64,000 bases of DNA from Myxococcales bacterium (GTDB lineage: Bacteria > Myxococcota_A > Polyangia > Polyangiales > Polyangiaceae). Under the pieces are notes generated by a model. It saw only the letters and a list, made by a program, of their open reading frames with translations, was not told the DNA's origin and ran no database searches. Within the stretch, counting starts at the first letter, position 1. Every line of letters begins with the position of its first letter. The stretch covers positions 473,516 through 537,515 of the forward strand of contig JADKKK010000003.1 of assembly GCA_016720545.1 (NCBI GenBank). Reading direction: 5' to 3'. Made by a program: the position numbers and the translations under genes. This document shows, piece by piece, positions 1 through 64,000 of the stretch.

Positions 1-1
1 G

Positions 2-394
2 GGACCGCTCGGCGGCCTCTCCGCGCTGCTGGAGCACGCGGAGGCGCGCGGGTTCACCGCCGCCGTCGCCGTGGCCTGCGACATGCCGTATGTCGACGAG
101 GCGCTGCTCGCGCGGCTCCTCGCGCGCGGCCCGGCGCCGGCGGTCGCCGCACGGCGAGACGGGCGCTGGGAGCCGTTCTTCGCGCGCTACGACGTGGCGA
201 GCCTGCGCCCCCTGCTCACCTCGCGGCTCGCCGAGGGGCGCCACGATCTTCAGGGGTTGCTGGCGCTCGCCAGTACGGTCGAGCTGTCGTTGACCGATGA
301 AGAGCGTGGTAGGCTTCGCGACTGGGATACACCGGCGGACGTCGCCGCCGACACGCACGCCGACACGCACGCTGGAAGGGAGTCGCCCCCATGA
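2..394 (+). CDS. mobA: Molybdenum cofactor guanylyltransferase MobA-like, 5' partial (runs off the window start).
   Basis: The frame is open from nt 2. The translation GPLGGLSALLEHAEARGFTAAVAVACDMPYVDEALL matches the MobA C-terminal VACDMP region. The track ORF 71..394 is the in-window ATG-limited part. Confidence 0.65.
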   Translation, partial: GPLGGLSALLEHAEARGFTAAVAVACDMPYVDEALLARLLARGPAPAVAARRDGRWEPFFARYDVASLRPLLTSRLAEGRHDLQGLLALASTVELSLTDEERGRLRDWDTPADVAADTHADTHAGRESPP

Positions 395-762
395 AGCTAC
401 GAACCCGTGGAAACTCACTGCGCCTGCGGCTGACCCGCTCTGAGGTCGCGCGACTCGCCGAGGGCGGTGAGATCACCGATCGCGTCGAGTTCGGCGCAGG
501 CGCGGCGCTCAGCTATTCGATCGCACGCGCGGACGTGTCGCAGGTGCGGGCCACGCTGGAGGGCGCCCACGTGCGCGTGGAGGCGCCGCCGTCGGTCCTG
601 CGCGAGTGGGCCGGCAGCGAGCAGGTCGGATTCGAAGGCACGCAACCGCTCGACGGCGACCGCGCGCTGAAGATCCTCGTCGAGAAGGACTGGACCTGCC
701 TCACGAAGCGAGAGGGCGACGAAGACGTCGACACCTACCCTCACCCACACGAGACCTGCTAG
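391..762 (+). CDS. Hypothetical protein, 123 aa.
   Basis: ATGA start/stop overlap with the upstream mobA-like gene. Third-position GC bias is consistent with coding. No family recognised. Confidence 0.5.
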   Translation: MKLRTRGNSLRLRLTRSEVARLAEGGEITDRVEFGAGAALSYSIARADVSQVRATLEGAHVRVEAPPSVLREWAGSEQVGFEGTQPLDGDRALKILVEKDWTCLTKREGDEDVDTYPHPHETC

Positions 763-867
763 CTTAGCGCGTGGGGCGCCGCTGAGGCGCCTTTGGCGAC
801 CACGGATCGCTGTCACCGCGCGGGTGGCCTGGGGCGCCACCCCAGTGGATCGCGCGTGGGGCGAGCG

Positions 868-2333
868 TCAGCCGGCTGCCAGCTCGGCTGCGCGCTGACC
901 CACGGCGTGCGCCGGGATGGCGGCGAGCCGCGCCGCCTCCACTTCGGGACCGAAGAGGATGCGCCGGTAGAGGACATCGCGCTCGATCTCGGCGAGGCGA
1001 TAGTTGAGGAGCATCACCGTCGAGGCGATAGGGCTCGAGGTCTGGCCGCGCATGCCGTTCAGCGCGAAGCCTGTGCCGCCTGGAAAGTCGACGATGTGGG
1101 CGCGCAAGATCTGGAAGGGCGCGCTCATGGGCATCAGCATCCACGCGACGCCGACGCCAGGGAGGTGCGCGTGCGAGCGGCCCCGGAACACGTAGTCGAA
1201 GGTCTCCATGCGCCCGTCCGAGCCGCCGTTCTGCGGAGCGCCGAAGAGCACCCCGAGCGCGTAGCGCAGATCGGCCTTCCCGAGCGGGCTCTCGTACCAG
1301 CCATCGCGCGCGCCGCGCCCGAAGCGGAGGGTCTGCTCGACGAGGTCGAGGCGTATTCGAAGGTCCGAGGCGGTGTCTTCGGAGACGAGGCGCTTGCGGC
1401 TCGCCGCGAGGAGGGCGTTGCGCGCCGTGACCGTCGTGCGAGGCTCGACGTTGGCGGCCATGGGCTCCTGGTAGCGGGAGTGCGGCAGGATGCTCGCGAG
1501 GCCATGGAAGAAGCCGAGGAGCCCCTGCAGCGACTCGACCATGGGGCCGAGCGCGACGGTGTGAGGCCTGTCCCAGGCGGTGACGATCAGGTCGCTCGAG
1601 ATCATCCCGCTCGCGTGCGTGGCGTGTGAGATCGCGGCATAGGGCAGGTCTGCGCGGACACCCGAGTTCACGAGCAGCCTGCGATCGGTGAAGATCATCC
1701 CGGTCTCGCCGCCGGTGTCCGCGAGGACCCCGTCCACGAGCGCCAGCAGCCGCTCGCCGCCCAGGTGATCGAGGCCCATCAGGTAGGTCCTCCGGGCGGC
1801 CGCGAGCTTGATCTCGGAGAGCCGGTAGGCGCCGCGCACCTGACGATAGGGCAGTAGGCAATTGACCACGAGCTGGCTTATCGCCCCCTCCTTCGCGAAC
1901 GACTGGAGAGAGAGCTCGCGGTCGCCCTGGTTGTAGCGGACGATCGCGGACATCGCGTCCCGGAACGAGACCCGGCGGTGGGAAGAGACGAGCGGGGGGA
2001 TCGCGAACGGGCCATGCGCCGTCGGCAGGAAGCCGGGCAGCGTCTCGCCCTGGGGGTGCTGCGGAGGGGCTTGTACGGCGGAGAGGGCGCACCGTCGACC
2101 GTCGCTCAGCACGTAGAGCGCCTCCGAGGTGACGAGGAACCCGCGCTCGGCGTCGCCGTTCGTGTCGTCGAGGACGAAGAGCGGCAGCTCGTTGTCGGGC
2201 CAGCGCACGCGCACAGCCACCTCTGCCAGGCGGGGCGGCTGCGGGAACAGCTCGATGTCGGCGAGGCCGAGGAGCGCGTCGCGGAGGTAGTCGACGAGCG
2301 AGACGCCCTGAAAGTCGCGGTAGGCGGTCATAT
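868..2333 (-). CDS. Hypothetical protein, about 488 aa; start set at the internal Met (MTAYRDFQ).
   Basis: Long minus-strand ORF (track 868..2709) with a non-repetitive, protein-like sequence. The N-terminal 126 aa of the track ORF look like out-of-frame junk, so ATG at 2333 was chosen. Confidence 0.55.
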
Positions 2334-2470
2334 GCGCGGCGAAGTGTAACGCGCCCGCGGGAGCCGCGCCCACGCTTCCCCCGCCGCGGTTCGCTCCGTA
2401 GTCTGTGGGGCGCAGCCGCGATCCGACGAGGCGTGAGACGCGGGACCGATAGGCACGGACAGGAGGCGAG

Positions 2471-2971
2471 ATGGCAACGAAGAAGAAGGCGTCGAAGGCG
2501 ACCCGCGCGACGAGGGCGCCCAAGGCGAGCCCCGCGCGGGCGAAAGAGAAGGTCTCCCCCGCCGCACCCCCGGGGGTCGCGCTCCGACTCACGGCAGAGC
2601 TCGCGGCGCCGCCGGTGCGCGTCTTCGACGCGTGGATGAGCGGGGAAGGGCACGCCGCGTTCACCGGGGCGGGAGCGACCGTCGAGGCGCGGGTCGGCGG
2701 CCGGCACACGGCGTGGGACGGCTACATCGAGGGGACGACCGTCGAGGTCGCGCGTCCGGACCGCATCGTCCAGACCTGGCGCACGAGCGAGTTCCCCGCG
2801 GCCGCCCCCGACTCGCGAATCGAGCTGTCCTTTCGGCCGAGCGCGATCGGCACGGAGCTCACCCTCGTGCACACGGGCATTCCGCGCGGTCAGGGCGCGA
2901 AATACCGGCGAGGCTGGGAGGAGCACTACTTCTCGCTGATGCGCGCGCACTTCGGCCGCGGCTCTAGTTAG
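2471..2971 (+). CDS. SRPBCC/AHSA1 (activator of Hsp90 ATPase homolog)-like domain protein with a Lys/Ala-rich histone-H1-like N-terminal tail.
   Basis: The C-terminal ~130 aa resemble the AHSA1/SRPBCC fold (VFDAWMSGEGHAAFTG...GTELTLVHTGIPRGQG). The N-terminus is MATKKKASKATRATRAPKASPARAKEK. Confidence 0.7.
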   Translation: MATKKKASKATRATRAPKASPARAKEKVSPAAPPGVALRLTAELAAPPVRVFDAWMSGEGHAAFTGAGATVEARVGGRHTAWDGYIEGTTVEVARPDRIVQTWRTSEFPAAAPDSRIELSFRPSAIGTELTLVHTGIPRGQGAKYRRGWEEHYFSLMRAHFGRGSS

Positions 2972-3004
2972 TTAGTGGGTTGAGTCAGCTACGTTAACCA
3001 GCCC

Positions 3005-3646
3005 TCAGCTCACGCGTCGCACGAGCACGATGGGCCACTCCGGCGCGCGCTGGCTCTCGGGCAGGGTAGGGAGAGCCCCCTCGGTCGCGAAGAGCGCCTC
3101 GCGGAGGTCGGCCACGTCGCGCCATCGCACGGACCTCCGCGGGTGCAGCGCCCTCGCCACCGCGCGCGAGACCTTCGACGGGACCGGCGAGGAGAACAGC
3201 GCTCGCGCGCCGACCGGGCCGTGCGGGCCGAGCCGCGGCTCCTCGCCCGTGAGCAGAACGTAGAGCAAGGCGCCCACGACGAACACGTCGTCCTGCTCGC
3301 GCGCGACCTCGTCCGAGACGCGACCGCCGCGCAGGCTGTGAGGCGCCGGCAAATCGGCGTGGGAGTACCCCGCGCCCGCGACCGAGAGGCCGCCATCGTC
3401 CAGCAGGTCGACGCTCTCCGTGTTCACGTGACCGAGCCGCACGCCCGCAGCGTGCGCGCGCTCGACGTGAAAGAGCAGCACGTCCGCGATCCGCAGCACC
3501 TCGTCGACAGGCAGCCTCCCGCCCGCCGCCAGGCGCCTGTGCTCGAGGCTCTCGCCCGCGCGCGGCGCGGCGACCGCTCGATAGACACCCGACTCCTCGC
3601 TGACGTTGTGTGCCGCGCCCATTTCGACCTCCGCGTGGGGGTTCAT
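3005..3646 (-). CDS. Protein-kinase-like C-lobe only protein, a likely pseudokinase fragment (213 aa).
   Basis: It matches Ser/Thr kinase subdomains VIa-XI (LRIADVLLFHVERAHAAGVRLGHVNTESVDLLDDGG...). HRD is replaced by HVN and DFG by AGA. There is no N-lobe or Gly-loop. Confidence 0.55.
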   Translation of the reverse strand: MNPHAEVEMGAAHNVSEESGVYRAVAAPRAGESLEHRRLAAGGRLPVDEVLRIADVLLFHVERAHAAGVRLGHVNTESVDLLDDGGLSVAGAGYSHADLPAPHSLRGGRVSDEVAREQDDVFVVGALLYVLLTGEEPRLGPHGPVGARALFSSPVPSKVSRAVARALHPRRSVRWRDVADLREALFATEGALPTLPESQRAPEWPIVLVRRVS

Positions 3647-3766
3647 GCCTTACTCCCTTCGGTCGCGTGGCATAGGCACGCCGCTCGCCGGAGGCTCGCT
3701 TGCATGTTCGCTTGCCCCTGTTTGGAACGTGGGGGCATCGCGGGAAATGGATCACAAGGTAGGTAA

Positions 3767-4624
3767 CTATTTCCCGCCGGTGCTCCCCGCGGAGAAGAAG
3801 ACGTCGCCATCGCGCTTCACGTGACCCTCCGCCACGAGCTTCTCGAGGTGCGCCTCCAGGCTGAGCTTCGCGATCGGGTGGAGCGCGGCGGGTGTGTCGC
3901 CGTACGCGACTCGAACCAGCGCGTCGAGGGTGTCTCCCGCGGCGCGCGTCGCCTGGCGCACGCGCTCCTCCCGCGCGAGCCGGTGGGCCACGTACCGCTC
4001 GAAGTGGGCGCGCGGCCCGTGGATCGGGTCGCCGTGGGCGGGCAACGCGGTCGCCGCGTCGAGGGCGCCGAGGCGCCTCAGCTGGCACAGGTAGGCGGCC
4101 ATGTCCCCGCCCCCGGAGGCGGGCGCGATCAGGATGGTCCCCTCGCTCGCCACCATGTCGCCCACGACGAGGGTCCCGCTGGCTTCGTCGAACAGGCACA
4201 GGTGCCCCGGCGCGTGCCCGGGAGTGTGGAGCACCCGCAGCGTCATCCGGTGAGGCCCCTCCAACGTGAGCACGTCGCCGTCGTCGAGGGTGCGCACGGG
4301 CCCGCGGAAGGCGACGCGGGCTGCGGTGTCGGCGTGCACGAAGAGGGCGAGGCCGAGCTCCCGCGCCAGCACGTCGAGGCCCCCGACGTGGTCGACGTGG
4401 TGGTGAGTCGCGAGGAGCCCCACGAGCGTCCGGCCTGCGCTGACGAGACCGCGCGCCCAGGCGAGCCACTCGGCGAGCTCGTCGTCGTCGGGCGTCGCGG
4501 GCTCGACCAAGAGCACCTCGCGCGTACCCAGCGCGTAGCTGTTCGTGTGGGTCGCGGGCGGGAGCGTGGGCGTGCGCGCCGCCACGCGCGCGACGCCGGG
4601 AGCGACGTCCGTGGGTCCGAGCAT
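3767..4624 (-). CDS. MBL-fold metallo-hydrolase.
   Basis: HHHVDHVGG (HxHxDH) metal-binding motif and a typical beta-lactamase fold sequence. Start at the internal ATG (MLGPTDV); the upstream part of the track ORF is Arg-rich junk. Confidence 0.8.
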   Translation of the reverse strand: MLGPTDVAPGVARVAARTPTLPPATHTNSYALGTREVLLVEPATPDDDELAEWLAWARGLVSAGRTLVGLLATHHHVDHVGGLDVLARELGLALFVHADTAARVAFRGPVRTLDDGDVLTLEGPHRMTLRVLHTPGHAPGHLCLFDEASGTLVVGDMVASEGTILIAPASGGGDMAAYLCQLRRLGALDAATALPAHGDPIHGPRAHFERYVAHRLAREERVRQATRAAGDTLDALVRVAYGDTPAALHPIAKLSLEAHLEKLVAEGHVKRDGDVFFSAGSTGGK

Positions 4625-4668
4625 GGCGGCTGCCTCTCCCGTTCTCCCTCGCCTCGCGCGCCTGCCTC

Positions 4669-5853
4669 TCAGCGCTCGACGACGACGGCGAGCGCTTCGC
4701 CGCCGCCGATACAGAGGGTCGCGAGGCCGCGCTTCTTGTCGCGCTGGATCATGCTGTGGACCAGGGTGGTGAGGATGCGCGCGCCGCTCGCGCCGATCGG
4801 GTGACCGAGGGCCACGGCCCCGCCGCGCACGTTCACGCGCTCGCGGTCGATCTTGCACTGATCGGCGCACACCATCGAGACGACGGCGAAGGCCTCGTTG
4901 ATCTCGAACAGGTCGATGTCGGCGAGCTTGAGGCCGAGCTTCGCCGCCGCGTTGTCCATGGCCTTCGCGGGCGCCGTCGTGAACCACTCGGGCGCCTGGG
5001 CCGCGCCGGCGTACCCGACGATGCGGGCGAGCGGGGTGAGGCCGTGCTTCTTCACGGCCTCCTCGCTCGCGAGCACGAGGGCGCTCGCGCCGTCGTTGAT
5101 GGACGACGCGTTCGCCGCGGTGATCGTCCCGTCCTTCGAGAAGGCCGCGCGGAGCGACGCGAACTTGGACGGATCGCCCTTGCCGGGGCCTTCGTCAGTC
5201 TTCACGACGAGCGCGTCGCCCTTCTTCTGCGGCACGGAGACCGGCGTGATCTCCGCGTCGAAGAGGCCCTCTTTCTGGGCGGCGAGCGCCTTGCGGAAGC
5301 TCTCGCGGGCGTACTCGTCCTGCGCCTCGCGCGTGTAGTTGAACTCCTTCGCGCACAGGTCGCCACAGTTGCCCATGTGCACGTTGCCGTACGGGTCCCA
5401 GAGGCCGTCGAAGATCATGCCGTCGACCAGCGTGCCGTTCCCCATGCGGTAACCGCTGCGCGCTTTGTCGAGGTAATACGGCACGTTGGACATCGACTCC
5501 ATGCCGCCGACGACCACGAGCTCGGCGTCGCCGACCGCCAGCGTCTTGGTGCCGAGCACCACGGCCTGGAGCCCGGAGCCGCACACCTTGCTGACGGTCG
5601 TGGCGGGCACGCTGTTCGGGAGGCCCCCGTAGATCAGCGCCTGACGCGCGGGCGCTTGCCCCAACCCGGCGGAGAGCACGTTGCCCATGAACACTTCGCC
5701 GATGAGGCCGGCGTCGACCTTCGCCTGCGCGAGGGCGCCCTGGATGGCGGCGGCGCCCAGCTTCGGGGCAGACACCGAGGAGAGGGCGCCCTGGAACGCT
5801 CCGATCGGGGTGCGGGTCGCAGAGACGATGTAGACGGGGGGCAAGCTGGGCAT
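4669..5853 (-). CDS. Acetyl-CoA C-acetyltransferase (thiolase II), 394 aa.
   Basis: Full-length thiolase signatures: VCGSGLQAV active-site Cys region, NEAFA, and the C-terminal GHPIGASGARI...CIGGGEALAVVVER. The start at MPSLPPVYIVSA was checked on the sequence (cat at 5851-5853). Confidence 0.9.
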   Translation of the reverse strand: MPSLPPVYIVSATRTPIGAFQGALSSVSAPKLGAAAIQGALAQAKVDAGLIGEVFMGNVLSAGLGQAPARQALIYGGLPNSVPATTVSKVCGSGLQAVVLGTKTLAVGDAELVVVGGMESMSNVPYYLDKARSGYRMGNGTLVDGMIFDGLWDPYGNVHMGNCGDLCAKEFNYTREAQDEYARESFRKALAAQKEGLFDAEITPVSVPQKKGDALVVKTDEGPGKGDPSKFASLRAAFSKDGTITAANASSINDGASALVLASEEAVKKHGLTPLARIVGYAGAAQAPEWFTTAPAKAMDNAAAKLGLKLADIDLFEINEAFAVVSMVCADQCKIDRERVNVRGGAVALGHPIGASGARILTTLVHSMIQRDKKRGLATLCIGGGEALAVVVER

Positions 5854-6062
5854 GACAACTCCTCGGAGGCGCGCGGGGCGCGAAGGCGGCGCGGTCGTGA
5901 CGTGACCGTCGCGGTGGCGAGCGAGACGAGACGCGCGACGGCAGGCGCTGCGTGACCCGACGGGCGCCGTTATACCCCGCGTCGGCCCGCGGCGCACTCC
6001 GCGCGGCGCACCGCCGAAGGGTGGCTTCCTCGGGCGAGAGAGCCTGGTAGAGTCGACGCGCC

Positions 6063-6614
6063 GTGCCGACAACCCCCGGTCCACTGCCCCCGCGCGTCGC
6101 CGTGGCGATCGTGCTCGTCGCGTCGCTTGCGGCGGGGCTGGCGACGGCCCACTGCGGCACCGCGGGGGGTGGCTCCGCAGACCGCGAGGCGGGCGCAGCG
6201 GACGACGCGGCCCGCGCCGCCCCGGCGGTTTGCCCCGAGGCCCTCCCCGAGGTGGGCGTGTGGTGCGCGCTGCCCGAAGGGACCACATGCGCCTACGGGC
6301 CCTGCGGCGCTTTCGCCCGGTGCACCCGCGGCGCGTTCGTGCGGGCCACGAGCCCGCGCGCGAGCCTGTGCCCCACCTCGCCTCCGCCCGAGGGCAGCCC
6401 CTGCGGCCCCTGCTTCGTCGATGGAGGGGTGTGCGCATATGGCGATCCCACCTGCGCAGACGCACAGGTGCCCCCCGCGATCTCCACCTGTTTCGGCGGT
6501 CGTTTTGCGACGAGAGCCATCGAATGTGAGGCCGGACCCGGCGACGCGGCCGCCGCGGACTCGGGCGGTGACGGCGAGGTGGATGCGGCGGCCGACTCCC
6601 CGAGCGACGGTTGA
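6063..6614 (+). CDS. Secreted Cys-rich protein (probable lipoprotein), 183 aa.
   Basis: Signal peptide VAVAIVLVASLAAGLATAHCG followed by 16 Cys in CxYGPCG / CGPC-type spacing. GC3 is strongly biased. The competing ORFs 6127..7629 and 5970..6710 look like junk. Confidence 0.5.
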   Translation: MPTTPGPLPPRVAVAIVLVASLAAGLATAHCGTAGGGSADREAGAADDAARAAPAVCPEALPEVGVWCALPEGTTCAYGPCGAFARCTRGAFVRATSPRASLCPTSPPPEGSPCGPCFVDGGVCAYGDPTCADAQVPPAISTCFGGRFATRAIECEAGPGDAAAADSGGDGEVDAAADSPSDG

Positions 6615-6772
6615 GCCGCGCGCGACTTGCGCGGCCCCGGTCCCGTGGGCTAGGAAACGCGGCTTCGTTCGTTCGCTCGTTCGCTCGTTCGCGCGTCGCT
6701 TCCCATCCACTCACCGCGCACGGCGCAGCGCGCACCGCTGGCGGGTCCCCTGCCGTCATTCCGAGGAATCCC

Positions 6773-7102
6773 ATGTCCGAGTCCAAGTTCGCCGCGTTCA
6801 TCACCGAGAAGAAGCTCAACCAGGCGCGCATTCTGTCGGCGTCGCACACGATCGAGTCGCTCCGGCCCGAAGACCGCCTCATCCGCCTCGAGAAGTGGCG
6901 CGCGAAGCAGGGCGACACCCCCTCGGAGAAGAAGACCTTCCCGAAGCCGCGCTCCGGCCGCCCCGTGACGCCCCGCGCGATGGCCGCTGCGCTCGCTGGC
7001 AAGCCCCTCACCGGCCCGCAGAAGCAGCGCATCCTCCGCGCCGTCAACGCCCTGCTCGAGCAGAAGAAGACCGAGAAGGTCGAGTTGAAGACGCTGTTCT
7101 AG
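6773..7102 (+). CDS. Hypothetical small Lys-rich protein, 109 aa.
   Basis: Internal ATG (MSESKFAAFITEKK) chosen because the 5' part of the track ORF is low-complexity. The reading frame is conserved-looking. Confidence 0.5.
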   Translation: MSESKFAAFITEKKLNQARILSASHTIESLRPEDRLIRLEKWRAKQGDTPSEKKTFPKPRSGRPVTPRAMAAALAGKPLTGPQKQRILRAVNALLEQKKTEKVELKTLF

Positions 7103-7448
7103 GACTCGCGACGGGCGCGAGGCCCCTCCTAGCGATAGGACGGAGCCTCGCGCGGCCAGGGCGCTCGAGGCCAACGCTGGCCCAACGCTTACAAGTCCGT
7201 AGGCCTACGGCGTCGAAGGAAATTTCTTCGCCGCAAATTGGGCCACCCGGGCGCGTTGGGTGCAGGTTGCACGTATGGCCGTCTTTGCGTTGCTGCTCGT
7301 TGTTTTTGTGGTCGTATTCGACCTGCACGACCTCGCGAACCGCAAGCGCCTGCGGCGCGACGAGGGGTGACGTACCCGTTTCCCGCCAGGACCCCACGGA
7401 GCCCCGCATGCTGAATGCCTCTCGACCGCTCCGCACCCTACCCAGGGA

Positions 7449-8228
7449 ATGGTCCAGGCCCTTCAGTTCGCGCCCGCCCCCGCCGAGGGGACCCGACGCG
7501 TCGCGACGCGCTTTCCGCGTCGCGTCCGGGGTGCGCCGCCGCGGCTCCTCGAGAGCCCGCGTGCGCGCCGCTGGCTCGCCGTCGTGGTGCCCTGGTCCGA
7601 AGGCTCGGTTGGGGCGGGTGGACGGTTGAGCGACGACGAGGCCGCGAGCCTCCAGCGCGCGGCGAACGGTGACGCCGCCGCGTTCCGCGTGCTCTTCGCG
7701 CGGCACCGCGTCGACGTGCAGCGCCTCGTGTTTCGAATGGTGGGCGCGCGGCCCGACCTGGACGACATCGTCCAGGAGGTGTTCATCCAGGTGTACCGCA
7801 GCCTGCGTGACTTCCGCGGCCAGTCGAAGTTCTCGACATGGTTGCACCGGGTCACGGTGAACGTCGTGCTGATGCACCGCCGCGCTGCGCGGAGCCGCCC
7901 GACCTATGCGGAGGAGGCGCCTGACGACCTCGCGCACGACGCGAAGCAGGTGCTCCCCGATGAGGCCGCGGCCCGTCACGAGCGGATGCGGGCCTTCGGC
8001 CGCCTGCTCGACCGGCTGGCCGACAAGAAGCGAATCGTCTTCGTGCTGCACGAGCTCGAAGGGAAGGCCCCGGCCGAGATCGCGGAGATTGTCGGCGCGC
8101 CGGTCCTGACCGTGCGGACGCGCCTCTTCTATGCGCGTCGCGAGCTCGAGGCGATGTGGCAGGACGAGCCCTCCTTGAAAGGGCTCGACGGGGGGTTCTC
8201 GCGTGCCTCGGCAGAGGAGGACTCATGA
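7449..8228 (+). CDS. RNA polymerase ECF-type sigma-70 factor. The true start may be an internal TTG near 7626.
   Basis: Sigma-70 region 2 (DIVQEVFIQVYRSLRDFRGQSKFSTWLHRVTVN) and region 4 (LADKKRIVFVLHELEGKAPAEIAEIVGAPVLTVRTRLFYARREL). The first ~55 aa of the long ORF look non-coding. Confidence 0.8.
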   Translation: MVQALQFAPAPAEGTRRVATRFPRRVRGAPPRLLESPRARRWLAVVVPWSEGSVGAGGRLSDDEAASLQRAANGDAAAFRVLFARHRVDVQRLVFRMVGARPDLDDIVQEVFIQVYRSLRDFRGQSKFSTWLHRVTVNVVLMHRRAARSRPTYAEEAPDDLAHDAKQVLPDEAAARHERMRAFGRLLDRLADKKRIVFVLHELEGKAPAEIAEIVGAPVLTVRTRLFYARRELEAMWQDEPSLKGLDGGFSRASAEEDS

Positions 8229-8289
8229 ACGTGCGAGCGAGCAGCCGGCGAGCAGCGTGTCGATGCCACGCGACCGAGCGGAGCACGGT

Positions 8290-9633
8290 ATGAAGACCAA
8301 AGACCCCACCACGACCGACCCTCCGACCGCAGTGGACCCGCCGGCGACGCCGGTCGCGGACGTGGAAGAGGAGGACGAGTCGCTCGCGCCCGACGAGCTC
8401 GACGCCCTCGACGGTCCGGCGCCGTTCGCCGCCCTCACGGCGCTCACCGAGGAGGCGAAGGGCGCCTTCCTCCCCGTCGAGCCCGACGACGCGGCGTGGG
8501 CAGCGATGGAGGAGCGCTTGGTCCTGCGCCTCGCCACCGAGCGGGCCCTCGCGCGCCGCTCGAGGCGCACGCAGCTCGTCGTCGGCGTGGCGTCGAGCCT
8601 CGCGCTCGCGGCTGGCGCGATCTTCCTCATTCGTCCGGCCGATCCGTTACCGCCCTCCGAGCCTGTGCCCACGCTCGCGAGCGTCGTGAAGGGCGGCCCG
8701 CGCGGCGCAGCCCTGTCGACCCCGCTCCCTGGCGGCGGCGATAGCTTCTTTCAGGGCGATCCGGTCGAGGTCACCGGCGGCCCTCTGGCGTTCGAGGTCC
8801 CGGGCGTGGGCTCGGCGATCGTCACCCCGAGGCGGGCGATCTGGGCGCTCGATCCTGCCGGCGAGGGGAGCGCGAAGGCGGTCCTCACGAAGGCCACGGC
8901 GACGTCCCTCGTCGTCGCGCTCGAGCGCGGCGCGCTCGAGGCCGACGTGACCCCCGAGCGCGACGGCGAGGCGTTCGCCGTCGACGTCACCGGTGGCGCC
9001 GGCACGACGCGCGTCGCCGTTCACGGCACCCACCTGCGTGTGGCTCGGAAGGGCGACCACGTGACGATCGATCTCTCGGAGGGGGTCGTCGTGGTGGGCG
9101 CAGCGGGCCCGAGCCGCACCACGGGCCTCGAGCTGCGCGCCCCGGCGCACCTCGAGCTCGAGGCTGGGTCCGCGCCCTCGGCCGCGCAGGTCACGCGTGA
9201 GGTGCGCCCCGCGTGGACGCTCGATCTCGTCGCGGCCGGCCAGCCCCCGGCGGGGCCCACGAGCCCGTCCACGCCTGTCGACCTCGGCCCCGACGCCAGC
9301 GCCATCCCCGACGCCACCACCACGAGACCCGGCCCGCCCCGGCCTGCCGGCCCCGGCGTCCCGGCTCCGGTCGCCCTCACCGAAGGGCGCGCCCTCGCGG
9401 CGATCCAGGTGGACCTCAAGCGTTGTGTGGCCCAGGCGGCGGTCCCTGGCGCGGTGCGGGTCTCGATCGACAGCGAACTGTCGATCGAGGTGCGCGCTGA
9501 CGGCACGGTCGCCGGGACCCGCTTCACGCCGCCGCTCGCCCCGGCGATCCAGGAGTGCGCGTCCGGCGCGATCTTCGCGCGACGCATCGAGGGGCCACGC
9601 ACCCTCATCGTCCCGGTGAAGTTCGAGTTCTAG
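8290..9633 (+). CDS. Membrane-anchored anti-sigma-factor-like protein (single TM, large extracytoplasmic domain).
   Basis: It lies immediately downstream of the ECF sigma. Acidic N-terminus, TM LVVGVASSLALAAGAIFLI, then a ~330-aa Ala/Gly-rich domain. ATG at 8290 (MKTKD) has GGAG 9 nt upstream; the track ORF starts at GTG 8203. Confidence 0.6.
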   Translation: MKTKDPTTTDPPTAVDPPATPVADVEEEDESLAPDELDALDGPAPFAALTALTEEAKGAFLPVEPDDAAWAAMEERLVLRLATERALARRSRRTQLVVGVASSLALAAGAIFLIRPADPLPPSEPVPTLASVVKGGPRGAALSTPLPGGGDSFFQGDPVEVTGGPLAFEVPGVGSAIVTPRRAIWALDPAGEGSAKAVLTKATATSLVVALERGALEADVTPERDGEAFAVDVTGGAGTTRVAVHGTHLRVARKGDHVTIDLSEGVVVVGAAGPSRTTGLELRAPAHLELEAGSAPSAAQVTREVRPAWTLDLVAAGQPPAGPTSPSTPVDLGPDASAIPDATTTRPGPPRPAGPGVPAPVALTEGRALAAIQVDLKRCVAQAAVPGAVRVSIDSELSIEVRADGTVAGTRFTPPLAPAIQECASGAIFARRIEGPRTLIVPVKFEF

Positions 9634-9748
9634 AGCGCCGGGCCACAGCGGGTCGCGCCCCTGGACCACGGCGGGTTTCGCCTCGAGCGACGCTCGTTCG
9701 CCGTTCGAGATCTTTGGCACTCTGGCCAGCCGGTCGCCCGCATGCGAC

Positions 9749-10057
9749 TCACTTCGGGCGAGCGAGCTTGGCGATGAGGTGGGTCTCTCGAGCGCCGAGC
9801 AGGCCGAACTGGACGCCCATCCCACCGTCGCGCTCCCAGCGGACGCGCGCGGGTAGAGTGGACGTCTCCGCGGCGCCGGGCAGCACCACCATGATGTCGA
9901 GGTCGCTGTTGAACGGCGCCGGCGTCGAGGTCTCGATGAACATGCCGCCGATGCTCAGGTCTCGACCGCGACCTTCGTGCAGCTCGGGCTTGCCTCTCAC
10001 CATGAACGTGAGCGGCACATCGATGTTCGAGCGCCCGAATTGACGGTGTTCTGCCAC
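9749..10057 (-). CDS. PilZ domain protein (c-di-GMP receptor-like), 102 aa.
   Basis: Characteristic RxxxR...D/NxSxGG signature: QFGRSNIDVPLTF...GRGRDLSIGGMFIET. Confidence 0.75.
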   Translation of the reverse strand: MAEHRQFGRSNIDVPLTFMVRGKPELHEGRGRDLSIGGMFIETSTPAPFNSDLDIMVVLPGAAETSTLPARVRWERDGGMGVQFGLLGARETHLIAKLARPK

Positions 10058-10062
10058 GGTTC

Positions 10063-11163
10063 GTGGATGCTACCATTTGCGCCGTGGAGGCCGAGGAGCG
10101 AAAGAGAGAGAGAGGGACATCTTCCCGCGGGCCGAAGGCGCGCGACGCGGCGCCGCTCCCTCCGGCCGTGGTGGCTGCCCTCTCGGCGGCGAAATCCACC
10201 GACGCGACGGGGCGCCCTTCGGCGACGGGTGGGCGCGCGCTCGCGCTCGTGCCCGTGGTCGTGATGCTCACGCTCGCGGCGCTGCTTTTTCCTCGCGCCG
10301 TGCCGCCTCAGGAGCTCCCCCTGCCGCGCGTGGACGTCCGCGCCCTCGAGGCCACGGCCGAGCGGGACGCGGACTACGCGCGCTTGGCCGAGCGGGGCCT
10401 CTCCGACGACACCCGTGTGCTGGGGACGAAGCTCCGGGCCTTCAACAACCTTCAAGCCAGCTCGGCCGACGAGAGCGCCATGATCGCGGGCCGGGCGGCG
10501 CTGAACCACGCGATCGCCGCCGTGCTCGAGCGCTCGCCGGCCGAGCTCAAGCTGCTCCGCGCCGCGCAGGTGACCCTGTTCCTTCGGGCGGTCGCCGACT
10601 TCGAGGCGACTGGGGTCGAGGGCGACGAGCTCATCGCTCTCGGCGGAACGTTCGTGTCGCGCCTGCGCGCGGTCGGTTGGATCAAGGAGCGCACCGTACT
10701 TCCCGACGCCGCCGTACGCGCCGCCCTCTACAAGCTCATGTGGGGCGCGACGCTCAACCTCACAGCGGACGCGACCCTCGACCTCTCACTCGACGAGCAG
10801 CGCGCGGTGCATGCATTTTACATCCTTCACCCGCACCCGTCCGACGCGCGCCGCACCGGCCTCGCCGCGGCGTGGGCCGCCGCGCACGCCGCGAGCTCCC
10901 CCGCGGCCGCCTGCGAGGAGGCGAGGCTCGCGGAGATCGCGGCCACGGAAGAGTGGCGACTCGAAAAGGTGCGCAAGCTTGGCACGCTCGACCCCGACTA
11001 CCCCACGAGCTTCGCGCTGGGGATTGGCCTCTATCGCCAGCGGAAATACGCGGCCTCGGCGGAGGCCTTCCGTGACTGGCTGCGCGAGCACCCGACCGGC
11101 CCCCTCGCGCTGCGCGCGCAGAACCACCTCAAGGCGGCGATCGTGGCCGACTCGTCGCCCTAG
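10063..11163 (+). CDS. Hypothetical membrane-associated protein, 366 aa.
   Basis: Long ORF with a TM segment (LALVPVVVMLTLAALLF) and coding-like GC3. Its TAG stop abuts the CTAG of the downstream MITE-like element. Confidence 0.55.
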   Translation: MDATICAVEAEERKRERGTSSRGPKARDAAPLPPAVVAALSAAKSTDATGRPSATGGRALALVPVVVMLTLAALLFPRAVPPQELPLPRVDVRALEATAERDADYARLAERGLSDDTRVLGTKLRAFNNLQASSADESAMIAGRAALNHAIAAVLERSPAELKLLRAAQVTLFLRAVADFEATGVEGDELIALGGTFVSRLRAVGWIKERTVLPDAAVRAALYKLMWGATLNLTADATLDLSLDEQRAVHAFYILHPHPSDARRTGLAAAWAAAHAASSPAAACEEARLAEIAATEEWRLEKVRKLGTLDPDYPTSFALGIGLYRQRKYAASAEAFRDWLREHPTGPLALRAQNHLKAAIVADSSP

Positions 11164-11323
11164 CTAGAGCGCCGAACCGCTTGATTCGGTCGGCCTTTCG
11201 CCGATTTACGTCGCCGTACTTCGTTGCTCCTCCTCGCCTAGCAGCAGTAGGACTCGTCGTCGCGCCCCGCACGGCTCGCAACTCGGCGAAAATCCTCGGT
11301 CATCAAGCGGTTCGGCGCTCTAG
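11164..11323. mobile_element. MITE-like element (160 bp) with perfect 22-bp terminal inverted repeats.
   Basis: CTAGAGCGCCGAACCGCTTGAT at 11164-11185 and its exact reverse complement ATCAAGCGGTTCGGCGCTCTAG at 11302-11323, read directly from the sequence. There is no internal ORF. It lies in the convergent intergenic gap directly after a stop codon. Confidence 0.6.
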
Positions 11324-11446
11324 AAAGGGTCGCCTCGTCTCCTCCGAGCGAGAGGCCGTCGTCCACCCGACCTTGAAGGGCGTCCAGGGCCGCGCGGGCT
11401 CCGCCAGTTACGCGGTCCAGCCGTTCAAGCCTGGACGGGCGGTGGC

Positions 11447-12775
11447 TCACGAGCCCTCGGGGGGGTCGCACGGCGGCGTGGACGTGGACGTGGACGGAGG
11501 CGCGGGCGCGGGCGCGGGCGCGGGTGCAGGCGCCGGCGCGGGCACCGCGGTGGGGTCGGCGGGGGCTCGCTCTTCGCACGCGGCGGGCTGGGTCGAGACC
11601 CTCGCCCCGCGCACCGTGAGGCTGCCCGCGTAGGAGAGTTGGCGCGCGAAGAGCGCGCCGTCGATCGTCGCGTTGCCCGCAAAGGACACCTCGGCCTCGG
11701 GCGCGTACACGAGCCCATGGAACGCCTCCCTTCCGGCGAGCGTGAGCTTCGCGTTCTTGCCGCCCACGTAGAGGCGGAGCGCCTCGGGCCGCGTGGGATC
11801 GCCGAACGACGCCCGCCCGACCGTCGTCAGCGTACCGTCCACGAACATGTCCAGCGTCGCCCCCGCGCCGAGCACGATCTGGCCCTCGCCGATCGTGGTC
11901 AGGTCGCCCTCCAGGTAGAGCTGCACCGCGCCTTCGATCCGCAAGCTCGTGCCGCGCAGCTCGCCCGCACCTGAGAAGTAGTAGCGGCCGTCGCGCAGCG
12001 TGAGTGGCGCGCCCTTCGCCACGATGCGCGCGTCGGTGCCGAGCCCCGCGCGCGCGTTGTCGTTCGCGCCGCGGGCGGCTCGCACCGCGCCGGCCACGTC
12101 GTAGAGAGCGCCGGGATCGCACGCGCACGGCGGCGCCCCCGGATCGACGTACGCGCCGCGGGCTCCGGCGACCTGGCGCCCGGCGAACGACGTGGGCTCG
12201 GGAGTGCGGAGCGTGCCGCCTACGCGGAGGGAGCCCGCGCCCGAGAGCCGCCCACCGACGGCGAGGTCCGCGCCGACCGTGAGATCGCCCGCGCCCGACA
12301 GATCGCCCCCGGCGAGCGCGTGATCTCGCACGTCGAGGTCGCCGGCGAAGGACACGTCCGCCCCCGAGCGCAGGCTGCCGTCGATGCGGGTGCCGGACGC
12401 GAACGAGAGGCGACCGACGACGCCGACATCCGCGGTCTCGCCGGGTCGGGCGATGGTCGTGAGCTTGCCGGCGTGCGACATCGCGCCGCACACGCACACC
12501 GCGGCCTGCGCGAACAGCGCAGGCGCCGGGCTGCAGTGGGTCGTGAGCGCGGGAGGGCGTGGCCTCGGCGGGGCCGCGTACGAGAGCCCGCCGCTCTTCC
12601 CAACGCCCTGCGCCGCGCCGCTCTCCTCCACCTCTCCGCCGACGCGAATCGAACACGCCGACGCGAGGGTGAGCGCGGCGAGCGGCGCGAGCGACCAGAC
12701 TCGCGAGACGCGCGGGGCGTGCGAGGTTCCCGCGACGGACGTTGAGCGATGGGGAGCAAGCTTGAAGGGGCGCAT
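11447..12775 (-). CDS. Secreted repeat protein with Gly/Asp-rich beta-helix-like repeats and a C-terminal (PA)7 tract, 443 aa.
   Basis: Signal peptide MRPFKLAPHRSTSVAGTSHAPRVSRVWSLAPLAALTLASACS. Repeats include SGAGDLTVGADLAVGGRLSGAGSLRVGGTL. The C-terminal PAPAPAPAPAPAPAP is encoded by a (GCGGGC)n hexamer. ATG at 12775 was checked on the sequence. Confidence 0.6.
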   Translation of the reverse strand: MRPFKLAPHRSTSVAGTSHAPRVSRVWSLAPLAALTLASACSIRVGGEVEESGAAQGVGKSGGLSYAAPPRPRPPALTTHCSPAPALFAQAAVCVCGAMSHAGKLTTIARPGETADVGVVGRLSFASGTRIDGSLRSGADVSFAGDLDVRDHALAGGDLSGAGDLTVGADLAVGGRLSGAGSLRVGGTLRTPEPTSFAGRQVAGARGAYVDPGAPPCACDPGALYDVAGAVRAARGANDNARAGLGTDARIVAKGAPLTLRDGRYYFSGAGELRGTSLRIEGAVQLYLEGDLTTIGEGQIVLGAGATLDMFVDGTLTTVGRASFGDPTRPEALRLYVGGKNAKLTLAGREAFHGLVYAPEAEVSFAGNATIDGALFARQLSYAGSLTVRGARVSTQPAACEERAPADPTAVPAPAPAPAPAPAPAPPSTSTSTPPCDPPEGS

Positions 12776-12968
12776 CGGGTTCCTTTGGGTGAGGGGTCGA
12801 CCCTCCTTTCGCACGCTGCGTGCCACCGCCCTCGCCGCGCAGCGCCCAGGTTTGCGCAGGTTTCTTGGTTCGGCCGCGTCGCCGCCGTCGCGCGGACCGC
12901 CGGAGCGCCCGCGTGCCCGCGTCACCGGCGACGCGGTCGCTCACGTCTCGGTCGGGCCTTGACAGTGC

Positions 12969-12980
12969 GAACGATCGTTC
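12969..12980. promoter_or_regulatory. Perfect 12-bp palindrome GAACGATCGTTC, a candidate TetR operator.
   Basis: Read directly; it lies 13 nt upstream of the GTG start of the TetR gene at 12993. Confidence 0.4.
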
Positions 12981-12992
12981 TATTAATGGGGG

Positions 12993-13595
12993 GTGGGCAA
13001 AGGGGAAAAGACCCGAGCGACGATCCTCGAGATGGCCCTCGCCGACGCGAGCGAGCGCGGGCTCGAGGGCCTCAGCATCGGCGGCCTGGCCGGGCGCGCC
13101 AACATGTCGAAGAGCGGGCTCTTCGCCCACTTCGGCTCGAAGGACGAGCTCCAGCTCGCCGTCCTTGCCGAGGCCGTCGACCGCTTCGTCGAATTCGTGA
13201 TGGCCCCCGCCTTGAAGGAGCCCCGGGGCGAGCCGCGGTTCCGCGCGCTCTTCGAGCGTTGGCTGCTCTGGGCACGTCAACCCTTCCAGCCGGGCGGGTG
13301 CATCTTCCTCGCGGCGGCCGTCGAGCTCGACGACCGCCCCGGCCACGCGCGCGATCGCCTGGTGGCGTCACAGCGCGACTGGCTCGACGTGCTCGCGAAC
13401 GCGGCGCGCATCGCGGTGGAGGAGGGGCACTTCCGCCGCGACCTCGACGTCGAGCAGCTCGCCTTCGAGATGTACGCCATGGCGCAGGGCTTCCACCAGC
13501 TCGAGCGCCTCATGCGCGACCCTCGCGCCGAGTCGCGCGCCCGCACCGCCTTCGAGCGCTTGATGTGCGACGCACGTGCCAGGCCCCGCAGCTGA
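12993..13595 (+). CDS. TetR/AcrR family transcriptional regulator.
   Basis: N-terminal helix-turn-helix (TRATILEMALADASERGLEGLSIGGLAGRANMSKSGLFAHFGSKDELQLAVL). GTG start. Confidence 0.8.
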   Translation: MGKGEKTRATILEMALADASERGLEGLSIGGLAGRANMSKSGLFAHFGSKDELQLAVLAEAVDRFVEFVMAPALKEPRGEPRFRALFERWLLWARQPFQPGGCIFLAAAVELDDRPGHARDRLVASQRDWLDVLANAARIAVEEGHFRRDLDVEQLAFEMYAMAQGFHQLERLMRDPRAESRARTAFERLMCDARARPRS

Positions 13596-13693
13596 CCGCA
13601 CGCCTCGTCGTAGCCAGCCTTGCGGCTGCCACGGTCGGCCCCGCGTCCCACGTCTCTAGCCCCAATCCCTAGCCCCCCTCTTGGAGGAGCCCC

Positions 13694-14620
13694 ATGTCGA
13701 CCCATCCACACCTGCAAAATAGAACGAACGGTCGGACTCTGATCGCTCGAGAACTGCTTGCGCTCGGCGACGCCATGGCACCCAAACTCGTGGGCTCCTG
13801 GGCGGCAGCGAGGTTCTTCTCGCCGGCGCGCCGGCGGCGGCCCGCGTGGGAGGCCGCCGTCCTCGCGAGTGGGCGGCGGGGCGCCGTGCGCGCGCCGGAG
13901 GGCTCGCTGCCGACCTGGACCTGGGGCGCAGGGCCGAGCGTGGTGCTCGTGCACGGCTGGGAGGGTCGTGGCAGCCAGCTCGGCGCGGTGGTCGACACGC
14001 TCGTCGCCGGGGGGCGCTCGGTCGTCGCGTTCGACGCGCCGGGCCACGGCGACGCCCCGGGTCGCACCGCGTCGGTCATCGAGCTCGCGCGCGCCCTCAC
14101 GCTCGTCGCGACGCAGACGCCGGACGTCGAGGCGATCGTCGCGCACTCTCTGGGCGCGGCGGCCACGATGGTCGCGCTCGCCCGCGCCGACCTGGCTCGG
14201 AAGGCCGTGTTCGTCGCGCCACCTCTCGCCGCGGCGCCTTGGGCCGACGGATTCGCGAGGCGCGTCGGCCTGCCCGAGCGCGTGGAGCGCGCGTTCCGGC
14301 GTGGCCTCGTGGAGCGCCTCGGCGTGCCCGTCGAGACCATCGACGCGCGCGTGCTGCGGCCTCTCGGCGCCGTCGACCTGCTCGTCGTCCACGACGCCAC
14401 CGACCGCGAGGTGCCCGTGGAGCTCGGTCGCGAGGTGGCCTCCGCCTGGGGCGGCCGGCTCGTGGAGACGCGAGGTCTCGGGCACCGCCGGATCCTCCGC
14501 AGCCCGCGCCTCGCCGACGAGGTCGTGGCCTTCCTCTCCGGGCGAGCGCCAGAGGGGCCGCAGGCCGAGCTCGAGGGAGAGCTCTTCCACCGCGAGCGCC
14601 GCTGGGACGGTCTGCACTGA
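13694..14620 (+). CDS. Alpha/beta-fold hydrolase.
   Basis: VVLVHGWEG, the nucleophile elbow AHSLGAA, and an Asp/His region. Co-directional and immediately downstream of the TetR gene. Confidence 0.8.
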   Translation: MSTHPHLQNRTNGRTLIARELLALGDAMAPKLVGSWAAARFFSPARRRRPAWEAAVLASGRRGAVRAPEGSLPTWTWGAGPSVVLVHGWEGRGSQLGAVVDTLVAGGRSVVAFDAPGHGDAPGRTASVIELARALTLVATQTPDVEAIVAHSLGAAATMVALARADLARKAVFVAPPLAAAPWADGFARRVGLPERVERAFRRGLVERLGVPVETIDARVLRPLGAVDLLVVHDATDREVPVELGREVASAWGGRLVETRGLGHRRILRSPRLADEVVAFLSGRAPEGPQAELEGELFHRERRWDGLH

Positions 14621-14715
14621 GCGCCCGACGGCGTGTCAGGCGCCGGCGCGATTGAACGGTCAAGCGGACGGCGCGCCGCGAAAGGTTCCCGGGAATCGAC
14701 GCGGGAGCCGCCTCG

Positions 14716-15270
14716 CTACGGCTCGTCGGGCTCGTCGCCGGCGCTCGGCGTGGCGGCTCGCGCGCCGGTCGCCGTGTAGGCCTGCGCGCACCTCGGCTTC
14801 GAACCGCCCTGCGTCTGCACGGTGACGTGGAACGGCGTGGTTGGCTGCGCCGCCCCCACGTACGTGGCCGCGAGCCTGTCGCAGGTGGGTGGGGTGCCGA
14901 GCGGGCCGACCTGGCACACGATCATGCGGGGCTCCTTCGAGGGATCGCCCTTCGGCGGCCCCGCGTCGGCGATCTCGCGGATGAGATCGCCCATACGGGC
15001 GGGGTCGAACACCATCGCCTCCTGGCAGCCGGCCTTGCGGAGCTCCTTCGTGCCGGGCGCCGTGCGCGCCTCTTCGGCCATCTTCGACCCCTCCCCGATG
15101 ACCCGCGCGATCTTCTTGCCCTCGGGTGACGACATCACGCGCCACGCGCCGATCGCCACGAGGATCACGCCGACGACCACGAGCGCCGCGAGCACCATCA
15201 CGGCGATCAGGCACCCGCTCATCCCCTTCTTTGGTTGAACCGGCTGACCGTGGCCTTGCGGATGCTGCAC
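14716..15270 (-). CDS. Membrane-anchored hypothetical protein, 184 aa.
   Basis: GTG start preceded by a strong AAGGAG RBS 6 nt upstream. TM CLIAVMVLAALVVVGVILVAIGA. Confidence 0.65.
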   Translation of the reverse strand: MQHPQGHGQPVQPKKGMSGCLIAVMVLAALVVVGVILVAIGAWRVMSSPEGKKIARVIGEGSKMAEEARTAPGTKELRKAGCQEAMVFDPARMGDLIREIADAGPPKGDPSKEPRMIVCQVGPLGTPPTCDRLAATYVGAAQPTTPFHVTVQTQGGSKPRCAQAYTATGARAATPSAGDEPDEP

Positions 15271-15510
15271 GTGAAGCTCCTTCTCGACGCGACGGCGCGC
15301 CCCCCTCTACGTACAGCGTTCTCCGGCCGCTGAGAACGCCGCCGAGCGCGGTCGCCGGCGCGCTCGCGAGGCTGCGGTGCGCCCCAGGCTGCGCCCTTCG
15401 CTCGCTGCTGCCGATCGTCCCGCTCTTCGCTGCCTTCGCCGCGACCGCCATCACCGCGCGGCGCAGGGCAACCGGTCGAGGTCACCTTGGGGACGACTGA
15501 AGGGCGCGCT

Positions 15511-16482
15511 CTAGCCCGACGACGCGAGCGCAGCCCGCAGCGCGTCCCGGATCGACACGAGGCTCCGCACCCCGAAGAGCGCCACGGACGGCGCGGACGG
15601 ACGAAAGGCCTCGTCGATCCACGCGCCGAGCGTCGCGTCGTCGACGTCCGGCCCCTCGCTCACGCGGGCCTCGAGCCACGCGACGCGATCGCGCGAGGCC
15701 ATGAGCTCGCCACCGAGTCGCACGCGCAACCTCTCGTCTCTCCAAGAGAAAACGGGTCCAATGGCCTCCTCGACGCGCGCCAACGGCGACGGCGCAGTCT
15801 CCACGACGGGCGGCGCGTCGGCGGCCGGGAGCCGCTCCACGGGCAGCCCGAACGCCTCCGCGAGCGCGGCCTCGACGCGCGCGGGATCGACGGCGCCACG
15901 GTCACCGCGAAGCTCGGCGAAGGTCGCGGGGGCGCGCCCACCGTAGGAGAGGCGCGCGGCGTCCGGGAGGGCGCTCGACGCGAGGGACACGAAGGCCTCG
16001 ACGACGGTGCGTCGCGTGCCCGCGTCATGCCCGAACGCGACGAGGCCGACCGGGCGCTTGTCGGCGGAGAGCCAGTCGCGCCCGAAGTAATGGGTGGGCA
16101 CGGCCACGCGGGTCAGCGCGCGGAGGATCGGGCGTACCGCGCGGTTCAGCAGCTGGTCGCACGTCGCCGGCATGAGCGCGCCCGGGTGCGGGAGCGAGAG
16201 CCCTACGTAGAGGACGCCGGGGCCGAGGCGGGCCGACGCGCCGCCCGATGCGCGACGGAAGCGTGGCACGCTCGCGAGCGGCCCCAGATCTTCACGCTGC
16301 ATCGGTGGAGGCGCGGGCTGAAACGCGCCGAGGAGCAGGGCCTCGCGCGCGGGCCACGCCACCAGGAGGCGAGGCGAGGCCGAGGCGTCGTCGAGGGCGC
16401 GCTGGGAGAACGCCGCGACCGCGGCCGGCGAGGGCGCGTGGGGCGTGGGGTCGTGGGCGTCGTCGCGCGAGGGAGCGTTCAC
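15511..16482 (-). CDS. Lipoate-protein ligase / octanoyltransferase family (BPL/LPL catalytic domain) protein.
   Basis: FRRASGGASARLGPGVLYVGLSLP matches the LplA/LipB RRxSGGGAVxHDxGxLxxSL motif. The start position is uncertain. Confidence 0.6.
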   Translation of the reverse strand: MNAPSRDDAHDPTPHAPSPAAVAAFSQRALDDASASPRLLVAWPAREALLLGAFQPAPPPMQREDLGPLASVPRFRRASGGASARLGPGVLYVGLSLPHPGALMPATCDQLLNRAVRPILRALTRVAVPTHYFGRDWLSADKRPVGLVAFGHDAGTRRTVVEAFVSLASSALPDAARLSYGGRAPATFAELRGDRGAVDPARVEAALAEAFGLPVERLPAADAPPVVETAPSPLARVEEAIGPVFSWRDERLRVRLGGELMASRDRVAWLEARVSEGPDVDDATLGAWIDEAFRPSAPSVALFGVRSLVSIRDALRAALASSG

Positions 16483-16582
16483 GCCGCACCTCTAGCACTC
16501 GGCCGTCGCGTCGCGCGCCTTGGACGCGCCCGCCAGCGCGCGCGAGCGTGGCGACCGGCCGCCCGATGGGCGAAGATGGGGC

Positions 16583-17950
16583 ATGACCAAGCTCGCGTCG
16601 AGCTCCGGCGACACCTGCGTACGGCTCCTCCAGGACCTCATCCGGCAGCCCACCGTGAACCGCGGCACGGGCGGGGAGGACGACGGTCACGAGCACCTCT
16701 GCGCCTCGCGCCTCGCGGACTTCGCGCGCGACGCCGGGCTCGAGCCCAAGACGTTCGCGAAGGTGAAGAACCGCGACAACCTGGTGGTGAGGCTCCGCGG
16801 CTCGGGCGCGAAGCCGCCGCTGCTCCTCAACGCCCACACCGACGTCGTCGAGGCCGACGCCGCCCGCTGGACTCACCCGCCCTTCGGCGGAGAGATCCAC
16901 GACGGGTACCTCTGGGGTCGCGGGGCCATCGACATGAAGCACATGGCGGCGATGAGCGCCTGCGTGCTCGCGCGGCTGAAGGAAGAGGGCGTGCCGCTCG
17001 AGCGCGACGTCATCTTCGCCGCCGTCGCCGACGAGGAGGCGGGGTGCGGCCTCGGCAGCACGTACCTCGTGGACGACCACCCCGACGAAGTACGTGCAGA
17101 GTACATGCTCGGCGAGGTGGGCGCGTTCTCGCTGAACCTGCTCGGCAAGGTCTTCTACCCCGTGCAGGTCGCGGAGAAGGGCGCCGTGTGGCTGCGCGCC
17201 ACGTACACGGGCGCTCCGGGCCACGGCTCCATGCCGGACCCGAACAGCGCGGTCGTGCGGCTCGCCGAGGCCATCGCGAGGCTTGGGCGCACGCGCCTGC
17301 CCATGCACCCCGTGCCCGTCGTGACCGACTTCGTCACGCGGCTCGCCGCGTCGCTGCCGTTCCCGCAGAGCCAGGCGCTGAAGCGCCTCACCACACCCCA
17401 GATCGCCGGGCTCATCCTCGACTACCTCGTGAAGGATCCCGACCAGCGGCGGAGCTTCGGCGCGATGCTCTCCAGCACCGCGTCGCCCACGGTGGTGCGC
17501 GCCGGCCACAAGGTGAACGTGATCCCGGGCCGCGCGAGCGTGGAGATCGACGGTCGCACGCTGCCAGGCCAGTCCGAGCTCGCCTTCCTGGCAGAGCTCC
17601 GCGAGCTGCTCGGGCCCGACGCCGAGGTCGAGGTGCTCCGATCGCTCCCCGCCGTGGAGACCGATCCGACGACGCCGCTTTACGGCCACCTCGAGCGCAT
17701 GCTCCGGAAGCATGACCCGCTAGGTGAGCCACTTCCCTACATGGTGGTGGGGTTCACCGACGCGAAGGCCTACGCCCGATTGGGCACCCATTGCTACGGG
17801 TTCGCGCCCGTAAAATTCGACCCCACGCACGAGATCAGCTTCCAGAAGATGTACCACGGCCACGACGAGCGCGTGCCGGTGGACGGCCTCGCGTGGGGTC
17901 TCGAGGTGCTCTACGAGACCGTCCGCGACTTCTGCGCGCCTCGCCGCTGA
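16583..17950 (+). CDS. M20 family metallopeptidase (ArgE/DapE/CPG2-like).
   Basis: NAHTDVV, GRGAIDMKH, and the ADEEAG metal ligands. ATG at 16583 (MTKLASSS) chosen over an upstream in-frame ATG. Confidence 0.8.
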   Translation: MTKLASSSGDTCVRLLQDLIRQPTVNRGTGGEDDGHEHLCASRLADFARDAGLEPKTFAKVKNRDNLVVRLRGSGAKPPLLLNAHTDVVEADAARWTHPPFGGEIHDGYLWGRGAIDMKHMAAMSACVLARLKEEGVPLERDVIFAAVADEEAGCGLGSTYLVDDHPDEVRAEYMLGEVGAFSLNLLGKVFYPVQVAEKGAVWLRATYTGAPGHGSMPDPNSAVVRLAEAIARLGRTRLPMHPVPVVTDFVTRLAASLPFPQSQALKRLTTPQIAGLILDYLVKDPDQRRSFGAMLSSTASPTVVRAGHKVNVIPGRASVEIDGRTLPGQSELAFLAELRELLGPDAEVEVLRSLPAVETDPTTPLYGHLERMLRKHDPLGEPLPYMVVGFTDAKAYARLGTHCYGFAPVKFDPTHEISFQKMYHGHDERVPVDGLAWGLEVLYETVRDFCAPRR

Positions 17951-18087
17951 CGTGTCTTGCCGTGCTGGTGGGAACCCGATAAAACCGAAGCCTCACGTTT
18001 CAGCGGGTGCGTTTCGGGCTCTCCCACGGCGGGAACACGAACCGGCTCGAGGTCATATGCGCGTGCGCGTGCCCGCGGAGGACTCGG

Positions 18088-18570
18088 ATGGCTAATCCCC
18101 AGATGGTGATGTACGAGGAGGAGTTCAATCAGATCCAAGCGGTCGTGGACCGTCTGGTCAAGGACGCGAACGCCAAGGTCGTCTTCATCGTCGACAAGAA
18201 CGGGCAGCTCATCGCGGCGAGCGGCGACGTCGACAACCTCGACACCACGAGCCTCGCCTCGCTCACGGCGGGCAACATCGCGGCGACCGGCGGCATGGCC
18301 AAGCTCCTGAAGGAGAACGAGTTCGCCACTCAGTTTCACGAGGGGGAGAAGGCCAACATCCACATCCAGCTCGTGGGCAACCGGGTGATCCTGGTGGTCA
18401 TCTTCGACTCGCGGTCGAGCCTCGGGCTCGTGCGTCTCCGCGTGAAGAAGGCGAGCGAGGAGCTCAACCACATCTTCGAAGCGCTCCTCAAGAAGGTGGC
18501 GGAGCCCGGGGCAGACTCGCCCTTCGCGGAGATCACCGACGAAGACATCGACAACCTCTTCAACGACTGA
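18088..18570 (+). CDS. mglB: MglB, a Roadblock/LC7-domain GTPase-activating protein for MglA.
   Basis: Roadblock/LC7 fold sequence (KVVFIVDKNGQLIAASGDVDNLDTTSLASLTAGNIAATGGMAKLL) directly upstream of mglA. GGAGGA RBS 7 nt before ATG 18088. Confidence 0.85.
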   Translation: MANPQMVMYEEEFNQIQAVVDRLVKDANAKVVFIVDKNGQLIAASGDVDNLDTTSLASLTAGNIAATGGMAKLLKENEFATQFHEGEKANIHIQLVGNRVILVVIFDSRSSLGLVRLRVKKASEELNHIFEALLKKVAEPGADSPFAEITDEDIDNLFND

Positions 18571-18588
18571 TCGCGGAGGAGAGGACCA

Positions 18589-19179
18589 ATGAGCTTCATC
18601 AACTACATGGCGCGCGAGATCAACTGCAAGTTGGTCTACTACGGCCCGGGCCTGTGCGGAAAGACCACGAACCTCCAGTACATCTACGAGCGCACCAACC
18701 CCGACGCGAAGGGCAAGATGATAAGCCTCGCGACGGAGACGGAGCGCACGCTCTTCTTCGACTTCCTGCCGCTTTCGCTGGGCGAAATCCGCGGGTTCAA
18801 GACGCGCTTCCACCTCTACACGGTGCCCGGGCAGGTCTTCTACGACGCCTCGCGGAAGCTCATCTTGAAGGGGGTCGACGGCGTGATCTTCGTCGCCGAC
18901 TCGCAGATCGAGCGCACGGAGGCGAACCTCGAGTCGGTCGAGAACCTTCGCACCAACCTCGCCGAGCAGGGCTACTCGCTCGATAAGCTCCCGTATGTTG
19001 TACAATACAACAAACGCGACCTCCCCAACGTCGGCACCGTGGAGGAGCTCCGCGAGCTCATCAACCCCACCAACGTGCCGGATTTCGAGGCCGTGGCGCG
19101 CACCGGCGTGGGCGTGTTCGACACGCTGAAAGCCGTCGCGAAGCTCGTCCTCACCGAGCTGCGCAAGGGCGGCACCTGA
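18589..19179 (+). CDS. mglA: MglA, the Ras-like small GTPase of mutual gliding motility.
   Basis: Near-identical to Myxococcus MglA: [30 protein letters not shown]...[34 protein letters not shown]...QYNKRDLPN. Confidence 0.95.
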
Positions 19180-19213
19180 GCCCTCCGCCCACGCGGCGCG
19201 CGGCGAGACCCTC

Positions 19214-19327
19214 ATGCAGACCGTAGGTGGCCCCGTCATTTTCGCGCTGCTGGGCCTCATGCTGCTCATCGCCGCGGGCGCCGTCGTCGCGCTGGCCTCC
19301 GTGCTGTTCTCGCGGAAGAAGAAGTAG
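19214..19327 (+). CDS. Putative small membrane peptide (37 aa): MQTVGGPVIFALLGLMLLIAAGAVVALASVLFSRKKK.
   Basis: Not on the ORF track (<60 aa). High GC3 (33/37 codons), a single TM and a KKK anchor. No clear SD. Confidence 0.3.
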   Translation: MQTVGGPVIFALLGLMLLIAAGAVVALASVLFSRKKK

Positions 19328-19407
19328 CCGATCACCGCGGCGCTTGCGCGGGCAGCGCGGTTGGTCTATTCCCTGCTCCCCCTTTCCTCTCCTCCTTGGA
19401 GCCTGCC

Positions 19408-19527
19408 ATGTATCTCGTCCTCTCGAAGAAGCCCCGTAAGACCAACCGCACCAAGACGAAGCGCTTTCGCGCCAAGCTGAAGGCGAAGGATCGCGGGCGT
19501 CGCGCGCGCATCTACCAGGGCGAGTAG
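19408..19527 (+). CDS. Putative small highly basic protein (39 aa): MYLVLSKKPRKTNRTKTKRFRAKLKAKDRGRRARIYQGE.
   Basis: Not on the track. GGAG 7 nt upstream of the ATG. High GC3. Confidence 0.35.
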   Translation: MYLVLSKKPRKTNRTKTKRFRAKLKAKDRGRRARIYQGE

Positions 19528-19595
19528 CCTTCCGCGCCGCCAAAGGCGCCGCGTCGAACTTCAGGGTGCTCGCTCTCCGGCGGGCGCCCTGTTTT

Positions 19596-19678
19596 CGTCT
19601 CCCCTCCCCCTCTCCCCAGTCCCTCACCCCTCTCCCTCTCCGTCTCCCTCTCCCTCTCCCTCTCCCTCTCCCTCTCGC
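19596..19678. repeat. (TCTCCC)n hexanucleotide microsatellite, about 10 units with 1-2 variants.
   Basis: Read directly: ctctccctctccgtctccctctccctctccctctccctctccctctcgcgc. Confidence 0.65.
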
Positions 19679-20038
19679 GCGGGAGCACCGAGCGTGGGTG
19701 GGGCCCTCGGCCGCGGGTGGGAGGATCCGCCTGTCCGAGGTCGTCGTTCTCGCGCGGCCACACGGACCACCCAGCCCCGGACCGCGATCACGCCCCGCTC
19801 ATCGCGCGGAACGACGCCGAGTTGCGGAGCAACTGTCTTTCTGCCGGGGGTGAACGATTTTTTTCGGGGGGCGATTTGGGGCGTGGGACGGCTACCGCGC
19901 CGACGGGCGACTTCGCGCGGGGCGGCGCGTAGGCGGCTTGCTTGCTCGTCGTCGGGGTGCCCTGCGGGCGGACCCGGGACCCCGCCGCCCGAGCCCGAGG
20001 GCGAGAGGGAACCTGCGTTCGTTCCTTCGTCGCAGCCC

Positions 20039-20347
<309 letters not shown>

Positions 20348-20491
20348 TCAAAGATAGCTCCGGACCGAGATACAAGGGGCCCTCCCGCGGACGAGGGCCC
20401 CACCCACGCGGGTGGCACCGCGCGCTCCCCCACCCGTCCCCGCGCACCGCGCGCACCTCCCCCCGCACCGCACCCCCGCGCCCCCAGCCCG

Positions 20492-21196
20492 CTACGCGAG
20501 CCCCACAAACAGGTTCTGCACGTCGTCGTCGTCGTCGAGCGCCGCGAGGAACGCCTCGACCTCGGCGCGCGCGGCGTCGTCGAGCGTGGCGGCGCTCACC
20601 GGGTTCTTCGGCCGCCACACGAGGGAGAACTTGGCGACGGAGAAGCCCCGCTCGGCGAGGGCCTTCGCCACGGCGTCGACCTCGGCCGGGCTCGTGTAGA
20701 AGCTCGTCGCGCCGTCTTCGGCGGGCTCGAGATCGTCCGCGCCGGCCTCGAGCGCGGCCTCCTCCGGGTCGGCGCCGGCGGGCGCTGTGGCCTCGACGTG
20801 GCCCACGCGCGCGAAGTCCCACGAGACGGCGCCCGAGGCCGCCAGCTGGCCTTTCTTGAACAACATCCGCACGTTCGCCGACGTTCGATTTTTGTTGTCG
20901 GTCAGGCACTCGACGATGACCGGCACCTGGTGTGGGGCGAACCCCTCGTACGTGACGCTCTCGTAGACGGCCGCTCCGTCGAGGAGCCCGGCGCCCTTCT
21001 TGATGGCGCGCTCGATGGTGTCGCGGGTCATCGACTGCTTACGCGCGGCCTCCACCGCCATGCGCAGGCTCGCGTTCGCCGCGGGATCGGCGCCGCCGCG
21101 CGCGGCGATGGCGATCTCCTTCGCCAGCTTGGTGAAGATCTTCCCCTTCGCGTTGGCGGCTGCCTCGCGATGCTTCTGCTTCCACTGTGCGCCCAC
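20492..21196 (-). CDS. yebC: YebC/PmpR family DNA-binding regulator, about 234 aa.
   Basis: [67 protein letters not shown] matches the YebC N-terminus. Start set at a GTG (VGAQWKQKH). Confidence 0.8.
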
Positions 21197-21231
21197 GGAG
21201 CGCCGTCTAGCACATCGAGGGAGCCGCCGCG

Positions 21232-22074
21232 CTAAGCGGTCGCGCCGAAGAGCCTCGCGCGCGCGCGGTCGATCATGCCCATGGCCGCGTGCGCCTTCGT
21301 GTCGTCGCGCACCGCGAGGCCGACCCGCCGCATCCACGCGAGCTCTTCGGGGTCGAGCGGGCCGCGGTCGAGCGCGTCGAGCGCGGCGTCGAGCTCGCGG
21401 CCGTCCTTCGGGCCCGCCAGCGTGGCGTGCACGTGGGGGCTCGTGAGCGCGAACCGGTAGCAGTCGCTCGCGCTGGGGACGCGCTCGCCCGGCGGGACGA
21501 GCCGCGGGTTGAGCAGCGAGCCCCACCGCGTCGCGGTGAACGCGAGCACGCCGGGCGACGCGTCGAGGTTCGGGAAGACCTCGCGCTCGGCGCCGGGGTG
21601 CGCGGCGTTGTAGCGCACCATCACCCCGTCGACCCCGTCGAGCTGCGCCATGCGCGGCAGGAGCGTGCGCTCGTGCGACGAGATGACAATCTGCTTGACC
21701 ATTCCGCGCTCGCGCAGCGCCAAGGCGGCGTCGAGGATGCGGCGCGGCGGCAGCTCGTTCCACCAGCCGAGGCTGAGCACGTCGACGTAGTCGGTGCGGA
21801 GCGCGCGCAGCGCCAGCAGGACTGAGGGCCGCATGAGGAAGCCGAGGCGCGTGTAGCTCTGGATGGCGAGCACGACCGAGCCGCGGTCGCGCGCCGCGAG
21901 GCGCCGCAGGCCCGCGCCGAACGACCGGCGCCGCCGCAGCCCCCAGAAGAAGAAGTTCACCCCGCGCTCGTACGCGCGCTCGAGATCTTCACCGCCGACG
22001 CCGTAGCTCGAGGCGATCGCCACGCGGCTCACGAGCGGCCCGCCCGCCCCGAAGGGCACTCGTTCGAAGGTCAT
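21232..22074 (-). CDS. Aldo/keto reductase.
   Basis: Typical aldo/keto reductase sequence ([14 protein letters not shown]...[12 protein letters not shown]...). Confidence 0.8.
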
Positions 22075-22084
22075 GGCGTGCTCC

Positions 22085-22897
22085 TCACGAGGCCCGATCC
22101 GAGGCGGGGAGCGCCTTCAGGGCCGGAGTGAACCGGTCCATGACCCAGCGCGTGGTCCCGGGGAACCACCGGCTGAGCGCGCCCGAGCGCGGGTAGATCA
22201 CGCGGGCGGTCTTGCGCTCGATCGCCAGCCGAACGAGGCGCGAGAGCTCGGCCTCGGTGCCCGTGGGGAACGCCGAGAGCAGCTTCGACTCCTCGAACTT
22301 GTTCATCGCCGCCTGCGCCATCTCGGTGGAGGCGATGATGCCGGGGTACACGGTGACCACGTGCACGCCCGTGCCGCGCAGCTCGCCGCGCAGCGACTCC
22401 GAGGCGGCGGCGAGGCCAGCCTTGGCCGCGTTGTAGTGGGTCATCCCCGGGGTGGGCGCGAGGGCGGCCATCGACGCAACGTCGACGATCGTGCCGCTCC
22501 CGCGGGCCAACATCGCGGGCAGCACGGCCCGCGTGAGGCGCAGGGGCACGAGGAGATCGACGGCCAGGAGCGCGTCGGCCTCGTCGGGATCGACCGTGGC
22601 GGTAGGCGCCACGATCTGCACGCCCGCGTTGTTCACGAGCACGTCGACAGGTCCGAGCGCCTCCTCCGCGGCGGGGAGCCACCCCGCGGCGTTCTTCGCG
22701 TCCGAGAGATCCCACGGCGCCACGTGCACGCGCGCGCCTGCGCTCCCCGCAGGCGTGGCCTGGGCCAGCTCGGCGGCGAGGGCGCGGAGGCGGTCCTCCC
22801 GCCGCGCGACGAGCGTGAGGGAGTGGCCGTGCTTCGCGAGCTCGCGGGCGAGAGAGGCTCCGATGCCAGACGAGGCTCCAGTGATGGCGATGTGCAT
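22085..22897 (-). CDS. SDR-family short-chain dehydrogenase/reductase.
   Basis: TGASSGIG Rossmann motif, NNAG, and the YxxxK catalytic pair (YNAAK). ATG at 22897 checked on the sequence, with an upstream GGAG. Confidence 0.85.
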   Translation of the reverse strand: MHIAITGASSGIGASLARELAKHGHSLTLVARREDRLRALAAELAQATPAGSAGARVHVAPWDLSDAKNAAGWLPAAEEALGPVDVLVNNAGVQIVAPTATVDPDEADALLAVDLLVPLRLTRAVLPAMLARGSGTIVDVASMAALAPTPGMTHYNAAKAGLAAASESLRGELRGTGVHVVTVYPGIIASTEMAQAAMNKFEESKLLSAFPTGTEAELSRLVRLAIERKTARVIYPRSGALSRWFPGTTRWVMDRFTPALKALPASDRAS

Positions 22898-23005
22898 GTG
22901 AGGCTCCGAGGTGGAGGTGCGTGGTTCGAGCGTTGTGACTGTTTTGGTTTTTTGGTCAGCGCGACGCATGATGAAGTCGAAGTGCGCGGCGCGAAGAAGA
23001 CGGGC

Positions 23006-23587
23006 TTAGCGCGCGCAGAGGCCGTGGAGGACGAGGTCGAGCCCGACGCGGACGCGCGCCTCGACCTCCCGGGCGCGCGAAGGGCTCCCCTCGAGGCCGC
23101 GGTAGGCGGCGAGCTGGAAGTCTTGGAGGAGGCTGGCGACGGTGTCGATCTCGAGGTCGGCCCGAAAGAGCTCCTGGCGGACGCCGATGCGGAGCACCTC
23201 GACCACGTTCGCGCGACCGACCTCGCGGAGGCCTTCGAGGCGCTCGGACCAGTCGGGCAGGGCGCGCAGGGTCTCGCCGAGCAGCAAATCGAGCACCAGC
23301 GGGTGCCGCTCGACGTGCTGCATCGCCGTGGTGAGGAGCGTACCCAGGAGCTGGTCGGCGGGCACCCGGGGGTCGATGGTGCGCGCGCACTCCGACTGCC
23401 ACGCGCGGACCTCGCGGTGGAGCACCTGGTAGAAGAGGTCCTCCTTCGAGTCGGCGGCGAGGTAGACGGTGCCCTTGCCCACGCCTGCCTCGCGCGCGAT
23501 GTCGTCGATGGACGCCTTCTTGAACCCGAAGCGCGAGAAAGCGCGGGCGGCCTGGAGCAGAATGCAGTCTTTCTTGGCGGCGTCCAA
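23006..23587 (-). CDS. TetR/AcrR family transcriptional regulator.
   Basis: HTH motif (ILLQAARAFSRFGFKKASIDDIAREAGVGKGTVYLAADSKEDLFYQVL). Divergent from the GNAT gene. Confidence 0.8.
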   Translation of the reverse strand: MDAAKKDCILLQAARAFSRFGFKKASIDDIAREAGVGKGTVYLAADSKEDLFYQVLHREVRAWQSECARTIDPRVPADQLLGTLLTTAMQHVERHPLVLDLLLGETLRALPDWSERLEGLREVGRANVVEVLRIGVRQELFRADLEIDTVASLLQDFQLAAYRGLEGSPSRAREVEARVRVGLDLVLHGLCAR

Positions 23588-23591
23588 CGAG

Positions 23592-23614
23592 TGACTGATA
23601 TAGTTCTCCAGTCA
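23592..23614. promoter_or_regulatory. Inverted repeat TGACTG-N11-CAGTCA in the TetR/GNAT divergent intergenic region, a candidate operator.
   Basis: Read directly. It sits 5 nt upstream of the TetR start on the minus strand. Confidence 0.3.
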
Positions 23615-23662
23615 GTCCTGTCAAGGCGGCCCGGGTCGGTGATCCGGGGGTAGCCTCAGGCG

Positions 23663-24634
23663 ATGGCCCCCGAGCTCCAGACCCCGCGCCTCGTCCTCCG
23701 GCCCCCCGACGCCGGCGACGCCGACGCCTTCTTCTCCATGTGCTCCGACCCGGCGGTGATGGAACACTTCCCGGCGACGCTCACGCGGACGGAGAGCGAT
23801 GCCCTGCTCGGGAGGATCCAGGCGGGCATGACAGAACGAGGGTTCGGCGTGTGGGCCGTGGTCGTGCCCGAGGTCACGCCGTTCGCGGGGCTCGTGGGCC
23901 TCTCTGTGCCCGGGTTCATCCCCGGGATAGAGCTCGCGTGGCGGCTCGCCGTGCCCTTCTGGGGCCGCGGCTACGCGCGCGAGGCGGCCGGCGCGGCCAT
24001 CACCTTCGCGTTCGAGACGCTCGACGCCGCGCAGCTCGTGGCCTTCACCACCCCCATGAACCGCCGCTCCCTGCGGGTGATGGAGGCGCTCGGCATGGAA
24101 CGCGACGAGGCCTCGGACTTCGACCACCCGCGCGTGGCGCCGGGCCACAGGCTACGGCGCCACGTGGTCTATCGCCTCGCGCGTCAGCCTCGCCCGCCGA
24201 GCGAGCCCGACCGCAGCGCGAAGGGTGTCGCCGCGCGGTTCGCCGCCGCGCTCGACGCCGACGCGTTCGAGGTCGTGAGGCCGCTCTTGGCGCCCGAGTG
24301 TGTGTACGAGGTGCGCGGCGAGACGCTCGTCGGGCGCGACGCGATCCTTCGCTCGTACGCGGCGGCCTCGCGGGCGGGGCGGCGCAGGTTCGACCACGTG
24401 ACCTACGCGAGCGCGGTCGAGGACACCGAGGTCGGCGCGCTCGTGCGCTTCGTCGACGTGCTCGGGCTCGGCGGGCGCGAGCACCGCCATACGTCCCACC
24501 AGCACCTGACCCTCGGGCCCTCGGGGAGCCGCGTGACGCGCATCGTACACGAGGACCTGCCCGGAGAGCGGGAGGCCCTCGCGGCCTTCGAAGCGGCCGG
24601 GGTCGCCGCGCGCGGCGGCGATCTCAGCGGGTGA
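23663..24634 (+). CDS. GNAT-family N-acetyltransferase (RimJ/RimL-like) fused to a C-terminal ~140-aa SnoaL/NTF2-like domain.
   Basis: The N-terminal ~180 aa have the GNAT A/B motifs (VGLSVPGFIPGIELAWRLAVPFWGRGYAREAA). Confidence 0.7.
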   Translation: MAPELQTPRLVLRPPDAGDADAFFSMCSDPAVMEHFPATLTRTESDALLGRIQAGMTERGFGVWAVVVPEVTPFAGLVGLSVPGFIPGIELAWRLAVPFWGRGYAREAAGAAITFAFETLDAAQLVAFTTPMNRRSLRVMEALGMERDEASDFDHPRVAPGHRLRRHVVYRLARQPRPPSEPDRSAKGVAARFAAALDADAFEVVRPLLAPECVYEVRGETLVGRDAILRSYAAASRAGRRRFDHVTYASAVEDTEVGALVRFVDVLGLGGREHRHTSHQHLTLGPSGSRVTRIVHEDLPGEREALAAFEAAGVAARGGDLSG

Positions 24635-25124
24635 GCTTCCCGATGATGTCGGCGTGCTGAGGGAACCGCGCGAGGAGGGCCGCGCGGTCGTCCATCACGA
24701 AGTCGGCGAACTCGAAGCCCGGCGACACCGTGCAGCCCACGAGGGCGTAGGGCGCGTCGCCCTCGGGGTAGCTGCCGAACACGCGCCCGTGCGGCACCAC
24801 GTGGAAGGGCCGCTCGCCGCGCGCGTAGTCCTTGCCGAGCAGCAGATCCCGACGCTCACCGGCCGCGTCGATCGTGACGACGCGGAGGGCGCCGCCGTCG
24901 TAGTGGTGCCAGCACTCGTCGCTCGCGATGGTGTGGAGCGACGAGAACGTGCCGTGCGGCACCATGAAGTAGATCGCGGTCGAGAAGCTGCGAGCGGCGG
25001 GGAAGCGGCCAGGGAGCGCGCCCTGCGCGACGCCCTCGGTCGCGCGGTAGACCTCGCGGTAGAAGCCACCCTCGGGGTGCGGCGCGAGCTCGAGCTCGGA
25101 GACGAGCAGGTGGGCGGGGAGCAT
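24624..25124 (-). CDS. Cupin-domain protein (DUF985-like).
   Basis: HPEGGFYREVY...SAIYFMV...HHYDGG cupin pattern. Internal ATG (MLPAHLL) chosen. Confidence 0.6.
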   Translation of the reverse strand: MLPAHLLVSELELAPHPEGGFYREVYRATEGVAQGALPGRFPAARSFSTAIYFMVPHGTFSSLHTIASDECWHHYDGGALRVVTIDAAGERRDLLLGKDYARGERPFHVVPHGRVFGSYPEGDAPYALVGCTVSPGFEFADFVMDDRAALLARFPQHADIIGKLTR

Positions 25125-25314
25125 ACGTGAAGAGTACACGGAATCGCAGGCGTGCGTCACGCCACGGCGGGCGGGCCGACGCGCAGCGCGAGGCGGCCGG
25201 GGAGCGGCAGCGCTCCCACGCCTAGAAGCGCGGTTGGATCACGCGGGTGGCGCGCACGAATCTCATCGTGACGGTAGCAGGAAGGCGCTCTCACCCCCTG
25301 TTGGGCGGCCTTGG

Positions 25315-26430
25315 TCAGCCGAGGATCTCGAGCAGCGCCTGCACCGACGCGTTGATCTCTTCGTCGCGGATTCCGTAGAAGAGCGGCAGGTTGACCACGC
25401 TCTTGCAGAGGGCGCGCGAGTGCTCGAGCGTGCCGAACGGGATGGCCACGCCCTTCGTGGGCGGCTGCGCGTCCATGGGCTCGGGGTAGGTGCGGGCGGC
25501 GCCGATGCCCTTCGCCTTGAGCGCGTCGACGATCTCCTGGCCGCCGCGGCCCTGCACCGTGAACACGTTGAGGTAGCCGTTCTCGACCACGCCCGCCGGG
25601 GGGCCGTACACTCGCAGCTTGCCGTGGCTCGAGAGGCGCTCGCGGTAACGCTCGGCGGCAGCGCGGCGCGTGGACACGATCTCGGGGGCGAGCTCGAGCA
25701 CGGCGTTCAAGAACGCCGCCTGCACGCCGCCCATGCGCGAGTTCCAGCCCACGTGAGCGTAGGCGTAGTGGTCGGCGCGGCCGTGGTTGCAGAGCGAGCG
25801 CACGAGCTTCTCCTGCTCGGCCGTCTGGAGGGTGATGGCGCCGCCGTCCATCGCGCCGCCGATGACCTTCGCCGGGTAGAACGACAGCGTGCCTACCGTG
25901 GCCTTGGAGAGCACCGGCTCGCCCGCGACCTCGACACCGAAGCACTGCGCGCCGTCCTCGAGGAGGCCGATGTTGCGCTCCGCGCAGAACGCGCGGATGT
26001 CGGCGAGGCGGGCCGAAGCCCAGCCGTAGAGGTGCACGAGCGCCACGGCCTCGAAGCGGTGCGCCTCGTGGGCCTTCTTCAGCTCGTCGAAGCTGAGCTG
26101 GAGATCGTCGGGGTCGATGTCGACCAGCACCGGGATGGCGCCCAGCACGGCGACCGCCTCGTACGTGGCCCAGAACGTGAGGTTCGGGACGGCGACCTTC
26201 GTGCCCGCCTTCACGCCGAGCGCCTGGAGCCCGACGATGAGCGCGTCGGTGCCGTTGGCGCACGACACGGTCCGCGGCACCGCCAGGATCTTGGAGAGGT
26301 TCTGCTCCACGCGCGCGACGCCGGGGCCACCGACGAACTCGCAGCGATCGAGGCAGCCCTTCCAGGCGGCGTGGACGTCGGCGGAGACTTTCTGGGTAAC
26401 GCGGGAGAGGTCGATGAAGGGTACTTGCAC
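25315..26430 (-). CDS. DegT/DnrJ/EryC1/StrS-family PLP-dependent sugar aminotransferase (ArnB-like).
   Basis: Full-length match including the PLP-Lys region (SFYPAKVIGGAMDGG) and the N-terminal FIDL...VSCANGTDAL. Confidence 0.9.
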   Translation of the reverse strand: MQVPFIDLSRVTQKVSADVHAAWKGCLDRCEFVGGPGVARVEQNLSKILAVPRTVSCANGTDALIVGLQALGVKAGTKVAVPNLTFWATYEAVAVLGAIPVLVDIDPDDLQLSFDELKKAHEAHRFEAVALVHLYGWASARLADIRAFCAERNIGLLEDGAQCFGVEVAGEPVLSKATVGTLSFYPAKVIGGAMDGGAITLQTAEQEKLVRSLCNHGRADHYAYAHVGWNSRMGGVQAAFLNAVLELAPEIVSTRRAAAERYRERLSSHGKLRVYGPPAGVVENGYLNVFTVQGRGGQEIVDALKAKGIGAARTYPEPMDAQPPTKGVAIPFGTLEHSRALCKSVVNLPLFYGIRDEEINASVQALLEILG

Positions 26431-26575
26431 GAGGCGCTCCTTAGCATGGGGCGGCGGCGGCGCGCGAGGTGGCCGCCCACGGCTTCATTGAAAAAGGGTG
26501 GGGTCGGCGGCTTCGTTGCTCCCGGGGCCACCGGCGTTCGAGCGCTCCATGGGGCGCCACAAGAAAGAGCGTCTT

Positions 26576-27283
26576 ATGCTACGAGTTCGCGCCATGGGCG
26601 AGTCGTACGATCCGCAGAACGAGGCCGAGTTCGACGCCCACGCGGGCACCTACGCCGAGCTTCACGCCTCAAGCGTGAAGGCGAGCGGCGAGGACCCTGC
26701 GTACTTCTCGGAGTACAAGCAGAAGTGGCTTGAGCGCATGTTTAGCGCCGATCCGCGGCCGGTGCTCGACTTCGGGTGCGGCATTGGCAACCTCACGCAC
26801 CTGCTCGAGCGCTCGTTCCCTGTCGTACACGGCTTCGATCCCTCCAAGAAGAGCGTCGAGATGGCCCGCGAGCGCGCGCCTGGGGCCACCTTCTTCGACG
26901 ACAAGGCGGGCCTCCCTCGAGACACCTACGGCACCATCGTGCTCGCCAACGTGCTCCACCACGTGCGGCCGTCGGACCGCGCCGATCTCGTGGGCGAGCT
27001 CGCGAAGCTCCTCGCCCCGGGCGGGCGCCTCGTGATCTTCGAGCACAACCCTCTGAACCCCGTCACGGTGAACGCCGTGCAGGCCTGCGCGTTCGACGCT
27101 GACGCCGTGCTCCTCTTCCCGTGGGAGGTGACACGCCTGCTCGACGGCGCCGGGCTGACGAAGCGCAAGCTCGACTTCATCGTCTTCTTCCCGCGCCAGC
27201 TCGCGAGGCTTCGCCCGCTCGAGCCCTTCCTCGCGCGCGTCCCCGTTGGCGCGCAGGTGTGCGCGTGGGCCGAGCGGCGCTGA
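26576..27283 (+). CDS. Class I SAM-dependent methyltransferase.
   Basis: SAM-binding motif I (VLDFGCGIGNL) and post-I (VHGFD). Confidence 0.7.
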   Translation: MLRVRAMGESYDPQNEAEFDAHAGTYAELHASSVKASGEDPAYFSEYKQKWLERMFSADPRPVLDFGCGIGNLTHLLERSFPVVHGFDPSKKSVEMARERAPGATFFDDKAGLPRDTYGTIVLANVLHHVRPSDRADLVGELAKLLAPGGRLVIFEHNPLNPVTVNAVQACAFDADAVLLFPWEVTRLLDGAGLTKRKLDFIVFFPRQLARLRPLEPFLARVPVGAQVCAWAERR

Positions 27284-27346
27284 AGAATCGGCGGCGTGAC
27301 CTTCGAGCGACCCCGCGGATCCCGGGCGGCTGCGAGCCGCGCGCGC

Positions 27347-28531
27347 TCAGCGGTTCTTCTTGGCCAGGTCGGCGAGGCCGGCCGGCGCGGGCACGCCCAT
27401 GACGGTCTTGGCTTCTGCGTCGGCGTTCGCGTCGGTCACGACGCGCGCCTTCGAGGGCTCGGGATCGTCGATCGACTCGACGGACTGCTCGCCGAGGTAG
27501 GTGTGATCTTCACCGTCGGCCGTGTCGTCGGTGACGACCCGGGTGGCGGGCGGGTACATCGAGCTCGCCACGTCGAGCTCGCTCGTGTCGGGCGAGAGCG
27601 GCATGTTCTGCGTCTCGCGGAGCACGTAGAGCGGGCGCGCCTTCACCTGCTCGTAGATGCGACCCACGTACTCGCCGAGAATGCCAATCATCAGCAGCTG
27701 CACGGCAGCGAGCAGCGACACGAGCACGGTGACGGCGGTCCAGCCCGGGACGGTCGCGTCGAAGACGAACTTCGCGAGGACCGCCCACGCGGCCACGCCC
27801 ACGGCGCCGACCGCGATGATCGCGCCCGCATAGGTGGCGAGGCGCAGCGGCAGGACGCTGAAGCTCGTGATGCCGTCAGCCGCGAACTTGAGCATCTTTC
27901 GCAGCGGGTATTTGGTCTCGCCCGCGAAGCGTCCCGCGCGGTCGTAGAGCACCGCGGTCTGCTTGAAGCCGACCCAGGAGACCATGCCGCGCACGAACCT
28001 GTGCACCTCGCGGAGCTCGCGGAGGGCCACCACCACGCGGCGGCTCATGAGGCGGAAGTCGCCGGTGTCGAGCGGCACCTCGATGGGGATCATCGCCGCG
28101 AAGAGCCGATAGAACCAGCGCGCGGTGAGCAGCTTGAACCACGTCTCGCCCGCGCGACTGCGGCGCTTGCCGTAGACGACGTCGTAGCCTTCGCGCCACT
28201 TCGCGACCATTTCGGCCACGACCTCGGGGGGGTCCTGGAGGTCGGCGTCCATGACCACGACAGCCTCGCCGCGCGCGTAGTCGATTCCGGCGGTGATGGC
28301 GACCTGGTGGCCGAAATTGCGAGCAAAGCTCAGCACTTTGTAGCGAGGCTGCGCGCGCGCCATGTCGCGCAGGAGCCGGAGCGAGTCGTCCTTCGAACCG
28401 TCGTCGACGAAGATGACCTCGGTGTCGGCGGGCAGCTGCCCCATGAACTCTGTGAGACGCGCGCGGAGCTCCGGGAGGACCTCGGCCTCGTTGAAGATCG
28501 GGAGCACGAGGCTGAGGGTCGGTCGCTTCAT
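27347..28531 (-). CDS. GT2-family polyprenol-phosphate glycosyltransferase (ArnC/DPM1-like) with C-terminal TM helices.
   Basis: SLVLPIFNEAEVLPEL, DDGSKDDS, and a DAD-type motif (VVMDADLQDPPE). Two C-terminal TM segments. Confidence 0.85.
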   Translation of the reverse strand: MKRPTLSLVLPIFNEAEVLPELRARLTEFMGQLPADTEVIFVDDGSKDDSLRLLRDMARAQPRYKVLSFARNFGHQVAITAGIDYARGEAVVVMDADLQDPPEVVAEMVAKWREGYDVVYGKRRSRAGETWFKLLTARWFYRLFAAMIPIEVPLDTGDFRLMSRRVVVALRELREVHRFVRGMVSWVGFKQTAVLYDRAGRFAGETKYPLRKMLKFAADGITSFSVLPLRLATYAGAIIAVGAVGVAAWAVLAKFVFDATVPGWTAVTVLVSLLAAVQLLMIGILGEYVGRIYEQVKARPLYVLRETQNMPLSPDTSELDVASSMYPPATRVVTDDTADGEDHTYLGEQSVESIDDPEPSKARVVTDANADAEAKTVMGVPAPAGLADLAKKNR

Positions 28532-28617
28532 CGAGGCGAGTGGGGTCCTAGCACGAAGTCTGGGGAATTCGGGGCGGGTTTCCTTGAGAACCGCCGCGCA
28601 GGCGGTAGGCTGAGCGC

Positions 28618-29343
28618 ATGAGAACCGATTCCGCAAGAGCTCGCGCGGCGCTCATCACGTCAACCCTCGCGGCGGCGACCGCCATGCTCGTCGGCGCGTG
28701 CGACGGCTTCGTGAAGATCGACGACCCGAGCGACGCGGGCGGCGGGGCCGACGCGCAGCTCCCGCCCCCGGGGGCCGACGCGACCCCCACGGCGGACGTC
28801 GGCGCGCCCGACACGCTCCCGCCGCCGCCGGACGCGACCTCCGACACGCTCCCGCCGCCGCCGGACGCCGGCCCCGACGCGACCCCCGACGCCGCGCCGG
28901 ACGCCACCCCCGACGCGACCCCCGACGCGACCCCCGACGCCGCGCCGGACGCCACCCCCGACGCCGCGCCCCCGGCGTGCACGCGGAACCCGGTCGCCGG
29001 CCAACCCTGCGGGCCGGGCGCCACCGCGTGCGGCGAGGTCGACATCTGCTGCAATGGCGGGGACAAGTTCCGCTGCACGGCGGGGATGTGGGAGCGCTAC
29101 CCCTCCGGTATCCTCTGCCTCTTTTGCGCCGCCACGCCCTGCGGCACGCAGCGCTGCCTCGGTAGCCAGTATTGCCTCGAGCGCGACGACGTCGGCGGCA
29201 CCGTCCACACCTGCGTCGACTACCCAGCGGCCTGCTCCGACAGCTGGACGTGTGGCTGCGTCGCGCCGCTCGTGCCCTCGTGCCCCGGGGCCACGTGCAA
29301 GGCCACCCCAGCCCATCACCTCACCATCGCCTGCCCGCCCTGA
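28618..29343 (+). CDS. Lipoprotein with a (PDAT/PDAA)n tandem repeat and a C-terminal Cys-rich domain.
   Basis: Lipobox LVGAC. A 12-nt tandem repeat encodes PDATPDAAPDATPDATPDATPDAAPDATPDAAP. The C-terminal domain has 19 Cys. Confidence 0.65.
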   Translation: MRTDSARARAALITSTLAAATAMLVGACDGFVKIDDPSDAGGGADAQLPPPGADATPTADVGAPDTLPPPPDATSDTLPPPPDAGPDATPDAAPDATPDATPDATPDAAPDATPDAAPPACTRNPVAGQPCGPGATACGEVDICCNGGDKFRCTAGMWERYPSGILCLFCAATPCGTQRCLGSQYCLERDDVGGTVHTCVDYPAACSDSWTCGCVAPLVPSCPGATCKATPAHHLTIACPP

Positions 29344-29376
29344 CCTCTTGCCCGATGCCGCGCGGACTCGGTCCGT

Positions 29377-30552
29377 TTATCGACGGGCTGCTACTAGAGC
29401 GAGCAGCTCGGCGTAGACGTCGAGGGTGGCGCGGGCGACGTGACTTTGGTCGAAGTCGGCGAGCGCTATCTCGCGACCGCGGGCGCCCAGCCGAAGCCGC
29501 AGCTCCTTGTCCACGATGACCCGCCGGAGCGCGGCGGTCAGCGCGCGCGCGTCGCGAGGCGGCACCAGCAGCGCGTTCTCGTCGTGGCGCGCCACCTCTC
29601 GGCAGCCCGGCACGTCGGTCGACACGATCGCGCGCCCCGACGCCGCCGCCTCGAGCAGCGCCTTCGGGAGCCCCTCTCCGTAGGAGGGCAGGCACGTCAC
29701 GTGCGATTCGCGATGCACGCGCTCCATGTCGTCGCGCCACCCGAGGGTCTCGACGAGACCCTCGCGCGCCCACGCGGCCACCTCGTCCGACGTGATGGAG
29801 GCAGGGTTGCCAGGGTCGGGCTCGCCGACCAGCCCGAAGCGCGCGGCCAGGCCTTCGGCGCGGAGCGCACGGGCGGCCTCGACGAACTCCCGAACCCCCT
29901 TGTCCCTCAAGAGGCGCGCGGGGAGCACGACGAAACAGGGCCCTTCCGGCTCCGGGGCGGGCGCGAAGCGGGCGGTGTCGACGCCGGCGCCGCGGATGAG
30001 CACGACGCGATCGCGGCGCATGACTCCCCACGCGATCCACTTCTCGAGGTCGTCGGGGTTCTGGAGGATGGTGCGCGTGTTTGGGGACGTAAGCAGCGCC
30101 TTGTACGCGGTCTCGACCATGACGCGGATGGCGCGCGACAGCGGGTCCTTGTTCAGGAAGACATAGCCCATGCCGGGCATGGCGTTGACGATCGCGGGCA
30201 CGCGGGCCGCCTTGGCGGCCACGGTGCCGTAGATCATCGGCTTGATCGCCACGTGGTGCACGACGTCGGGGCGCTCGCGCCGGTAGAGCTCGACGAGCCG
30301 GCGGGTGGTGTTGAGGTCGGAGAGGGGGTTTCGGCCCTGACGATCCATCACCACCGGCACGTGGCGGAGGCCGGCTGCCTCGATCTGGGTCGTGTACGGC
30401 CCCGTGGGCGTGACGACCGTCACGTCGTATCCGGCGGCCTGCGCTGCGAGGCCGAGCGAGAGCCGATGGCACAGGAAGTACCAGTCGGAGGCGACGAGGA
30501 AGAGAAGGCGCGGCCTCCGTCCGTCCCGGAGCGGCGCCGGCATGGCGCTCAC
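29377..30552 (-). CDS. GT4-family glycosyltransferase.
   Basis: Two-domain GT-B fold with the E-x7-E region (EGLPKALLEAAASGRAIV). Confidence 0.85.
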   Translation of the reverse strand: MSAMPAPLRDGRRPRLLFLVASDWYFLCHRLSLGLAAQAAGYDVTVVTPTGPYTTQIEAAGLRHVPVVMDRQGRNPLSDLNTTRRLVELYRRERPDVVHHVAIKPMIYGTVAAKAARVPAIVNAMPGMGYVFLNKDPLSRAIRVMVETAYKALLTSPNTRTILQNPDDLEKWIAWGVMRRDRVVLIRGAGVDTARFAPAPEPEGPCFVVLPARLLRDKGVREFVEAARALRAEGLAARFGLVGEPDPGNPASITSDEVAAWAREGLVETLGWRDDMERVHRESHVTCLPSYGEGLPKALLEAAASGRAIVSTDVPGCREVARHDENALLVPPRDARALTAALRRVIVDKELRLRLGARGREIALADFDQSHVARATLDVYAELLALVAARR

Positions 30553-30725
30553 GCAGGCCTCCGGCGGCGGCGCTCTGCGGGTGCGCGGGCCGACATGTCC
30601 GAGGCGTCGAGCTGCATGCCAGAGCGGATATCAGCGTGCTTACGCAAAAGAAATGTAAATCCGAGCGCTTTCGGGCACGGGTTTGAGGTGCCCTGCCGCG
30701 GGCAGCGGGTAGTGTCGGGCGAGCC

Positions 30726-31398
30726 GTGCCGCGCGCCCCGCGCCCCGCGCCCGCCCCCAACGAACGGGAGACCCTATGCCTTCGTCGTCGCCCGCGCCGC
30801 AGCATCTTCTCCGTCGACGTGGAGGACTGGTTCAACACGGTGCGGAACGAGCCCAAGCCCTCGGACTGGGACACGATCCCCTCGCACGTGGAGAAGAACC
30901 TGCGAAGGTTCCTCGACCTGTTCGACGAGACGGGCACGAAGACCACGTGCTTCTTCCTCGGCTACGTCGGCCGGCGCTTCCCCGACCTCGTGAAGGAGAC
31001 CGCGGCGCGGGGCCACGAGATCGCGTCGCACGGGTTCTTCCACAGCTGCATTTACGATCTCACCCGCGAGGCCTTCCGTAAGGACATCGCGGAGTCGAAG
31101 AAGGTCCTCGAGGACGCGGCGGGCAAGGCGGTCAAGGGCTACCGGGCGCCAGGCTTCTCCGTCGACCAGCGCTCGCCGTGGTTCTTCGAGGTGCGTCCTC
31201 GACGAGGAGCGACCGGTTGTATATTACATTCACCCGCGCGAGATCGATCCGCACCACCCGCGCTCGCCGATGAAGCCCCTCGCGAAGTTCAGCGCCTACG
31301 TGAACCTCGCGTCCACCGAGCCGAAGGTGCGACAGCTCTTGCGCGACTTTCCGTCGACGAGCTTCGAGGGCTATCTGCGCGACCACCCGGTGTCGTAG
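30726..31398 (+). pseudogene. Disrupted polysaccharide deacetylase (PEP-CTERM/XrtA-locus-type NodB family) with a +1 frameshift and an apparent ~80-aa internal deletion.
   Basis: The N-part in frame 1 has SVDVEDWF, GHEIASHGFFH and YRAPGF. The C-terminus (LDEERPVVYYIHPREIDPHHPRSPMKPLAKFSAYVNLA...DHPVS*) continues in another frame from about 31190 and stops at 31396-31398. The middle of the family is missing. Confidence 0.5.
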
Positions 31399-31460
31399 CT
31401 CGTAGCCCTCCACCCAAGGGCGCCGCGCCTCGCCCGACGCTCCGTCATTCGACAGGGGTG

Positions 31461-32045
31461 CTAGAACGCGAAGCCGAGGGTGGCGTCGAGGTGGAGGCCC
31501 GCCGTGTAGAAGCTCGGCGGCGCCGCGCTGCCCTCGAGCTTGGCGAAGTGGAGCTGCCCGCCGAGCCCGAGCGAGAGGTGGACGATGTTGCCGAGCAGCA
31601 GCGCATACCCGATCGACGCGCCGAGGGCGCCGGTCCCGCCGGACTTCTCCACGCCGTTCTGGGTTCCGTGCACCGACCCGCCCTGAATGAACGGCGAGAT
31701 CCAGAGGCCGCGCGGGGCCTCTTCCGTCGCGTAGAAGTAGGGGCGCGCGCGGATCATCCACCCGCGAATATCGCCGACCTTCTCGGTCACGGTCCACGGA
31801 TCGTAGAGCCCGCCCGAGACCGCGACGGCCACGTGAGGCGCCACTGTGCGTTGGAAGCCGAGACCGATGACGTGCAGGCCGAGGTCGGCGAACACGACGT
31901 TCTTCTTCGACGGGAGCGCGGGCTTGGCGTCCTCCGGCTCGTGCTCGGCTGCCTTCTTCTCCTCCTCGGCCGCGGCTGGGGCGGCGAGGCCCAAGAGGGG
32001 CAGGAGCACGGCGCCGAGGGCGAAGAGAGGAGCGCGCTTTCGCAT
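31461..32045 (-). CDS. Outer-membrane beta-barrel protein (OmpA/porin-like), 194 aa.
   Basis: Signal peptide MRKRAPLFALGAVLLPLLGLAAPAAA, alternating amphipathic strands, and a C-terminal aromatic (…TLGFAF). Confidence 0.65.
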   Translation of the reverse strand: MRKRAPLFALGAVLLPLLGLAAPAAAEEEKKAAEHEPEDAKPALPSKKNVVFADLGLHVIGLGFQRTVAPHVAVAVSGGLYDPWTVTEKVGDIRGWMIRARPYFYATEEAPRGLWISPFIQGGSVHGTQNGVEKSGGTGALGASIGYALLLGNIVHLSLGLGGQLHFAKLEGSAAPPSFYTAGLHLDATLGFAF

Positions 32046-32152
32046 TTCTCCGTCGTCGCACACTTGTTTCCGAAATACGTGCAATTTCGCCCTCGCGCGG
32101 CGGTTCGTGGCGCGGGGGCGCCGCGAGACCGGCGAGCGCGTATGCTCGCGGC

Positions 32153-33400
32153 GTGACCACCGAGATCGTGTACCTGACCGACGTCGAGGGGCGCTGGGAC
32201 AAGCTCGCGGACGCGCTGAGCGGTCACGTGGGGGTCAGCCTGCGCGGGGACCACATCGAGGTCGCCGAGGACGCGACCCTCGTCTTTGGGGGCGACGCGA
32301 CCGATCGCGGGAGCGCGGGGCGGCGCGTGATGCGGGCGCTGCTGGACGCCAAGATGCGTCACCCAAGCCGCGTGGCGCTCCTCGCGGGGAATCGCGATCT
32401 GAACAAGCTGCGCCTGCGAGTCGAGCTCTGCGGCAGGCCGCCCGAGCGCGCGCCTACGGAGGTGCGCCAGGGGCCGCGGGCCGAGCTCCTCCGGTGGCTC
32501 TTCACGAACACGATGGGCGCGCGCGAAGCGTTCGACAACCGGGCGATCGAGCTCGACGTCACCGGCGCCGGCGCCGACGACGCGGTCGTGGGCTCGTTCC
32601 TCGACGACGTGGGTCGCGACGGTCTGACGACCCGTTACCTCGCGCAATGCCAGCTCGGCGTTCGGTTCGACGAGACCCTGTTCGTGCACGGCGGCGTCAC
32701 CTCCGAGAGCCTGGGTCACGTCCCCGGTCTTCGTTCGAGCGCGAGCTCGCGCGCACGCGAGAGCGTCGACGAATGGCTCGAGGCCCTGAACCGCTGGTAC
32801 GCCGAGCAGCTCGACGCCTACGCGGGCGCGCGCGACCTCGAGAGCGGCGCCTACGAGCCTATCGTCGCGTACCAGGCGCCCGTTCCCGGCACGCGACGGC
32901 ACCAAGCGAGCGTCGTGTATGGCCGCCTCGCCGACGCGCACAACAACCCCGAGCTGCCGCCGGCGGACGTGCGCGCGGCGCTGCGGCGGAGCGGCGTCTC
33001 TCGGCTCGTGGTGGGGCACACGCCGACCGGCGACGTGCCCGTGGTGCTGCGCGCGGAGGCCGAGCGCTTCGAGCTCGTGTGCGCCGACAACTCGTACGGG
33101 CGCCTGGAGCGCGGGCCCCGCGTGGTGGTGCGCGGCGACGAGCTCACTATGGAGGGGAGCGCGCGGCTCGACGGCGGCGACGAGGCGCGCGCCCTGACGA
33201 GGCTCTCGCTCGCGGAGCGCAGTGGGCCGATCGGGCTACGCGATCGCAGCACGGGACACCTCGTGGGCGGGCGCCTCGCGGGCGACCAGGTGTACCTCTA
33301 CCGCTCGGCCGGGGGCTTCGTGGTCGAACAGCTCGCGCAGGCGACCTCGGAGGCGGCGGGGCGACCGCTGGCGGAGCCGGCCGAGCGCACGCCGGGCTAG
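32153..33400 (+). CDS. Calcineurin-like metallophosphoesterase.
   Basis: GDATDRG, GNRD, and VGHTP motifs. GTG start. Its TAG stop is embedded in the CTAG of the following repeat element. Confidence 0.75.
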   Translation: MTTEIVYLTDVEGRWDKLADALSGHVGVSLRGDHIEVAEDATLVFGGDATDRGSAGRRVMRALLDAKMRHPSRVALLAGNRDLNKLRLRVELCGRPPERAPTEVRQGPRAELLRWLFTNTMGAREAFDNRAIELDVTGAGADDAVVGSFLDDVGRDGLTTRYLAQCQLGVRFDETLFVHGGVTSESLGHVPGLRSSASSRARESVDEWLEALNRWYAEQLDAYAGARDLESGAYEPIVAYQAPVPGTRRHQASVVYGRLADAHNNPELPPADVRAALRRSGVSRLVVGHTPTGDVPVVLRAEAERFELVCADNSYGRLERGPRVVVRGDELTMEGSARLDGGDEARALTRLSLAERSGPIGLRDRSTGHLVGGRLAGDQVYLYRSAGGFVVEQLAQATSEAAGRPLAEPAERTPG

Positions 33401-33402
33401 CA

Positions 33403-33582
33403 GCCCGTTGATTGACTCCCGTCGGCCCGTCGCCGCCGCATCCCGACCGCGGTCGTTGCGATCCTGCGGTGCGTGCTCACCTAGAAACGCCCACCTGGAA
33501 CACGCTCCGCGCGCTCCTCGGATCGCGCCTTGGCGGGCCGGGCGCGGACGACGCCGGGCCTCGGTCCGTAAATCCACAGGCT
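33403..33582. mobile_element. MITE-like element (~180 bp) of the CTAG/…TTGAT family with imperfect terminal inverted repeats.
   Basis: Left end CTAGCAGCCCGTTGAT; right end ATCCACAGGCTGCTAG (13/16 match to the inverse of the left end). Related ends occur at 11164, 29345-29396 and 43178-43270. Confidence 0.45.
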
Positions 33583-33599
33583 GCTAGCTAGACCTCCCC

Positions 33600-34290
33600 G
33601 CGTGACGAGCGGCTAGTCCCCTGGAAGCGTGATCCCTTCCAGAAGTCGCGCGGCTCGGCCTTTCGCCACAAGGGAGCGAGGGGGTGTCCCGTTTTCGGCG
33701 GCGGTGGGAGGATACTCATGTTCGAGGGTCGGCGTTCTCGCGCGGTCACACCCGAAACCACTGTCCCCTGAGCGCAAAGCGCCGCCTCCACCGCGCGGAA
33801 CGACGTCCGAGTTGAGACGGCCCGCCGCCGCCGAAAACGGGCACCCCCTCGCTCCTCGGAATGACACCGAAGACCGGACTCTGATACGAACCACGACTCC
33901 AGGGACTAGTCTCCTGGAAGCGTGATCCCTTCCAGAAGTCGCGCGGCTCGGCCTTTCGCCACAAAGGGAGCGAGGGGTGTCCCGTTTCCGGCGGGGGGGG
34001 GGGGATGTTCGAGGGTCGGCGTTCGCGCGGTCACACCCGAAACCACTGTCCCCTGAGCGCAAGCGCCGCCTCCACCGCGCGGAACGACGTCCGAGTTGAG
34101 GACGGGCCCGCCGCCGCCGAAAACGGGGCACCCCCTCGCTCCTCGGAATGACACCGAAGACCCGACTTCTGATACGAACCACGACTCCAGGGGACTAGCT
34201 AGTCTCCTGGAAGCGTGATCCCTTCCAGAAGTCGCGCGGCTCGGCCTTTCGCCACAAGGGAGCGAGGGGGTGTCCCGTTTTCGGCGGCGT
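33600..34290. repeat. Tandem direct repeat, ~295-bp unit x 2.3 copies, each unit carrying a ~30-bp internal inverted repeat, a 7-bp hairpin and near-palindromic ends at ACTAGT.
   Basis: Units start at about 33606, 33905 and 34197, each beginning (c)tagtcYcctggaagcgtgatcccttccagaagtcgcgcggctcggcctttcgccaca…. Internally GGGAGCGAGGGGGTGTCCCGTTTTCGGCGGCGG pairs with CCGCCGCCGAAAACGGGCACCCCCTCGCTCC about 110 nt downstream. Copy 2 carries a G10 tract. Confidence 0.7.
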
Positions 34291-34470
34291 GAAAGCCCGG
34301 GGCAGGGAAAGCTCCGGGTGGCGTTGCGCGAAGCCCGCCGCAGCGGCGGGCTGTTTCGGCTCTCGTCGCGACCTTGACGGCGAGCCCGCCCCGCGGGCTT
34401 TGAGCGGGTTGATCCCCGGATTTCCCTGCGGGCTTTCAGCCCGGTGGCGGCTAACCGGGATGGGCCCCCC

Positions 34471-34683
34471 TCAGTTCGGCTGGCCCTCGGGGTCGTCCGC
34501 CGTTCGTCCGGTGGTGCACCGGGCCACGCACTGCTGCTGCTGCTCGCCGCAGTCGTTGTAGTTCGTGCCCGACGGCGCCTTCCGCACACAGTCGTTGTAC
34601 TGCTTGTCGCAGGCCGCGGTGCACACCGAGTTGCACCCGCCCGCGAGCGTGGGCCGCGAGCGCGAGCGCGAGCGCGAAGGCAA
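34471..34683 (-). pseudogene. Small Cys-rich peptide gene (mature part …CNSVCTAACDKQYNDCVRKAPSGTNYNDCGEQQQQCVARCTTG…) apparently separated by a frameshift from its signal peptide.
   Basis: The strongly GC3-biased Cys-rich frame has no ATG/GTG start. A good signal peptide (GTG-SPRRPRPRLPLAFALALALAAHA) lies just upstream in the -1 frame, and the junction falls in a (GCGCTC)3-4 repeat. Confidence 0.35.
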
Positions 34684-34754
34684 GAGGGAGGCGGGGGCGC
34701 GGACGCCTTGGGGACACGGGCACGGGATCGCTCACCCCCAAACCATGCGCTACG

Positions 34755-36776
34755 GTGGCGATCATGGCAACCTCGGCGCCGCGCGGCGCGCGCGACCCCG
34801 GACTCGGCGCAGTCGAGCACCACAAGACCCTCTGCAACCGCGACTGTCCCGACGTGTGCGGCATCGTCGCGACTGTGGAGGGCGGTCGCGTGACGCGCCT
34901 CCGGGGCGATCCCGAGCACCCCATCACGCGCGGCTTCTTGTGCCACCGCACGAGCCATTTCTTGGAGACGCAGTACGACCCCGCGCGGCTCACCACGCCG
35001 CTGTGGCGCGCGCGGCTCGACGACGAATTTCAGCCCATTTCGTGGGAAGAGGCGCTCACCCGCGCCGCCGAGTCGCTCCTTCGGATACGCGCCGAATCCG
35101 GCCCCGCGGCCATTTTTCATTACCGAAGCGGCGGCTCCCTGGGGCTCTTGAAGCACCTCTCGGACTACTTCTTCGAGCGCTTCGGCCCGGTGACGCAGAA
35201 GCGCGGCGACATCTGCTCGGGCGCGGGCGACGCGGCGCAGCTGCTCGATTTCGGCGAGGAGGACAGCCGCGATCTGTCCGAGCTGAAAGATGCAAAGCAC
35301 ATCCTTCTGTGGGGGAAGAACGTCTTCGTCTCGAGCCCACACCTCATCCCGCTCTTGAACGAGGCGCGGCGGCGCGGGACGACCCTCGCGCTCATCGACC
35401 CCGTCCACCACAAGACCGCGTCGATCTGCGACCTGGTCGCCCAGCCCCGCCCTGGCGGTGATTTCGCGCTCGCCATGGCGGTCGGGCGGCGGCTCTTCGA
35501 GCTCGGCCTCACCGACCCCGAGGCCGCCACCTACTGCGACCACCTGGCGGAGCTGCGCGCCCTCTGCTTCTCCCGGAGCCTGGAGGCCTGGCGGGAAGAG
35601 GCCGACGTGCCGCTCGAGGCCATCGACGCGCTCGCGCGGCGCCTCGGCGACGGCCCCACCACGGTGTTCATCGGCTGGGGCATGGGGCGGAGGCAAAACG
35701 GCGGGGCCATCGTGCGCGCGCTCGACGCGCTCGTGGCCATCACCGGGAACCTCGGCGTGCCCGGGGGCGGCGCGTCGTTCTACTTCAAGCGGCGCGGGGC
35801 GTTCGACCTGTCGTTCATCGGGCGGGCGGCGCCGCCGCGCACGGTCTGCGAGCCGCGCTTCGGCGCCGAGGTGCTGGGCATGAGCGACCCGCCCATTCGC
35901 GCGGTGTGGATCACCGCGGGCAACCCGGTGGCCATGCTCCCGGAGTCGCGCACGATCGAGCGGGCGCTCCGCACGCGCGAGCTCGTCGTGGTGGTCGACG
36001 CGTTCCTCACCGACACGGCCCGCTGCGCGCACCTCGTGCTGCCCACCACCACCCTGCTCGAGGCCGACGATCTCCTGGGCTCCTACGGGCACGCCTTCAT
36101 CGGCGCCGCCGTGCCGGTGGTGCCGCCCCCGGAGGGCGTGAAGAGCGATCTCGGGATCGTGCAGGCCCTCGCCGAGCGCGTGGGCCTCGCGAGCGATCTC
36201 GCCGGCGACGCGCGCGCGTGGAAGGAGCGCATGCTCGCGAAGGTCGCCCCCTACGGGGTCACGCCGGAGCGCCTCGCCCAGGGCGCGGTGCCGAACCCGC
36301 TCGCGCCGAAGGCTCTTTTCGAGGGGCGGGTGTTCCCGACGCCGAGCGGAAAGGTCAACCTTATTTACGAGATGCCGACGCGAGGCGCGCCCCGCGTGAC
36401 GGAAGAGCACCCGCTCTTGCTCACCGCGCTGTCCACCGAGCGCTCGCAGTCCTCGCAGTGGGCACGCGGACGCTCGACCCCGCGCGAGGGCGCGAGCGCA
36501 GAGGAGCGCCTCGCGGTCGCCACGGTGCACCCCGACGCCGCGGCGAAGGCCGGGCTGTGCGACGGCGAGGAGGCCGTGGTCGAGGGGGGCCTCGGCTCAC
36601 TCCGCGTGCACGTGCGCTGCGACGCGAGGCAGCGCCGCGACGTGCTGCTGCTTCCGAAGGGCGGCCACCTGAGGGACGGGCGCTGCGCGAACGCGCTCAT
36701 CCCCGCCCGGACGACCGATCTGGGCGAGGGCGGCGCGCTGCACGACGAGCCGGTGCGGCTCCGGCGGCCGTCGTGA
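34755..36776 (+). CDS. Molybdopterin-dependent oxidoreductase (bis-MGD MopB superfamily; BisC / assimilatory nitrate reductase-like catalytic subunit).
   Basis: N-terminal 4Fe-4S Cys cluster (CNRDCPDVCGI…C) and MopB-family regions throughout 673 aa. Confidence 0.85.
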   Translation: MAIMATSAPRGARDPGLGAVEHHKTLCNRDCPDVCGIVATVEGGRVTRLRGDPEHPITRGFLCHRTSHFLETQYDPARLTTPLWRARLDDEFQPISWEEALTRAAESLLRIRAESGPAAIFHYRSGGSLGLLKHLSDYFFERFGPVTQKRGDICSGAGDAAQLLDFGEEDSRDLSELKDAKHILLWGKNVFVSSPHLIPLLNEARRRGTTLALIDPVHHKTASICDLVAQPRPGGDFALAMAVGRRLFELGLTDPEAATYCDHLAELRALCFSRSLEAWREEADVPLEAIDALARRLGDGPTTVFIGWGMGRRQNGGAIVRALDALVAITGNLGVPGGGASFYFKRRGAFDLSFIGRAAPPRTVCEPRFGAEVLGMSDPPIRAVWITAGNPVAMLPESRTIERALRTRELVVVVDAFLTDTARCAHLVLPTTTLLEADDLLGSYGHAFIGAAVPVVPPPEGVKSDLGIVQALAERVGLASDLAGDARAWKERMLAKVAPYGVTPERLAQGAVPNPLAPKALFEGRVFPTPSGKVNLIYEMPTRGAPRVTEEHPLLLTALSTERSQSSQWARGRSTPREGASAEERLAVATVHPDAAAKAGLCDGEEAVVEGGLGSLRVHVRCDARQRRDVLLLPKGGHLRDGRCANALIPARTTDLGEGGALHDEPVRLRRPS

Positions 36777-36820
36777 GCTGCACCTGATCGGCAGTCGTCG
36801 CGGCGGTCAGACCGCGGCGC

Positions 36821-38590
36821 TCAGGCCGCGCGCTTTCCCAGACGCCGCATCGCGACGGCGGAGCCGACGAGCCCGAGCGCCGTGAGCACGAAGCCGAGCG
36901 TGAGCCCGTGGGGCCAGTAGCGCAGCGTGACGTGGTGCCGACCGGCCGGGAGGTCGAGAACGAGGAGCTTGCCCTCGTCGGCGAGCGTCCCCACGTCGGT
37001 GCGCCAGCCGCGATCGTAGGTGCCGTTCACGAGCACGCGCGAGGGCTGGTCGGCCACCACGTCGAGGGTGAAGGTGTTCTGCGTGCGGCGGACGGTCTCC
37101 ACCCGCGCCGCCGCGCCGGGCGCGGGCCTCGCCTGAGGCACGTCACCGTCCCACATCGGGGCGCCGGCGCCGAAGCCCCACTCGTCCCAGCAGGCGAGGC
37201 GCATGCGGTTCTGCCGGGGCTGATCGATCATGCCGGCGAGGTTCGGGCCGTGAACGTAGAGCCGCGCCGAGGGCGCCACGCGCTGCTCGGGCGCGTTGCC
37301 GAAGCACACCTGAAACCAGTCGATCCCGACGGCGATCATGTCGCCCGCGCCGACGAGCGCGAGGCCGAGGGCGACCGTGCGCACCGCGCGCGTGGGGTGC
37401 CCGGGCAGGAGCGCCGCGAGCTTCGGGAGCCTGTCGACCGCGAGCCCGGCGAACAGGGCGAGGAAGAGCGACACCTCGCAGCGAAACCTGGAAGGCACAC
37501 GCATTTCCTTGAACGGGAACACGTGGCCCTTGAGCACGGCCCACGGCGCGAGCGGCGAGAAGTGCCCCATCATCAGCACGAAGGCCACGCCGAAGAGGAG
37601 CACGAGCCACGGCGCCTCGAACGCGGCGAAGAGCAGGCCCACGCACGCCAGCGCGAACAGGAACGGCCCCAGGTACGTGCCGTACTCGGGCCACACGTAG
37701 CTCTGCCCCGGCACGCCGCGCGCGTGGGTGCGCGAGAGGAACATGTCGCGGAGGGTCTCCCACTGGATGTGGTCGTTCTCGACGCCGATGGGGCGCACGT
37801 GGCTCCGGAGCTGGTCCATCACGGGCAGAAAGCGCGACGCGCCCACGGTGAAGCCCACGACGAGCACGACCGCGGCGGCCCGCGCGATGGGCACGAGAGA
37901 GCGCTTGTTCAGCCGGGTGAGGGTCTCGACGAAGAGCAGCACGAGCAGGTGCGGCAGCGGGTAGACGGCGCCCTCGTACATCATCCACGCCACCAGCCAG
38001 CCGAGGGCCACGGCGTGGCGGAGATCGCGCTCGGCGCGCCGCCACAAGAGGAACGCGAGCGGGAAATACAGGAAGGGGACGAACGTGAAATGCCCACCCG
38101 AGTAGTGCTGCTGGTGAAAGCCCGAGAACGCCCAGCCCACGCTCGCCACCAGGGTGCCGGCGCGCGAAAGCTTCACCTCGTCGCGGGCGAAGAACCACAT
38201 CGACGCGAAGCCCATCGCCGAGTGGAGCAGGTACCAGAGCACCATGGCGGCGGTGGTGCCGATGAGGAACATGGGCCACACGAGCGGCGCGCCCACGGGC
38301 GCCTGGGGGTTGTCCCACAGGGGCAGCCCGCCGCACTCGTAGGGATTCCAGAGAGGCAGCTCGTGATACCGCACGAGGCTGACGCGCGCGGCCTCGAGGG
38401 TCTTGTGGTACGGCGGGCCGTCGCCGCCTTGGGTGTTCGGGTACGCGGCCAACATGGGCCACCACGCGAAGACCGCGAGCACGAGGCCCACCAGGGTGAC
38501 TCCGACGGCGCGGCGGAGCGGCGCGCGGCCGAACGCGGGCGAGGGCGACGGCGAGGGCTCGGCGATCTTCACTTGCAGGTCTCCGGGGCG
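36821..38590 (-). CDS. Polytopic membrane protein, GT-C/YfhO-like glycosyltransferase candidate (~590 aa).
   Basis: About 12 TM helices followed by a ~150-aa C-terminal soluble domain. GTG start with a GGAGA RBS. Its start overlaps the upstream membrane-protein gene by 22 nt. Confidence 0.65.
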   Translation of the reverse strand, partial: RPGDLQVKIAEPSPSPSPAFGRAPLRRAVGVTLVGLVLAVFAWWPMLAAYPNTQGGDGPPYHKTLEAARVSLVRYHELPLWNPYECGGLPLWDNPQAPVGAPLVWPMFLIGTTAAMVLWYLLHSAMGFASMWFFARDEVKLSRAGTLVASVGWAFSGFHQQHYSGGHFTFVPFLYFPLAFLLWRRAERDLRHAVALGWLVAWMMYEGAVYPLPHLLVLLFVETLTRLNKRSLVPIARAAAVVLVVGFTVGASRFLPVMDQLRSHVRPIGVENDHIQWETLRDMFLSRTHARGVPGQSYVWPEYGTYLGPFLFALACVGLLFAAFEAPWLVLLFGVAFVLMMGHFSPLAPWAVLKGHVFPFKEMRVPSRFRCEVSLFLALFAGLAVDRLPKLAALLPGHPTRAVRTVALGLALVGAGDMIAVGIDWFQVCFGNAPEQRVAPSARLYVHGPNLAGMIDQPRQNRMRLACWDEWGFGAGAPMWDGDVPQARPAPGAAARVETVRRTQNTFTLDVVADQPSRVLVNGTYDRGWRTDVGTLADEGKLLVLDLPAGRHHVTLRYWPHGLTLGFVLTALGLVGSAVAMRRLGKRAA

Positions 38591-40452
38591 ACGGCGCCGG
38601 CGAGCGCCGCGTGCCGGGCGGCCTCGGCGTCCAGCGCCATGCTCTTCTCGAGCGCCGCGAGCCGGAGGTAGCCGCAGGGCGCGTGCGTCTTGCCGACCCG
38701 CTCGCGCAGCTTGGCGATGCGGTCGCGGCCCGCGGGCTCCCACACCTCGGCGAAGTACCGGCGCGTGGCCACCCCGCCGTCGGTGCCCTCCTCGGGGGCC
38801 GGCTCGCTGAACGCGGGGACGAGGGCGAGGCCCGCGACGACCAGGCCGCCCGCCGCGCGCCCCACGCGGCGCGCCCAGGTCTCGCGCGGGGGCGGCGCGA
38901 AGACCAGCAGCGAGCCGCAGGCGAGCGCGCCCGCGAGCACCACGAGGTAGCCAAAAGTCGGCGAGGAAACCCCTGCGAGATCAAGGAGATGGCGAGGCAC
39001 AAAGCCCGCGCGCAGCAGCGGCAGCGCGACCTCCGGGAGCGGCCGCCCCACGGTCTCGGGGAGCGTGTTGCACAGCACCGACACGAGGCCGGTCTGCGCG
39101 GCGCTCGCGAGGGCGGCGCCAGCCGCGAGGGCCCTCACCCACACTCGACGTGAGCGGCGCCCCCGCGCGAGCTGCTCTTGGGCGGTCACGGCGCCGAGCA
39201 CGAGGAAGGCGGGGCACGCCCCGAGGTACCTCGGGCCCACGGTCCACCCGCCACGCCAGTTGATGGCGGCGCTCACGGTGAGCACGAGCACACCGCAGGC
39301 GGCGAGCCACACGAGCGTGGCGCCGCGGCGAGCCCCGCGGCTCCGCGGACCGCCGAACCCCGAGAGCACGCCGAACGGCACGACGAGGAGGCCGAGCCAC
39401 AGATAGGGGCTCGTGCCGAAGAGCCCGTAGCCGCGGTTGAAGAGGAGGCTGCCCGCGTGCCCGAGATCGGGCGTCTGGATACCGAAATAGCCCTGGTTGA
39501 GCAGCCGCGCGAACTCGCCGTTTTCGCTCATGCGGTGGCCCGGCGTGAGGGGGCTGCCGAACGCGCGCCACTGGAAGAACGCCATGAGCGCGACGTGGAG
39601 GAGTCCGCCGCCTGCGAGCGCGGCGAACGGCCCGAGCCGGCTCGGGCGGAAGAGCGGCCTGAAGGTGACCGCGGCGTAGAGCGCGAGCACCACCGACACC
39701 GGCAGCGCGTGGTACTCGAGCAGCGTGACCCACCCGGCGCAGAAGCCGGCGACGAACGCGTCACGCGCGGTGCGGTCTCGCGACGGCGTGGTGCGGGCGC
39801 GCGCCGTGACGGCGAACGACACGAAGGCGGCGACGGCGAAGAGCGCGTGGCTCGCGAACATGAGGGCGTACGCGAGGTAGTTCGTGCCGAGCCCCAGCGC
39901 GGCCACGGCGGCCAGGCGGAGCACCGGATCGCGGGTCGTCGCGCGCAGATAGCGCTCGAGCCACACGAGGAACGCCAAGCACGGGAGCTGCACGCTGAAG
40001 AGACGCAGCGCCCACGTGGCGTCGGCGAGCCAGCGCGCGCGCGCTTCGGGCGGCGAGCGGAGCGTGGGTACCGGGCGGCCGAGCCGTGGCATCACCTTCG
40101 TGAAGGCCCAGTAGACCGGCACTCCGGCGTAGCTCACCGCGGGCGCCTTCACCGAGTAAAGGTGGAACACGCCGGTCTTCTTGTCGGGCGCCCGCGCCAT
40201 GTCGTTGGTCCAGCCGTGGCGGTCGACCATCGCGTCGATCTTGAACGTGCCCTCCTCGACCAGGGCCATGGTCATGTAGGTGCGCACGTTCTCGTTCGGG
40301 TTGTTGATGACCCCGATGTACGGGAACACGCCGACATAGACGACGAGCAGGAGCGCGAAGAACGCGCCCACGAACCCTGGCGTCTTGACGTTCCGAGCGC
40401 CCACCCCGACCCGTGTATCACCTCGCGCGTGTGTGTGTGTAGGCCGACTCAC
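38569..40452 (-). CDS. Polytopic membrane protein, GT-C-like (ArnT/PMT-like architecture), 627 aa.
   Basis: Multiple TM helices with periplasmic loops. GTG start in a GTGA overlap with the stop of the upstream amidotransferase gene. Confidence 0.65.
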   Translation of the reverse strand: MSRPTHTHARGDTRVGVGARNVKTPGFVGAFFALLLVVYVGVFPYIGVINNPNENVRTYMTMALVEEGTFKIDAMVDRHGWTNDMARAPDKKTGVFHLYSVKAPAVSYAGVPVYWAFTKVMPRLGRPVPTLRSPPEARARWLADATWALRLFSVQLPCLAFLVWLERYLRATTRDPVLRLAAVAALGLGTNYLAYALMFASHALFAVAAFVSFAVTARARTTPSRDRTARDAFVAGFCAGWVTLLEYHALPVSVVLALYAAVTFRPLFRPSRLGPFAALAGGGLLHVALMAFFQWRAFGSPLTPGHRMSENGEFARLLNQGYFGIQTPDLGHAGSLLFNRGYGLFGTSPYLWLGLLVVPFGVLSGFGGPRSRGARRGATLVWLAACGVLVLTVSAAINWRGGWTVGPRYLGACPAFLVLGAVTAQEQLARGRRSRRVWVRALAAGAALASAAQTGLVSVLCNTLPETVGRPLPEVALPLLRAGFVPRHLLDLAGVSSPTFGYLVVLAGALACGSLLVFAPPPRETWARRVGRAAGGLVVAGLALVPAFSEPAPEEGTDGGVATRRYFAEVWEPAGRDRIAKLRERVGKTHAPCGYLRLAALEKSMALDAEAARHAALAGAVAPETCK

Positions 40453-41204
40453 GCGACGCGGCGGAGGTGGCGCGGCGCGTGCTCGATCTTTGTTTCGGGG
40501 GCGCGGTCCATGCGGATCAGCGCGCCTTCCTCGACGAGCGCCCAGGGCTCGCTCGTGAGCTGTTCGGAGGCCACGATGGCCTCACCGTTCGGGCGCTCGA
40601 GCAGGAACATGCTCCGTCCGAAGCGGTGGGCGTAGGTGCTCTCGCCGTCGGACAGGAGAAAGTTGAAGGCGCCCATCCCCGGGCGGGCGCGGAGCTCGGC
40701 GCAGGTCTCGGCGACGAGGCGATCGGTGGCGGCGCTCGCCGGGGCGCCGGTGAGGCCCACCTCGTCGAGGCGGGTGAGGAGGAAGGCGAACAAGCGCTCG
40801 CTGTCGGTGTCGCCCCGGACCTCGTCGGCGCGCTCGGGCGCGGTGTGCGCGCGTAGATAAGCCACGTCGGTCACCGTGCCGTTGTGCGCGAAGACCCACC
40901 GGCCTTGGGCGCAGGCGAAAGGGTGCGTGTTCTCGAGCGACGTCGGGCCCACGGTCTTCTGGCGAATGTGCCCGATGAGCACCGACGCGCGGGTGGCCGC
41001 CGCCAGCGCCCGAAAGCGCACGCAATCGAGCGCCCGCTCGACCCCACGGTGGACCTCCCAGGCGCGTCCGCGCGGCTCGAAGAGCGCGACCCCCCAGCCG
41101 TCCGGGTGCTCGCGGGAGAGCTCGGCGAGGCTCCGCGGCCCCGCCTGGAGACAGGCCCGAAGCTCGACCGCTTGAGCGGCGACCATGGCGAGAAACCTGC
41201 ACAT
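40449..41204 (-). CDS. Class-II (Ntn) glutamine amidotransferase domain protein, stand-alone (YafJ/EgtC-like), 251 aa.
   Basis: Met-Cys N-terminus (MCRFLAMV…, Cys nucleophile after Met removal). GATase-2 fold sequence (HIRQKTVGPTSLENTHPF…NGTV). ATG at 41204 checked on the sequence. Confidence 0.8.
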   Translation of the reverse strand: MCRFLAMVAAQAVELRACLQAGPRSLAELSREHPDGWGVALFEPRGRAWEVHRGVERALDCVRFRALAAATRASVLIGHIRQKTVGPTSLENTHPFACAQGRWVFAHNGTVTDVAYLRAHTAPERADEVRGDTDSERLFAFLLTRLDEVGLTGAPASAATDRLVAETCAELRARPGMGAFNFLLSDGESTYAHRFGRSMFLLERPNGEAIVASEQLTSEPWALVEEGALIRMDRAPETKIEHAPRHLRRVA

Positions 41205-41298
41205 TGTCGTGTGGTTCAGTTTACCTCGTGCCCCTCGACGGGGCACGAAAGTGGCGCCGTTTTCCGGTGCGAGCCGCCGCCCGCGCCGCCCGCGAGGG

Positions 41299-41970
41299 TC
41301 AGTGCGCCGGGTAGCTCGGAGCCGCGGGCGCGAGGCGAGGATCGAGGGTGACCTTCACCGTCGAGTCGGCGAGCGCGAGATCGATCGAGGCACACTGCTT
41401 GGCCTCCACGCCGACCCCCTCGGCGTGGTCCGCGAGCTTCCCGAGGGCGGTGTACTCTCGATCCGCCGCCTCGGCGTCTCGCCGCGCGAGGGCGTCGCGG
41501 ATCGCGGGCGCCCGCGCATCGGCGGCGCGGATCGCCACGTTGAGCTGCGTGAGCTTCTCGGTGAGGCACGCGGTGACCACGAGGTCGCGGGCGCGCTGGA
41601 GGCGCCTGCGGACGAGCGTCGACTGAGCTCGCATGCGGTCGAGGCGACGCTGCGACTCGGTGAGCTGCTCCTCCGGCGTGAGGCGTGTCTTCTTGTCCGC
41701 CGCCTCGGCTGTGGCCGTGACCGCGGGTGGCGCCTCCCCGGCCTGCGCGCGAGGTGCGACGGTGGCCGGCGGTGTGGGCCGGGCAGCCGGCTCGGCCGGC
41801 GGCGCGGGGCTTGGCGGGGCAGGCGGGGCAGGCGGGGCAGGCGGGGCAGGCTGGGCAGGCGTGGTGGCGACGTGCGCGGCGGACGCGGGCGGAGACGCGA
41901 GCGCCAGCGCCCCGTGTCCCACGAGCACGGCGGCGACCAGCACCCCGCGGAGGAGGCTCTTCGTCTTCAT
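41299..41970 (-). CDS. Secreted Pro-rich / coiled-coil protein, 223 aa.
   Basis: Signal peptide MKTKSLLRGVLVAAVLVGHGALALA. (PAPPAP)n is encoded by a 9-bp GGCGGGGCA-type tandem repeat. The C-terminal half is a helical coiled-coil-like region. Confidence 0.55.
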   Translation of the reverse strand: MKTKSLLRGVLVAAVLVGHGALALASPPASAAHVATTPAQPAPPAPPAPPAPPSPAPPAEPAARPTPPATVAPRAQAGEAPPAVTATAEAADKKTRLTPEEQLTESQRRLDRMRAQSTLVRRRLQRARDLVVTACLTEKLTQLNVAIRAADARAPAIRDALARRDAEAADREYTALGKLADHAEGVGVEAKQCASIDLALADSTVKVTLDPRLAPAAPSYPAH

Positions 41971-42079
41971 CGTGAGGGATCTGGTGCGCGGGCCGCGGCG
42001 ATCATTCGCGCGACCGCTCGCTCTGATCGGGCGGGTCGGCGCGCGTGCGCTGGCCCGCCCCCGTGCTATCTGACCTCCG

Positions 42080-43180
42080 GTGAGGTCCACCAAGCTGGTC
42101 GCGTGCGCCACCCTGCCCGTCGCGTCCGTCGCGTCCGTCGCGCTCGCCACGCTCGTCGCGCTCGTCGCGTGTGGTGGCCCGCGCAAGCACACGAGCACGG
42201 GCGAGGGCTCGAGCGCGATCCAGGGAGGCACCGAGGACGAGGTCCACACCTTCGCGGTGGCCGTGATCATGCCGGAGTCCACCTGCTCGGGGACGCTCAT
42301 CGCGCCGAACCTGGTGCTCACCGCGCGCCACTGCGTCGCCGACAGCGGCAACAGCGACGAGGTCGACTGCGCGCGCGACCGGTTCTCCGCGCCCGCGCCG
42401 GCGAGCCGCTTCTCCGTGACCACCGCGAAGGTCGTTCGCGGCAGCACGGCGCGATACCGCGTGGCGAAGATCGTCGTGCCCTCGGAGTCCAAGTTCTGCG
42501 GCAACGACATCGCCCTGCTGCAGCTCACCGACAACGTTCCTGCCTCGGAGGCGACGCCGGCCACCCCGGCGCTCGACCCGCCGATGACCTCGCACCCCCT
42601 CTACGGCACCACGGTGGCGACGCTGGGCTACGGCATTTCGGGCCCCAAGAAGACCGACGACGGCACGCGGAGGCTGCGTGAGGACGTCCCCATCCAGTGC
42701 ACGCCGGGCGATCCCGAGAAGAGCTGCCGCCTCTCGGACTTCGACATCACCCCCACCGAGTTCGTCGCCGGCGACGGCCTGTGCTCGGGCGACTCCGGCG
42801 GCAGCGCGTTCGACCAAGAGAGCTTCACGCGCGGGCGCCCCGTCACGTTCGGCGTGCTCTCGCGAGCCAGCGAGACCGGCTTCAAGTGCATCGATGCCGT
42901 GTTCACCCGCACCGACGCGTTCGCAGGCCTGCTCGTCGCGGCCGCGACCGAGGCCGCGGAACAGGGCGGCTATCCGCTGCCCGTGTGGGCAGGCGGGGCG
43001 GGCAGCGCCGACGCGGGGGCCGAGGGCGGGCCCGCGGCTCCCCCCACGGTGGAGGCCGCGAGCCCACCGGGAGCGGCCTGCGCGACCGGCTCGGCGGGTC
43101 GAGGCCCCTCGGGCGCCGCCCCCGCCACGCTGGTCGCGGTCCTCGCTTGCGTAGCCGCGGCGCGGAGGCGACGGCGCTAG
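42080..43180 (+). CDS. Trypsin-like (S1) serine protease lipoprotein with a C-terminal MYXO-CTERM-like sorting tail.
   Basis: LVAC lipobox. His (LTARHC), Asp, and Ser (GDSGGSAF) catalytic-triad motifs. The tail …GAACATGSAGRGPSGAAPATLVAVLACVAAARRRRR is a Cys/Gly stretch, hydrophobic helix and poly-Arg. Confidence 0.8.
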   Translation: MRSTKLVACATLPVASVASVALATLVALVACGGPRKHTSTGEGSSAIQGGTEDEVHTFAVAVIMPESTCSGTLIAPNLVLTARHCVADSGNSDEVDCARDRFSAPAPASRFSVTTAKVVRGSTARYRVAKIVVPSESKFCGNDIALLQLTDNVPASEATPATPALDPPMTSHPLYGTTVATLGYGISGPKKTDDGTRRLREDVPIQCTPGDPEKSCRLSDFDITPTEFVAGDGLCSGDSGGSAFDQESFTRGRPVTFGVLSRASETGFKCIDAVFTRTDAFAGLLVAAATEAAEQGGYPLPVWAGGAGSADAGAEGGPAAPPTVEAASPPGAACATGSAGRGPSGAAPATLVAVLACVAAARRRRR

Positions 43181-43270
43181 CAGCCCGTTGATCTGCGGAC
43201 CGAGACCTGTCGTCGTCCGCGCCCGACCCGCCGAGGCGCGAACCGATGAGCCCTGCCCAGGCTGCTACGG
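43178..43270. mobile_element. Short MITE-like/REP-like element of the CTAG…TTGAT family.
   Basis: Left end CTAGCAGCCCGTTGAT is identical to the left end of the 33403 element and includes the protease TAG stop. The right end is degenerate (…CCCAGGCTGCTACGG). Confidence 0.35.
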
Positions 43271-45355
43271 GCACCCGGCGGAGTCGACCTCGTGCGCTCC
43301 GTACGCGACGGGCGCCGAGCGCGCGGTGCCGAAGAGATCGGTCTTGGCGTCGTTGTGCGCCCCCGCGCCCCCGCGGACTCGACAGCTCGCGCCGGAGGTC
43401 AGCTTCCAGCCCGTCTCGAGGAGTCGCTTCGTGCCGAAGTCCGCCTCGGTGGCGCCTTCCATGTAGGGGAGGAGCGCGCCGAAGCTGCCGTTCGCCGAGG
43501 CCTCCTTCACGCACAGCGCCGCCGGGATCGTCTTGCAGTCGGCCTGGATGAATACGTTATTTCGTATTTGCTCGGGCTTGTACCAGTTGGCCGCTATCAT
43601 CTCCTCGAGGGTGTTGTACACGTCGTTCGGCCGCGGAGCGCCGTCCTTCGCGTTGGTGTGGATCATCAACACCGCCGGCCCGCGAAAGTTCACGAATGCG
43701 TTGTTCTCCACGAGGCCGAGCGCCTCGTCGGCCTCCACCAGGGTGAACGCGAACTCCCCCGCTCCCGCGCCGCCCACCGTGAGCGCGAGGTTGTTCTGGA
43801 CGACGGCGCCGGTGTAGCCGATGGCCATATAGAACGGTCGGACGACGTCCCAACCCTTCCCGCCCTTCTGGGAGTTCTCGGTGGGGGGCGACACCGGATC
43901 GCCCGCGACCGTAAACAGCGTGTTGTGGATGGCGCGCCCGCCGTGGCCGCGATCGTCGAACATGAGCGCGGTCGCGTTGCGCTCGTTGTAGAAGCCCTTC
44001 TTGCCCTCGACGTTGAAGCCCGCCATCGAGGCGGGCGACACCGTGTCGGAGTAGAGGCCACCCGAGAACACCATATTATTGACCACGAGCGCGTCCTCCG
44101 CGTGGTCGACGCGAATGCCACGGACGAACACGAAGCTGCGGTCCATGTTGGTCTCGGGGTCGGGCGGGTCCATCACGGCGTCGCCGCCGTACACCCGGTT
44201 TCCTTCGACGTGGATCCGCGCGGTCTCGGCCGCGAGGATGCCCCAGATGAGGCAGGTCTCGAAGCAGGAGGCGATACCCCCCTTGATGACGTTGCCCACG
44301 ATGTTGAGCTCGGTGTCGCCGACCGCCGCCACGCCGATGCCGCCGTTGTAGCCGCTCGCCTCCATGCGAGGCTTGTCCCACGTGATGAAGTTGTTGCGTA
44401 TCTCGCGCTTGCCCGCCGAGGCGACCGAGATCGCGGTGGTCGCGTCGGCGCCGGTGCCCGAACCGCCGTTCACGACGTTCTCCACCACCTCGACGTCGCC
44501 GCCGCCCTGCAGCAGCATGCCGTACGAGCCGTTGCCCGCGCCGCGACCCTTGCGCGCGTTCTCGGGGGTGTCGGGCTCGTAGCACTTGCCCTCGCCACCA
44601 TAGATGTCGTTGTTCTTGATGAGCGGCGAGCCGTCGATGACCCAAACGCCCATGCTGCCGAAGGTGGACGAGCAGATGCCGTTCCCGCCCTTGATCTTGT
44701 TGTCACTCAGGGTCGGCGACGCACCGTCGGTGATGGTGACCCCCACGGTGCCCGAGTTGCCCTCTCCCGCGTCGATCGTGAGCCCGTCGATGATGGTGTC
44801 GGTCCGGGTGATCTTGGTGTCTTGGCGGCGCAGGACGAACGTGAGGGGCGAGTTGTACTCCGGCGAGTAGGCGCCGTTCTGGAGGATGGTCTCGTTCGTC
44901 GACTTGAAGCCCTTCGCGTACCCGAAGCCGTCGTCGCGCTTGAATCCCGCGCAGTCGTACCCTCCGCGGATGGAGAGCGGATACTCCACCACGAGCTGCG
45001 ACTCCTTGTAGGTGCCCGCGCACACATGAACTTCCCACGGGAGCACGCCGCCGTCGGTTTGGAAGCCCGCGCGCGCCTTGGTGATGGCGCCCACCGCCGC
45101 CTTGATGGTCGCCTTGGGCTTCGCGGGGGAGCAGCCGTCGTTCTTGTCGTCGCCCTTGGCGGATACGTACAGGAAGCGCTCCGGGCCGCTGCACGGCGGC
45201 GGGAGCACGCAGTCTTCGCCGACCCCGCACCGCCCGTTCGCGCCGCCCGCGTCGGCCAGCGTGCCGGGCAGCTCGAGCTCGCCGCAGCCCGTGGAGGTCG
45301 CCGAGCCACCCGTGACGATCAGCGAAAGCCCGCCAAGAAAAAGCCATCTCCGCAT
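43265..45355 (-). CDS. Secreted right-handed parallel beta-helix protein (pectate-lyase/NosD-like), 696 aa.
   Basis: Signal peptide MRRWLFLGGLSLIVTGGSATSTGCG. Many degenerate beta-helix rungs (NNxIxGG / VxNNxV repeats). Confidence 0.75.
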   Translation of the reverse strand: MRRWLFLGGLSLIVTGGSATSTGCGELELPGTLADAGGANGRCGVGEDCVLPPPCSGPERFLYVSAKGDDKNDGCSPAKPKATIKAAVGAITKARAGFQTDGGVLPWEVHVCAGTYKESQLVVEYPLSIRGGYDCAGFKRDDGFGYAKGFKSTNETILQNGAYSPEYNSPLTFVLRRQDTKITRTDTIIDGLTIDAGEGNSGTVGVTITDGASPTLSDNKIKGGNGICSSTFGSMGVWVIDGSPLIKNNDIYGGEGKCYEPDTPENARKGRGAGNGSYGMLLQGGGDVEVVENVVNGGSGTGADATTAISVASAGKREIRNNFITWDKPRMEASGYNGGIGVAAVGDTELNIVGNVIKGGIASCFETCLIWGILAAETARIHVEGNRVYGGDAVMDPPDPETNMDRSFVFVRGIRVDHAEDALVVNNMVFSGGLYSDTVSPASMAGFNVEGKKGFYNERNATALMFDDRGHGGRAIHNTLFTVAGDPVSPPTENSQKGGKGWDVVRPFYMAIGYTGAVVQNNLALTVGGAGAGEFAFTLVEADEALGLVENNAFVNFRGPAVLMIHTNAKDGAPRPNDVYNTLEEMIAANWYKPEQIRNNVFIQADCKTIPAALCVKEASANGSFGALLPYMEGATEADFGTKRLLETGWKLTSGASCRVRGGAGAHNDAKTDLFGTARSAPVAYGAHEVDSAGCP

Positions 45356-45431
45356 TCTCTGGATTCTGGGCGAAATCCGCCGGTTCGTCGAGCGCCGCGC
45401 GCCGTTTCGGCGCTGCTAGTAGACTGGGCCA

Positions 45432-45950
45432 ATGTCGAGCTATCGCGACGCGCAGCCACCCGGGCTGGAGAAGACGGCGGAGCTGCACACATGGGATTCG
45501 CCGCGGTCGTGTCCGCGGTGCAAGTTCGGGCTCTACTGCGGGAAGAAAGACGACCTCGAGCTCGACGCGTGTGGCCGCTGCGGCGGCGTGTGGCTGCGCT
45601 CGGATCAGGCGAGCCGGGCGCTCTCGACCGGCTCACGGGCACACGAGGAGCTCGCCTCGAAGGTCGAGCGCGCGACGCGCGCGGCGCCGGTGCGCGAGAC
45701 GGGCCCTCTGCTCTGCCCCGAGTGCGCCAAGCGAATGACGCGGGGCACCGTGGAGGGCGTCCCGATCGACACCTGCTCGCACGGCACGTGGTTCGACCGC
45801 ACCGAGCTCATCGCGATCATGCGCTCCCGCCGCGGCGAGCTCTCGAGCGGCCGCGGCCTCGACGCGGTCTTCCTCCGAGAGCACGCCGACCGGGAGCGGT
45901 GGGGCCCGCTCATGTCGGCCGTCGAGGCGGTCCGCCGGCTCCTCCGCTGA
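45432..45950 (+). CDS. TFIIB-type zinc-ribbon domain protein, two CxxC…CxxC modules.
   Basis: CPRCKFGLYCG…CGRCGGVWL and CPECAKRMTRG…CSHGTWFD. Confidence 0.6.
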   Translation: MSSYRDAQPPGLEKTAELHTWDSPRSCPRCKFGLYCGKKDDLELDACGRCGGVWLRSDQASRALSTGSRAHEELASKVERATRAAPVRETGPLLCPECAKRMTRGTVEGVPIDTCSHGTWFDRTELIAIMRSRRGELSSGRGLDAVFLREHADRERWGPLMSAVEAVRRLLR

Positions 45951-46036
45951 GCCGACGCCGGCCTGGCGGCGCAGTGGGCGGCGTCCCCGCGCTGCGGTCG
46001 AGGCAGCGGTCGTGAGCGATAATCACGGCCACGGGC

Positions 46037-47557
46037 TCAGAGCAGCACGCGGAACGTGGAGGCGGCCTCGCCGTCCTGGAGCTCGACGCCGAGCTCCATC
46101 AGCTCCTTGCGGAGCGCGTCAGCGCGGGCGAAATCCTTCTGGTCGCGCGCCTCACGGCGCTCGGCCACCTTCGCCTCGATCTGGGCGCCGTCGAGCCCGC
46201 GAATGCGGAGCCGCTGCGCGCGCGTGCGCTCGAAGAACTCCTCGGCGGGCGCTCGCATGAGGCCGAGCGGGCCCACCGAGCCGTCGAGCGCGTTCACGCA
46301 CGCCGCGGCGAGCTTGCGCGCCTCGTCTTGGGCGGGCTTGTCCTTCTTCAGCTTCGCGACCTGCTGGACGATCTCGTTGCCCGCCTTCGCGAGCTCCGCG
46401 AGCACGGAGAGCGCGACCGGGGCGTTCAGGTCCTTGTCGAGCGCGCCGAGGACGTTCGCGGCGGCGGACTCGACGACCTTCGCCTGACCTTGCAGCACGT
46501 TGCCGACCTTGGGCTCGTGCCCCGCGGCGGCGCGGAGGAGCGCCTCTCGTGTAGAATACAGGTACTCGACCCGACGCTCCGCCTCGTCGACGCCGGGGAA
46601 GACCACGCGCCCGTCGGGGCGCTTCTCCACGTCGAAAGCGAGGGGGCCGCGGTAGTGCGTGCCGAGCAGAAAGTACCGGAAGCCTTCGGGATCGTTGCGT
46701 TCGAAGACGTCGCGGATCGTCACGAAATTGCCGAGCGACTTGCTCATTTTCTCGCTGTCGACGTTCAAGAACCCGCCGTGCATCCACACCTTCGCCAGCT
46801 CCGGGCCGTGGGCGGCCTCGCTCTGCGCGATCTCGTTCTCGTGGTGCGGGAACATGAGGTCCATGCCGCCGCAGTGGATGTCGAAGTGCGGTCCGAGGTA
46901 GCGCTCCGCCATCGCGGAGCACTCGATGTGCCAGCCGGGCCTGCCCTTCCCCCAGGGGCTCTCGAAGCCGAAGGCCTCGTCGGTCGAGCCCTTCCAGAGG
47001 GCGAAATCGAGCGGATCGCGCTTGATGTCGCCGACCTCCACGCGCGCGCCAGACAGCAGCTCGTCGATCTTCCGGCGGGAGAGCTTCCCGTAGCTCGGGA
47101 ACGAGCGCACGGCGAAATACACGTCGCGCCCCTTGGCGGTGTCGGCCGCGTAGGCGTGGCCCCGCTCGATCAGCGCCGCGATGAGGGTCACGATCTCGTC
47201 GATGTGGGTGGAGACCCGGGGCGAGTGATCGGGCGCTTGGCAGCCGAGGCGCGCGAGATCGGCGTCCGCCATGTCGCTCATGCGCCGCGAGAGCGCGAGC
47301 GGCTCCTCGCCGTTCTCGGCGGCGCGTCGCACGATCTTGTCGTCCACGTCGGTCACGTTGCGCACGTGCGTCACCCGGAGCCCTCGCGCGCGGAGGTGGC
47401 GCACCAGCACGTCGAAGGTGGTGTACGTGCGCGCGTGCCCCGCGTGGGCGAGATCGTACGTGGTGATGCCGCAGACGTAGAGACGGGCCTCGCCAGGCAC
47501 CGTGGGCTCGAAGGGCTCGAGCTTCTGAGAGAGCGAGTTGTAGAGGCGTATCGACAT
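46037..47557 (-). CDS. cysS: Cysteine--tRNA ligase.
   Basis: Class I motifs HAGHARTY (HIGH-type) and KMSKS, plus zinc-binding Cys. Full length, 506 aa. Confidence 0.95.
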   Translation of the reverse strand: MSIRLYNSLSQKLEPFEPTVPGEARLYVCGITTYDLAHAGHARTYTTFDVLVRHLRARGLRVTHVRNVTDVDDKIVRRAAENGEEPLALSRRMSDMADADLARLGCQAPDHSPRVSTHIDEIVTLIAALIERGHAYAADTAKGRDVYFAVRSFPSYGKLSRRKIDELLSGARVEVGDIKRDPLDFALWKGSTDEAFGFESPWGKGRPGWHIECSAMAERYLGPHFDIHCGGMDLMFPHHENEIAQSEAAHGPELAKVWMHGGFLNVDSEKMSKSLGNFVTIRDVFERNDPEGFRYFLLGTHYRGPLAFDVEKRPDGRVVFPGVDEAERRVEYLYSTREALLRAAAGHEPKVGNVLQGQAKVVESAAANVLGALDKDLNAPVALSVLAELAKAGNEIVQQVAKLKKDKPAQDEARKLAAACVNALDGSVGPLGLMRAPAEEFFERTRAQRLRIRGLDGAQIEAKVAERREARDQKDFARADALRKELMELGVELQDGEAASTFRVLL

Positions 47558-47634
47558 GGCCGCGCGACTCTACACGAAGCTCGGCCGCGTTCGGCCTCCG
47601 AGTGTTCCAGGGGCGTGGTAACCTTCGCCCGGCC

Positions 47635-48195
47635 ATGTCTCCGTCCAGCGCGAGCGTCCGCCTCCGCGTTTTCGTGCAGATTGCAGCCATCTCGGCGGCA
47701 GTCCTAGGGAGCGGCGCGCTCGGTTGCGGTGGGGGCCGCTCGTTCGATGCCGGCGTCTTCCGGCAGGGCGAGCACATCGCGTTCCGCGTCCCCGAGCCGC
47801 CCGCCAGCTGGCGGCGCCTGGAGATGGCGCAGGCGAGCCTCGCCTTCCGCGACGACGCGGCGGGCGCGAGCGTCCTCGTGAACGCGCAGTGCAAGCGCGC
47901 CGACGACGACACGCCGCTCGCGGCGCTCACGAACCACCTCCTCATCGGCACGACCGAGCGGCAGCTCGAGTCGCAGACCGTGGCCCCCTTCGACGGCCGC
48001 GAGGCCCTGCAGACCAAGGTCCGCGCGAAGCTCGATGGCGTGCCGTTCGCGTTCGACATCTTCGTGCTGAAGAAGGATGGCTGCATCTACGACTTCGTGC
48101 TGGTGGCCCCCGAAGAGAGCGCCGAGGCGAGCCGTCCCACGTTCGAGGGGTGGGTGCGCGGGTTCCGCACGCTGCCCGGCGCGGGGGTCCTGTGA
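47635..48195 (+). CDS. Lipoprotein of unknown function, 186 aa.
   Basis: Signal peptide/lipobox VLGSGALGCGG. Its stop overlaps the mlaE start (GTGA). Confidence 0.55.
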   Translation: MSPSSASVRLRVFVQIAAISAAVLGSGALGCGGGRSFDAGVFRQGEHIAFRVPEPPASWRRLEMAQASLAFRDDAAGASVLVNAQCKRADDDTPLAALTNHLLIGTTERQLESQTVAPFDGREALQTKVRAKLDGVPFAFDIFVLKKDGCIYDFVLVAPEESAEASRPTFEGWVRGFRTLPGAGVL

Positions 48196-49064
48196 GCGGC
48201 CTCGCCGCCACGCCGTCCCCCGGGGGGGACGCGCCTCCGCCTTCTCGCCGAGCCTCGATCGTCGCGCCGCCCGAGCCGCCGAAGCCCGATCGCAAGCTCG
48301 AGGCGCTTCAGTTCCTCGAGCACCTCGGCGAGGTCACCGTGCTCTCGGCGCGCACCTTCCGCATGCTCTGGAAGCGACCCTTCGAGACGCGCTCGACGCT
48401 CCACCAGATGGAAATGCTCGGCGTGAAGTCGATGGGCATCGTCAGCGTGACGAGCATCTTCATCGGCATGGTCATGACGATCCAGTTCGCGTTCGGTCTG
48501 AAGCGCTTCGGTGGGCTCGAGTACATCCCGCGAGTCATCGTGCTCTCGTTCCTCCGCGAGCTCGCGCCCACCCTCACCGCCGTCATCGTGGGGGGGCGCA
48601 TCGGCAGCGGCATGACGGCCGAGGTCGGGGCGATGAACGTGACCGAGCAGGTGGACGCGATCCGCGCGCTCGGCGCCGATCCGGCGAAGAAGCTCGTGCT
48701 CCCGCGGGTCTTGGCGAGCGTCCTCATCATGCCGGTGCTCAGCGTGTACGCGCTGATCCTGGGCACCGTCGGCGCGATCGTGATTTGCGCCGCCCAGTTC
48801 GGGATCGCGCCCAAGAATTTCGTGCTCTCGGCGCTCGAGGTCATCAAGATGGGTGACTTCTTCAGCGGTCTCCTGAAGACGCCGGTGTTCGGGTTCATCA
48901 TCGGCATCGTCGGGTGCCACTACGGCCTGCGCACCTCGGGCGGCACCGAGGGCGTGGGCCTCTCGACCACGCGCACCGTGGTGGCAGTGAGCATCTCCAT
49001 CCTCATCGCGGACTTCCTGCTGACCAAGCTCTTCATGCTCTTCATGCCGATGGCCGGTGGCTGA
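48192..49064 (+). CDS. mlaE: MlaE-family ABC transporter permease.
   Basis: Strong match to MlaE (GRIGSGMTAEVGAMNVTEQVDAIRALGADPAKKLVLPRVLASVLIMPVL). GTG start overlapping the upstream stop. Confidence 0.85.
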   Translation: MSGLAATPSPGGDAPPPSRRASIVAPPEPPKPDRKLEALQFLEHLGEVTVLSARTFRMLWKRPFETRSTLHQMEMLGVKSMGIVSVTSIFIGMVMTIQFAFGLKRFGGLEYIPRVIVLSFLRELAPTLTAVIVGGRIGSGMTAEVGAMNVTEQVDAIRALGADPAKKLVLPRVLASVLIMPVLSVYALILGTVGAIVICAAQFGIAPKNFVLSALEVIKMGDFFSGLLKTPVFGFIIGIVGCHYGLRTSGGTEGVGLSTTRTVVAVSISILIADFLLTKLFMLFMPMAGG

Positions 49065-49069
49065 GGCCG

Positions 49070-49495
49070 ATGGCTGATCTGGCCAGCGCCGAGGCGGCCG
49101 AGGCGGGGGGTGCGGGCGACGCCACACACCGCGCGCGCGCGGGGTTCTCGACCGGCCGCGGCATCGTCGCCGCCGGGATGCTGGTCGCGCTGCCCCTCAC
49201 CATCGCGGCGCTCGGGACGCACGCCTCGCTCGCGCGACGCGCCGAGGCCGCCCGCGCGCCCGCCAAGCGGCTCGTAGTGAGCCGCCTGCCGTCCGCCGAT
49301 CTCGCCTTCGCTGGAGGCTCGCGCCACCTCCGCTTTCTCTCGCTCGAGGAGCCACAAGCCGCCTTCGCGGACGGCCCGGGTCTGCCCGATCCCGATCCGG
49401 CGGGCGGCCTCGTCGGGGTGCCACGCGAGACCTTCGCGGGCGCCTACACCCGCGAGGCGCCCGCGAAGACCAAAGGCCGCGAGGCGCGGCCATGA
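49070..49495 (+). CDS. Hypothetical membrane-anchored protein, 141 aa.
   Basis: High GC3. One TM (IVAAGMLVALPLTIAALG). No recognisable domain. Confidence 0.4.
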   Translation: MADLASAEAAEAGGAGDATHRARAGFSTGRGIVAAGMLVALPLTIAALGTHASLARRAEAARAPAKRLVVSRLPSADLAFAGGSRHLRFLSLEEPQAAFADGPGLPDPDPAGGLVGVPRETFAGAYTREAPAKTKGREARP

Positions 49496-49570
49496 ACCCC
49501 CAAACGAGCCAGCGGCACGCGGCGTGTCTATGCCACCCGACCGAAGCGACCGCGGCATGAACGAAGGTCG

Positions 49571-50773
49571 ATGGCGAGCCCGAGCCGAGGGCGAGGTGGC
49601 GCCGTGAACCTCGGCCTGCTCGCGTTCGCGCTCCGCGCCGTCGCGAGGCGCAGAGCTCGCGCCGTGGCCACCGGCGGTGGGCTCACGTTCGCCGTGGCCC
49701 TCGTGGCCGCCGTCCTCTTCCTCGCGGACGCGCTGCGCGCAGAGTCGACCGCGGCCCGCGACGCCCTGCCGGACGTGGTGGTCTCGCGCCTCGTAGGCGG
49801 CCGGCCGGCGGTCATCTCCATGCAGTCTGCACACAAACTCGCGCGCATCGACTCCGTGCGGCGTGTGAGGCCACGGGTATGGGGCTACGTGTTCGTGCCC
49901 GCCCTCCAGTCGAACGTGGTGGTCATGGGTGCGCCGCCGGACGCCCCCTCCCTCGAGGCGGTGGGGGGCGCGCTCGCCGCGGGGCGCGACCTGCGGCCCG
50001 GCGCCCACGAGATGGTCGCGGGCGCGCGGATCGCCAAGTTCCTCGGGCTCGAGGTGGGCGACCAAATGGTCCTGCCGTCGCCCAACCCCCTCGCGCCCTC
50101 GCTCCAGCTCGTGGGCACGTTCGACTCGCGGATCGATCTGTTCACCACCGACGTCGTGATGATGTCGAACGACGACGCGCGCGCGGTGCTCGGCATGGCC
50201 GAGGACCAGGCCACGGACCTCGCGCTCGACCTCGCGAACCCCGACGAGTCCCCCATCGTCGCGCGCACCGTGCTCGAGCGCATGCCGGACGCCCGGGTGA
50301 TCGACAAGAAGCTCCTCGTGCGCGCGCACACGCTCGCCTTCGGACGTCGCTCCGGGATCGTCCTCGCCGCCTCCGCGCCCGTGCTGCTCGTGCTCCTCGT
50401 GCTCGCGTGGGACCGCCTGAGCGGCTTCGGCGACGCCGAGCAGCGCGAGATCGCCGTGCTGAAGGCCGTGGGCTGGAGCACGAGCGAGGTGCTCTGGGCG
50501 AAGCTCTCCGAGTCGCTCCTCGTTGGCGCCTTCTCCACCGCTGCGGGCCTCGTGCTGGCGTACGTGTGGGTGTTCGTGGCGGGCGCGCCGCTCTTGCGTC
50601 CCGCCCTCGCGGGCTTCGGCGTGCTTTACCCGGAGGCGCCGCTCACCCCGCAGGTGGACGCGGCGCAGCTCTTGGCGGTCACGCTCGCCGTGCTCGGACC
50701 GTACGCCGCGCTCTCGATCGTTCCCGCGTGGCGCGCCGCCCAGATCGATCCGATGGACGCGATGCGAGGTTAG
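49571..50773 (+). CDS. ABC transporter permease, FtsX/MacB/LolE-type (4 TM with a large periplasmic loop). The start could instead be GTG 49604.
   Basis: N-terminal TM after an RRRAR motif, a ~200-aa periplasmic domain, and the C-terminal FtsX three-helix module (AVLKAVGWSTSEV…). Confidence 0.75.
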   Translation: MASPSRGRGGAVNLGLLAFALRAVARRRARAVATGGGLTFAVALVAAVLFLADALRAESTAARDALPDVVVSRLVGGRPAVISMQSAHKLARIDSVRRVRPRVWGYVFVPALQSNVVVMGAPPDAPSLEAVGGALAAGRDLRPGAHEMVAGARIAKFLGLEVGDQMVLPSPNPLAPSLQLVGTFDSRIDLFTTDVVMMSNDDARAVLGMAEDQATDLALDLANPDESPIVARTVLERMPDARVIDKKLLVRAHTLAFGRRSGIVLAASAPVLLVLLVLAWDRLSGFGDAEQREIAVLKAVGWSTSEVLWAKLSESLLVGAFSTAAGLVLAYVWVFVAGAPLLRPALAGFGVLYPEAPLTPQVDAAQLLAVTLAVLGPYAALSIVPAWRAAQIDPMDAMRG

Positions 50774-50835
50774 CGCGGACGTCGGGCGCGTCGGTCACCC
50801 TCGATGCTCACGTCGACTCATGCGAGCATGCCAGC

Positions 50836-51417
50836 ATGGAAGTCGACCGCGACGCCGCCGCGAGCCACATCGAAGGTTTCCTCCGCGCCATAGGCCGTGA
50901 TCCCGACGCCGATCCCGAGCTCGCCGAGACGGGCCGACGCGTGGCCGAGGCGTTCGTCGACGAACTGTGTGCAGGATACACTCTTTCGCCGCAGCTGCTC
51001 CTCCGCGAGAGCGCGATCGAGGGGACCGCGGAGCTCGTCGTCGTGCGCGACGTGCGGCTCGCCACCACCTGCCCCCACCACCTGATGCCCGCGATCGGCC
51101 ACGCTACGGTGGCGTTCGCGCCGGCCGGCCTGCTCGTGGGCGTCGGGACGATCGTGACCGTGCTCGAGGCGTGCGCGCGGCGCCTCGTGCTGCAGGAGGC
51201 GCTCGGCGAGGACGTGGTCGAGGCGCTCGACGCCGAGCTCCGGCCGCGCTGGGTAGGGTGCCGCCTGGTGCTGACCCACGGCTGCATGGTCGCCCGCGGC
51301 GAGCGCGCGCACGGCGCCGTCGTCGAGACCCTCGCCCTCCGTGGGTTCGCAGAGGGCGACGTGAGCGGGCGCCTCATGGCCCACCAAGTGCTCGGGCTCG
51401 GGCAGAGGGCCCTGTGA
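50836..51417 (+). CDS. folE: GTP cyclohydrolase I.
   Basis: Catalytic/zinc motif TTCPHHLMP and the family-typical sequence. 193 aa. Confidence 0.9.
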   Translation: MEVDRDAAASHIEGFLRAIGRDPDADPELAETGRRVAEAFVDELCAGYTLSPQLLLRESAIEGTAELVVVRDVRLATTCPHHLMPAIGHATVAFAPAGLLVGVGTIVTVLEACARRLVLQEALGEDVVEALDAELRPRWVGCRLVLTHGCMVARGERAHGAVVETLALRGFAEGDVSGRLMAHQVLGLGQRAL

Positions 51418-52112
51418 GCGCGCCGCGCGGCGTCGCGGTCGTGACAGGCGCGGGGAGCGGCATCGGCCGCGCGGTCGCGAAGGCCCTCTTCGCGCGAGGA
51501 CTCGACCTGGCGCTGCTCGGGCGCACCAAGGCCACGCTGGAAGCGACGGCGCGGGAGGTGCTCGACGGGGCGACCGCAGGGCGAGCGCTCGCGCTGCGGT
51601 GCGACGTCTCCGACCCGGCCGGGGTCGCCCACGCCTGCCGCAGGGCGGTCTCGGAGCTCGGCGTCCCGCGCGTGGTGGTGCACAGCGCAGGCGTCGTGGT
51701 GCGCGCACCGGTCGAGGCGACCACCGACGACGCGTGGCGCTCGGTGCTGGGCATCAACCTGGACGGGACGTTCCACGTCACGCGCGCGCTGCTGCCTGCG
51801 ATGCGCGAGCGCGGCGAGGGGCGCTTCGTGGCCATCGCGAGCATCTCGTCGACGCTCGGAACCCCCAAGCTCTCCGCCTACTGCGCCGCGAAATGGGGCG
51901 TCGTTGGCTTCATGAAGGCGCTCGCCGAGGAGCTCCGCGGCTCCGCGCTCGCCGCGATGTCGGTCCTGCCTGGCTCGGTCGACACGGCCATGCTCGACGG
52001 CAGCGGCTTCGCGCCAGCGATGCAGCCGGAAGACGTGGCCAACACGGTAGTGTACGCCGCGCTCGACGCGCCCCTCGCGATGAACGGGAGCGCGATCGAG
52101 ATCTTCGGCTGA
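51414..52112 (+). CDS. SDR-family oxidoreductase (pteridine/sepiapterin-reductase-like by context).
   Basis: GTG start overlapping the folE stop (GTGA). TGAGSGIG, NSAG-type and YCAAK motifs. Confidence 0.8.
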   Translation: MSAPRGVAVVTGAGSGIGRAVAKALFARGLDLALLGRTKATLEATAREVLDGATAGRALALRCDVSDPAGVAHACRRAVSELGVPRVVVHSAGVVVRAPVEATTDDAWRSVLGINLDGTFHVTRALLPAMRERGEGRFVAIASISSTLGTPKLSAYCAAKWGVVGFMKALAEELRGSALAAMSVLPGSVDTAMLDGSGFAPAMQPEDVANTVVYAALDAPLAMNGSAIEIFG

Positions 52113-52174
52113 GCTGCGCTTCACCATCGCGCGGCGTCCGAGAGGTCTTCGACGAGGGTGGGCGCTGGCTTGGA

Positions 52175-52915
52175 CTAGCTGGTTCTCACGAGCCGGCGCA
52201 CCACGTCCGGGTGGTCGGTGGTGATGGCGTCGACCCCAGCCTCCAGCAGCCCGCGCACGATCGCCCGATCGGACGTGGTCCAAGGGGCGACCGCGAGCCC
52301 GGCGCCGTGCGCCGCTGCGACGCTCGCCTCGGTCACGAACGACCAGTGCGGGAGGAGCACGTCGGCCTTCGCGCGGCGCGCCATCTCCAGCTCGTCGACG
52401 GGACGGCACGCGTAGAGAATTCCCGTGAGAATACGCCTAGATAGGAGCTTGATTTGCCTCACCAGCGCGTGGTCGAAGCCGATCACCATCGCGCGGTCGA
52501 GCATGCCGAGGCTCGTGAGCAAGTCGACGACCGCGACGTCGATGCCCGGGGTGTCGACGGGGCAGTTCTTGAGCTCAATCTCGACCCCCACGCCCGCCCC
52601 GTCGGCCCACACGAGCGCCTGCTCGAGCGTGGGGACTCGCTCGCCGGCCCAGGCATCGCCGAACCAGCTCCCCGCGTCGAGCTGCGCGAGCTGCGCGCGC
52701 GTGCGCGACCGCACGGGCCCTCGACCCGACGTGGTGCGGGCGAGCGTGTCGTCGTGGATCACGACGGGCACTCCGTCGCGCGAGAGCTGCACGTCGAGCT
52801 CGATCCAGTCGGCCCCGAGCTTGGCGGCCCGGGCGAAGCTGCCGAGCGTGTTCTCGGGGCTCGTGCCCATCGCTCCCCGATGACCGACCACCGCGGGCCT
52901 GCCAGAGCGCCGCAC
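52175..52915 (-). CDS. Glycerophosphodiester phosphodiesterase family protein. The start is uncertain (GTG at 52915 chosen).
   Basis: VVGHRGAMGTSPENTLGSF (HR…ENT catalytic motif) and the rest of the GDPD fold. Upstream in-frame sequence is Arg-rich junk. Confidence 0.7.
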   Translation of the reverse strand: MRRSGRPAVVGHRGAMGTSPENTLGSFARAAKLGADWIELDVQLSRDGVPVVIHDDTLARTTSGRGPVRSRTRAQLAQLDAGSWFGDAWAGERVPTLEQALVWADGAGVGVEIELKNCPVDTPGIDVAVVDLLTSLGMLDRAMVIGFDHALVRQIKLLSRRILTGILYACRPVDELEMARRAKADVLLPHWSFVTEASVAAAHGAGLAVAPWTTSDRAIVRGLLEAGVDAITTDHPDVVRRLVRTS

Positions 52916-53451
52916 GCGGCCGACGGCGGTGTCGGGCTCAGCCTCGGCGTTCTCAGGGGCGCCTCTCGGCGCGCGCTTGGTCGACGAAGTCACTCCGCGT
53001 CCCGCTCGTGTTGCCATGCGCGGAGTAGAGCACGACGAGGCGCCCGCGCGCGCGTGAGCGCGCCGAGAAGTTGCCCCGCGCGGGCCGCGGGTGATTGGGT
53101 GCCGGCATGCGACACGCCGTCCACACCTCCTCGAGCGCGAGCGCCCACGCGACCGCTCCCGCGGCTCGGCCCCGCGAGCGCGGCCCCTCGCTCCGACACG
53201 CTCCCGTACGCCGCCACGACCCCCGCGAGGAGCCGCTCCCGCAGCCACTTCCCTTGCTTCGCGACGCGCTCGACGAGCTGGGTGACGCCGGGCTCCAGCG
53301 GTCCGCGCGCGCCCTCCACGTGATCGAGATCTACGAGCCCTGGTCGCGTATGCGTGACCTTCGACGCGAGCGCTGAACCAGCGCTCACGCTCTTCGAGCC
53401 GGCGTAACGCCGAACGCTCCAACGGCGCGCCGCGCCTGGTAGGCTCTCCCG

Positions 53452-54447
53452 ATGGGCACCTCGCGCGCGGCCACGGCCATGCTGACCGCCGGCCTCGTGG
53501 CGGCGCTGCTGGGCGTCTCGTGTGGCCGGTCGCTCCCGTCCTCACCGCACGCGCCGGGCGGCCCGCGGCCCGAGGCGGCGCACCTCGCGAACGAGGGCTG
53601 CACGACCTGCCACGAGGCCATCGGCCAGGAGTGGCGCGCGTCGAACCACGCCGAGGCGTTCCGACACGGCACCTTCCAGCTCGCCTACACCATCGAGCCG
53701 CTCGCTTTCTGCGCTCGGTGTCACGCGCCCGAGGCCGACGCGTCGCGACCGCTGCCGCCCGCGTCGGAGCTCGGCGTGGCGTGCGTCACCTGCCACCCGG
53801 GGGGACGACGCTGGCGGACCCCCACGCCCGCGGGGAGCACGCCGCTCGCTCGCGCCGACGCGGCCTGCGCTTCTTGCCACGAGTTCCCCTTCCCGAGCGA
53901 CGGCGCGGGGACTCCATCGCGCCTCATGCAGAAGACCATGAGCGAGCACGCGATCGCCTCGGCCAAGGGCACGCCGTGCGTCGGGTGCCACATGCCCTCG
54001 GTCGCAGAGCCTGGCGGCGGACGCCACGTGGATCACCGGTTTTTCGCCTCGCGCAGCGCCGAGCTCGTGCGGCGGGCCGCGCGGATCGAGGTGCGTCGTG
54101 AGGGCGCGGCGGCGGTCTTCACGTTCACCCGCGCAAGCGCCGGCCACGCGCTCCCGACCGGCGATATTTTCCGGAGACTGCGCCTCGTCGTGGAGTCGGA
54201 CTCGGCGAAGCGGACCACGTGGCTCGCGAGGAGGACCCGAGAGTCGGCCGCCGACGGGACCGAGCCCGACACGCGGCCTTTCGCCGATGGGCGCGACGTG
54301 TACGTGGCGGTCGTCCCGCTGCACGACCTACGCGGGGACCTCCGCTATCGGGTCGTCTACGAGCGCGTCGCGCACCCCAACGGCGAGGACGACGAGGGCG
54401 CGACGGTCGACGGGGCGATCGAGCTCACCCGCGGCGAGCTCCGCTAG
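53452..54447 (+). CDS. Penta-heme c-type cytochrome lipoprotein.
   Basis: Five CxxCH motifs (CTTCH, CARCH, CVTCH, CASCH, CVGCH). Signal peptide/lipobox LLGVSCG. Confidence 0.8.
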   Translation: MGTSRAATAMLTAGLVAALLGVSCGRSLPSSPHAPGGPRPEAAHLANEGCTTCHEAIGQEWRASNHAEAFRHGTFQLAYTIEPLAFCARCHAPEADASRPLPPASELGVACVTCHPGGRRWRTPTPAGSTPLARADAACASCHEFPFPSDGAGTPSRLMQKTMSEHAIASAKGTPCVGCHMPSVAEPGGGRHVDHRFFASRSAELVRRAARIEVRREGAAAVFTFTRASAGHALPTGDIFRRLRLVVESDSAKRTTWLARRTRESAADGTEPDTRPFADGRDVYVAVVPLHDLRGDLRYRVVYERVAHPNGEDDEGATVDGAIELTRGELR

Positions 54448-54532
54448 AGACGGCGGGGGGGTGGTCGCACCTTGCGCACCTTGCGCGCCTTGCGCGCCTT
54501 GCGCACCGACGGGGCGGGCGTAGCGTGGAGCC

Positions 54533-55207
54533 ATGCGCTCCCCGTCCGTGGTCGCCCGGATCTCCGTCACACGTTCGCGCGCGCGCTCGACCGCGCGAGC
54601 CTGGGCGATCACCGCGCTCGGCGCGCTCGCCGCAGCGCCGGCCATGGGCGCCTGCGCCCACCCCGATCCCATCACCGTCGAGCTGCCGCGACCGTCGGCG
54701 AGCGGTCCGCGCCCCGACCTCTTCCCGACCGCGTCCGTCGCCACGCCGGCGCCCGCTCCCACCGCGACCGAGCCCGCGAAGCCGACGCCCTTCCCTCTCA
54801 CCCAGCTCCAGACCAACGCGCCCGCGCTCGGCGGCCCATGCGGCGCGAGCACGCGCGCGTTCTGCGGGACCAGCGGCCGCGTGGCGGTGACCGCGCACCA
54901 GTTTCAGTTCCGCGGGCCGGAGCAGCCCGCGTGCCAGCCCGTCAGCCTGGGCCGCCCGGACGTCGCCGCCCCCCACGTGACCTCGGCCTGCGTCGAGGGC
55001 GACCACCTCTTCGTCACCACGAGCTGCATCATCTGTCGCTCGCCCTCGGGCACCTCCATCGAGGGGCTCGTCTCGGACATGACCCCAGGCCAGCTCGCCT
55101 TCGTCCAGAAGCAAGCCGGCCTCGACGGGCCGCCCCTGCTCAGCGCGCAGGAGTGGGACCTGGCGATTCGCTCGGCGCACTCCAACTCACTGAAAGAGAA
55201 GCACTAA
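54533..55207 (+). CDS. Secreted hypothetical protein with 8 Cys, 224 aa.
   Basis: Signal peptide WAITALGALAAAPAMGAC. Coding GC3. Confidence 0.5.
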   Translation: MRSPSVVARISVTRSRARSTARAWAITALGALAAAPAMGACAHPDPITVELPRPSASGPRPDLFPTASVATPAPAPTATEPAKPTPFPLTQLQTNAPALGGPCGASTRAFCGTSGRVAVTAHQFQFRGPEQPACQPVSLGRPDVAAPHVTSACVEGDHLFVTTSCIICRSPSGTSIEGLVSDMTPGQLAFVQKQAGLDGPPLLSAQEWDLAIRSAHSNSLKEKH

Positions 55208-55292
55208 CCGGCGCGCGGGCTCGACCTGGCCGACCGCCACGATGGCGCGACCGCTCGCGTCGTTCGTGGCGCAACGGTAAAGTCGAGATCCT

Positions 55293-55943
55293 TTGGACGC
55301 CCCGCCCGACCTCATCGCCGCGCTCCCCTGCCTGCCGCTCTTCCCTCTCCCCGAGGTCGTGTTGCTCCCGGGGGCGCGCCTGCCCCTGCACGTGTTCGAG
55401 CCGCGCTACCGCGTGATGCTCGAGCGGTGCATGGCCACCCACCGCGCGCTCGCCGTCGTGCAGCTGCTGCGCGGGACCGACGCGCAGGGCCTCCCGCGCC
55501 TCGCGAGACTCGCTGGCGGCGGCATCATCACCGAGCACCACGCGCTGGCGGACGGGCGGGCGAACATCCTCGTCGAGGGCTTGGCGCGCCTCGAGCTCGA
55601 GGAGCTCGCGTTCGAGCCACCCTACCGGCGCGCGCGCGCGACCGTGCTGCACGACGCGCCGGGCCAGCTCGCGGAGCCCGACCGCAGGGCCCTCCTCAGC
55701 GCCGCGACCACCTTCGCGCGCCTCGTGCGCGGCCACGATCGATCGTTCTCGTTCCACGTCGACCCAGCCGAGCCGCGCCTCGTCGAGCTCTGCGCGTTTC
55801 AGCTCGTCGTCGACGCCGAGCTCCGCCAGTCCCTCCTGGAGGAGCCGAGCTTGGCTGTGCGCGCTCAGAAGGTCACGGAGGCGCTGATGGTTCAAGCGGC
55901 CACGCTCGGGCAGCAGAGCGGCGCGGGGCGCGATGTCAACTGA
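55293..55943 (+). CDS. Stand-alone Lon protease N-terminal (substrate-binding, LON/PUA-like) domain protein.
   Basis: LPLFPLPEVVLLPGARLPLHVFEPRYRVML is the canonical start of the LON N-domain. No AAA+ or protease domain follows. TTG start. Confidence 0.7.
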   Translation: MDAPPDLIAALPCLPLFPLPEVVLLPGARLPLHVFEPRYRVMLERCMATHRALAVVQLLRGTDAQGLPRLARLAGGGIITEHHALADGRANILVEGLARLELEELAFEPPYRRARATVLHDAPGQLAEPDRRALLSAATTFARLVRGHDRSFSFHVDPAEPRLVELCAFQLVVDAELRQSLLEEPSLAVRAQKVTEALMVQAATLGQQSGAGRDVN

Positions 55944-56301
55944 AGGCCGCGCGCCAAAGCTCGTCGGGACGCTCACGCTCGAAGCCCTCGAAGGCCAGGC
56001 GCACGTGCGAATGCCCTACCCGCCCTTCGACGTGCTCGTCGCGATGGTGGAGGGCGTGCCGCGCGCGATCGAAGACGCGTGCAACCACGCCGGCGCCAGC
56101 TTGAGCCCGGGCCCCCGCACGAAGGACGGGCGGTGTGTCGTGTGTCCGGTGCACGGGTACGTCTTCCAGCTCGTCGACGGGAAGCTGCGCAGCCCTCGTG
56201 GGCTGTGCGGCGACCAGCGCACCTTCGAGGTGCGGAGAGAGCCCGACGGCACCCTCTCGGTCTGGGACACCTTCGACCTCACGGTGAGCGCCGCGCCTTG
56301 A
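55933..56301 (+). CDS. Rieske [2Fe-2S] domain protein, 122 aa.
   Basis: CNHAG…(17 aa)…CPVHG = CxH…CxxH Rieske ligands. Overlaps the upstream gene by 11 nt. Confidence 0.7.
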   Translation: MSTEGRAPKLVGTLTLEALEGQAHVRMPYPPFDVLVAMVEGVPRAIEDACNHAGASLSPGPRTKDGRCVVCPVHGYVFQLVDGKLRSPRGLCGDQRTFEVRREPDGTLSVWDTFDLTVSAAP

Positions 56302-56371
56302 CCGCGGACCGCCCGCGGAGGCGCGCCGCCGCCTGGCGCGCGAGGGCGCTGAGGCGCTAACCTTCGGCGCC

Positions 56372-57148
56372 ATGGCACCGTTCTTCATCTTCGGCGGCAT
56401 CCTGCTCCTCGTGGGCGTGATCATCACGGCCGCCAACCTCAAGAACTTCCGGCGCCGTCAGCGCATCCTGCAGACGCCGACCTCGCCGATCGCGCAGGCC
56501 CCGGGCGCCGGCCCCGTCGAGGTGAAGGGTCGCATCGTGCCGGGCGAGCAAGGCGTACTTCAGACGCCCTTCAGCGGTCGGCACGCGGTGTGGTGCCGCA
56601 TCACCGTGCTCGAGCACCGCTCCTCGGGCCGCAACAGCTATTGGGCCACCATCATCAAGGAGACCGACCAGCGCGAGTTCTTCGTGGACGACGGCTCGGG
56701 TCAGATGGCGAAGATCGTGCCCCACGGGGCCGAGGTCATCCTCGACGCGCAGAACGTCGCGAGCTCCGGCACGTTCAACGACGCGTCGCCGCACCTTCAG
56801 GGCTTCCTCGCCTCGCGCGGCCACTCCACCCAGACGTTCCTCGGCTTCAACAAGTCGATGCGCTACACGGAAGAGGTCCTCTCGCCGAACGATCCTCTGT
56901 ACGCGCTCGGACCTTCACGCCGCGAGGCCGGCCCGCCGGTGAACGACGGCTACCGCATGGCGCCCTCGAGCCAGCTCGTATTGGGCGCCGGTCACGGCGA
57001 GGCGCACGAGCTCATCCTCACCAACAAAACCGAGGAGCAGCTCGTGTCGCGGCTGCTCTGGGGGTTCGTGGGTGGCCTCATTTGCGTGGGCGTCTCGCTG
57101 GTGTGCGGCGCAATAGGTCTTATCTTTGCGATCGCCGAAATGATCTAG
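56372..57148 (+). CDS. GIDE-domain-like membrane protein with N- and C-terminal TM helices flanking a soluble domain.
   Basis: N-terminal TM FFIFGGILLLVGVIITAANL and C-terminal TM LLWGFVGGLICVGVSLVCGAIGLIFAIAEMI. Assignment to GIDE is by architecture and recalled family, not verified. Confidence 0.55.
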   Translation: MAPFFIFGGILLLVGVIITAANLKNFRRRQRILQTPTSPIAQAPGAGPVEVKGRIVPGEQGVLQTPFSGRHAVWCRITVLEHRSSGRNSYWATIIKETDQREFFVDDGSGQMAKIVPHGAEVILDAQNVASSGTFNDASPHLQGFLASRGHSTQTFLGFNKSMRYTEEVLSPNDPLYALGPSRREAGPPVNDGYRMAPSSQLVLGAGHGEAHELILTNKTEEQLVSRLLWGFVGGLICVGVSLVCGAIGLIFAIAEMI

Positions 57149-57161
57149 CCGAGGGCGACCG

Positions 57162-58175
57162 CTAGAAGCGACCGAGCAGCGCGCCGCCCGCGCCGCCGGG
57201 GCCCACGACAGGCACGAGGCTGACGCGATCTCGCTCGCGCGGGTTCGGCGTAGCCCACGGGCGCAGCACGAGCGCCGACACCACCGCGGCGCCCAAGAAC
57301 ACGCCGCCGCCAACGTAGCCAACGATCGACCCCGTGCCGAGGCCCGACGCCTTCGACGCGGCGTCCTCGAGGGGCTGGCAGCCGGGCGCCCCGGGCCGAG
57401 GGCAGGGCGCGCCGACGCTGAGGAGCCGGAGCTCGTCGTCCGAGCTGGCCGACATCGCGCCCATCACCGCGCCCGCCCCGAGGCCGGCGACGCCGACCAC
57501 GCCGAGCACCACGGGCACCGTCCACGAAGCCCCGGCTTCGCGCTCCGCGGGAGGCGGCGATGGCGGCGGCGGCGACGTGTCGCCCTCGAGCGCGACCACC
57601 ACCGTGCGCTCGGCGGGGCACGCCACGGGGCGCTTTCGCCGGCGCTGGCCGAAGGTCACGACGACCTCGTGCGGTCCGGCGAGCACCGCGATGGGGTCGG
57701 CGAGCGGGGCCTCGCCCGCGACGACGCCGTCGACGCGCACCTGGGTCCCGCGCGGCGTGCCCGGCGCGAGAGTGATGAGGCTCACCTTCGTGCCGAGGTC
57801 CGCGAAGAGCTTCTTGGCGAGCGTGGTGTGCGCGGGATCGGTCTGCGGCAGCTTCAGGAGCTCGCGAAAGTGGTGGTACGCGCCGAGCACGTGGCCTACG
57901 CGGTGCTCGGCGCGCGCGAGGTTGAACAGCACGTCGGGCTCCTTCAGGACCGCCCACGCCTGCGCGTACTTGAGCCTCGCCTGCTCGTGCTCGCCGCGCC
58001 CCCAGAGCGCGTGGCCCTCGTCGAACCGCTGCTTGGCCTCTGCGCTGAACGCATCCTCGGCGCGGGCCTCGGCGCCGCCCGCCGCCAAGGTGACGAGCCC
58101 CACGGTCAGCCCGAGCGCCGCCCGGACAAGCCACGTGCGCGCTCGCGTCCTCGCTTGCGCTTCACGCTCGCTCAC
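57162..58175 (-). CDS. TPR-like / PEGA-domain membrane protein, paralog A (337 aa).
   Basis: Signal peptide, a TPR-like helical region, a PEGA-like beta domain (TQVRVDGVVAGEAPL…LAGPHEVVV), a poly-Pro linker and C-terminal TM segments. GTG start in a GTGA overlap with the upstream beta-helix gene. Paralogous to 62453..63490. Confidence 0.7.
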   Translation of the reverse strand: MSEREAQARTRARTWLVRAALGLTVGLVTLAAGGAEARAEDAFSAEAKQRFDEGHALWGRGEHEQARLKYAQAWAVLKEPDVLFNLARAEHRVGHVLGAYHHFRELLKLPQTDPAHTTLAKKLFADLGTKVSLITLAPGTPRGTQVRVDGVVAGEAPLADPIAVLAGPHEVVVTFGQRRRKRPVACPAERTVVVALEGDTSPPPPSPPPAEREAGASWTVPVVLGVVGVAGLGAGAVMGAMSASSDDELRLLSVGAPCPRPGAPGCQPLEDAASKASGLGTGSIVGYVGGGVFLGAAVVSALVLRPWATPNPRERDRVSLVPVVGPGGAGGALLGRF

Positions 58176-59470
58176 GGCGCCACCTCCAGCTCGGACTGCG
58201 ACAGCCCCGCGGGGCCGTCATTCACTCCCGCCGCTCCGCCTACGCCTCCCGCTCCCCCGGCTCCTGCCTTCAGCGTCCCGTCTCCCGTGGGCTTCGTTCC
58301 CTTGTAGACTACAGCTACCGAGATCCCGCCCGCTCCGCCAGCTCCCGCTCCGCCCGCTCCGCCCTTCCCGCCGTCTCCCCCGCCGCAGCCCGGGGCAGCC
58401 ACCTCGGCCGCCCCAGGTCCGCCCCCGCCCCCGGTACCCCCGGTACCCCCGGTACCCCCGGCAGCGGCCGTGAGCGTCACGTTCGTCATCGTCACGTTCG
58501 AGCTCACGCTCAGCAGCGCGATGCTCCCGCCTCCGCTCTTGCCCCCCTTCCCTCCCGTACCCCCGCATCCCCCGCAGGCGCCTCCGCCTCCAAAGCTGTC
58601 CGCTCCGCGTGAGCCTCCGCCCCCGCCACCTTGACCGGGCAGTCCGCTCGCTCCCGCGGGCGCCTCCGACGGCGTCCACTCCCCGCTCCCGGATATCCCT
58701 CCCGGCGTCGTCACCTTCGCAGCTGGCGCTCCCTCGGCTCGCTCTGCTCCGGTGTTCCCCGAGCCGTTCGGCTCCGCAGCTACGCAGCTCGCTAGGGCGA
58801 CTCCACCCGCTCCGTCGGTCGGCGCGACCCCGCCCAGCGCCTCGGCTCCGCTCCCAGCCGTGATCCAATGGGGCGCCGCCGCCCCCCCTCCGGATCCGCC
58901 TCCCGAGCTGCACGTGCACGGCTTCGCCGCTCCCCCGCGCTCGCGCTCGCCGGGTTCCGTTCCCGTTCCCCGTCGCGTACGTCCCCGTCGTCCCGCCCGC
59001 TCCAGCCTCCCCAGCGAATCCACCCTTCGCCTCCACTCCCACCTTCCGTAGGCTCACCTTCACCGCCTCCACAGCCCACACTCCCACGCTCGTACGCGAC
59101 CCCGCCGTCCCCGCCGCTCCTTCGATGTCCAGCTCCGCCAGCGTCGCCGTCACCTTCCCTATCTTCACCGCGTACTCTGGCTTCGTCCCCACCACCTTCG
59201 CTCGCCCTCCAGCCTTCCCGAAGTCGCACGTCACTCCCGAGTACACCTCCACGTCGCTCTTCACCTCCACGCTCTCCGCGTACGTCCCCTCGCACACCAC
59301 CACCCGCCCGCGACCCGCAGAGAGCCCCTTCCCCACCGTCTTGTAGGGCTTCGTCCTCGTCCCCGCGTTCCCGTCGTCCCCACTCGGCGACACGTACACT
59401 CCGTAGCTGTCCACTAGGCACTTCCTCAGGGTTCTTCACTGGCTCGTTCGGCGTCTCGCACCCGCCCCCG
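58172..59470 (-). pseudogene. Beta-helix (DUF1565-like) / Gly-rich repeat protein, tandem copy 1. N-terminally truncated (no signal peptide or start) and frameshifted.
   Basis: The unit begins mid-domain (…GCETPNEPVKNPEE, with an extra G against the other copies) directly after the stop of copy 2. The N-part frame 58218..59414 shifts at about 58950 into the C-part frame 58172..59023 (…GGTGGTGG…SELEVAP*). Confidence 0.55.
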
Positions 59471-59473
59471 GCC

Positions 59474-60954
59474 TCACGGCGCCACCTCCAGCTCGGACTG
59501 CGACAGCCCCGCGGGGCCGTCATTCACTCCCGCCGCTCCGCCTACGCCTCCCGCTCCCCCGGCTCCTGCCTTCAGCGTCCCGTCTCCCGTCGGCTTCGTT
59601 CCCTTGTACACTACAGCTACCGAGATCCCGCCCGCTCCGCCCGCTCCCGCTCCGCCCGCTCCGCCCTTCCCGCCGTCTCCCCCGCCGCAGCCGGAGAGCG
59701 AGCCACCTCCAGCCGCCCCGGGTCCGCCCCCGCCCCCGGTACCCCCGGTACCCCCGGTACCCCCGGTACCCCCGGTACCCCCGGCAGCGGCCGTGAGCGT
59801 CACGTTCGTCATCGTCACGTTCGAGCTCACGCTCAGCAGCGCGATGCTCCCGCCTCCGCTCTTGCCCCCCTTCCCTCCCGTACCCCCGCATCCCCCGCAG
59901 GCGCCTCCGCCTCCAAAGCTGTCCGCTCCGCGTGAGCCTCCGCCCCCGCCACCTTGACCGGGCAGTCCGCTCGCTCCCGCGGGCGCCTCCGACGGCGTCC
60001 ACTCCCCGCTCCCGGATATCCCTCCCGGCGTCGTCACCTTCGCAGCTGGCGCTCCCTCGGCTCGGTCTGCTCCGGTGTTCCCCGAGCCGTTCGGCTCCGC
60101 AGCTACGCAGCTCGCTAGTGCGACTCCACCCGCTCCGTCGGTCGGCGCCACTCCGCCCAGCGCCTCGAGCCCGCTCCCAGCCGTATCCAATGGAGCGCCG
60201 CCTCGGGCCCCAGCGGTCACGCCTCCCGAGCTGCACGTGCACGGCTTCGCCGCTCCCCCCGCGCTCGCGCTCGCCGGGTTCCCGTTCCCGTTCCCCGTCG
60301 CGTACGTCCCCGTCGTCCCGCCCGCTCCAGCCTCCCCAGCGAATCCACCCTTCGCCTCCACTCCCACCTTCCGTAGGCTCACCTTCACCGCCTCCACAGC
60401 CCACACTCCCACGCTCGTACGCGACCCCGCCGTCCCCGCCGCTCCTTCGATGTCCAGCTCCGCCAGCGTCGCCGTCACCTTCCCCACTCTCACCGCGTAC
60501 TCTGGCTTCGTCCCCACCACCTTCGCTCGCCCTCCAGCCTTCCCGACGTCGCTCGTCACCCCCGAGTACACCTCCACGTCGCTCTTCACCTCCACGCTCT
60601 CCGCGTACGTCCCTCGCACACCACCACCCGCCCGCGACCCGCAGAGAGCCCCTTCCCCACCGTCTTGTAGGGCTTCGTCCTCGTCCCGGGGTTCCCGTCG
60701 TCCCCACTCGGCGACACGTACACTCCGTAGCTGTCCACTAGGCACTTCTCAGGGTTCTTCACTGGCTCGTTCGGCGTCTCGCACCCGGGCGGAACCACCA
60801 CGTCCACTCCCCCGTCCACCGACCCCTCCCCGACCCCGCCCTCTCCCACCCCTCCGTCCGAAGCCTCCGTCACGTAATAGTTGTTCGTCGTGCACCCCGA
60901 CCCCGAAACCAGGCCCGCCAGCACGAACGCGCACAGCGCCACCCCCGGCCTCAC
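59474..60954 (-). CDS. Secreted beta-helix (DUF1565-like) lipoprotein with a C-terminal Gly-rich repeat region, tandem copy 2. Apparent -1 frameshift at a C-run near 60615.
   Basis: GTG start in a GTGA overlap with the copy-3 stop. Signal peptide/lipobox MRPGVALCAFVLAGLVSGSGC. The N-domain YVSPSGDDGNPGTRTKPYKTVGKGLSAGRGRVVVCEG then continues in another frame (TYAESVEVK…). CCC here corresponds to CCCC in copies 1 and 3. Confidence 0.6.
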
Positions 60955-62434
60955 GGCGCCACCTCCAGCTCGGACTGCGACAGCCCCGCGGGGCCGTCAT
61001 TCACTCCCGCCGCTCCTCCCACGCCTCCCGCTCCCCCCGCTCCCGCCTTCAGCGTCGCGTCTCCCGTCGGCTTCGTTCCCTTGTAGACTACAGCTACCGA
61101 GATCCCGCCCGCTCCGCCCGCTCCCGCTCCGCCCGCTCCGCCCTTCCCGCCGTCTCCCCCGCCGCAGCCCGGCGTTCCGCCACCGGCCACCCCACCAAGT
61201 CCGCCCCCGCCCCCGGTACCCCCGGTACCCCCGGTACCCCCCGGTCCCCCCGGCAGCGGCCGTGAGCGTCACGTTCGTCATCGTCACGTGCGAGCTCACG
61301 CTCAGCAGCGCGATGCTCCCGCCTCCGCCCTTGCCCCCCTTCCCTCCCGTACCCCCGCATCCCCCGCAGCCGCCTCCGCCTCCAAAGCTGTCCGCCCCGC
61401 GTGACCCACCGCCGCCACCCCCTTGACCGGGCAGTCCGCTCGCTCCCGCGGCCGCCTCCGACGGCGTCCCCTCCCGCTCCCGGATATCCCTCCCGGCGTC
61501 GTCACCTTCGCAGCTGGCGCTCCTCGGCTCGGTCTGCTCCGGTGTTCCCCGAGCCGTTCGGCTCCGCAGCTACGCAGCTCGCTAGTGCGACTCCACCCGC
61601 TCCGTCGGTCGGCGCCACTCCGCCGAGCGCCTCGGCTCCGCTCCCAGCCGTGATCAACGGGGCGCCGCCGCCCCCTCCTCCGGATCCGCCTCCCGAGCTG
61701 CACGTGCACGGCTTCGCCGCTCCCCCCGCGCTCGCGCTCGCCGGGTTCCCGTTCCCGTTCCCCGTCGCGTACGTCCCTGTCGTCCCGCCCGCTCCAGCCT
61801 CCCCACCGAATCCACCCTTCGCCTCCACTCCCACCTTCCGAAGGCTCACCTTCACCGCCTCCACAGCCCACACTCCCACGCTCGTACGCGACCCCGCCGT
61901 CCCCGCCGCTCCTTCGATGTCCAGCTCCGCCAGCGTCGCCGTCACCTTCCCCACCTTCACCGCGTACTCGGGCTTCGTCCCCACCACCTTCGCTCGCCCT
62001 CCAGCCTTCCCGAAGTCGCACGTCACTCCCGAGTACACCTCCACGTCGCTCTTCACCTCCACGCTCTCCGCGTACGTCCCCTCGCACACCACCACCCGCC
62101 CGCGACCCGCAGAGAGCCCCTTCCCCACCGTCTTGTAGGGCTTCGTCCTCGTCCCGGGGTTCCCGTCGTCCCCACTCGGCGACACGTACACTCCGTAGCT
62201 GTCCACTAGGCACTTCTCAGGGTTCTTCACTGGCTCGTTCGGCGTCTCGCACCCGGGCGGAACCACCACGTCCACTCCCCCGTCCACCGACCCCTCCCCG
62301 ACCCCGCCCTCTCCCACCCCTCCGTCCGACTCGGCGTCGCACGTTCCGTTGTCGCAGAGCGACGGAATCGAAAAACACCCCGCGAACACGAGCGCGGTGG
62401 TCGTCGCGAGCCCAAGTGCAATGATCTTCTTCAT
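60951..62434 (-). CDS. Secreted beta-helix (DUF1565-like) lipoprotein with a Gly-rich repeat C-terminus, tandem copy 3. At least two single-base deletions in C-runs near 61440-61520 break the frame.
   Basis: Start MKKIIALGLATTTALVFAGC (lipobox) at 62434 with an intact N-domain. The frame is lost after …NTGADRAE (stop at 61502). The C-terminal Gly-rich part and …SELEVAP* (ending 60951) are in other frames. The corresponding copy-2 DNA has one more C at each site. Confidence 0.6.
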
Positions 62435-62452
62435 GTCGAGGCTCCTGGGCGC

Positions 62453-63490
62453 TCAGAACGAACCGGAGATCGAAGCGCCCGAGTAGCCGGGAGCGAACGT
62501 GGGGGCGAGCGTGGGGCCGCGGAGGAAGCCGTGCGTCGGCGTCCTCGGACGGGTCTCCCACGGGCGCATGATGAGCACGCTCACGACAGCGGCCCCGAGC
62601 GCCGCCGAGCCCCCGATGAGCCCGACCGCGCTCACGGTCCGCTGGGTCGAGGCGGCGTCGAGCTTGTCCGAGAGCGCCACGCAACCCGCGCTCGCGCGGT
62701 CTGCGCACACGCCAGATCGCTGGAGCCCCGTCGCGTCGTCGCGCGAGCCCACGCCCACGAAGTGGAACGTCGCGCCCACGCCGAGCCCCACGAGCCCCAC
62801 CCCGGCGAGGACGCCGGGCAAGAGCCAGCTGCCCTTCTCGCCCGCCTCAGCGGGCGGCGGCGTGACAGGCCCGGGGCTCGGCACCGCGGGAAGGGGAGGT
62901 CCATCCGCCGGCGGGTCCTCGTACGTCACGACGACGGTCTCGTTCGCCGCGCACTTCACCGGCTTGAGCTTCTCGCCCTTCGGCCCCTGCATGCGGACGA
63001 GGTGCTCCCCGACCTCGACGAGCACGAGCCCCTGGCCGGGTGTGCCGTCCACCTTGCAGCTCAGCGCGCGGAGGTCGAGCGCGCAGAGCTTGGTGCTCGC
63101 CTGGTCGAGCAGCGCCTGCGCGTCTCGGCGATCCGAGGCCGTCACCTTGTCGTTCTCGGGCAGCGCGAGGTAGCTCTTCAGGAGCGCGGCGGCCTCGAGG
63201 TAGTGGTACGTGCGGATCGTGGCCTCGGCCTGGTTCAAGAGCGAATTCGGGTTCTGTCCGCGCGCGTAGGCCTCGCGAAACTTGGCGCGAGCGCCCTCGT
63301 AGTCGCCCTTCGTGAACAGCTGCGCGCCCTCCTCGTGCAGCTTGGCGGCTTGCGCGCGGCGGCTCTTCAGGTCCTCGTCCTTGGGGCCCGCCAGCGCGTG
63401 GGGCGCGAGCGCCAGGTAGAACGCCACGAGGGCGAGGGCGGCGGCCTTGGTGGTGCACGAGCTCTTCACGGATCTCTCCACTTGCTTCAT
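62453..63490 (-). CDS. TPR-like / PEGA-domain membrane protein, paralog B (~345 aa).
   Basis: Signal peptide MKQVERSVKSSCTTKAAALALVAFYLALAPHALAG, a TPR-like region, a PEGA-like domain (SCKVDGTPGQGLVLVEVGEHLVRM), a Pro-rich linker, TM segments and a C-terminal …SGSF. The track ORF starts at an upstream TTG 63553. Confidence 0.7.
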   Translation of the reverse strand: MKQVERSVKSSCTTKAAALALVAFYLALAPHALAGPKDEDLKSRRAQAAKLHEEGAQLFTKGDYEGARAKFREAYARGQNPNSLLNQAEATIRTYHYLEAAALLKSYLALPENDKVTASDRRDAQALLDQASTKLCALDLRALSCKVDGTPGQGLVLVEVGEHLVRMQGPKGEKLKPVKCAANETVVVTYEDPPADGPPLPAVPSPGPVTPPPAEAGEKGSWLLPGVLAGVGLVGLGVGATFHFVGVGSRDDATGLQRSGVCADRASAGCVALSDKLDAASTQRTVSAVGLIGGSAALGAAVVSVLIMRPWETRPRTPTHGFLRGPTLAPTFAPGYSGASISGSF

Positions 63491-63549
63491 CGAGACGGTC
63501 TCATCGTCACAGGGGGCTCGGCGCGCCGGCGGCGTTCGCGTCGTTCTCC

Positions 63550-64000
63550 TCAAAATGGCCTCATCTTCGACGAGGTGGGCACCGGCTCGACCGATCCGGA
63601 GGCGGTGGCCGACGGGCGCGGCCCAGGCTCGGTGGGACCCGGGGCGGTGGCAGCCGCCGTGACGTGCGCAGGCGCGACCGTCGCCGCGCTCGGCGCGACC
63701 GCGCGCGGAGGTACGGCGGCGACCGTGGGTGCTCCTGCCGAGGGCCCCGGCGGCGTGACGACGGCCGAGGCGAGCCCGCTCGGCGACGCGGCGACGGACG
63801 GCGCGGGCGGAGCGGGCGGAGGGGCCGCGGACGGGACGCTCGAGGCGCTCGGCGCGGCCGCGATCAACGGGCTCACACCCATGTTTCTATTAACAAAATA
63901 GTACACCACGCTCGCCCCGAAGGTCACCATGAGCGCCCCGGAGACGGCCCCGACGAGGCGACGGCGACGGCGGGCCGCGCCCTCCGCGGCCTCTTCTGCT
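63550..64000 (-). CDS. Membrane-anchored protein, 3' part only (start lies beyond the window end). RRRRR + TM + Pro/Ala-rich region.
   Basis: The frame is open through 64000 (…AEEAAEGAARRRRRLVGAVSGALMVTFGASVVYYFVNRNMGVSPLIAAAPSASSVPSAAPPPAPP…MRPF*). The in-window ATG of the track ORF is internal. Confidence 0.45.
   Translation of the reverse strand, partial: AEEAAEGAARRRRRLVGAVSGALMVTFGASVVYYFVNRNMGVSPLIAAAPSASSVPSAAPPPAPPAPSVAASPSGLASAVVTPPGPSAGAPTVAAVPPRAVAPSAATVAPAHVTAAATAPGPTEPGPRPSATASGSVEPVPTSSKMRPF

Follow-up and report, generated by a model that had tools for sequence, protein, structure and literature searches.

A family of non-coding miniature elements in Polyangia-type myxobacteria that targets CTAG and often lies at TAG stop codons

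The 160-bp element that follows a hypothetical protein gene in the 64-kb stretch of myxobacterial DNA analysed here (the window) is a genuine mobile element, a MITE that is present in many copies and strictly targeted to CTAG. It represents an undescribed family, which we call family A, of a well-known kind. Very probably it is a non-coding deletion derivative of an insertion sequence, moved by a DDE-type transposase encoded elsewhere and integrating at CTAG. The initial annotation, made from the letters of the window, had proposed a non-autonomous, multi-copy element that is bounded by terminal inverted repeats, inserts at CTAG and hence often sits at TAG stops. That proposal is supported by 56 distinct flanks, by a copy nested within another copy and by the absence of the element from an ortholog locus.

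Results

Structure of the element

The 160-bp unit with perfect 22-bp terminal inverted repeats is borne out, the two repeats matching at 22 of 22 positions (Table 1). CTAGAGCGCCGAACCGCTTGAT has exactly two sites in the 64-kb window, and the same two are the only ones recovered when up to three mismatches are allowed; at that tolerance, 100 shuffles yielded no match. The terminal repeat runs on imperfectly to a total of 53 nt with 77% complementarity, and folding of the 160 nt gives one long hairpin (z = -7.0 and -8.6 for RNA of the two strands and -7.35 for DNA).

The interior had been described as non-coding with a second motif, and we find the same. An internal CTAGCAGC lies at 11238-11245, no ORF falls entirely within the element, and those overlapping it, among them a spurious 702-aa minus-strand ORF that ends at the internal CTAG, have no coding GC3 signal. 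A search of the element against Rfam returned no family at gathering scores; its sole low-score match was to the plant miRNA precursor MIR537, at 32.6 bits where the threshold is 100, and is of the generic hairpin kind. Scanning 10900-11700 for promoters and terminators revealed no promoter-like or terminator-like site and no U-tract.

Judged by GC3, the real neighbors of the element are the two genes listed in Table 1, so that it occupies a 283-bp gap between convergent genes. Some homologues of the upstream product carry the source name TolA-binding protein. The stop of this gene does directly precede the CTAG of the element, as had been noted; CTAGCTAG spans 11160-11167, and the stop belongs to an extra CTAG that adjoins the element on its outer side. 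Strain L002, whose locus is 97.9% identical over 2.2 kb, has the element without this extra CTAG: there a single left CTAG is both gene stop and element flank, and 44 bp of the element's centre are missing. The doubled motif CTAGCTAG stands at the left junction in the window and in two further assemblies of the locus (L001 and L103). It occurs three times in the window (11160-11167, 33584-33591 and 34195-34202), every time at the junction of a miniature element, and another locus carries the tract CTAG-CTAAG-CTAG-CTAG (L100, ~7655-7676). Such tracts may be excision footprints or the result of slippage.

Table 1. Coordinates of the miniature elements and neighboring genes in the window
Feature	Position	Strand	Remarks
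Family-A MITE copy	11164..11323	no strand	160 bp, non-coding, 62.5% GC (window, 71.8% GC)
Left terminal inverted repeat, CTAGAGCGCCGAACCGCTTGAT	11164..11185	+	Duplicated target: the leading CTAG or its TA
Right terminal inverted repeat	11302..11323	-	Exact reverse complement of the left repeat
Central CTAG of the element	11238..11241	no strand	Insertion target in other family-A copies
Upstream gene, 366-aa hypothetical protein	10063..11163	+	GC3 0.87; stop TAG at 11161-11163
Extra CTAG holding the upstream gene's stop TAG (11161-11163)	11160..11163	+	Polymorphic between strains
Convergent downstream gene, DUF7305/adhesin-like	11447..12940	-	Stop 123 bp from the element
Family-B end remnant	29360..29397	no strand	2-mismatch copy of CTAGCAGCCCGTTGAT at 29379-29394 (-)
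Family-B MITE, 191 bp, imperfect inverted repeats CTAGCAGCC(C/T)GT(T/G)GAT	33397..33587	no strand	Left CTAG contains the stop of gene 31871-33400
Array of 2.3 head-to-tail family-C units (293 bp each; ends CTAGTCCCCTGGA / TCCAGGGGACTAG)	33613..34290	no strand	Joined via shared CTAG or CTAGCTAG
Truncated family-B copy, ~92 bp	43177..43268	no strand	Fills the whole gap between convergent genes

Dispersal of family A

We searched the GTDB set, one genome per species, with the 18-mer AGCGCCGAACCGCTTGAT, from which CTAG had been left out on purpose. The full element was found on 19 contigs of the MAG 'Myxococcales bacterium GFS_9240' (63-68% GC) and on one contig of 'Polyangiaceae bacterium AMR_MDS_5554' (71% GC), and a metagenome scan with a 21-mer added 22 contigs from four JGI samples (67-74% GC). 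Genomes and metagenomes together gave 56 distinct flanks, which correspond to ~35-40 insertion sites. The window itself has one family-A copy; the others come from other MAGs and from metagenomes that also contain the source organism.

These copies (L003, the 19 GFS_9240 contigs and the 22 JGI contigs) are 95-99% identical to the window element. Most measure 160 bp. Their flanks are unrelated, either orientation is found, and the hosts belong to at least three myxobacterial lineages. The terminal inverted repeat is kept in all copies; the centre is polymorphic in length (116-161 bp), with full-length copies predominating. Many lie at contig ends, as expected of repeats. Two of the JGI contigs, L091 and L103, are the window locus itself, and both break inside the element, while the Logan assembly of the same locus (L001) breaks 26 bp into it. 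Copies in the MAG at 65% GC are 97% identical to that of the 72% GC window, and this identity across genomes of different composition suggests recent horizontal spread of family A.

Two loci hold much shorter derivatives in which the family-A ends are joined and almost the whole interior is lost (L052, 6660-6701, ~38 bp; L078, 3305-3338, ~34 bp); these probably arose by deletion across the hairpin. We set aside ~60 single 18-mer matches in unrelated taxa, which are at chance level for an 18-mer, and two matches in Kofleriaceae (L007 and L051), where the 18-mer stands in another context with no CTAG and is a chance or unrelated occurrence.

CTAG targeting and target duplication

CTAG, absent from the query, precedes 25 of the 27 ends visible in the genome scan. 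Overall it is present at 54 of 56 distinct flanks, and no base preference is seen further out. The possibility raised at the outset, that the element might be unique or its flanks without association to CTAG, is contradicted by these counts.

Duplication of the target had also been anticipated, and L087 bears it out: a family-A copy there sits within a second one, inserted at its central CTAG and flanked by CTAG on either side. Of the two, the outer copy has diverged further and is hence the older. Its centre, ...CTCGC-CTAG-CAGCAG..., has become ...CTCGC-CTAG-[AGCGCC...GGTGCT]-CTAG-CAGCAG..., so that the locus is a natural filled-versus-empty site that shows insertion with target duplication. 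The same central CTAG of a family-A copy is occupied in L097 by a copy of family C, and junctions of A with B, A with C and B with C in which the two elements have one CTAG between them are frequent (L102, L106, L092, L025 and L034).

Variant flanks are few: TTAG twice (L052 and L105), GTAG twice (29390 and 43268), CCAG and CCGG. They differ mostly at the outermost base and thus lean weakly toward duplication of TA, with G...C as the end bases of the element, but they could be plain point mutations. CTAG is palindromic, and duplications of 2 and 4 bp are therefore indistinguishable from sequence.

The element is absent from the ortholog locus L108 (protein 84% identical), which has the same PilZ gene, target gene and convergent gene and where the convergent stops are only 19 bp apart. 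It is likewise absent from a second ortholog locus, 72% identical. Both orthologs end in TGA, not TAG, and so do not give the exact pre-insertion sequence. The empty allele of the window insertion would read CCCTAGAAAGGG; the exact empty-site pattern CTCGTCGCCCTAGAAAGGGTCG had no match in a metagenome search.

Association with stop codons

Fourteen of 50 distinct element ends (~28%) abut the TAG of a long, high-GC3 ORF, and the window copy, through its extra CTAG, is a fifteenth case; ~70% of the ends lie elsewhere. At the stops, left and right ends are similarly frequent (~6 versus ~9), without orientation bias, and the outer copy in L087 adjoins the stops of two convergent genes, one at either end. 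Within the window, CTAG is ~2-fold under-represented, with 42 sites against 80.7 expected. Gene stops account for 13 of these sites, and 14 are inside miniature elements or at their borders; three of the 13 CTAG-type stops carry an element. The idea that CTAG targeting explains insertion at gene ends is thus upheld by the ends found at TAG stops, but the accompanying statement that CTAG is largely confined to such stops was too strong, given that only 13 of 42 sites are gene stops.

A single CTAG can hold stops on both strands, and its duplication would rebuild a stop for each gene, making the insertion silent at the protein level. CTAG is rare in a GC-rich genome and often overlaps TAG stops, so that insertions which rebuild the stop would accumulate at gene ends and between convergent genes.

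The same positions could be read in terms of function. The element would then be a conserved 3'-end hairpin (a bidirectional terminator, an mRNA stabilizer or an RNase III site) or a small RNA gene under selection, and its repetition secondary. The very strong stability of the hairpin, the frequent location of copies directly behind stops and between convergent genes, and the 97% identity of copies in 65% and 72% GC genomes would all fit this idea. Yet a terminator or RNA gene sits poorly with the lack of a U-tract, promoter-like site or Rfam family and with the absence of orientation bias, and no host function is indicated by these features. Moreover, most ends are away from stops, copies nest in and truncate one another, the centre varies in length, and the ortholog does well without the element. 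We thus regard a primary host function as distinctly unlikely and treat family A as a mobile element.

Related families and arrays

Family A is accompanied by other CTAG-bounded elements. Its subfamily A2 (L035, 680-838) is ~68% identical and has the same block structure. Repeat positions 8, 15 and 17 are altered in both arms together. On folding, A2 does not keep the global hairpin, and only its terminal repeats pair robustly. Co-variation of the arms where the global hairpin is lost fits terminal repeats that are predicted to be protein-binding ends rather than parts of a conserved RNA fold.

This behavior bears on the possibility that family A is of the REPIN type, that is, two inverted REPs in the form of a hairpin, spread by a RAYT (an IS200/IS605-like Y1 enzyme) via single-stranded hairpin DNA and with no target duplication. 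Like REP sequences and REPINs mobilized by RAYTs, family A is abundant and intergenic, forms a long hairpin and has near-identical copies. Unlike them, it duplicates its target at CTAG, as the CTAG on both sides of the nested L087 copy attests, and conserves co-varying terminal repeats rather than the global hairpin. The CTAG at 54 of 56 flanks fits integration by a DDE enzyme with a staggered cut, and no RAYT gene was seen among the loci inspected (by inspection rather than domain search). A REPIN origin is, on this evidence, very improbable.

Family B was the source of the "related ends" that had been placed at the stops of the genes ending at 33400 and 43180. The positions were right: at 33397 and again at 43177, a copy of CTAGCAGCCCGTTGAT overlaps the TAG stop of the respective ORF. 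The CTAGCAGCC ends, however, belong to a different family, which has in common with family A only CTAG, a CGyTTGAT-like stretch and subterminal motifs. The latter are GTCGGCyTTTCGCC on the left and CCTCGGTC on the right in A, A2 and B, with GCTCGGCCTTTCGCC in family C. By these shared motifs, family B is probably related to A, although different from it. The gap that the copy at 43177 fills is bounded by the TAG of a trypsin-like gene on the plus strand (43178-43180) and by that of a beta-helix gene on the minus strand (CTA at 43265-43267).

A degenerate copy had further been noted after the stop at 29343. There is indeed a 2-mismatch copy 36 nt past the TGA at 29341-29343, but it also overlaps the 3' end of a minus-strand gene (29377-30630). 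This gene encodes a glycosyltransferase whose last six codons (…ALVAARR) and TAA stop appear to be read from the family-B remnant CTAGTAGCAGCCCGTCGATAA (29377-29397); its C terminus may have been replaced through an insertion.

The stretch from 33397 to 34290 is ordered as a family-B element, a 25-bp CTAG-bounded scrap and 2.3 units of family C. A further CTAG-bounded family, D, is present in L044.

At least four such families, A through D, with unrelated repeats and only CTAG in common as boundary and target could in principle do without a dedicated transposase. A restriction or homing endonuclease of the C^TAG type would cut the bounding CTAGs, and the fragments would be religated into other CTAGs. 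The CTAGCTAG and CTAG-CTAAG-CTAG-CTAG tracts at junctions would fit such a process, as would the failure to find an autonomous partner among the 107 loci, the window and the plasmid and viral sequences searched. The long terminal inverted repeats that each family has of its own, which co-vary in both arms between A and A2, would be unneeded, however, and cutting would also hit the CTAG inside family A, yet full-length copies dominate. These considerations render cutting and religation extremely improbable, and a transposase acting on the terminal repeats is the better account.

Family C and an IS110-type remnant

At 19692-20409, the window has a 718-bp unit bounded by 30-nt inverted repeats. 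On its minus strand is a 71-aa C-terminal remnant of an IS110-family transposase (Pfam Transposase_20, E = 4e-7). The sequence just 3' of the remnant (19690-19830) is ~73% identical to the inner core of family C (33673-33855 and also 33967-34142). Both have a long stem, GTCGnCGTTCtCGCGCGG / CCGCGCGGAACGACG, around a variable region of ~45 nt. IS1111-group elements encode a seek or bridge RNA at this position, 3' of the transposase gene. Family C may thus be a CTAG-MITE shell that carries an IS110-type RNA module without its transposase. A search of the family-C core against Rfam returned no match, and guide-like complementarity between its variable loop and the flanking arms was no better than in cross-controls.

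From here, a broader view of all five groups can be drawn. The elements A, A2, B, C and D would form a guild of unrelated CTAG-bounded elements that home to CTAG and so in effect to stop codons, including single CTAGs shared by the overlapping stops of convergent genes. Some might be co-opted as 3' hairpins, and family C would contribute an IS110/IS1111-type RNA module, a possible bridge or seek RNA. We consider this composite picture unlikely.

Other repeats in the window

Two kinds of repeat in the window are of a different nature. Three tandem copies of a unit of 1.3-1.47 kb, 84-100% identical in blocks, occupy 58171-62329. Each holds a run of the 9-bp repeat CCCCGGTAC, and the region looks like a small tandemly duplicated gene family with a variable proline/glycine-rich repeat. 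In addition, 28818-28980 and 41799-41873 are in-frame tandem repeats inside coding regions, with units of 12 bp (CCCGACGCGACC-like) and 9 bp (GGGCAGGCG), respectively, and represent low-complexity tracts.

Discussion

The preferred mechanism for family A, a MITE mobilized at CTAG by a DDE enzyme, would proceed in several steps. First, a transposase supplied in trans would bind the 18-22-bp terminal repeats and integrate the element at CTAG, presumably by cut-and-paste movement. Second, the target would be duplicated at integration, either as the whole CTAG or as its central TA with G...C as the element's own end bases, and every copy would consequently be bracketed by CTAG. Third, where the target contains a TAG stop on either strand, the stop would be rebuilt and the protein left unchanged; such insertions would be tolerated and would accumulate behind genes and exactly between convergent genes. 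Fourth, each insertion would create two new CTAG targets, to which family A adds a third in its centre, so that CTAG-targeting families would pile up beside and inside each other. Finally, the host transcript would gain a long 3' hairpin, which might affect it.

The putative transposase would be encoded elsewhere. No autonomous insertion sequence with matching ends was found in the set of sequences named above, and searches of the loci examined for long-spaced pairs of CTAG inverted repeats brought up only miniature elements. BLAST of plasmids with the element gave no match, and a scan of viral sequences with the family-A end gave nothing; two viral matches to the family-B 16-mer are due to chance, with no element present.

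The only transposase-like sequence adjoining a family-A copy is in L094 (1404-1600). There, half a family-A copy is followed, exactly at the central CTAG, by a 100-bp N-terminal remnant of an IS1182-family transposase (…FYNAKDDRGRAGYHPAMMVALLVYAHCVGK; NCBIfam E = 3.8e-5), after which an asparagine-synthase-like gene starts. The 41-aa fragment had no homologs in a homolog search, tblastn of the loci examined was empty, and its N-terminal 25 conceptual residues do not align. The remnant could be a relic of the parent insertion sequence or an unrelated insertion.

Family A has several parallels among described elements. MITEPsy1 in Pseudomonas syringae, a derivative of the IS5-family element ISPsy2, is a non-coding, multi-copy element of 100 nt with 18-nt terminal inverted repeats that inserts at CTAG or YTAA and duplicates its target (PMC3189936). 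Family A is likewise small, non-coding, bounded by terminal inverted repeats, inserted at CTAG and present in many copies. It differs in having no sequence similarity to MITEPsy1, a length of 160 bp, perfect 22-bp repeats and hosts in Myxococcota. Bacterial MITEs of the IS630/Tc1-mariner type include the Correia and RUP elements. IS630 itself is described as integrating at the TA within 5'-CTAG-3' and duplicating TA (Tenzen and Ohtsubo, 1991, as cited in PMC2170065). Duplication of TA would give exactly the arrangement C-TA-[G...C]-TA-G seen at family-A copies, but the family-A ends (GAG...) match no citable IS630 end, and no IS630-type transposase is linked to them. The IS5-group element ISMysh01, for its part, combines terminal inverted repeats with direct repeats of the four bases CTAG (PMC9241763). 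Family A, with its terminal inverted repeats and 54 of 56 flanks in CTAG, resembles the IS5 family in both respects. Ends that start with GAG are found in the IS427/IS1031 group, and the family-A ends, read with a TA duplication, start in the same way. A CTAG or YTAR target with 2-4 bp duplicated would be expected of an IS5-family derivative, but the CTAG target fits IS630 and the IS5 group equally well and so does not discriminate between them. The partnership with an IS5/IS427 element that the initial annotation had brought up may be entertained by analogy.

For those who work with these genomes, the elements have practical consequences. They explain why short-read assemblies break behind many genes, and they can mislead gene callers, as with the spurious 702-aa ORF that runs into the element and the real gene whose last codons appear to come from a remnant. 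Rebuilding of the stop at a rare CTAG target offers a clean example of a tolerated insertion. Current concepts of transposition are left unchanged; the stop-preserving geometry and the multi-family arrays are neat but will not surprise specialists. Our search for MITE literature on Polyangia-type myxobacteria found none, and the present analysis adds for this group an undescribed MITE family together with several sister families. The close likeness of family-A copies between a 65% GC and a 72% GC genome hints that this family has spread horizontally in recent times.

What the first reader, a model, noticed from the sequence alone, without database searches (positions are those of the whole stretch)
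33600..34290. 2.3 tandem copies of a ~295-bp unit with long internal inverted repeats, a structured non-coding tandem repeat or tandemly inserted MITE
The unit boundaries fall on ACTAGT in near-palindromic context (…CTCCAGGGACTAGTCTCCTGGAAG…). Each unit contains a 7-bp hairpin (CTGGAAG-cgtgatcc-CTTCCAG). It also contains a ~30-bp inverted repeat (GGGAGCGAGGGGGTGTCCCGTTTTCGGCGGCGG pairing with CCGCCGCCGAAAACGGGCACCCCCTCGCTCC) separated by ~110 nt, enough to form a long stem-loop RNA or a cruciform. Copy 2 has a G10 homopolymer where copy 1 has GGTGGGAGGATACTCAT. Possible roles are a tandemly duplicated structured sRNA, a CTAG-targeting MITE inserted repeatedly, or a recombination hotspot. No ORF spans the units consistently.
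Basis: seen in the sequence. Interest (0 to 1): 0.6.

Follow-up and report, generated by a model that had tools for sequence, protein, structure and literature searches.

The report
Tandem copies of a CTAG-targeting MITE
The tandem repeat is two-and-a-bit adjacent copies of a ~300-bp hairpin-shaped miniature transposable element that inserts at CTAG sites all over this myxobacterial genome, so it is an ordinary kind of mobile DNA, though its inner hairpin is unusually well conserved.

Summary
The repeat is real: TRF finds 33612-34289, period 293, 2.3 copies. It is not a local duplication of unique sequence. The whole ~302-bp unit (CTAG-TCCCCTGGAAG...CTCCAGGGGA-CTAG) recurs at 93-99% identity in about 22 metagenomic contigs. 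At least 16 of these have unrelated flanks, and the ends are always sharp and bounded by CTAG. For 6 of 20 termini the TAG is the stop codon of the neighbouring gene. It is therefore a non-autonomous, CTAG-specific MITE of an uncultured Polyangiaceae-like myxobacterium. No autonomous partner was found.

Copy number depends on the assembly. Another assembly of the same species has 1.3 copies, and a third has a 29-nt poly-G artefact inside the array. The window's central 245 nt, including the "G10", differs from the clean unit mostly by 1-nt homopolymer indels, so it is probably consensus error.

The inner ~185 nt is an older hairpin module found without the outer shell in other Polyangiaceae. 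It has 30-36-bp arms around a conserved core. Between two subfamilies, 17 of 54 pairs carry compensatory changes. A second-subfamily copy at 19692-20409 is split by an IS110-family remnant. No Rfam family matches. Tests to separate an RNA-level from a DNA-level constraint were inconclusive. Verdict: a new member of a known kind, of low to moderate interest.

The parts
33613..33909 (+). Copy 1 of the ~300-bp MITE (CTAG...CTAG). Its right-hand CTAG is shared with copy 2.
   Evidence: TRF and direct repeats D1-D8. Positions 1-203 are identical to the clean L007 unit; the right third carries five 1-nt homopolymer deletions. CM R1 scores the inner module 33673-33855 at 154.8 bits.
33906..34198 (+). 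Copy 2 of the MITE. The left 164 nt are degraded (G10 tract, 11 indel columns). The right part is identical to L007 apart from one substitution (G>A at 34148).
   Evidence: CM R1 scores the inner module 33967-34142 at only 99.9 bits.
34199..34289 (+). Copy 3: a truncated copy holding the 91-nt left end (outer terminus plus the left arm of the inner hairpin). It is preceded by its own CTAG, so junction 2/3 reads CTAGCTAG.
   Evidence: Identical to the partial copy in L007. It ends exactly at the end of the left arm, which is 97% complementary to the right arm of copy 2 (I3).
33613..33648 (+). Outer left terminal inverted repeat (CTAGTCCCCTGGAAGCGTGATCCCTTCCAGAAGTCG). Its partners are the right ends at about 33874-33909 and 34163-34198.
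   Evidence: I2, I5, I6. Termini are conserved and sharply bounded in about 20 dispersed copies.
33673..33855 (+). Inner hairpin module of copy 1: arms 33673-33708 and 33821-33855 enclosing a conserved core of about 112 nt (GGGAGGA...GTTCTCGCGCGG - 46 nt - CCGCGCGGAACGACG.CCGAGTTG).
   Evidence: The module is found without the outer shell in L004 (76% identity).
19692..19829 (+). Left arm and core of a second-subfamily (type B) copy of the inner module. It is preceded by a (CCCTCT)n microsatellite at 19602-19676.
   Evidence: BLASTN 73% identity to unit positions 63-203, E=1.7e-14. Its closest relatives L002, L005 and L052 are 81-84% identical. CM hit 95.7 bits.
19830..20375 (-). A ~546-bp internally deleted IS110-family element inserted between the core and the right arm of the type-B copy. 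It carries an 81-aa transposase C-terminal ORF at 20039-20284.
   Evidence: Pfam PF02371 Transposase_20, 23.4 bits. A full-length version with a 342-aa transposase ORF lies at the identical point of the core in L046.
20376..20409 (+). Displaced right arm of the type-B copy.
   Evidence: 30 nt, 93% complementary to 19692-19721, lying 658 nt away. The arm is contiguous with the core in L005, L052 and L015.
33584..33591 (.). CTAGCTAG octamer 22 nt upstream of the array. It may be an excision footprint or a doubled target.
   Evidence: CTAGCTAG occurs 5 times in 335 kb against 0.07 expected, each time at or near the end of a CTAG-bounded element.
11164..11327 (.). A second, unrelated CTAG-bounded palindromic miniature element (~160 nt, terminal repeat AGCGCCGAACCGCTTGAT).
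   Evidence: 97.5% identical copy in L053, where it abuts the first element and shares a CTAG. It folds as a near-perfect hairpin of -82 kcal/mol.

Best explanation
The unit is a ~302-bp non-autonomous transposable element (MITE) of an uncultured Polyangiaceae-like myxobacterium. It has 13-bp perfect terminal inverted repeats (about 36 bp imperfect) and inserts specifically at CTAG, so every copy is flanked by CTAG on both sides.

Two mechanisms would give that pattern and cannot be told apart here. One is a 4-bp CTAG duplication, as in IS5-family elements. The other is a TA duplication inside CTAG, as in IS630/Tc1-mariner elements.

CTAG is rare in this 72% G+C genome, and each insertion regenerates CTAG at both of its ends. 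Resident copies therefore become preferred targets. The array arose by re-insertion next to a resident copy, by unequal recombination between the 92-nt repeated left ends, or by both. This step is inferred.

Because CTAG contains the TAG stop codon, the element often lands exactly on stop codons. It then becomes the immediate 3' flank of a gene, where its very stable hairpin could affect mRNA 3' ends. That effect is also inferred.

The element is composite. An outer CTAG-bounded shell encloses an older ~185-nt hairpin module that also exists on its own in other Polyangiaceae and has kept its pairing through many compensatory changes.
For: Dispersal:
- About 22 contigs from two metagenome series carry the unit at 93-99% identity. 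There are 16 distinct right flanks and 7 left flanks.
- The termini CTAGTC[CT]CCTGGA are found only at element ends in 375 kb of held sequence.
- Contigs frequently break inside the element, which is typical of a multi-copy repeat.

Target:
- CTAG bounds essentially every terminus.
- CTAG is under-represented: 42 observed against 164 expected in the window.
- For 6 of 20 outer termini, the terminal TAG closes a long ORF with GC3 of at least 0.8.
- 24 of 33 informative flanks are gene 3' ends.

Non-coding:
- No conserved ORF exists. The reading frame after the SD-like GGGAGGA differs between members, and ATG is replaced by CTG in type B.

Clustering elsewhere:
- L036 has a unit, CTAGCTAG, then a 72-nt partial unit. 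L053 has the element abutting a second CTAG-bounded element.

Precedent:
- IS5-family MITEPsy1 inserts at CTAG/YTAA with a 4-nt duplication (PMC3189936).
- IS630-family elements insert at TA with a TA duplication (PMC2170065).

Lineage-specific presence:
- The nearest orthologous locus (77% identity, L055) lacks the whole repeat-rich spacer.
Against: - No autonomous element with the same termini and a transposase was found in the window or in any fetched locus. Viral contigs, plasmids and phages also gave nothing.
- No clean occupied/empty site pair was recovered, so transposition and the length of the duplication are inferred from flank diversity rather than shown.
- The most conserved part of the family is the inner core, not the termini. 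That is the reverse of what is usual for MITEs and suggests the inner module has a function of its own.
- Junction 2/3 reads CTAGCTAG, which neither simple re-insertion nor unequal crossing-over predicts.
Confidence: 0.8

Rival explanations
1. The array's extra copy is an assembly artefact. The true structure in this species would be one full unit plus the 92-nt partial unit, as in L007. On this reading, the window's middle copy with its G10 tract arose from mis-assembly or poor polishing of a repeat.
For: - L007 has 1.3 clean copies, and L006 has a 29-nt poly-G run inside the array.
- All window-specific differences lie at 33815-34060 and are dominated by 1-nt homopolymer indels. Real independent copies differ by substitutions only.
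- Short-read contigs break here.
Against: - Collapse of tandem repeats is the commoner assembly error, so 1.3 copies could be the collapsed form and 2.3 the true one with a badly polished centre.
- Junction 2/3 (CTAGCTAG) differs from junction 1/2 (CTAG), which a pure duplication artefact would not create. The same CTAGCTAG junction exists at another locus, L036.
- Real copy-number polymorphism between strains is also possible.
Confidence: 0.35
2. The functional entity is a structured RNA. The inner ~185-nt hairpin module would be a conserved non-coding RNA, for example an sRNA or a 3'-UTR stabiliser/terminator-like element, transcribed from the + strand. Its mobility would be secondary.
For: - Covariation is strong: 96% of cells are paired against 44-49% when partners are slid, 17 of 54 pairs carry double changes, and the covariation score is 0.36 against 0.03-0.07.
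- The core is invariant (a 16-bp helix plus conserved internal-loop motifs) while the arms diverge by about 40%.
- G.U outnumbers A.C on the + strand, 10 pairs to 3.
- The element sits at gene 3' ends, co-directional with the upstream gene in 8 of 11 cases.
- I read a terminator-like hairpin on the + strand at about 34333-34360 in the sequence. The terminator scan did not list it.
Against: - No Rfam family matches, even at E<=10.
- No sigma-70-type promoter-like site was found.
- The G.U asymmetry is not significant (p=0.09), and the structure was predicted on that strand.
- Polymorphisms among young copies show no preference for pairing.
- Folding energy favours the + strand in 4 members and the - strand in 3.
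- Inverted repeats of DNA transposons also co-vary, because one protein must bind both ends.
- The compensatory changes come essentially from a single A/B split, so they represent few independent events.
Confidence: 0.15
3. A simple local tandem duplication of unique intergenic sequence by slippage or unequal crossing-over, with no mobility.
For: The copies are head to tail, and the 92-nt partial unit could have served as the recombination substrate.
Against: The same unit, with the same sharp ends, occurs at 16 or more unrelated sites. Unequal crossing-over may still explain the change from 1.3 to 2.3 copies, but not the origin of the unit.
Confidence: 0.03
4. The element moves as single-stranded DNA through an HUH (IS200/IS605-like or RAYT-like) enzyme that inserts 3' of a CTAG and cleaves after its own terminal CTAG. 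On this reading there is no target duplication, and head-to-tail arrays arise naturally.
For: - The whole element is a hairpin.
- A single CTAG separates tandem copies.
- CTAGCTAG at several ends fits 'target CTAG plus the element's own CTAG'.
Against: - The element has true terminal inverted repeats that run right to the ends (13 bp perfect), which is typical of DDE transposons rather than of subterminal-hairpin elements.
- No HUH gene was seen nearby.
Confidence: 0.08

Closest known systems
MITEPsy1 / IS5-family MITEs (Pseudomonas syringae; PMC3189936)
   Same: A non-coding miniature element with terminal inverted repeats. It inserts at CTAG (or YTAA), which then appears on both sides, and is dispersed in the genome.
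   Different: MITEPsy1 is 100 nt and has a known parent (ISPsy2) with matching ends. Ours is 302 nt, almost entirely self-complementary, has unrelated termini, and has no identified parent.
IS630/Tc1-mariner-derived MITEs
   Same: Insertion at a TA that is duplicated; in our element CTAG contains that TA. Cut-and-paste excision would leave short footprints, which could explain the CTAGCTAG octamers. (From my own knowledge: IS630 itself prefers CTAG.)
   Different: The length of the duplication could not be determined here, and no IS630-family transposase with these ends was found.
Long palindromic intergenic repeats of other bacteria: ERIC/IRU, YPAL, Correia/NEMIS, RUP, bcr1 (from my own knowledge)
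   Same: Elements of 100-300 bp that fold as long hairpins, lie in intergenic regions (often 3' of genes), and are co-transcribed with neighbours where they can alter mRNA stability.
   Different: There is no sequence relationship. Ours has strict CTAG specificity and a nested architecture, with an outer shell around an older conserved hairpin module.
REP/BIME elements as targets of IS110/IS1111-family elements (from my own knowledge)
   Same: An IS110-family element sits at exactly the same position of the type-B hairpin module in two different contexts. This resembles the way IS110-family elements target repeated palindromes.
   Different: The module is about 185 nt rather than 20-40 nt, and no RAYT-type gene is associated with it.

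Membership tests
MITE (non-autonomous DNA transposon) | Small size and no coding capacity | tested here: met
   The unit is 302 bp. The only ORF after the SD-like motif is 17 codons, and its frame and start codon are not conserved across members.
MITE (non-autonomous DNA transposon) | Terminal inverted repeats | tested here: met
   CTAGTCCCCTGGA / TCCAGGGGACTAG is perfect over 13 bp, extending to about 36 nt at 78-81% complementarity.
MITE (non-autonomous DNA transposon) | Many dispersed copies with unrelated flanks | tested here: met
   16 distinct right flanks and 7 left flanks in metagenomic contigs, at 93-99% identity.
MITE (non-autonomous DNA transposon) | Target-site duplication shown by comparing an occupied site with an empty one | tested here: inconclusive
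   CTAG flanks both ends of every complete copy, but no empty site was recovered. The nearest orthologous locus has lost synteny exactly there. A 4-bp duplication and a 2-bp duplication give the same sequence.
MITE (non-autonomous DNA transposon) | A cognate autonomous element with the same termini | tested here: not met
   None was found in 375 kb of held sequence, or in viral contigs, plasmids or phages. The complete source genome could not be searched.
IS5-family-derived MITE | A 4-bp duplication of CTAG/YTAR and IS5-like ends | not testable with these tools
   It needs an empty site or the parent element. The termini do not resemble the MITEPsy1/ISPsy2 ends quoted in PMC3189936.
IS630/Tc1-mariner-derived MITE | A TA duplication and a DDE/DDD transposase that binds the ends | not testable with these tools
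   Same limitation. The CTAGCTAG octamers are compatible with excision footprints but do not prove them.
Known structured RNA family (Rfam) | A match to a curated covariance model | tested here: not met
   No hit at gathering score across the whole window. At E<=10, only chance-level hits to eukaryotic and viral families appeared.
Structured non-coding RNA (generic) | Covariation supporting a conserved secondary structure | tested here: met
   17 of 54 pairs carry compensatory changes. In the shuffle control, 0 of 500 shuffles reached the observed covariation score or percentage paired, and 3 of 500 reached the observed 17 pairs with a change on both sides. The slid-partner control gave clearly lower values on every measure. 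DNA-level constraints on inverted repeats would give the same signal.
Structured non-coding RNA (generic) | Strand-specific signal or evidence of expression | tested here: inconclusive
   G.U against A.C is 10 pairs to 3, p=0.09. Polymorphisms among copies are uninformative. Strand stability is mixed. No promoter-like site was found. No expression data were available.
IS110-family bridge-RNA region | The structured non-coding region is part of an IS110/IS1111 element next to its recombinase | tested here: not met
   The module occurs intact without any transposase in L004, L005, L015 and L052. In the window and in L046 the IS interrupts the module rather than containing it.

The most novel reading that the evidence does not exclude
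The inner ~185-nt hairpin module would be a functional structured element of Polyangiaceae in its own right. It comprises variable but always complementary 30-36-bp arms, an invariant 16-bp helix with a bulged U, conserved internal-loop motifs (GGGAGGA, CUGUYCGAGG, CCGAGUUG) and a hypervariable C-rich apical region that is 45-47 nt long in six of the seven members (36 nt in L015). It could be an RNA acting at mRNA 3' ends, or a DNA hairpin recognised by a recombinase (it is a precise IS110-family target). On this reading it has been captured as cargo by at least two different mobile shells, which spread it through genomes.
Probability: 0.2. Interest if true: 0.55.

Novelty: new member of a known kind. 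Interest (0 to 1): 0.3.

Why it matters
- Annotation: it explains a repeat that breaks assemblies of an uncultured, wastewater-associated myxobacterium and causes visible errors in three independent assemblies (poly-G runs, homopolymer indels, uncertain copy number).
- Biology: it adds a CTAG-specific MITE family to a phylum where the one literature search I ran found no paper describing one. It also shows a neat consequence of target choice in a high-G+C genome. Because CTAG is rare and contains TAG, the element lands on stop codons and on its own ends, which builds arrays and repeat-rich gene 3' regions.
- Open question: the deep conservation and covariation of the inner module is the one feature worth following up. 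If it is a functional RNA or a recombinase target, that would be a case of a structured element spread by MITEs.

Tried and rejected
- Known RNA families and tRNA/tmRNA: nothing found.
- Small protein encoded by the core: an SD-like GGGAGGA lies 7 nt before an ATG. Rejected, because the frame shifts between members, ATG becomes CTG in type B, and the central region varies freely.
- Core as the bridge-RNA or non-coding end of the adjacent IS110-family element: rejected. The IS splits an otherwise intact module, and other copies have no transposase.
- Retron msr/msd and 6S-like RNA: considered from the long-hairpin shape. Rejected, because there is no reverse transcriptase gene and the element has many copies per genome.
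- Strand tests for RNA against DNA constraint: G.U/A.C asymmetry, polymorphisms among about 23 young copies, and +/- folding energies. All were inconclusive.
- Orientation relative to genes: this shows a preference for gene 3' ends, but most sites are convergent intergenic regions where orientation is uninformative.
- Empty-site search through orthologues of the flanking phosphoesterase: synteny ends exactly at the gene's stop codon.
- Search for an autonomous partner by terminal motif in all held sequence, viral contigs, plasmids and phages: nothing found.
- Covariance model R1 searched against the window and 44 loci: no further divergent members.
- About 20 of the 41 metagenome hits were chance matches to the 20-nt motif inside coding sequence and were discarded. 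The Verrucomicrobiota hit L001 was likewise a chance match.

Full report
**Observation**

Tandem Repeats Finder reports a repeat at 33612-34289 with period 293, 2.3 copies, 92% matches and score 1152. It is by far the strongest array in the window.

The unit boundaries fall on CTAG at 33613, 33906 and 34195/34199. CTAG is under-represented in this 72% G+C sequence, with 42 observed against 164 expected. Eight of the 42 lie within 33397-34199.

Each unit has three inverted-repeat features:
- a 36-37-nt terminal inverted repeat (I2/I5/I6);
- a 31-36-nt internal inverted repeat about 110 nt apart (I1, I3, I4, I7);
- the small CTGGAAG/CTTCCAG hairpin.

One unit folds into a nearly end-to-end hairpin. 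The energy is -160 kcal/mol on the + strand (z=-8.2) and -175 kcal/mol on the - strand (z=-7.6). The third copy is only the first 91 nt and stops exactly at the end of the left internal arm.

**Assembly caveat**

The flanking phosphoesterase protein (32153-33400) is encoded identically on at least ten other contigs. Their flanks are 99% or more identical to the window, so they come from the same species.

- L007 (GCA_016704525.1) has one clean unit plus the 92-nt partial unit.
- L006 (GCA_963852875.1) has about 1.65 copies and then a run of 29 G, which is an obvious artefact.
- Six short-read contigs stop before or inside the array.

Compared with the clean L007 unit, the window is identical over copy 1 positions 1-203, and over copy 2 positions 165-302 apart from one substitution (G>A at 34148). 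Every other difference lies at 33815-34060: 16 indel columns, mostly 1-nt changes in homopolymers plus the G10 replacement, and 7 substitutions. Independent genuine copies such as L021 differ from the unit by substitutions only.

I conclude that the G10 and the apparent 92% identity between copies are most likely consensus errors in the part of the array that reads cannot anchor. Whether this strain has 1.3 or 2.3 copies cannot be decided without reads.

**The unit is a dispersed element**

A scan of metagenome contigs with a 20-nt core motif returned 41 loci. About 22 of them carry the complete unit, outer ends included, at 93-99% identity. Many sit at contig ends, as expected for a repeat that breaks assemblies.

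Homology always stops at the same bases: CTAG-TCCCCTGGAAG on the left and CTCCAGGGGA-CTAG on the right. There are 16 different right flanks and 7 different left flanks. The terminal motif occurs nowhere else in 375 kb of held sequence.

For 6 of 20 independent outer termini, the terminal TAG is the stop codon of a long ORF with GC3 of at least 0.8. 24 of 33 informative flanks are gene 3' ends.

L036 shows a unit, CTAGCTAG and then a 72-nt partial unit at an unrelated locus. So the layout of a full copy plus a truncated left end recurs.

These are the properties of a MITE with strict CTAG specificity. Both known routes to such a pattern have precedents. IS5-family MITEPsy1 inserts at CTAG/YTAA with a 4-nt duplication (PMC3189936). 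IS630/Tc1-mariner elements duplicate the TA of their target (PMC2170065). The two give identical occupied and empty sequences, and I found neither an empty site nor the autonomous parent, so the superfamily is open.

**How the array formed (inferred)**

Each insertion regenerates CTAG on both sides in a genome where CTAG occurs about once per 2 kb. Resident copies are therefore good targets. Insertion into a flanking CTAG gives a head-to-tail pair sharing one CTAG, as at junction 1/2.

The 1.3-copy form (A-B-C-A) also provides 92-nt direct repeats for unequal recombination to 2.3 copies.

The right arm of one copy and the left arm of the next form a ~180-bp near-perfect palindrome centred on the junction (I3 and I6). 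That may explain why downstream copies are truncated just at the end of the arm.

The octamer CTAGCTAG occurs five times in 335 kb against 0.07 expected, always at or next to the end of a CTAG-bounded element: window 11160, 33584 and 34195, L036, and L044. It may be an excision footprint or a doubled target. I could not decide between these.

**The unit is composite**

A scan of one genome per species with a 22-nt core motif found four hits in two Polyangiaceae MAGs, plus one chance hit.

- L004 carries only unit positions 62-244, that is the internal arms plus the core, at 76% identity in a different context.
- A second subfamily, type B, is represented by window 19692-19829, L002, L005, L052 and L015. 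It has the same core but arms of different sequence that are still complementary.
- Type-B copies share nothing beyond the element itself; their neighbouring genes are unrelated. Four of them are preceded by a CT-rich microsatellite.

In a seven-sequence alignment, the consensus structure has 54 pairs:
- 96% of cells are paired, against 44-49% when the partner is slid by 1-3 columns;
- 17 pairs carry changes on both sides;
- the covariation score is 0.36, against 0.03-0.07 for slid structures and 0.14 for shuffles.

The innermost 16-bp helix and the motifs GGGAGGA and CCGAGTTG are invariant. The apical region varies freely in sequence but is 45-47 nt long in six of the seven members (36 nt in L015). 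For a MITE it is unusual that the interior is more conserved than the ends.

**RNA or DNA?**

No Rfam family matches. No sigma-70-type promoter-like site was found.

- On the displayed strand, G.U cells outnumber A.C, 10 pairs to 3. This gives p=0.09, and the structure was predicted on that strand.
- Substitutions among about 23 young copies show no preference for keeping pairs: 3 G.U events, 2 A.C events and 10 other mismatches.
- Folding energy favours the + strand in four members and the - strand in three.

The pairing constraint is therefore real, but it may act on RNA, on single-stranded or cruciform DNA, or simply reflect that both arms bind one protein. The compensatory changes also derive mainly from one A/B split, so they represent few independent events.

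**The 19.7-kb copy and the IS110-family element**

The arms of the window's type-B copy (19692-19721 and 20380-20409) are 93% complementary but lie 658 nt apart. Between the core and the right arm lies a ~546-bp remnant. It encodes the last 81 residues of an IS110-family transposase (PF02371).

L046 has a full-length version, with a 342-aa ORF, at the identical point of the core but with a different far flank. I had considered that the core might be the IS's own non-coding (bridge-RNA) region. Intact modules without any transposase in L004, L005, L015 and L052 rule that out. Rather, the module is a target of this IS.

**Context**

The array lies between the convergent phosphoesterase gene (32153-33400, +) and a small Cys-rich ORF (34471-34683, -). 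That ORF lies ahead of a molybdopterin oxidoreductase gene (34755-36776, +).

The 215 nt between the stop codon and the array are themselves a patchwork of CTAG-delimited pieces. These pieces are related to sequences at window 43176-43251 and in L044.

In the closest other species (77% orthologue, L055), the upstream genes are syntenic. There the phosphoesterase gene ends in TAA and abuts a different gene, and none of the spacer or the element is present.

Homologues of the flanking protein are named by their sources as Polyangiaceae, Hyalangium and Archangium. Together with the MAG titles, this places the organism in the Myxococcota, probably Polyangiaceae.

**Verdict**

It is a previously undescribed CTAG-specific MITE family of an uncultured myxobacterium, so a new member of a known kind. 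My one literature search on MITEs in myxobacteria found no paper describing one.

The tandem arrangement follows naturally from the element's target choice.

The residual interest lies in the conserved, covarying inner hairpin module and its use as an IS110-family target. Interest 0.3.

Noticed in passing
window 11164-11327 (also L053 153-312): A second, unrelated CTAG-bounded palindromic miniature element of ~160 nt, with terminal repeat AGCGCCGAACCGCTTGAT and a hairpin of -82 kcal/mol. In L053 it abuts the first element and shares a CTAG with it. In the window it is preceded by CTAGCTAG. It contains GCCGAGTTGCG, which resembles the CCGAGTTGCGG motif of the type-B core.
   Followed up: partly
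window 19830-20375 (81-aa ORF at 20039-20284, minus strand); L046 about 250-1612: An internally deleted IS110-family element inserted between the core and the right arm of the type-B hairpin module. A full-length copy with a 342-aa transposase ORF sits at the identical position in L046 with a different far flank, which suggests site-specific targeting of this module.
   Followed up: partly
window 11160, 33584, 34195; L036 4429; L044 143: The octamer CTAGCTAG occurs 5 times in 335 kb against 0.07 expected, always at or within 22 nt of the end of a CTAG-bounded element. It may be an excision footprint or a doubled target site.
   Followed up: partly
window 33397-33612: The spacer between the phosphoesterase stop codon and the array is a patchwork of CTAG-delimited fragments. 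33513-33588 is 85% identical to window 43251-43176 (reverse strand), and 33397-33482 is 79% identical to L044 143-228. These are probably remnants of further small repeats.
   Followed up: partly
window 19602-19676 (also L002 about 3515-3590, L005 about 1200-1300, L052): CT-rich microsatellites, (CCCTCT)n or (CTCTCT)n, immediately precede type-B copies of the hairpin module in four unrelated contexts. The tract may be part of that element.
   Followed up: no
window about 31191/31192: Seven other assemblies of this species that cover the site (L006-L011 and L013) carry 231 extra nt here, equal to 77 codons in frame, inside the polysaccharide deacetylase gene. The window therefore has a strain- or assembly-specific in-frame deletion, between short CGAGG(A/T)GC repeats.
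   Followed up: partly
L033 about 220-260: A (CTAA)n microsatellite of at least 10 units directly abuts the left end of an element copy in a ~70% G+C contig. CTAA is the alternative target of IS5-type elements.
   Followed up: no
window 19408-19527: A 39-codon ORF encoding a very basic peptide (MYLVLSKKPRKTNRTKTKRFRAKLKAKDRGRRARIYQGE), followed by a terminator-like hairpin at about 19563-19598, just upstream of the type-B copy. It has no Pfam match.
   Followed up: no
window 58326-61253: 9-nt tandem repeats (CCCCCGGTA, CCGCCCGCT) recur in three blocks about 1.4 kb apart. They were seen in the TRF table only.
   Followed up: no

What the first reader, a model, noticed from the sequence alone, without database searches (positions are those of the whole stretch)
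36821..41204. Stand-alone class-II glutamine amidotransferase translationally coupled to two consecutive GT-C-like polytopic membrane proteins
Gene order on the minus strand is GATase-II (Met-Cys N-terminus), membrane protein 1 (GTGA overlap), membrane protein 2 (22-nt overlap). Both membrane proteins (627 and ~590 aa) have 10+ TM helices with periplasmic loops and a soluble C-terminal domain, the ArnT/PMT/YfhO-like GT-C architecture. An Ntn amidotransferase fused in operon with lipid-linked-sugar transferases is unusual. It suggests amide-forming or amine-donating modification of a lipid-linked or envelope glycan. An ArnB-like aminotransferase and an ArnC-like GT2 lie ~10 kb upstream (25.3-28.5 kb).
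Basis: partly seen in the sequence, partly recalled or inferred. Interest (0 to 1): 0.65.

Follow-up and report, generated by a model that had tools for sequence, protein, structure and literature searches.

The report
Paired GT-C glycosyltransferases, bystander amidotransferase
Two adjacent membrane genes in this myxobacterial (Polyangia) genome are real lipid-linked-sugar (GT-C) glycosyltransferases. Across relatives their conserved partner is a GtrB/ArnC-like sugar-lipid synthase, not the neighbouring glutamine amidotransferase, which sits beside them only in a few very close relatives.

Summary

The proposed amidotransferase coupling does not hold:
- MP1's start is the GTG at 40404, 44 nt after the amidotransferase stop. 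Relatives have gaps of 109-169 nt.
- The amidotransferase lies next to MP1 only in relatives with at least 79% MP1 identity. It is absent from all 25 fully flanked Polyangia loci, and its orthologues sit in unrelated contexts elsewhere.

The conserved partners are MP2 (19 of 25 loci) and a GtrB/PgfS/ArnC-like GT2 (13 of 25, 67-86% identical). A DegT aminotransferase and a methyltransferase often accompany them. In the window these three lie at 25.3-28.5 kb, and in the nearest outgroup they directly abut MP1-MP2.

Best reading: an ordinary multi-component transmembrane glycosylation system (CsbB/YfhO, Pgf or Arn type). MP1 belongs to a GT-C family with no Pfam model. The acceptor is unknown.

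The parts
40449..41204 (-). Stand-alone class-II (Ntn) glutamine-amidotransferase-fold protein, 251 aa, of the GATase_4 / YafJ-EgtC-like family. It is judged a neighbour by recent rearrangement, not a component of the system.
   Evidence: Pfam GATase_4 7e-33. EgtC NCBIfam model scores 82 bits against a 219-bit cut-off. Closest solved structures are 1TE5, 3MDN and EgtC 4ZFJ. MCR N-terminus is invariant. No hydrophobic segment. Adjacent to MP1 only in relatives with at least 79% MP1 identity.
40405..40448 (-). 44-nt spacer between the amidotransferase stop and the MP1 start. It contains an (AC)6 run and a GAGGTG motif.
   Evidence: Sequence. Alignment with L003, L006 and L072 shows a 68-nt indel and divergence here, and MP1's GTG 40404 aligns with the ATG of L072. 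No terminator-like site on the minus strand.
38569..40404 (-). MP1: 611-aa GT-C-fold glycosyltransferase of a family with no Pfam model. It has about 13 transmembrane helices and a first outer loop carrying the invariant NNPNENxR motif (E38), D57 and D68. A C-terminal helical domain of about 70 aa carries two conserved Cys.
36821..38572 (-). MP2: 583-aa divergent YfhO-family GT-C glycosyltransferase. Its GTG start overlaps the MP1 stop by 4 nt (GTGA). It has an extracytoplasmic beta-sandwich domain (about 480-552) followed by a last transmembrane helix.
27347..28531 (-). GtrB/PgfS/ArnC-like GT2 polyprenyl-phosphate sugar synthase with two C-terminal transmembrane helices. It is the inferred cognate donor-making enzyme of MP1, displaced about 12 kb from MP1 in this genome.
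   Evidence: Match to Synechocystis GtrB (5EKP) 1e-98 and to ArnC structures 7e-48. NCBIfam PgfS 2.5e-82 and ArnC 3e-50. Orthologues at 67-86% identity lie within 500 nt of MP1 in 16 loci and within 10 kb in 29 of 69. It directly abuts MP1 in L073 and L004.
26492..27283 (+). Class I SAM-dependent methyltransferase ('MT_b'), a recurrent neighbour of MP1 and GT2. Coordinates run stop to stop; the true start was not determined.
   Evidence: Pfam Methyltransf_23/25/11. Orthologues lie next to MP1 or GT2 in 11 loci. No specific match to sugar N-methyltransferases in the PDB.
25315..26484 (-). DegT/DnrJ/EryC1-family sugar aminotransferase, most similar to the keto-sugar aminotransferases WbpE and QdtB. 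It accompanies the GT2-MP1 module in some relatives.
   Evidence: Pfam 7e-66. PDB WbpE 1.5e-46. NCBIfam hits all fall below their cut-offs. Adjacent to MT-GT2-MP1-MP2 in L073 and L004.

Best explanation

Proposed mechanism:
1. A cytoplasm-facing GtrB/PgfS/ArnC-like GT2 (window 27347-28531) loads a sugar from a nucleotide sugar onto undecaprenyl phosphate. In this lineage the sugar may be an amino sugar made with the adjacent DegT aminotransferase.
2. The lipid-linked monosaccharide is flipped across the membrane by a flippase that was not identified.
3. MP1 transfers the sugar to an envelope acceptor, using acidic residues of its first outer loop (candidates E38, D57, D68).
4. MP2 does the same for its own donor or acceptor (candidates D51, E71, D87).

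MP1 and MP2 are not detectably homologous in sequence. They look like two separate GT-A/GT-C modules that are often clustered. MP1 goes with the GtrB-like GT2 and methyltransferase MT_b. MP2 goes with a small DPM1-like GT2 and methyltransferase MT_a in relatives; that second pair is missing from this window.

The amidotransferase is a cytoplasmic stand-alone Ntn amidohydrolase of the YafJ/EgtC-like family. A recent rearrangement placed it upstream of MP1, and it has no role in the system.

Shown: the folds, the family assignments, the gene boundaries and the neighbourhood statistics. Inferred: the lipid carrier, the identity of the sugar, the catalytic residues, the acceptor, and the pairing of each GT2 with each GT-C.
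For: - MP2 homologues hit Pfam YfhO.
- The window GT2 matches GtrB (1e-98), PgfS (2.5e-82) and ArnC (7e-48).
- Neighbourhoods: of 25 Polyangia loci with full 10-kb flanks, 19 carry an MP2 orthologue, 13 carry the GT2 orthologue and 0 carry the amidotransferase. The GT2 orthologue lies within 500 nt of MP1 in 16 loci.
- The nearest outgroup, L073 and L004, reads DegT<, MT>, GT2<, >MP1, >MP2.
- L003 and others carry small GT2 + MT_a beside MP2.
- Amidotransferase orthologues lie in unrelated contexts.
- MP1-MP2 spacing is a 4-nt overlap here and 8-29 nt in L001, L072 and L073.
- The three-component pathway is established for CsbB/GtcA/YfhO and for Pgf (PMC8035078; PMC11898649; bioRxiv 10.1101/2024.05.05.592596).
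Against: - No flippase of the GtrA or ArnE/F type was found in the parts of the window examined. A PF03706 flippase-like protein occurs in only 4 related loci.
- In this genome the GT2 is about 12 kb from MP1, so the pairing rests on relatives.
- About a quarter to a half of loci lack MP2 or the GT2 within 10 kb.
- Catalytic residues were not mapped onto the models.
- There is no biochemical evidence for any member of the MP1 family.
- The amidotransferase is co-directional with MP1, only 44 nt upstream and with no terminator-like site between them, so co-transcription in this clade cannot be excluded.
Confidence: 0.72

Rival explanations
1. First reader's model. The amidotransferase is a functional operon partner that supplies ammonia or forms or cleaves an amide on the lipid-linked sugar or glycan handled by MP1 and MP2.
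For: The gene is co-directional and 44 nt upstream of MP1, with no terminator-like site on the minus strand. The arrangement is kept in four genomes of one clade: the window (also seen as L002 and L071), L003, L006 and L072.
Against: - Adjacency is limited to relatives with at least 79% MP1 identity and is absent in all others (0 of 25 fully flanked loci).
- Orthologues at 50-69% identity lie alone in other contexts.
- The spacer varies from 44 to 169 nt and is not conserved.
- The protein has no synthase domain, no signal peptide and no transmembrane segment, whereas GT-C chemistry happens outside the cytoplasm.
- Its nearest characterised relative, EgtC, is a gamma-glutamyl amidohydrolase, not an ammonia donor.
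Confidence: 0.05
2. An Arn-type lipid A or LPS-core charge-modification pathway. DegT makes an amino sugar, the GT2 acts as ArnC, and MP1 acts as ArnT, transferring the amino sugar to lipid A phosphates.
Against: - The GT2 is far closer to GtrB and PgfS than to ArnC (1e-98 and 2.5e-82 against 7e-48).
- DegT is closest to the aminotransferases WbpE and QdtB and scores only 96 of 631 bits on the ArnB model.
- No ArnA-like or ArnE/F-like gene was seen.
- The deacetylase matches the XrtA/PEP-CTERM type.
- MP1 gives no PMT_2/ArnT Pfam hit.
- DegT accompanies MP1 in only 8-12 of 69 loci.
Confidence: 0.12
3. A protein O-glycosylation system of the Pgf or PMT type. MP1 and/or MP2 transfer the lipid-linked sugar to Ser/Thr-rich disordered regions of secreted proteins.
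For: - The GT2's best NCBIfam hit is PgfS.
- The Pgf operon likewise has one GT2 plus two YfhO-type GT-C proteins and glycosylates Ser/Thr-rich regions.
- MP1's C-terminal domain is TPR-like.
- A secreted protein with (PDAT)n repeats is encoded next to the GT2 at 28618-29343.
Against: Fold similarity among GT-C enzymes does not predict the acceptor. YfhO proteins also glycosylate teichoic acids. The PDAT-repeat gene was not tested for conservation next to the module. There is no glycoproteomic evidence.
Confidence: 0.15

Closest known systems
CsbB / GtcA / YfhO three-component (multi-component transmembrane) glycosylation systems of Firmicutes
   Same: A GtrB-type GT2 with C-terminal transmembrane helices is paired with a YfhO-family GT-C enzyme. 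GT-A and GT-C genes are usually adjacent, and genomes carry several such pairs.
   Different: The host is a diderm (Polyangia), so teichoic acids cannot be the acceptor. MP2 is only a marginal YfhO match (20 bits against a 28.5-bit cut-off). No GtcA/GtrA flippase was found. A second GT-C of another family (MP1), an aminotransferase and methyltransferases are attached.
Streptococcus mutans Pgf operon (pgfS-pgfM1-pgfE-pgfM2)
   Same: One GtrB-like GT2 (PgfS is the best NCBIfam hit of the window GT2, 2.5e-82) is combined with two large GT-C membrane proteins. An NAD-dependent epimerase lies in many related loci.
   Different: PgfM1 and PgfM2 are both YfhO-type; here only MP2 is. All NCBIfam scores are below the equivalog cut-offs. 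The acceptor here is unknown. The GT2 is not adjacent in this genome.
Arn pathway (ArnB, ArnC, ArnT) for lipid A aminoarabinose modification
   Different: No ArnA or ArnE/F was found. DegT scores far below the ArnB cut-off and the GT2 far below the ArnC cut-off. MP1 shows no sequence-level match to ArnT/PMT_2.
NCBIfam NF047440, LA_3751/LA_3752 family putative glycosyltransferase (Leptospira)
   Same: It is the only curated sequence model that detects MP1 and its distant relatives (E 1e-15 to 1e-6 over the central approximately 260 residues).
   Different: Scores of 28-58 bits fall far below the 200-bit cut-off. The model is 460 positions long against proteins of about 610 aa. That family is itself uncharacterised.
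YafJ / EgtC-type stand-alone class-II amidotransferase-fold amidohydrolases (Pfam GATase_4)
   Same: It is a single Ntn domain with an N-terminal Cys nucleophile and no synthase domain.
   Different: It scores 82 of 219 bits on the EgtC model, and no ergothioneine genes lie nearby. Its substrate is unknown.

Membership tests
GT-C glycosyltransferase superfamily (MP1) | GT-C fold: polytopic membrane core with a long first extracytoplasmic loop bearing juxtamembrane helices | tested here: met
GT-C glycosyltransferase superfamily (MP1) | Conserved acidic residue(s) in the first extracytoplasmic loop | tested here: inconclusive
   E38 and D57 are invariant and D68 nearly invariant in loop residues 26-87 of 28 homologues. 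They were not superposed on the catalytic residues of solved GT-C enzymes.
GT-C glycosyltransferase superfamily (MP1, MP2) | Uses a polyprenyl-phosphate-linked sugar donor | not testable with these tools
   Inferred only from the conserved adjacency of a GtrB-like GT2.
GT-C glycosyltransferase superfamily (MP2) | GT-C fold | tested here: met
YfhO family (Pfam PF09586) for MP2 | Match to the Pfam model above the gathering score of 28.5 bits | tested here: not met
   The window protein scores 20 bits, E 2.4e-4, on the C-terminal 75 residues only. 22 of 28 homologues match at E up to 0.01, best 1.2e-9. It is a divergent relative rather than a curated member.
YfhO family for MP2 | Architecture: GT-C core, extracytoplasmic beta-rich domain, C-terminal transmembrane helix | tested here: met
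   The model has beta strands at 481-552 and a terminal helix at 557-582. The Pfam match covers the end of the YfhO profile, positions 756-835 of 835.
LA_3751/LA_3752 family (NCBIfam NF047440) for MP1 | Score at or above the curated cut-off of 200 bits | tested here: not met
   57.5 bits for MP1 and 28-49 bits for ten distant relatives.
ArnT / PMT_2 (Pfam PF13231) for MP1 | Sequence match to the family model | tested here: not met
   No hit in MP1 or 27 homologues at E up to 1. One faint hit (E 0.008) in 1 of 10 distant relatives. A profile search of PDB sequences found nothing.
Class-II (Ntn) glutamine amidotransferase fold, GATase_4 | Pfam match above threshold and an N-terminal Cys directly after the initiator Met | tested here: met
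   114 bits against a 23-bit cut-off. MCR is invariant in 14 sequences.
Glutamine amidotransferase in the strict sense (ammonia donor to a synthase) | A fused or conserved partner synthase domain that accepts the ammonia | tested here: not met
   It is a single domain of 251 aa. No conserved neighbour appears across orthologue loci.
EgtC (NCBIfam TIGR03442) | Score at or above 218.65 bits, with egt genes nearby | tested here: not met
   81.6 bits. No Egt-type genes were seen among the neighbours.
GtrB/CsbB/ArnC-type polyprenyl-phosphate glycosyltransferase (window GT2) | GT2 catalytic domain followed by two C-terminal transmembrane helices, with close similarity to characterised members | tested here: met
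   5EKP GtrB 1e-98 over residues 6-308 and ArnC 7e-48. Pfam GT2. Hydrophobic C-terminal segments are visible in the sequence. It falls below the equivalog cut-offs for PgfS and ArnC, so the sugar is undetermined.
Multi-component transmembrane glycosylation system | Conserved genomic pairing of the GT-A sugar-lipid synthase with the GT-C transferase | tested here: met
   The GT2 orthologue lies within 500 nt of MP1 in 16 loci and within 10 kb in 29 of 69 (13 of 25 fully flanked).
Multi-component transmembrane glycosylation system | A dedicated flippase (GtrA/GtcA or ArnE/F type) | tested here: inconclusive
   None was found among the window genes scanned. A PF03706 flippase-like protein occurs in 4 related loci. 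The whole window was not scanned exhaustively.

The most novel reading that the evidence does not exclude
MP1 founds an uncharacterised GT-C family. It has no Pfam model and forms 427 clusters (50% identity) at E up to 1e-30. Together with its highly conserved GtrB-like partner, it would carry out periplasmic O-glycosylation of Thr/Pro-rich secreted proteins in Polyangia, using its TPR-like C-terminal domain to recognise proteins. A candidate acceptor is the (PDAT)n-repeat protein encoded next to the GT2. This would be a PMT/Pgf-like protein glycosylation route in myxobacteria. A still less likely reading is that the amidotransferase has been newly recruited to this system in the window's clade.
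Probability: 0.12. Interest if true: 0.55.

Novelty: new member of a known kind. Interest (0 to 1): 0.27.

Why it matters
The feature that made the finding attractive was an Ntn amidotransferase wired to GT-C enzymes. That is an accident of recent gene order, so no new amide-forming glycan chemistry is indicated.

Three modest points of value remain:
- A sizeable GT-C family (MP1) has no Pfam model and no characterised member. It has a clear, testable cognate GtrB-like synthase.
- Polyangia carry clusters with several GT-A/GT-C pairs plus aminotransferase and methyltransferase genes. This points to uncharted periplasmic decoration of the myxobacterial envelope.
- Public gene calls for the amidotransferase start six codons too late and remove its catalytic Cys.

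Tried and rejected
- Sequence-profile searches of MP1 and MP2 against PDB sequences found nothing useful. Fold comparison was needed.
- hhalign of the MP1 profile against the MP2 profile gave no detectable homology (probability 0.75%). They are not tandem paralogues.
- A Pfam scan of 28 MP1 homologues and 10 distant relatives gave no family.
- A Foldseek search against afdb50 was not available.
- I considered MT_b as a TylM1/DesVI-type sugar N-methyltransferase. PDB hits are generic class I methyltransferases, so I dropped the idea.
- I considered a strict Arn pathway. The ArnB and ArnC equivalog scores are far below their cut-offs, and ArnA and ArnE/F are missing.
- The promoter and terminator scan of 36.5-42.2 kb found no sigma-70-like promoters and no minus-strand terminator. 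It is uninformative at 72% G+C.
- I rejected the 627-aa MP1 start (GTG 40452) and the 22-nt MP1/MP2 overlap.
Full report
**Source and gene models**

The window is 72% G+C. It matches contig JADIZX010000009.1 of a Myxococcales/Polyangia metagenome-assembled genome, GCA_016704525.1. Three minus-strand ORFs between 36821 and 41204 have the codon-position G+C of real genes (GC3 0.87-0.90), and each has hundreds of homologues.

**The amidotransferase (40449-41204)**

- It matches Pfam GATase_4 at 7e-33.
- Its closest solved relatives are two structural-genomics proteins (1TE5, 3MDN) and the gamma-glutamyl amidohydrolase EgtC.
- It scores 82 bits on the EgtC model, against a cut-off of 219.
- The Met-Cys-Arg N-terminus is invariant in 14 homologues. 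The ATG at 41204 is therefore the start.
- Public gene calls of 245 aa begin at Met7 and lose the nucleophile.
- It is a single soluble domain with no hydrophobic segment.

**Gene boundaries**

- In an alignment with three relatives, the GTG at 40404 aligns with the ATG start of L072.
- Everything upstream of it is divergent or interrupted by a 68-nt indel.
- Gene callers give 611 aa.

The spacer is 44 nt here, 109-116 nt in L003 and L006, and about 166 nt in L072. Translational coupling to the amidotransferase is not supported.

The MP1-MP2 junction does read aaGTGAag. MP2 starts at 38572 with a 4-nt overlap, not 22 nt. This gives the 583-aa protein that is 100% identical to P0121. In relatives the MP1-MP2 gap is 8-29 nt.

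**What the membrane proteins are**

Neither protein matches any PDB sequence by profile search. MP1 and 37 relatives have no Pfam family.

AlphaFold models built on 28-sequence alignments are confident: MP1 pLDDT 88, pTM 0.91, and MP2 pLDDT 85, pTM 0.88.

- MP1: 21 consecutive GT-C enzymes at the top, including ALG12 19.3, Pmt2 19.1, Pmt4 18.9, ArnT 18.0, ALG9, STT3B and PglB.
- MP2: STT3B 21.8, AftD 20.8, AglB 19.4, PglB 19.2, AftA 18.7 and Pmt4 17.4.

MP2 is a divergent YfhO. The window protein is sub-threshold (20 bits), but 22 of 28 homologues hit PF09586. The model shows the beta-rich outer domain followed by a terminal transmembrane helix.

MP1 is detected only by the Leptospira LA_3751/LA_3752 NCBIfam model, far below its cut-off. 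An exhaustive profile search finds 427 clusters (50% identity) at E up to 1e-30 and 2006 at E up to 1e-10. MP1 therefore belongs to a sizeable GT-C family with no Pfam model.

MP1 and MP2 are not detectably homologous to each other.

**Is the triad conserved?**

A scan of one genome per species found 66 loci encoding MP1 relatives. Nearly all are labelled Polyangia/Myxococcota or the older 'delta proteobacteria'. One is labelled Actinomycetes and two Proteobacteria.

tblastn of the window proteins against 69 non-redundant loci shows an amidotransferase next to MP1 only in L003, L006 and L072, which have 92, 91 and 79% MP1 identity.

The next relatives, L073 and L004 (69-70%), instead read DegT<, methyltransferase>, GT2<, >MP1, >MP2, with no amidotransferase.

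Among 25 loci with full 10-kb flanks:
- 19 carry an MP2 orthologue;
- 13 carry the orthologue of the window's GT2;
- none carries the amidotransferase.

Amidotransferase orthologues at 50-69% identity lie alone among unrelated genes. L069 and L070 have a peptidase M10 and a prephenate dehydrogenase/chorismate mutase gene nearby, and L074 has kinases.

The amidotransferase-MP1 adjacency is therefore a shallow, clade-specific gene order.

**The conserved partners**

Clustering all ORFs of the loci showed that the most frequent neighbour of MP1 is a GT2 (36 loci). MP2 follows (27), then an NAD-dependent epimerase/dehydratase (16), DegT (12) and three methyltransferase families.

The window copy of that GT2 (27347-28531) matches Synechocystis GtrB (5EKP) at 1e-98, S. 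mutans PgfS at 2.5e-82 and ArnC at 7e-48. It carries the two C-terminal hydrophobic helices typical of polyprenyl-phosphate sugar synthases.

Its orthologues are 67-86% identical, which is more conserved than MP1 itself. They lie within 500 nt of MP1 in 16 loci.

In the window, DegT (25315-26484), MT_b (26492-27283) and GT2 keep the same internal order as in L073 but sit about 12 kb from MP1. I infer that a rearrangement, probably an inversion, separated GT2 from MP1 and brought MP1's 5' end next to the amidotransferase.

L003 carries a small DPM1-like GT2 and methyltransferase MT_a between MP1 and an inverted MP2. The same small GT2 + MT_a + MP2 grouping recurs in L008, L043-L045 and L048. 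This suggests two GT-A/GT-C modules that are often clustered. The window lacks the small GT2 and MT_a.

**Mechanism**

1. the GT2 makes an undecaprenyl-phosphate sugar on the cytoplasmic face;
2. the lipid-linked sugar is flipped;
3. a GT-C enzyme transfers it to an extracytoplasmic acceptor.

This is established for CsbB/GtcA/YfhO (PMC8035078; PMC11898649) and for GtrB/PgtC2 and PgfS/PgfM1 (bioRxiv 10.1101/2024.05.05.592596).

Candidate catalytic residues are the invariant acidic residues of the first outer loop: E38, D57 and D68 in MP1, and D51, E71 and D87 in MP2. This is inference only.

The sugar is undetermined. DegT is closest to the aminotransferases WbpE and QdtB and below all equivalog cut-offs.

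The acceptor is unknown. An LPS/lipid A (Arn-like) acceptor, a polysaccharide acceptor and a protein acceptor (Pgf/PMT-like) all remain possible. No flippase was identified.

**Novelty and score**

This kind of system is well known. New here are its presence and multiplicity in Polyangia and the unmodelled MP1 family. The eye-catching amidotransferase link is not real in any conserved sense. I rate it a new member of a known kind, with interest about 0.27.

Noticed in passing
window 33608-34300: Three tandem copies of a unit of about 290 nt (87-100% identical) with strong internal inverted repeats, for example 34112-34142 against 34259-34289 at 97% complementarity. They lie in the intergenic region between the metallophosphoesterase and the molybdopterin oxidoreductase genes. 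This could be a repeated structured element or a MITE-like sequence.
   Followed up: partly
window 58200-62434 (minus strand): Three tandem paralogous copies of a Gly-rich secreted or lipoprotein-like gene (MKKIIALGL... at 62434). The reading frame changes between copies. The region coincides with extreme GC skew (-0.35 to -0.39) and AT skew.
   Followed up: no
window 28618-29343 (+): A secreted Cys-rich protein with (PDAT/PDAA)n repeats is encoded directly beside the GtrB-like GT2. It has no Pfam or NCBIfam match. It is a conceivable O-glycosylation acceptor, but its conservation next to the module was not checked.
   Followed up: no
window 41186-41204; public proteins P0241, P0242: Public gene calls for the amidotransferase (245 aa) start at Met7 and omit the invariant Met-Cys-Arg N-terminus that carries the catalytic Cys. 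This is a likely systematic start-site mis-annotation.
   Followed up: yes
L003 4652-8190: In the closest other genome, a small GT2 (244 aa) and a methyltransferase (288 aa) lie between MP1 and an inverted MP2. Identities to the window are mosaic. L003 has MP1 92% but MP2 80%; L072 has MP1 79% but MP2 88%. This suggests recombination or replacement within the cluster, or MAG mis-assembly.
   Followed up: partly
L008, L010, L019, L021, L025-L027, L044, L064: Many Polyangia loci carry two to four GT2 genes, extra YfhO-like paralogues (about 30% identical to MP2) and further large membrane proteins with no Pfam match ('MPx568', 'MPy665'). These loci look like islands of multiple GT-A/GT-C pairs.
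   Followed up: partly
window 17983-19179 (+): An adjacent Roadblock/LC7-domain protein and a small Ras/Arf-like GTPase form an MglB/MglA-like pair. Their G+C at codon positions 1-2 is notably low for this genome.
   Followed up: no
window 40432-40443: An (AC)6 dinucleotide run lies in the amidotransferase-MP1 spacer. It is absent from the relatives L003, L006 and L072.
   Followed up: partly
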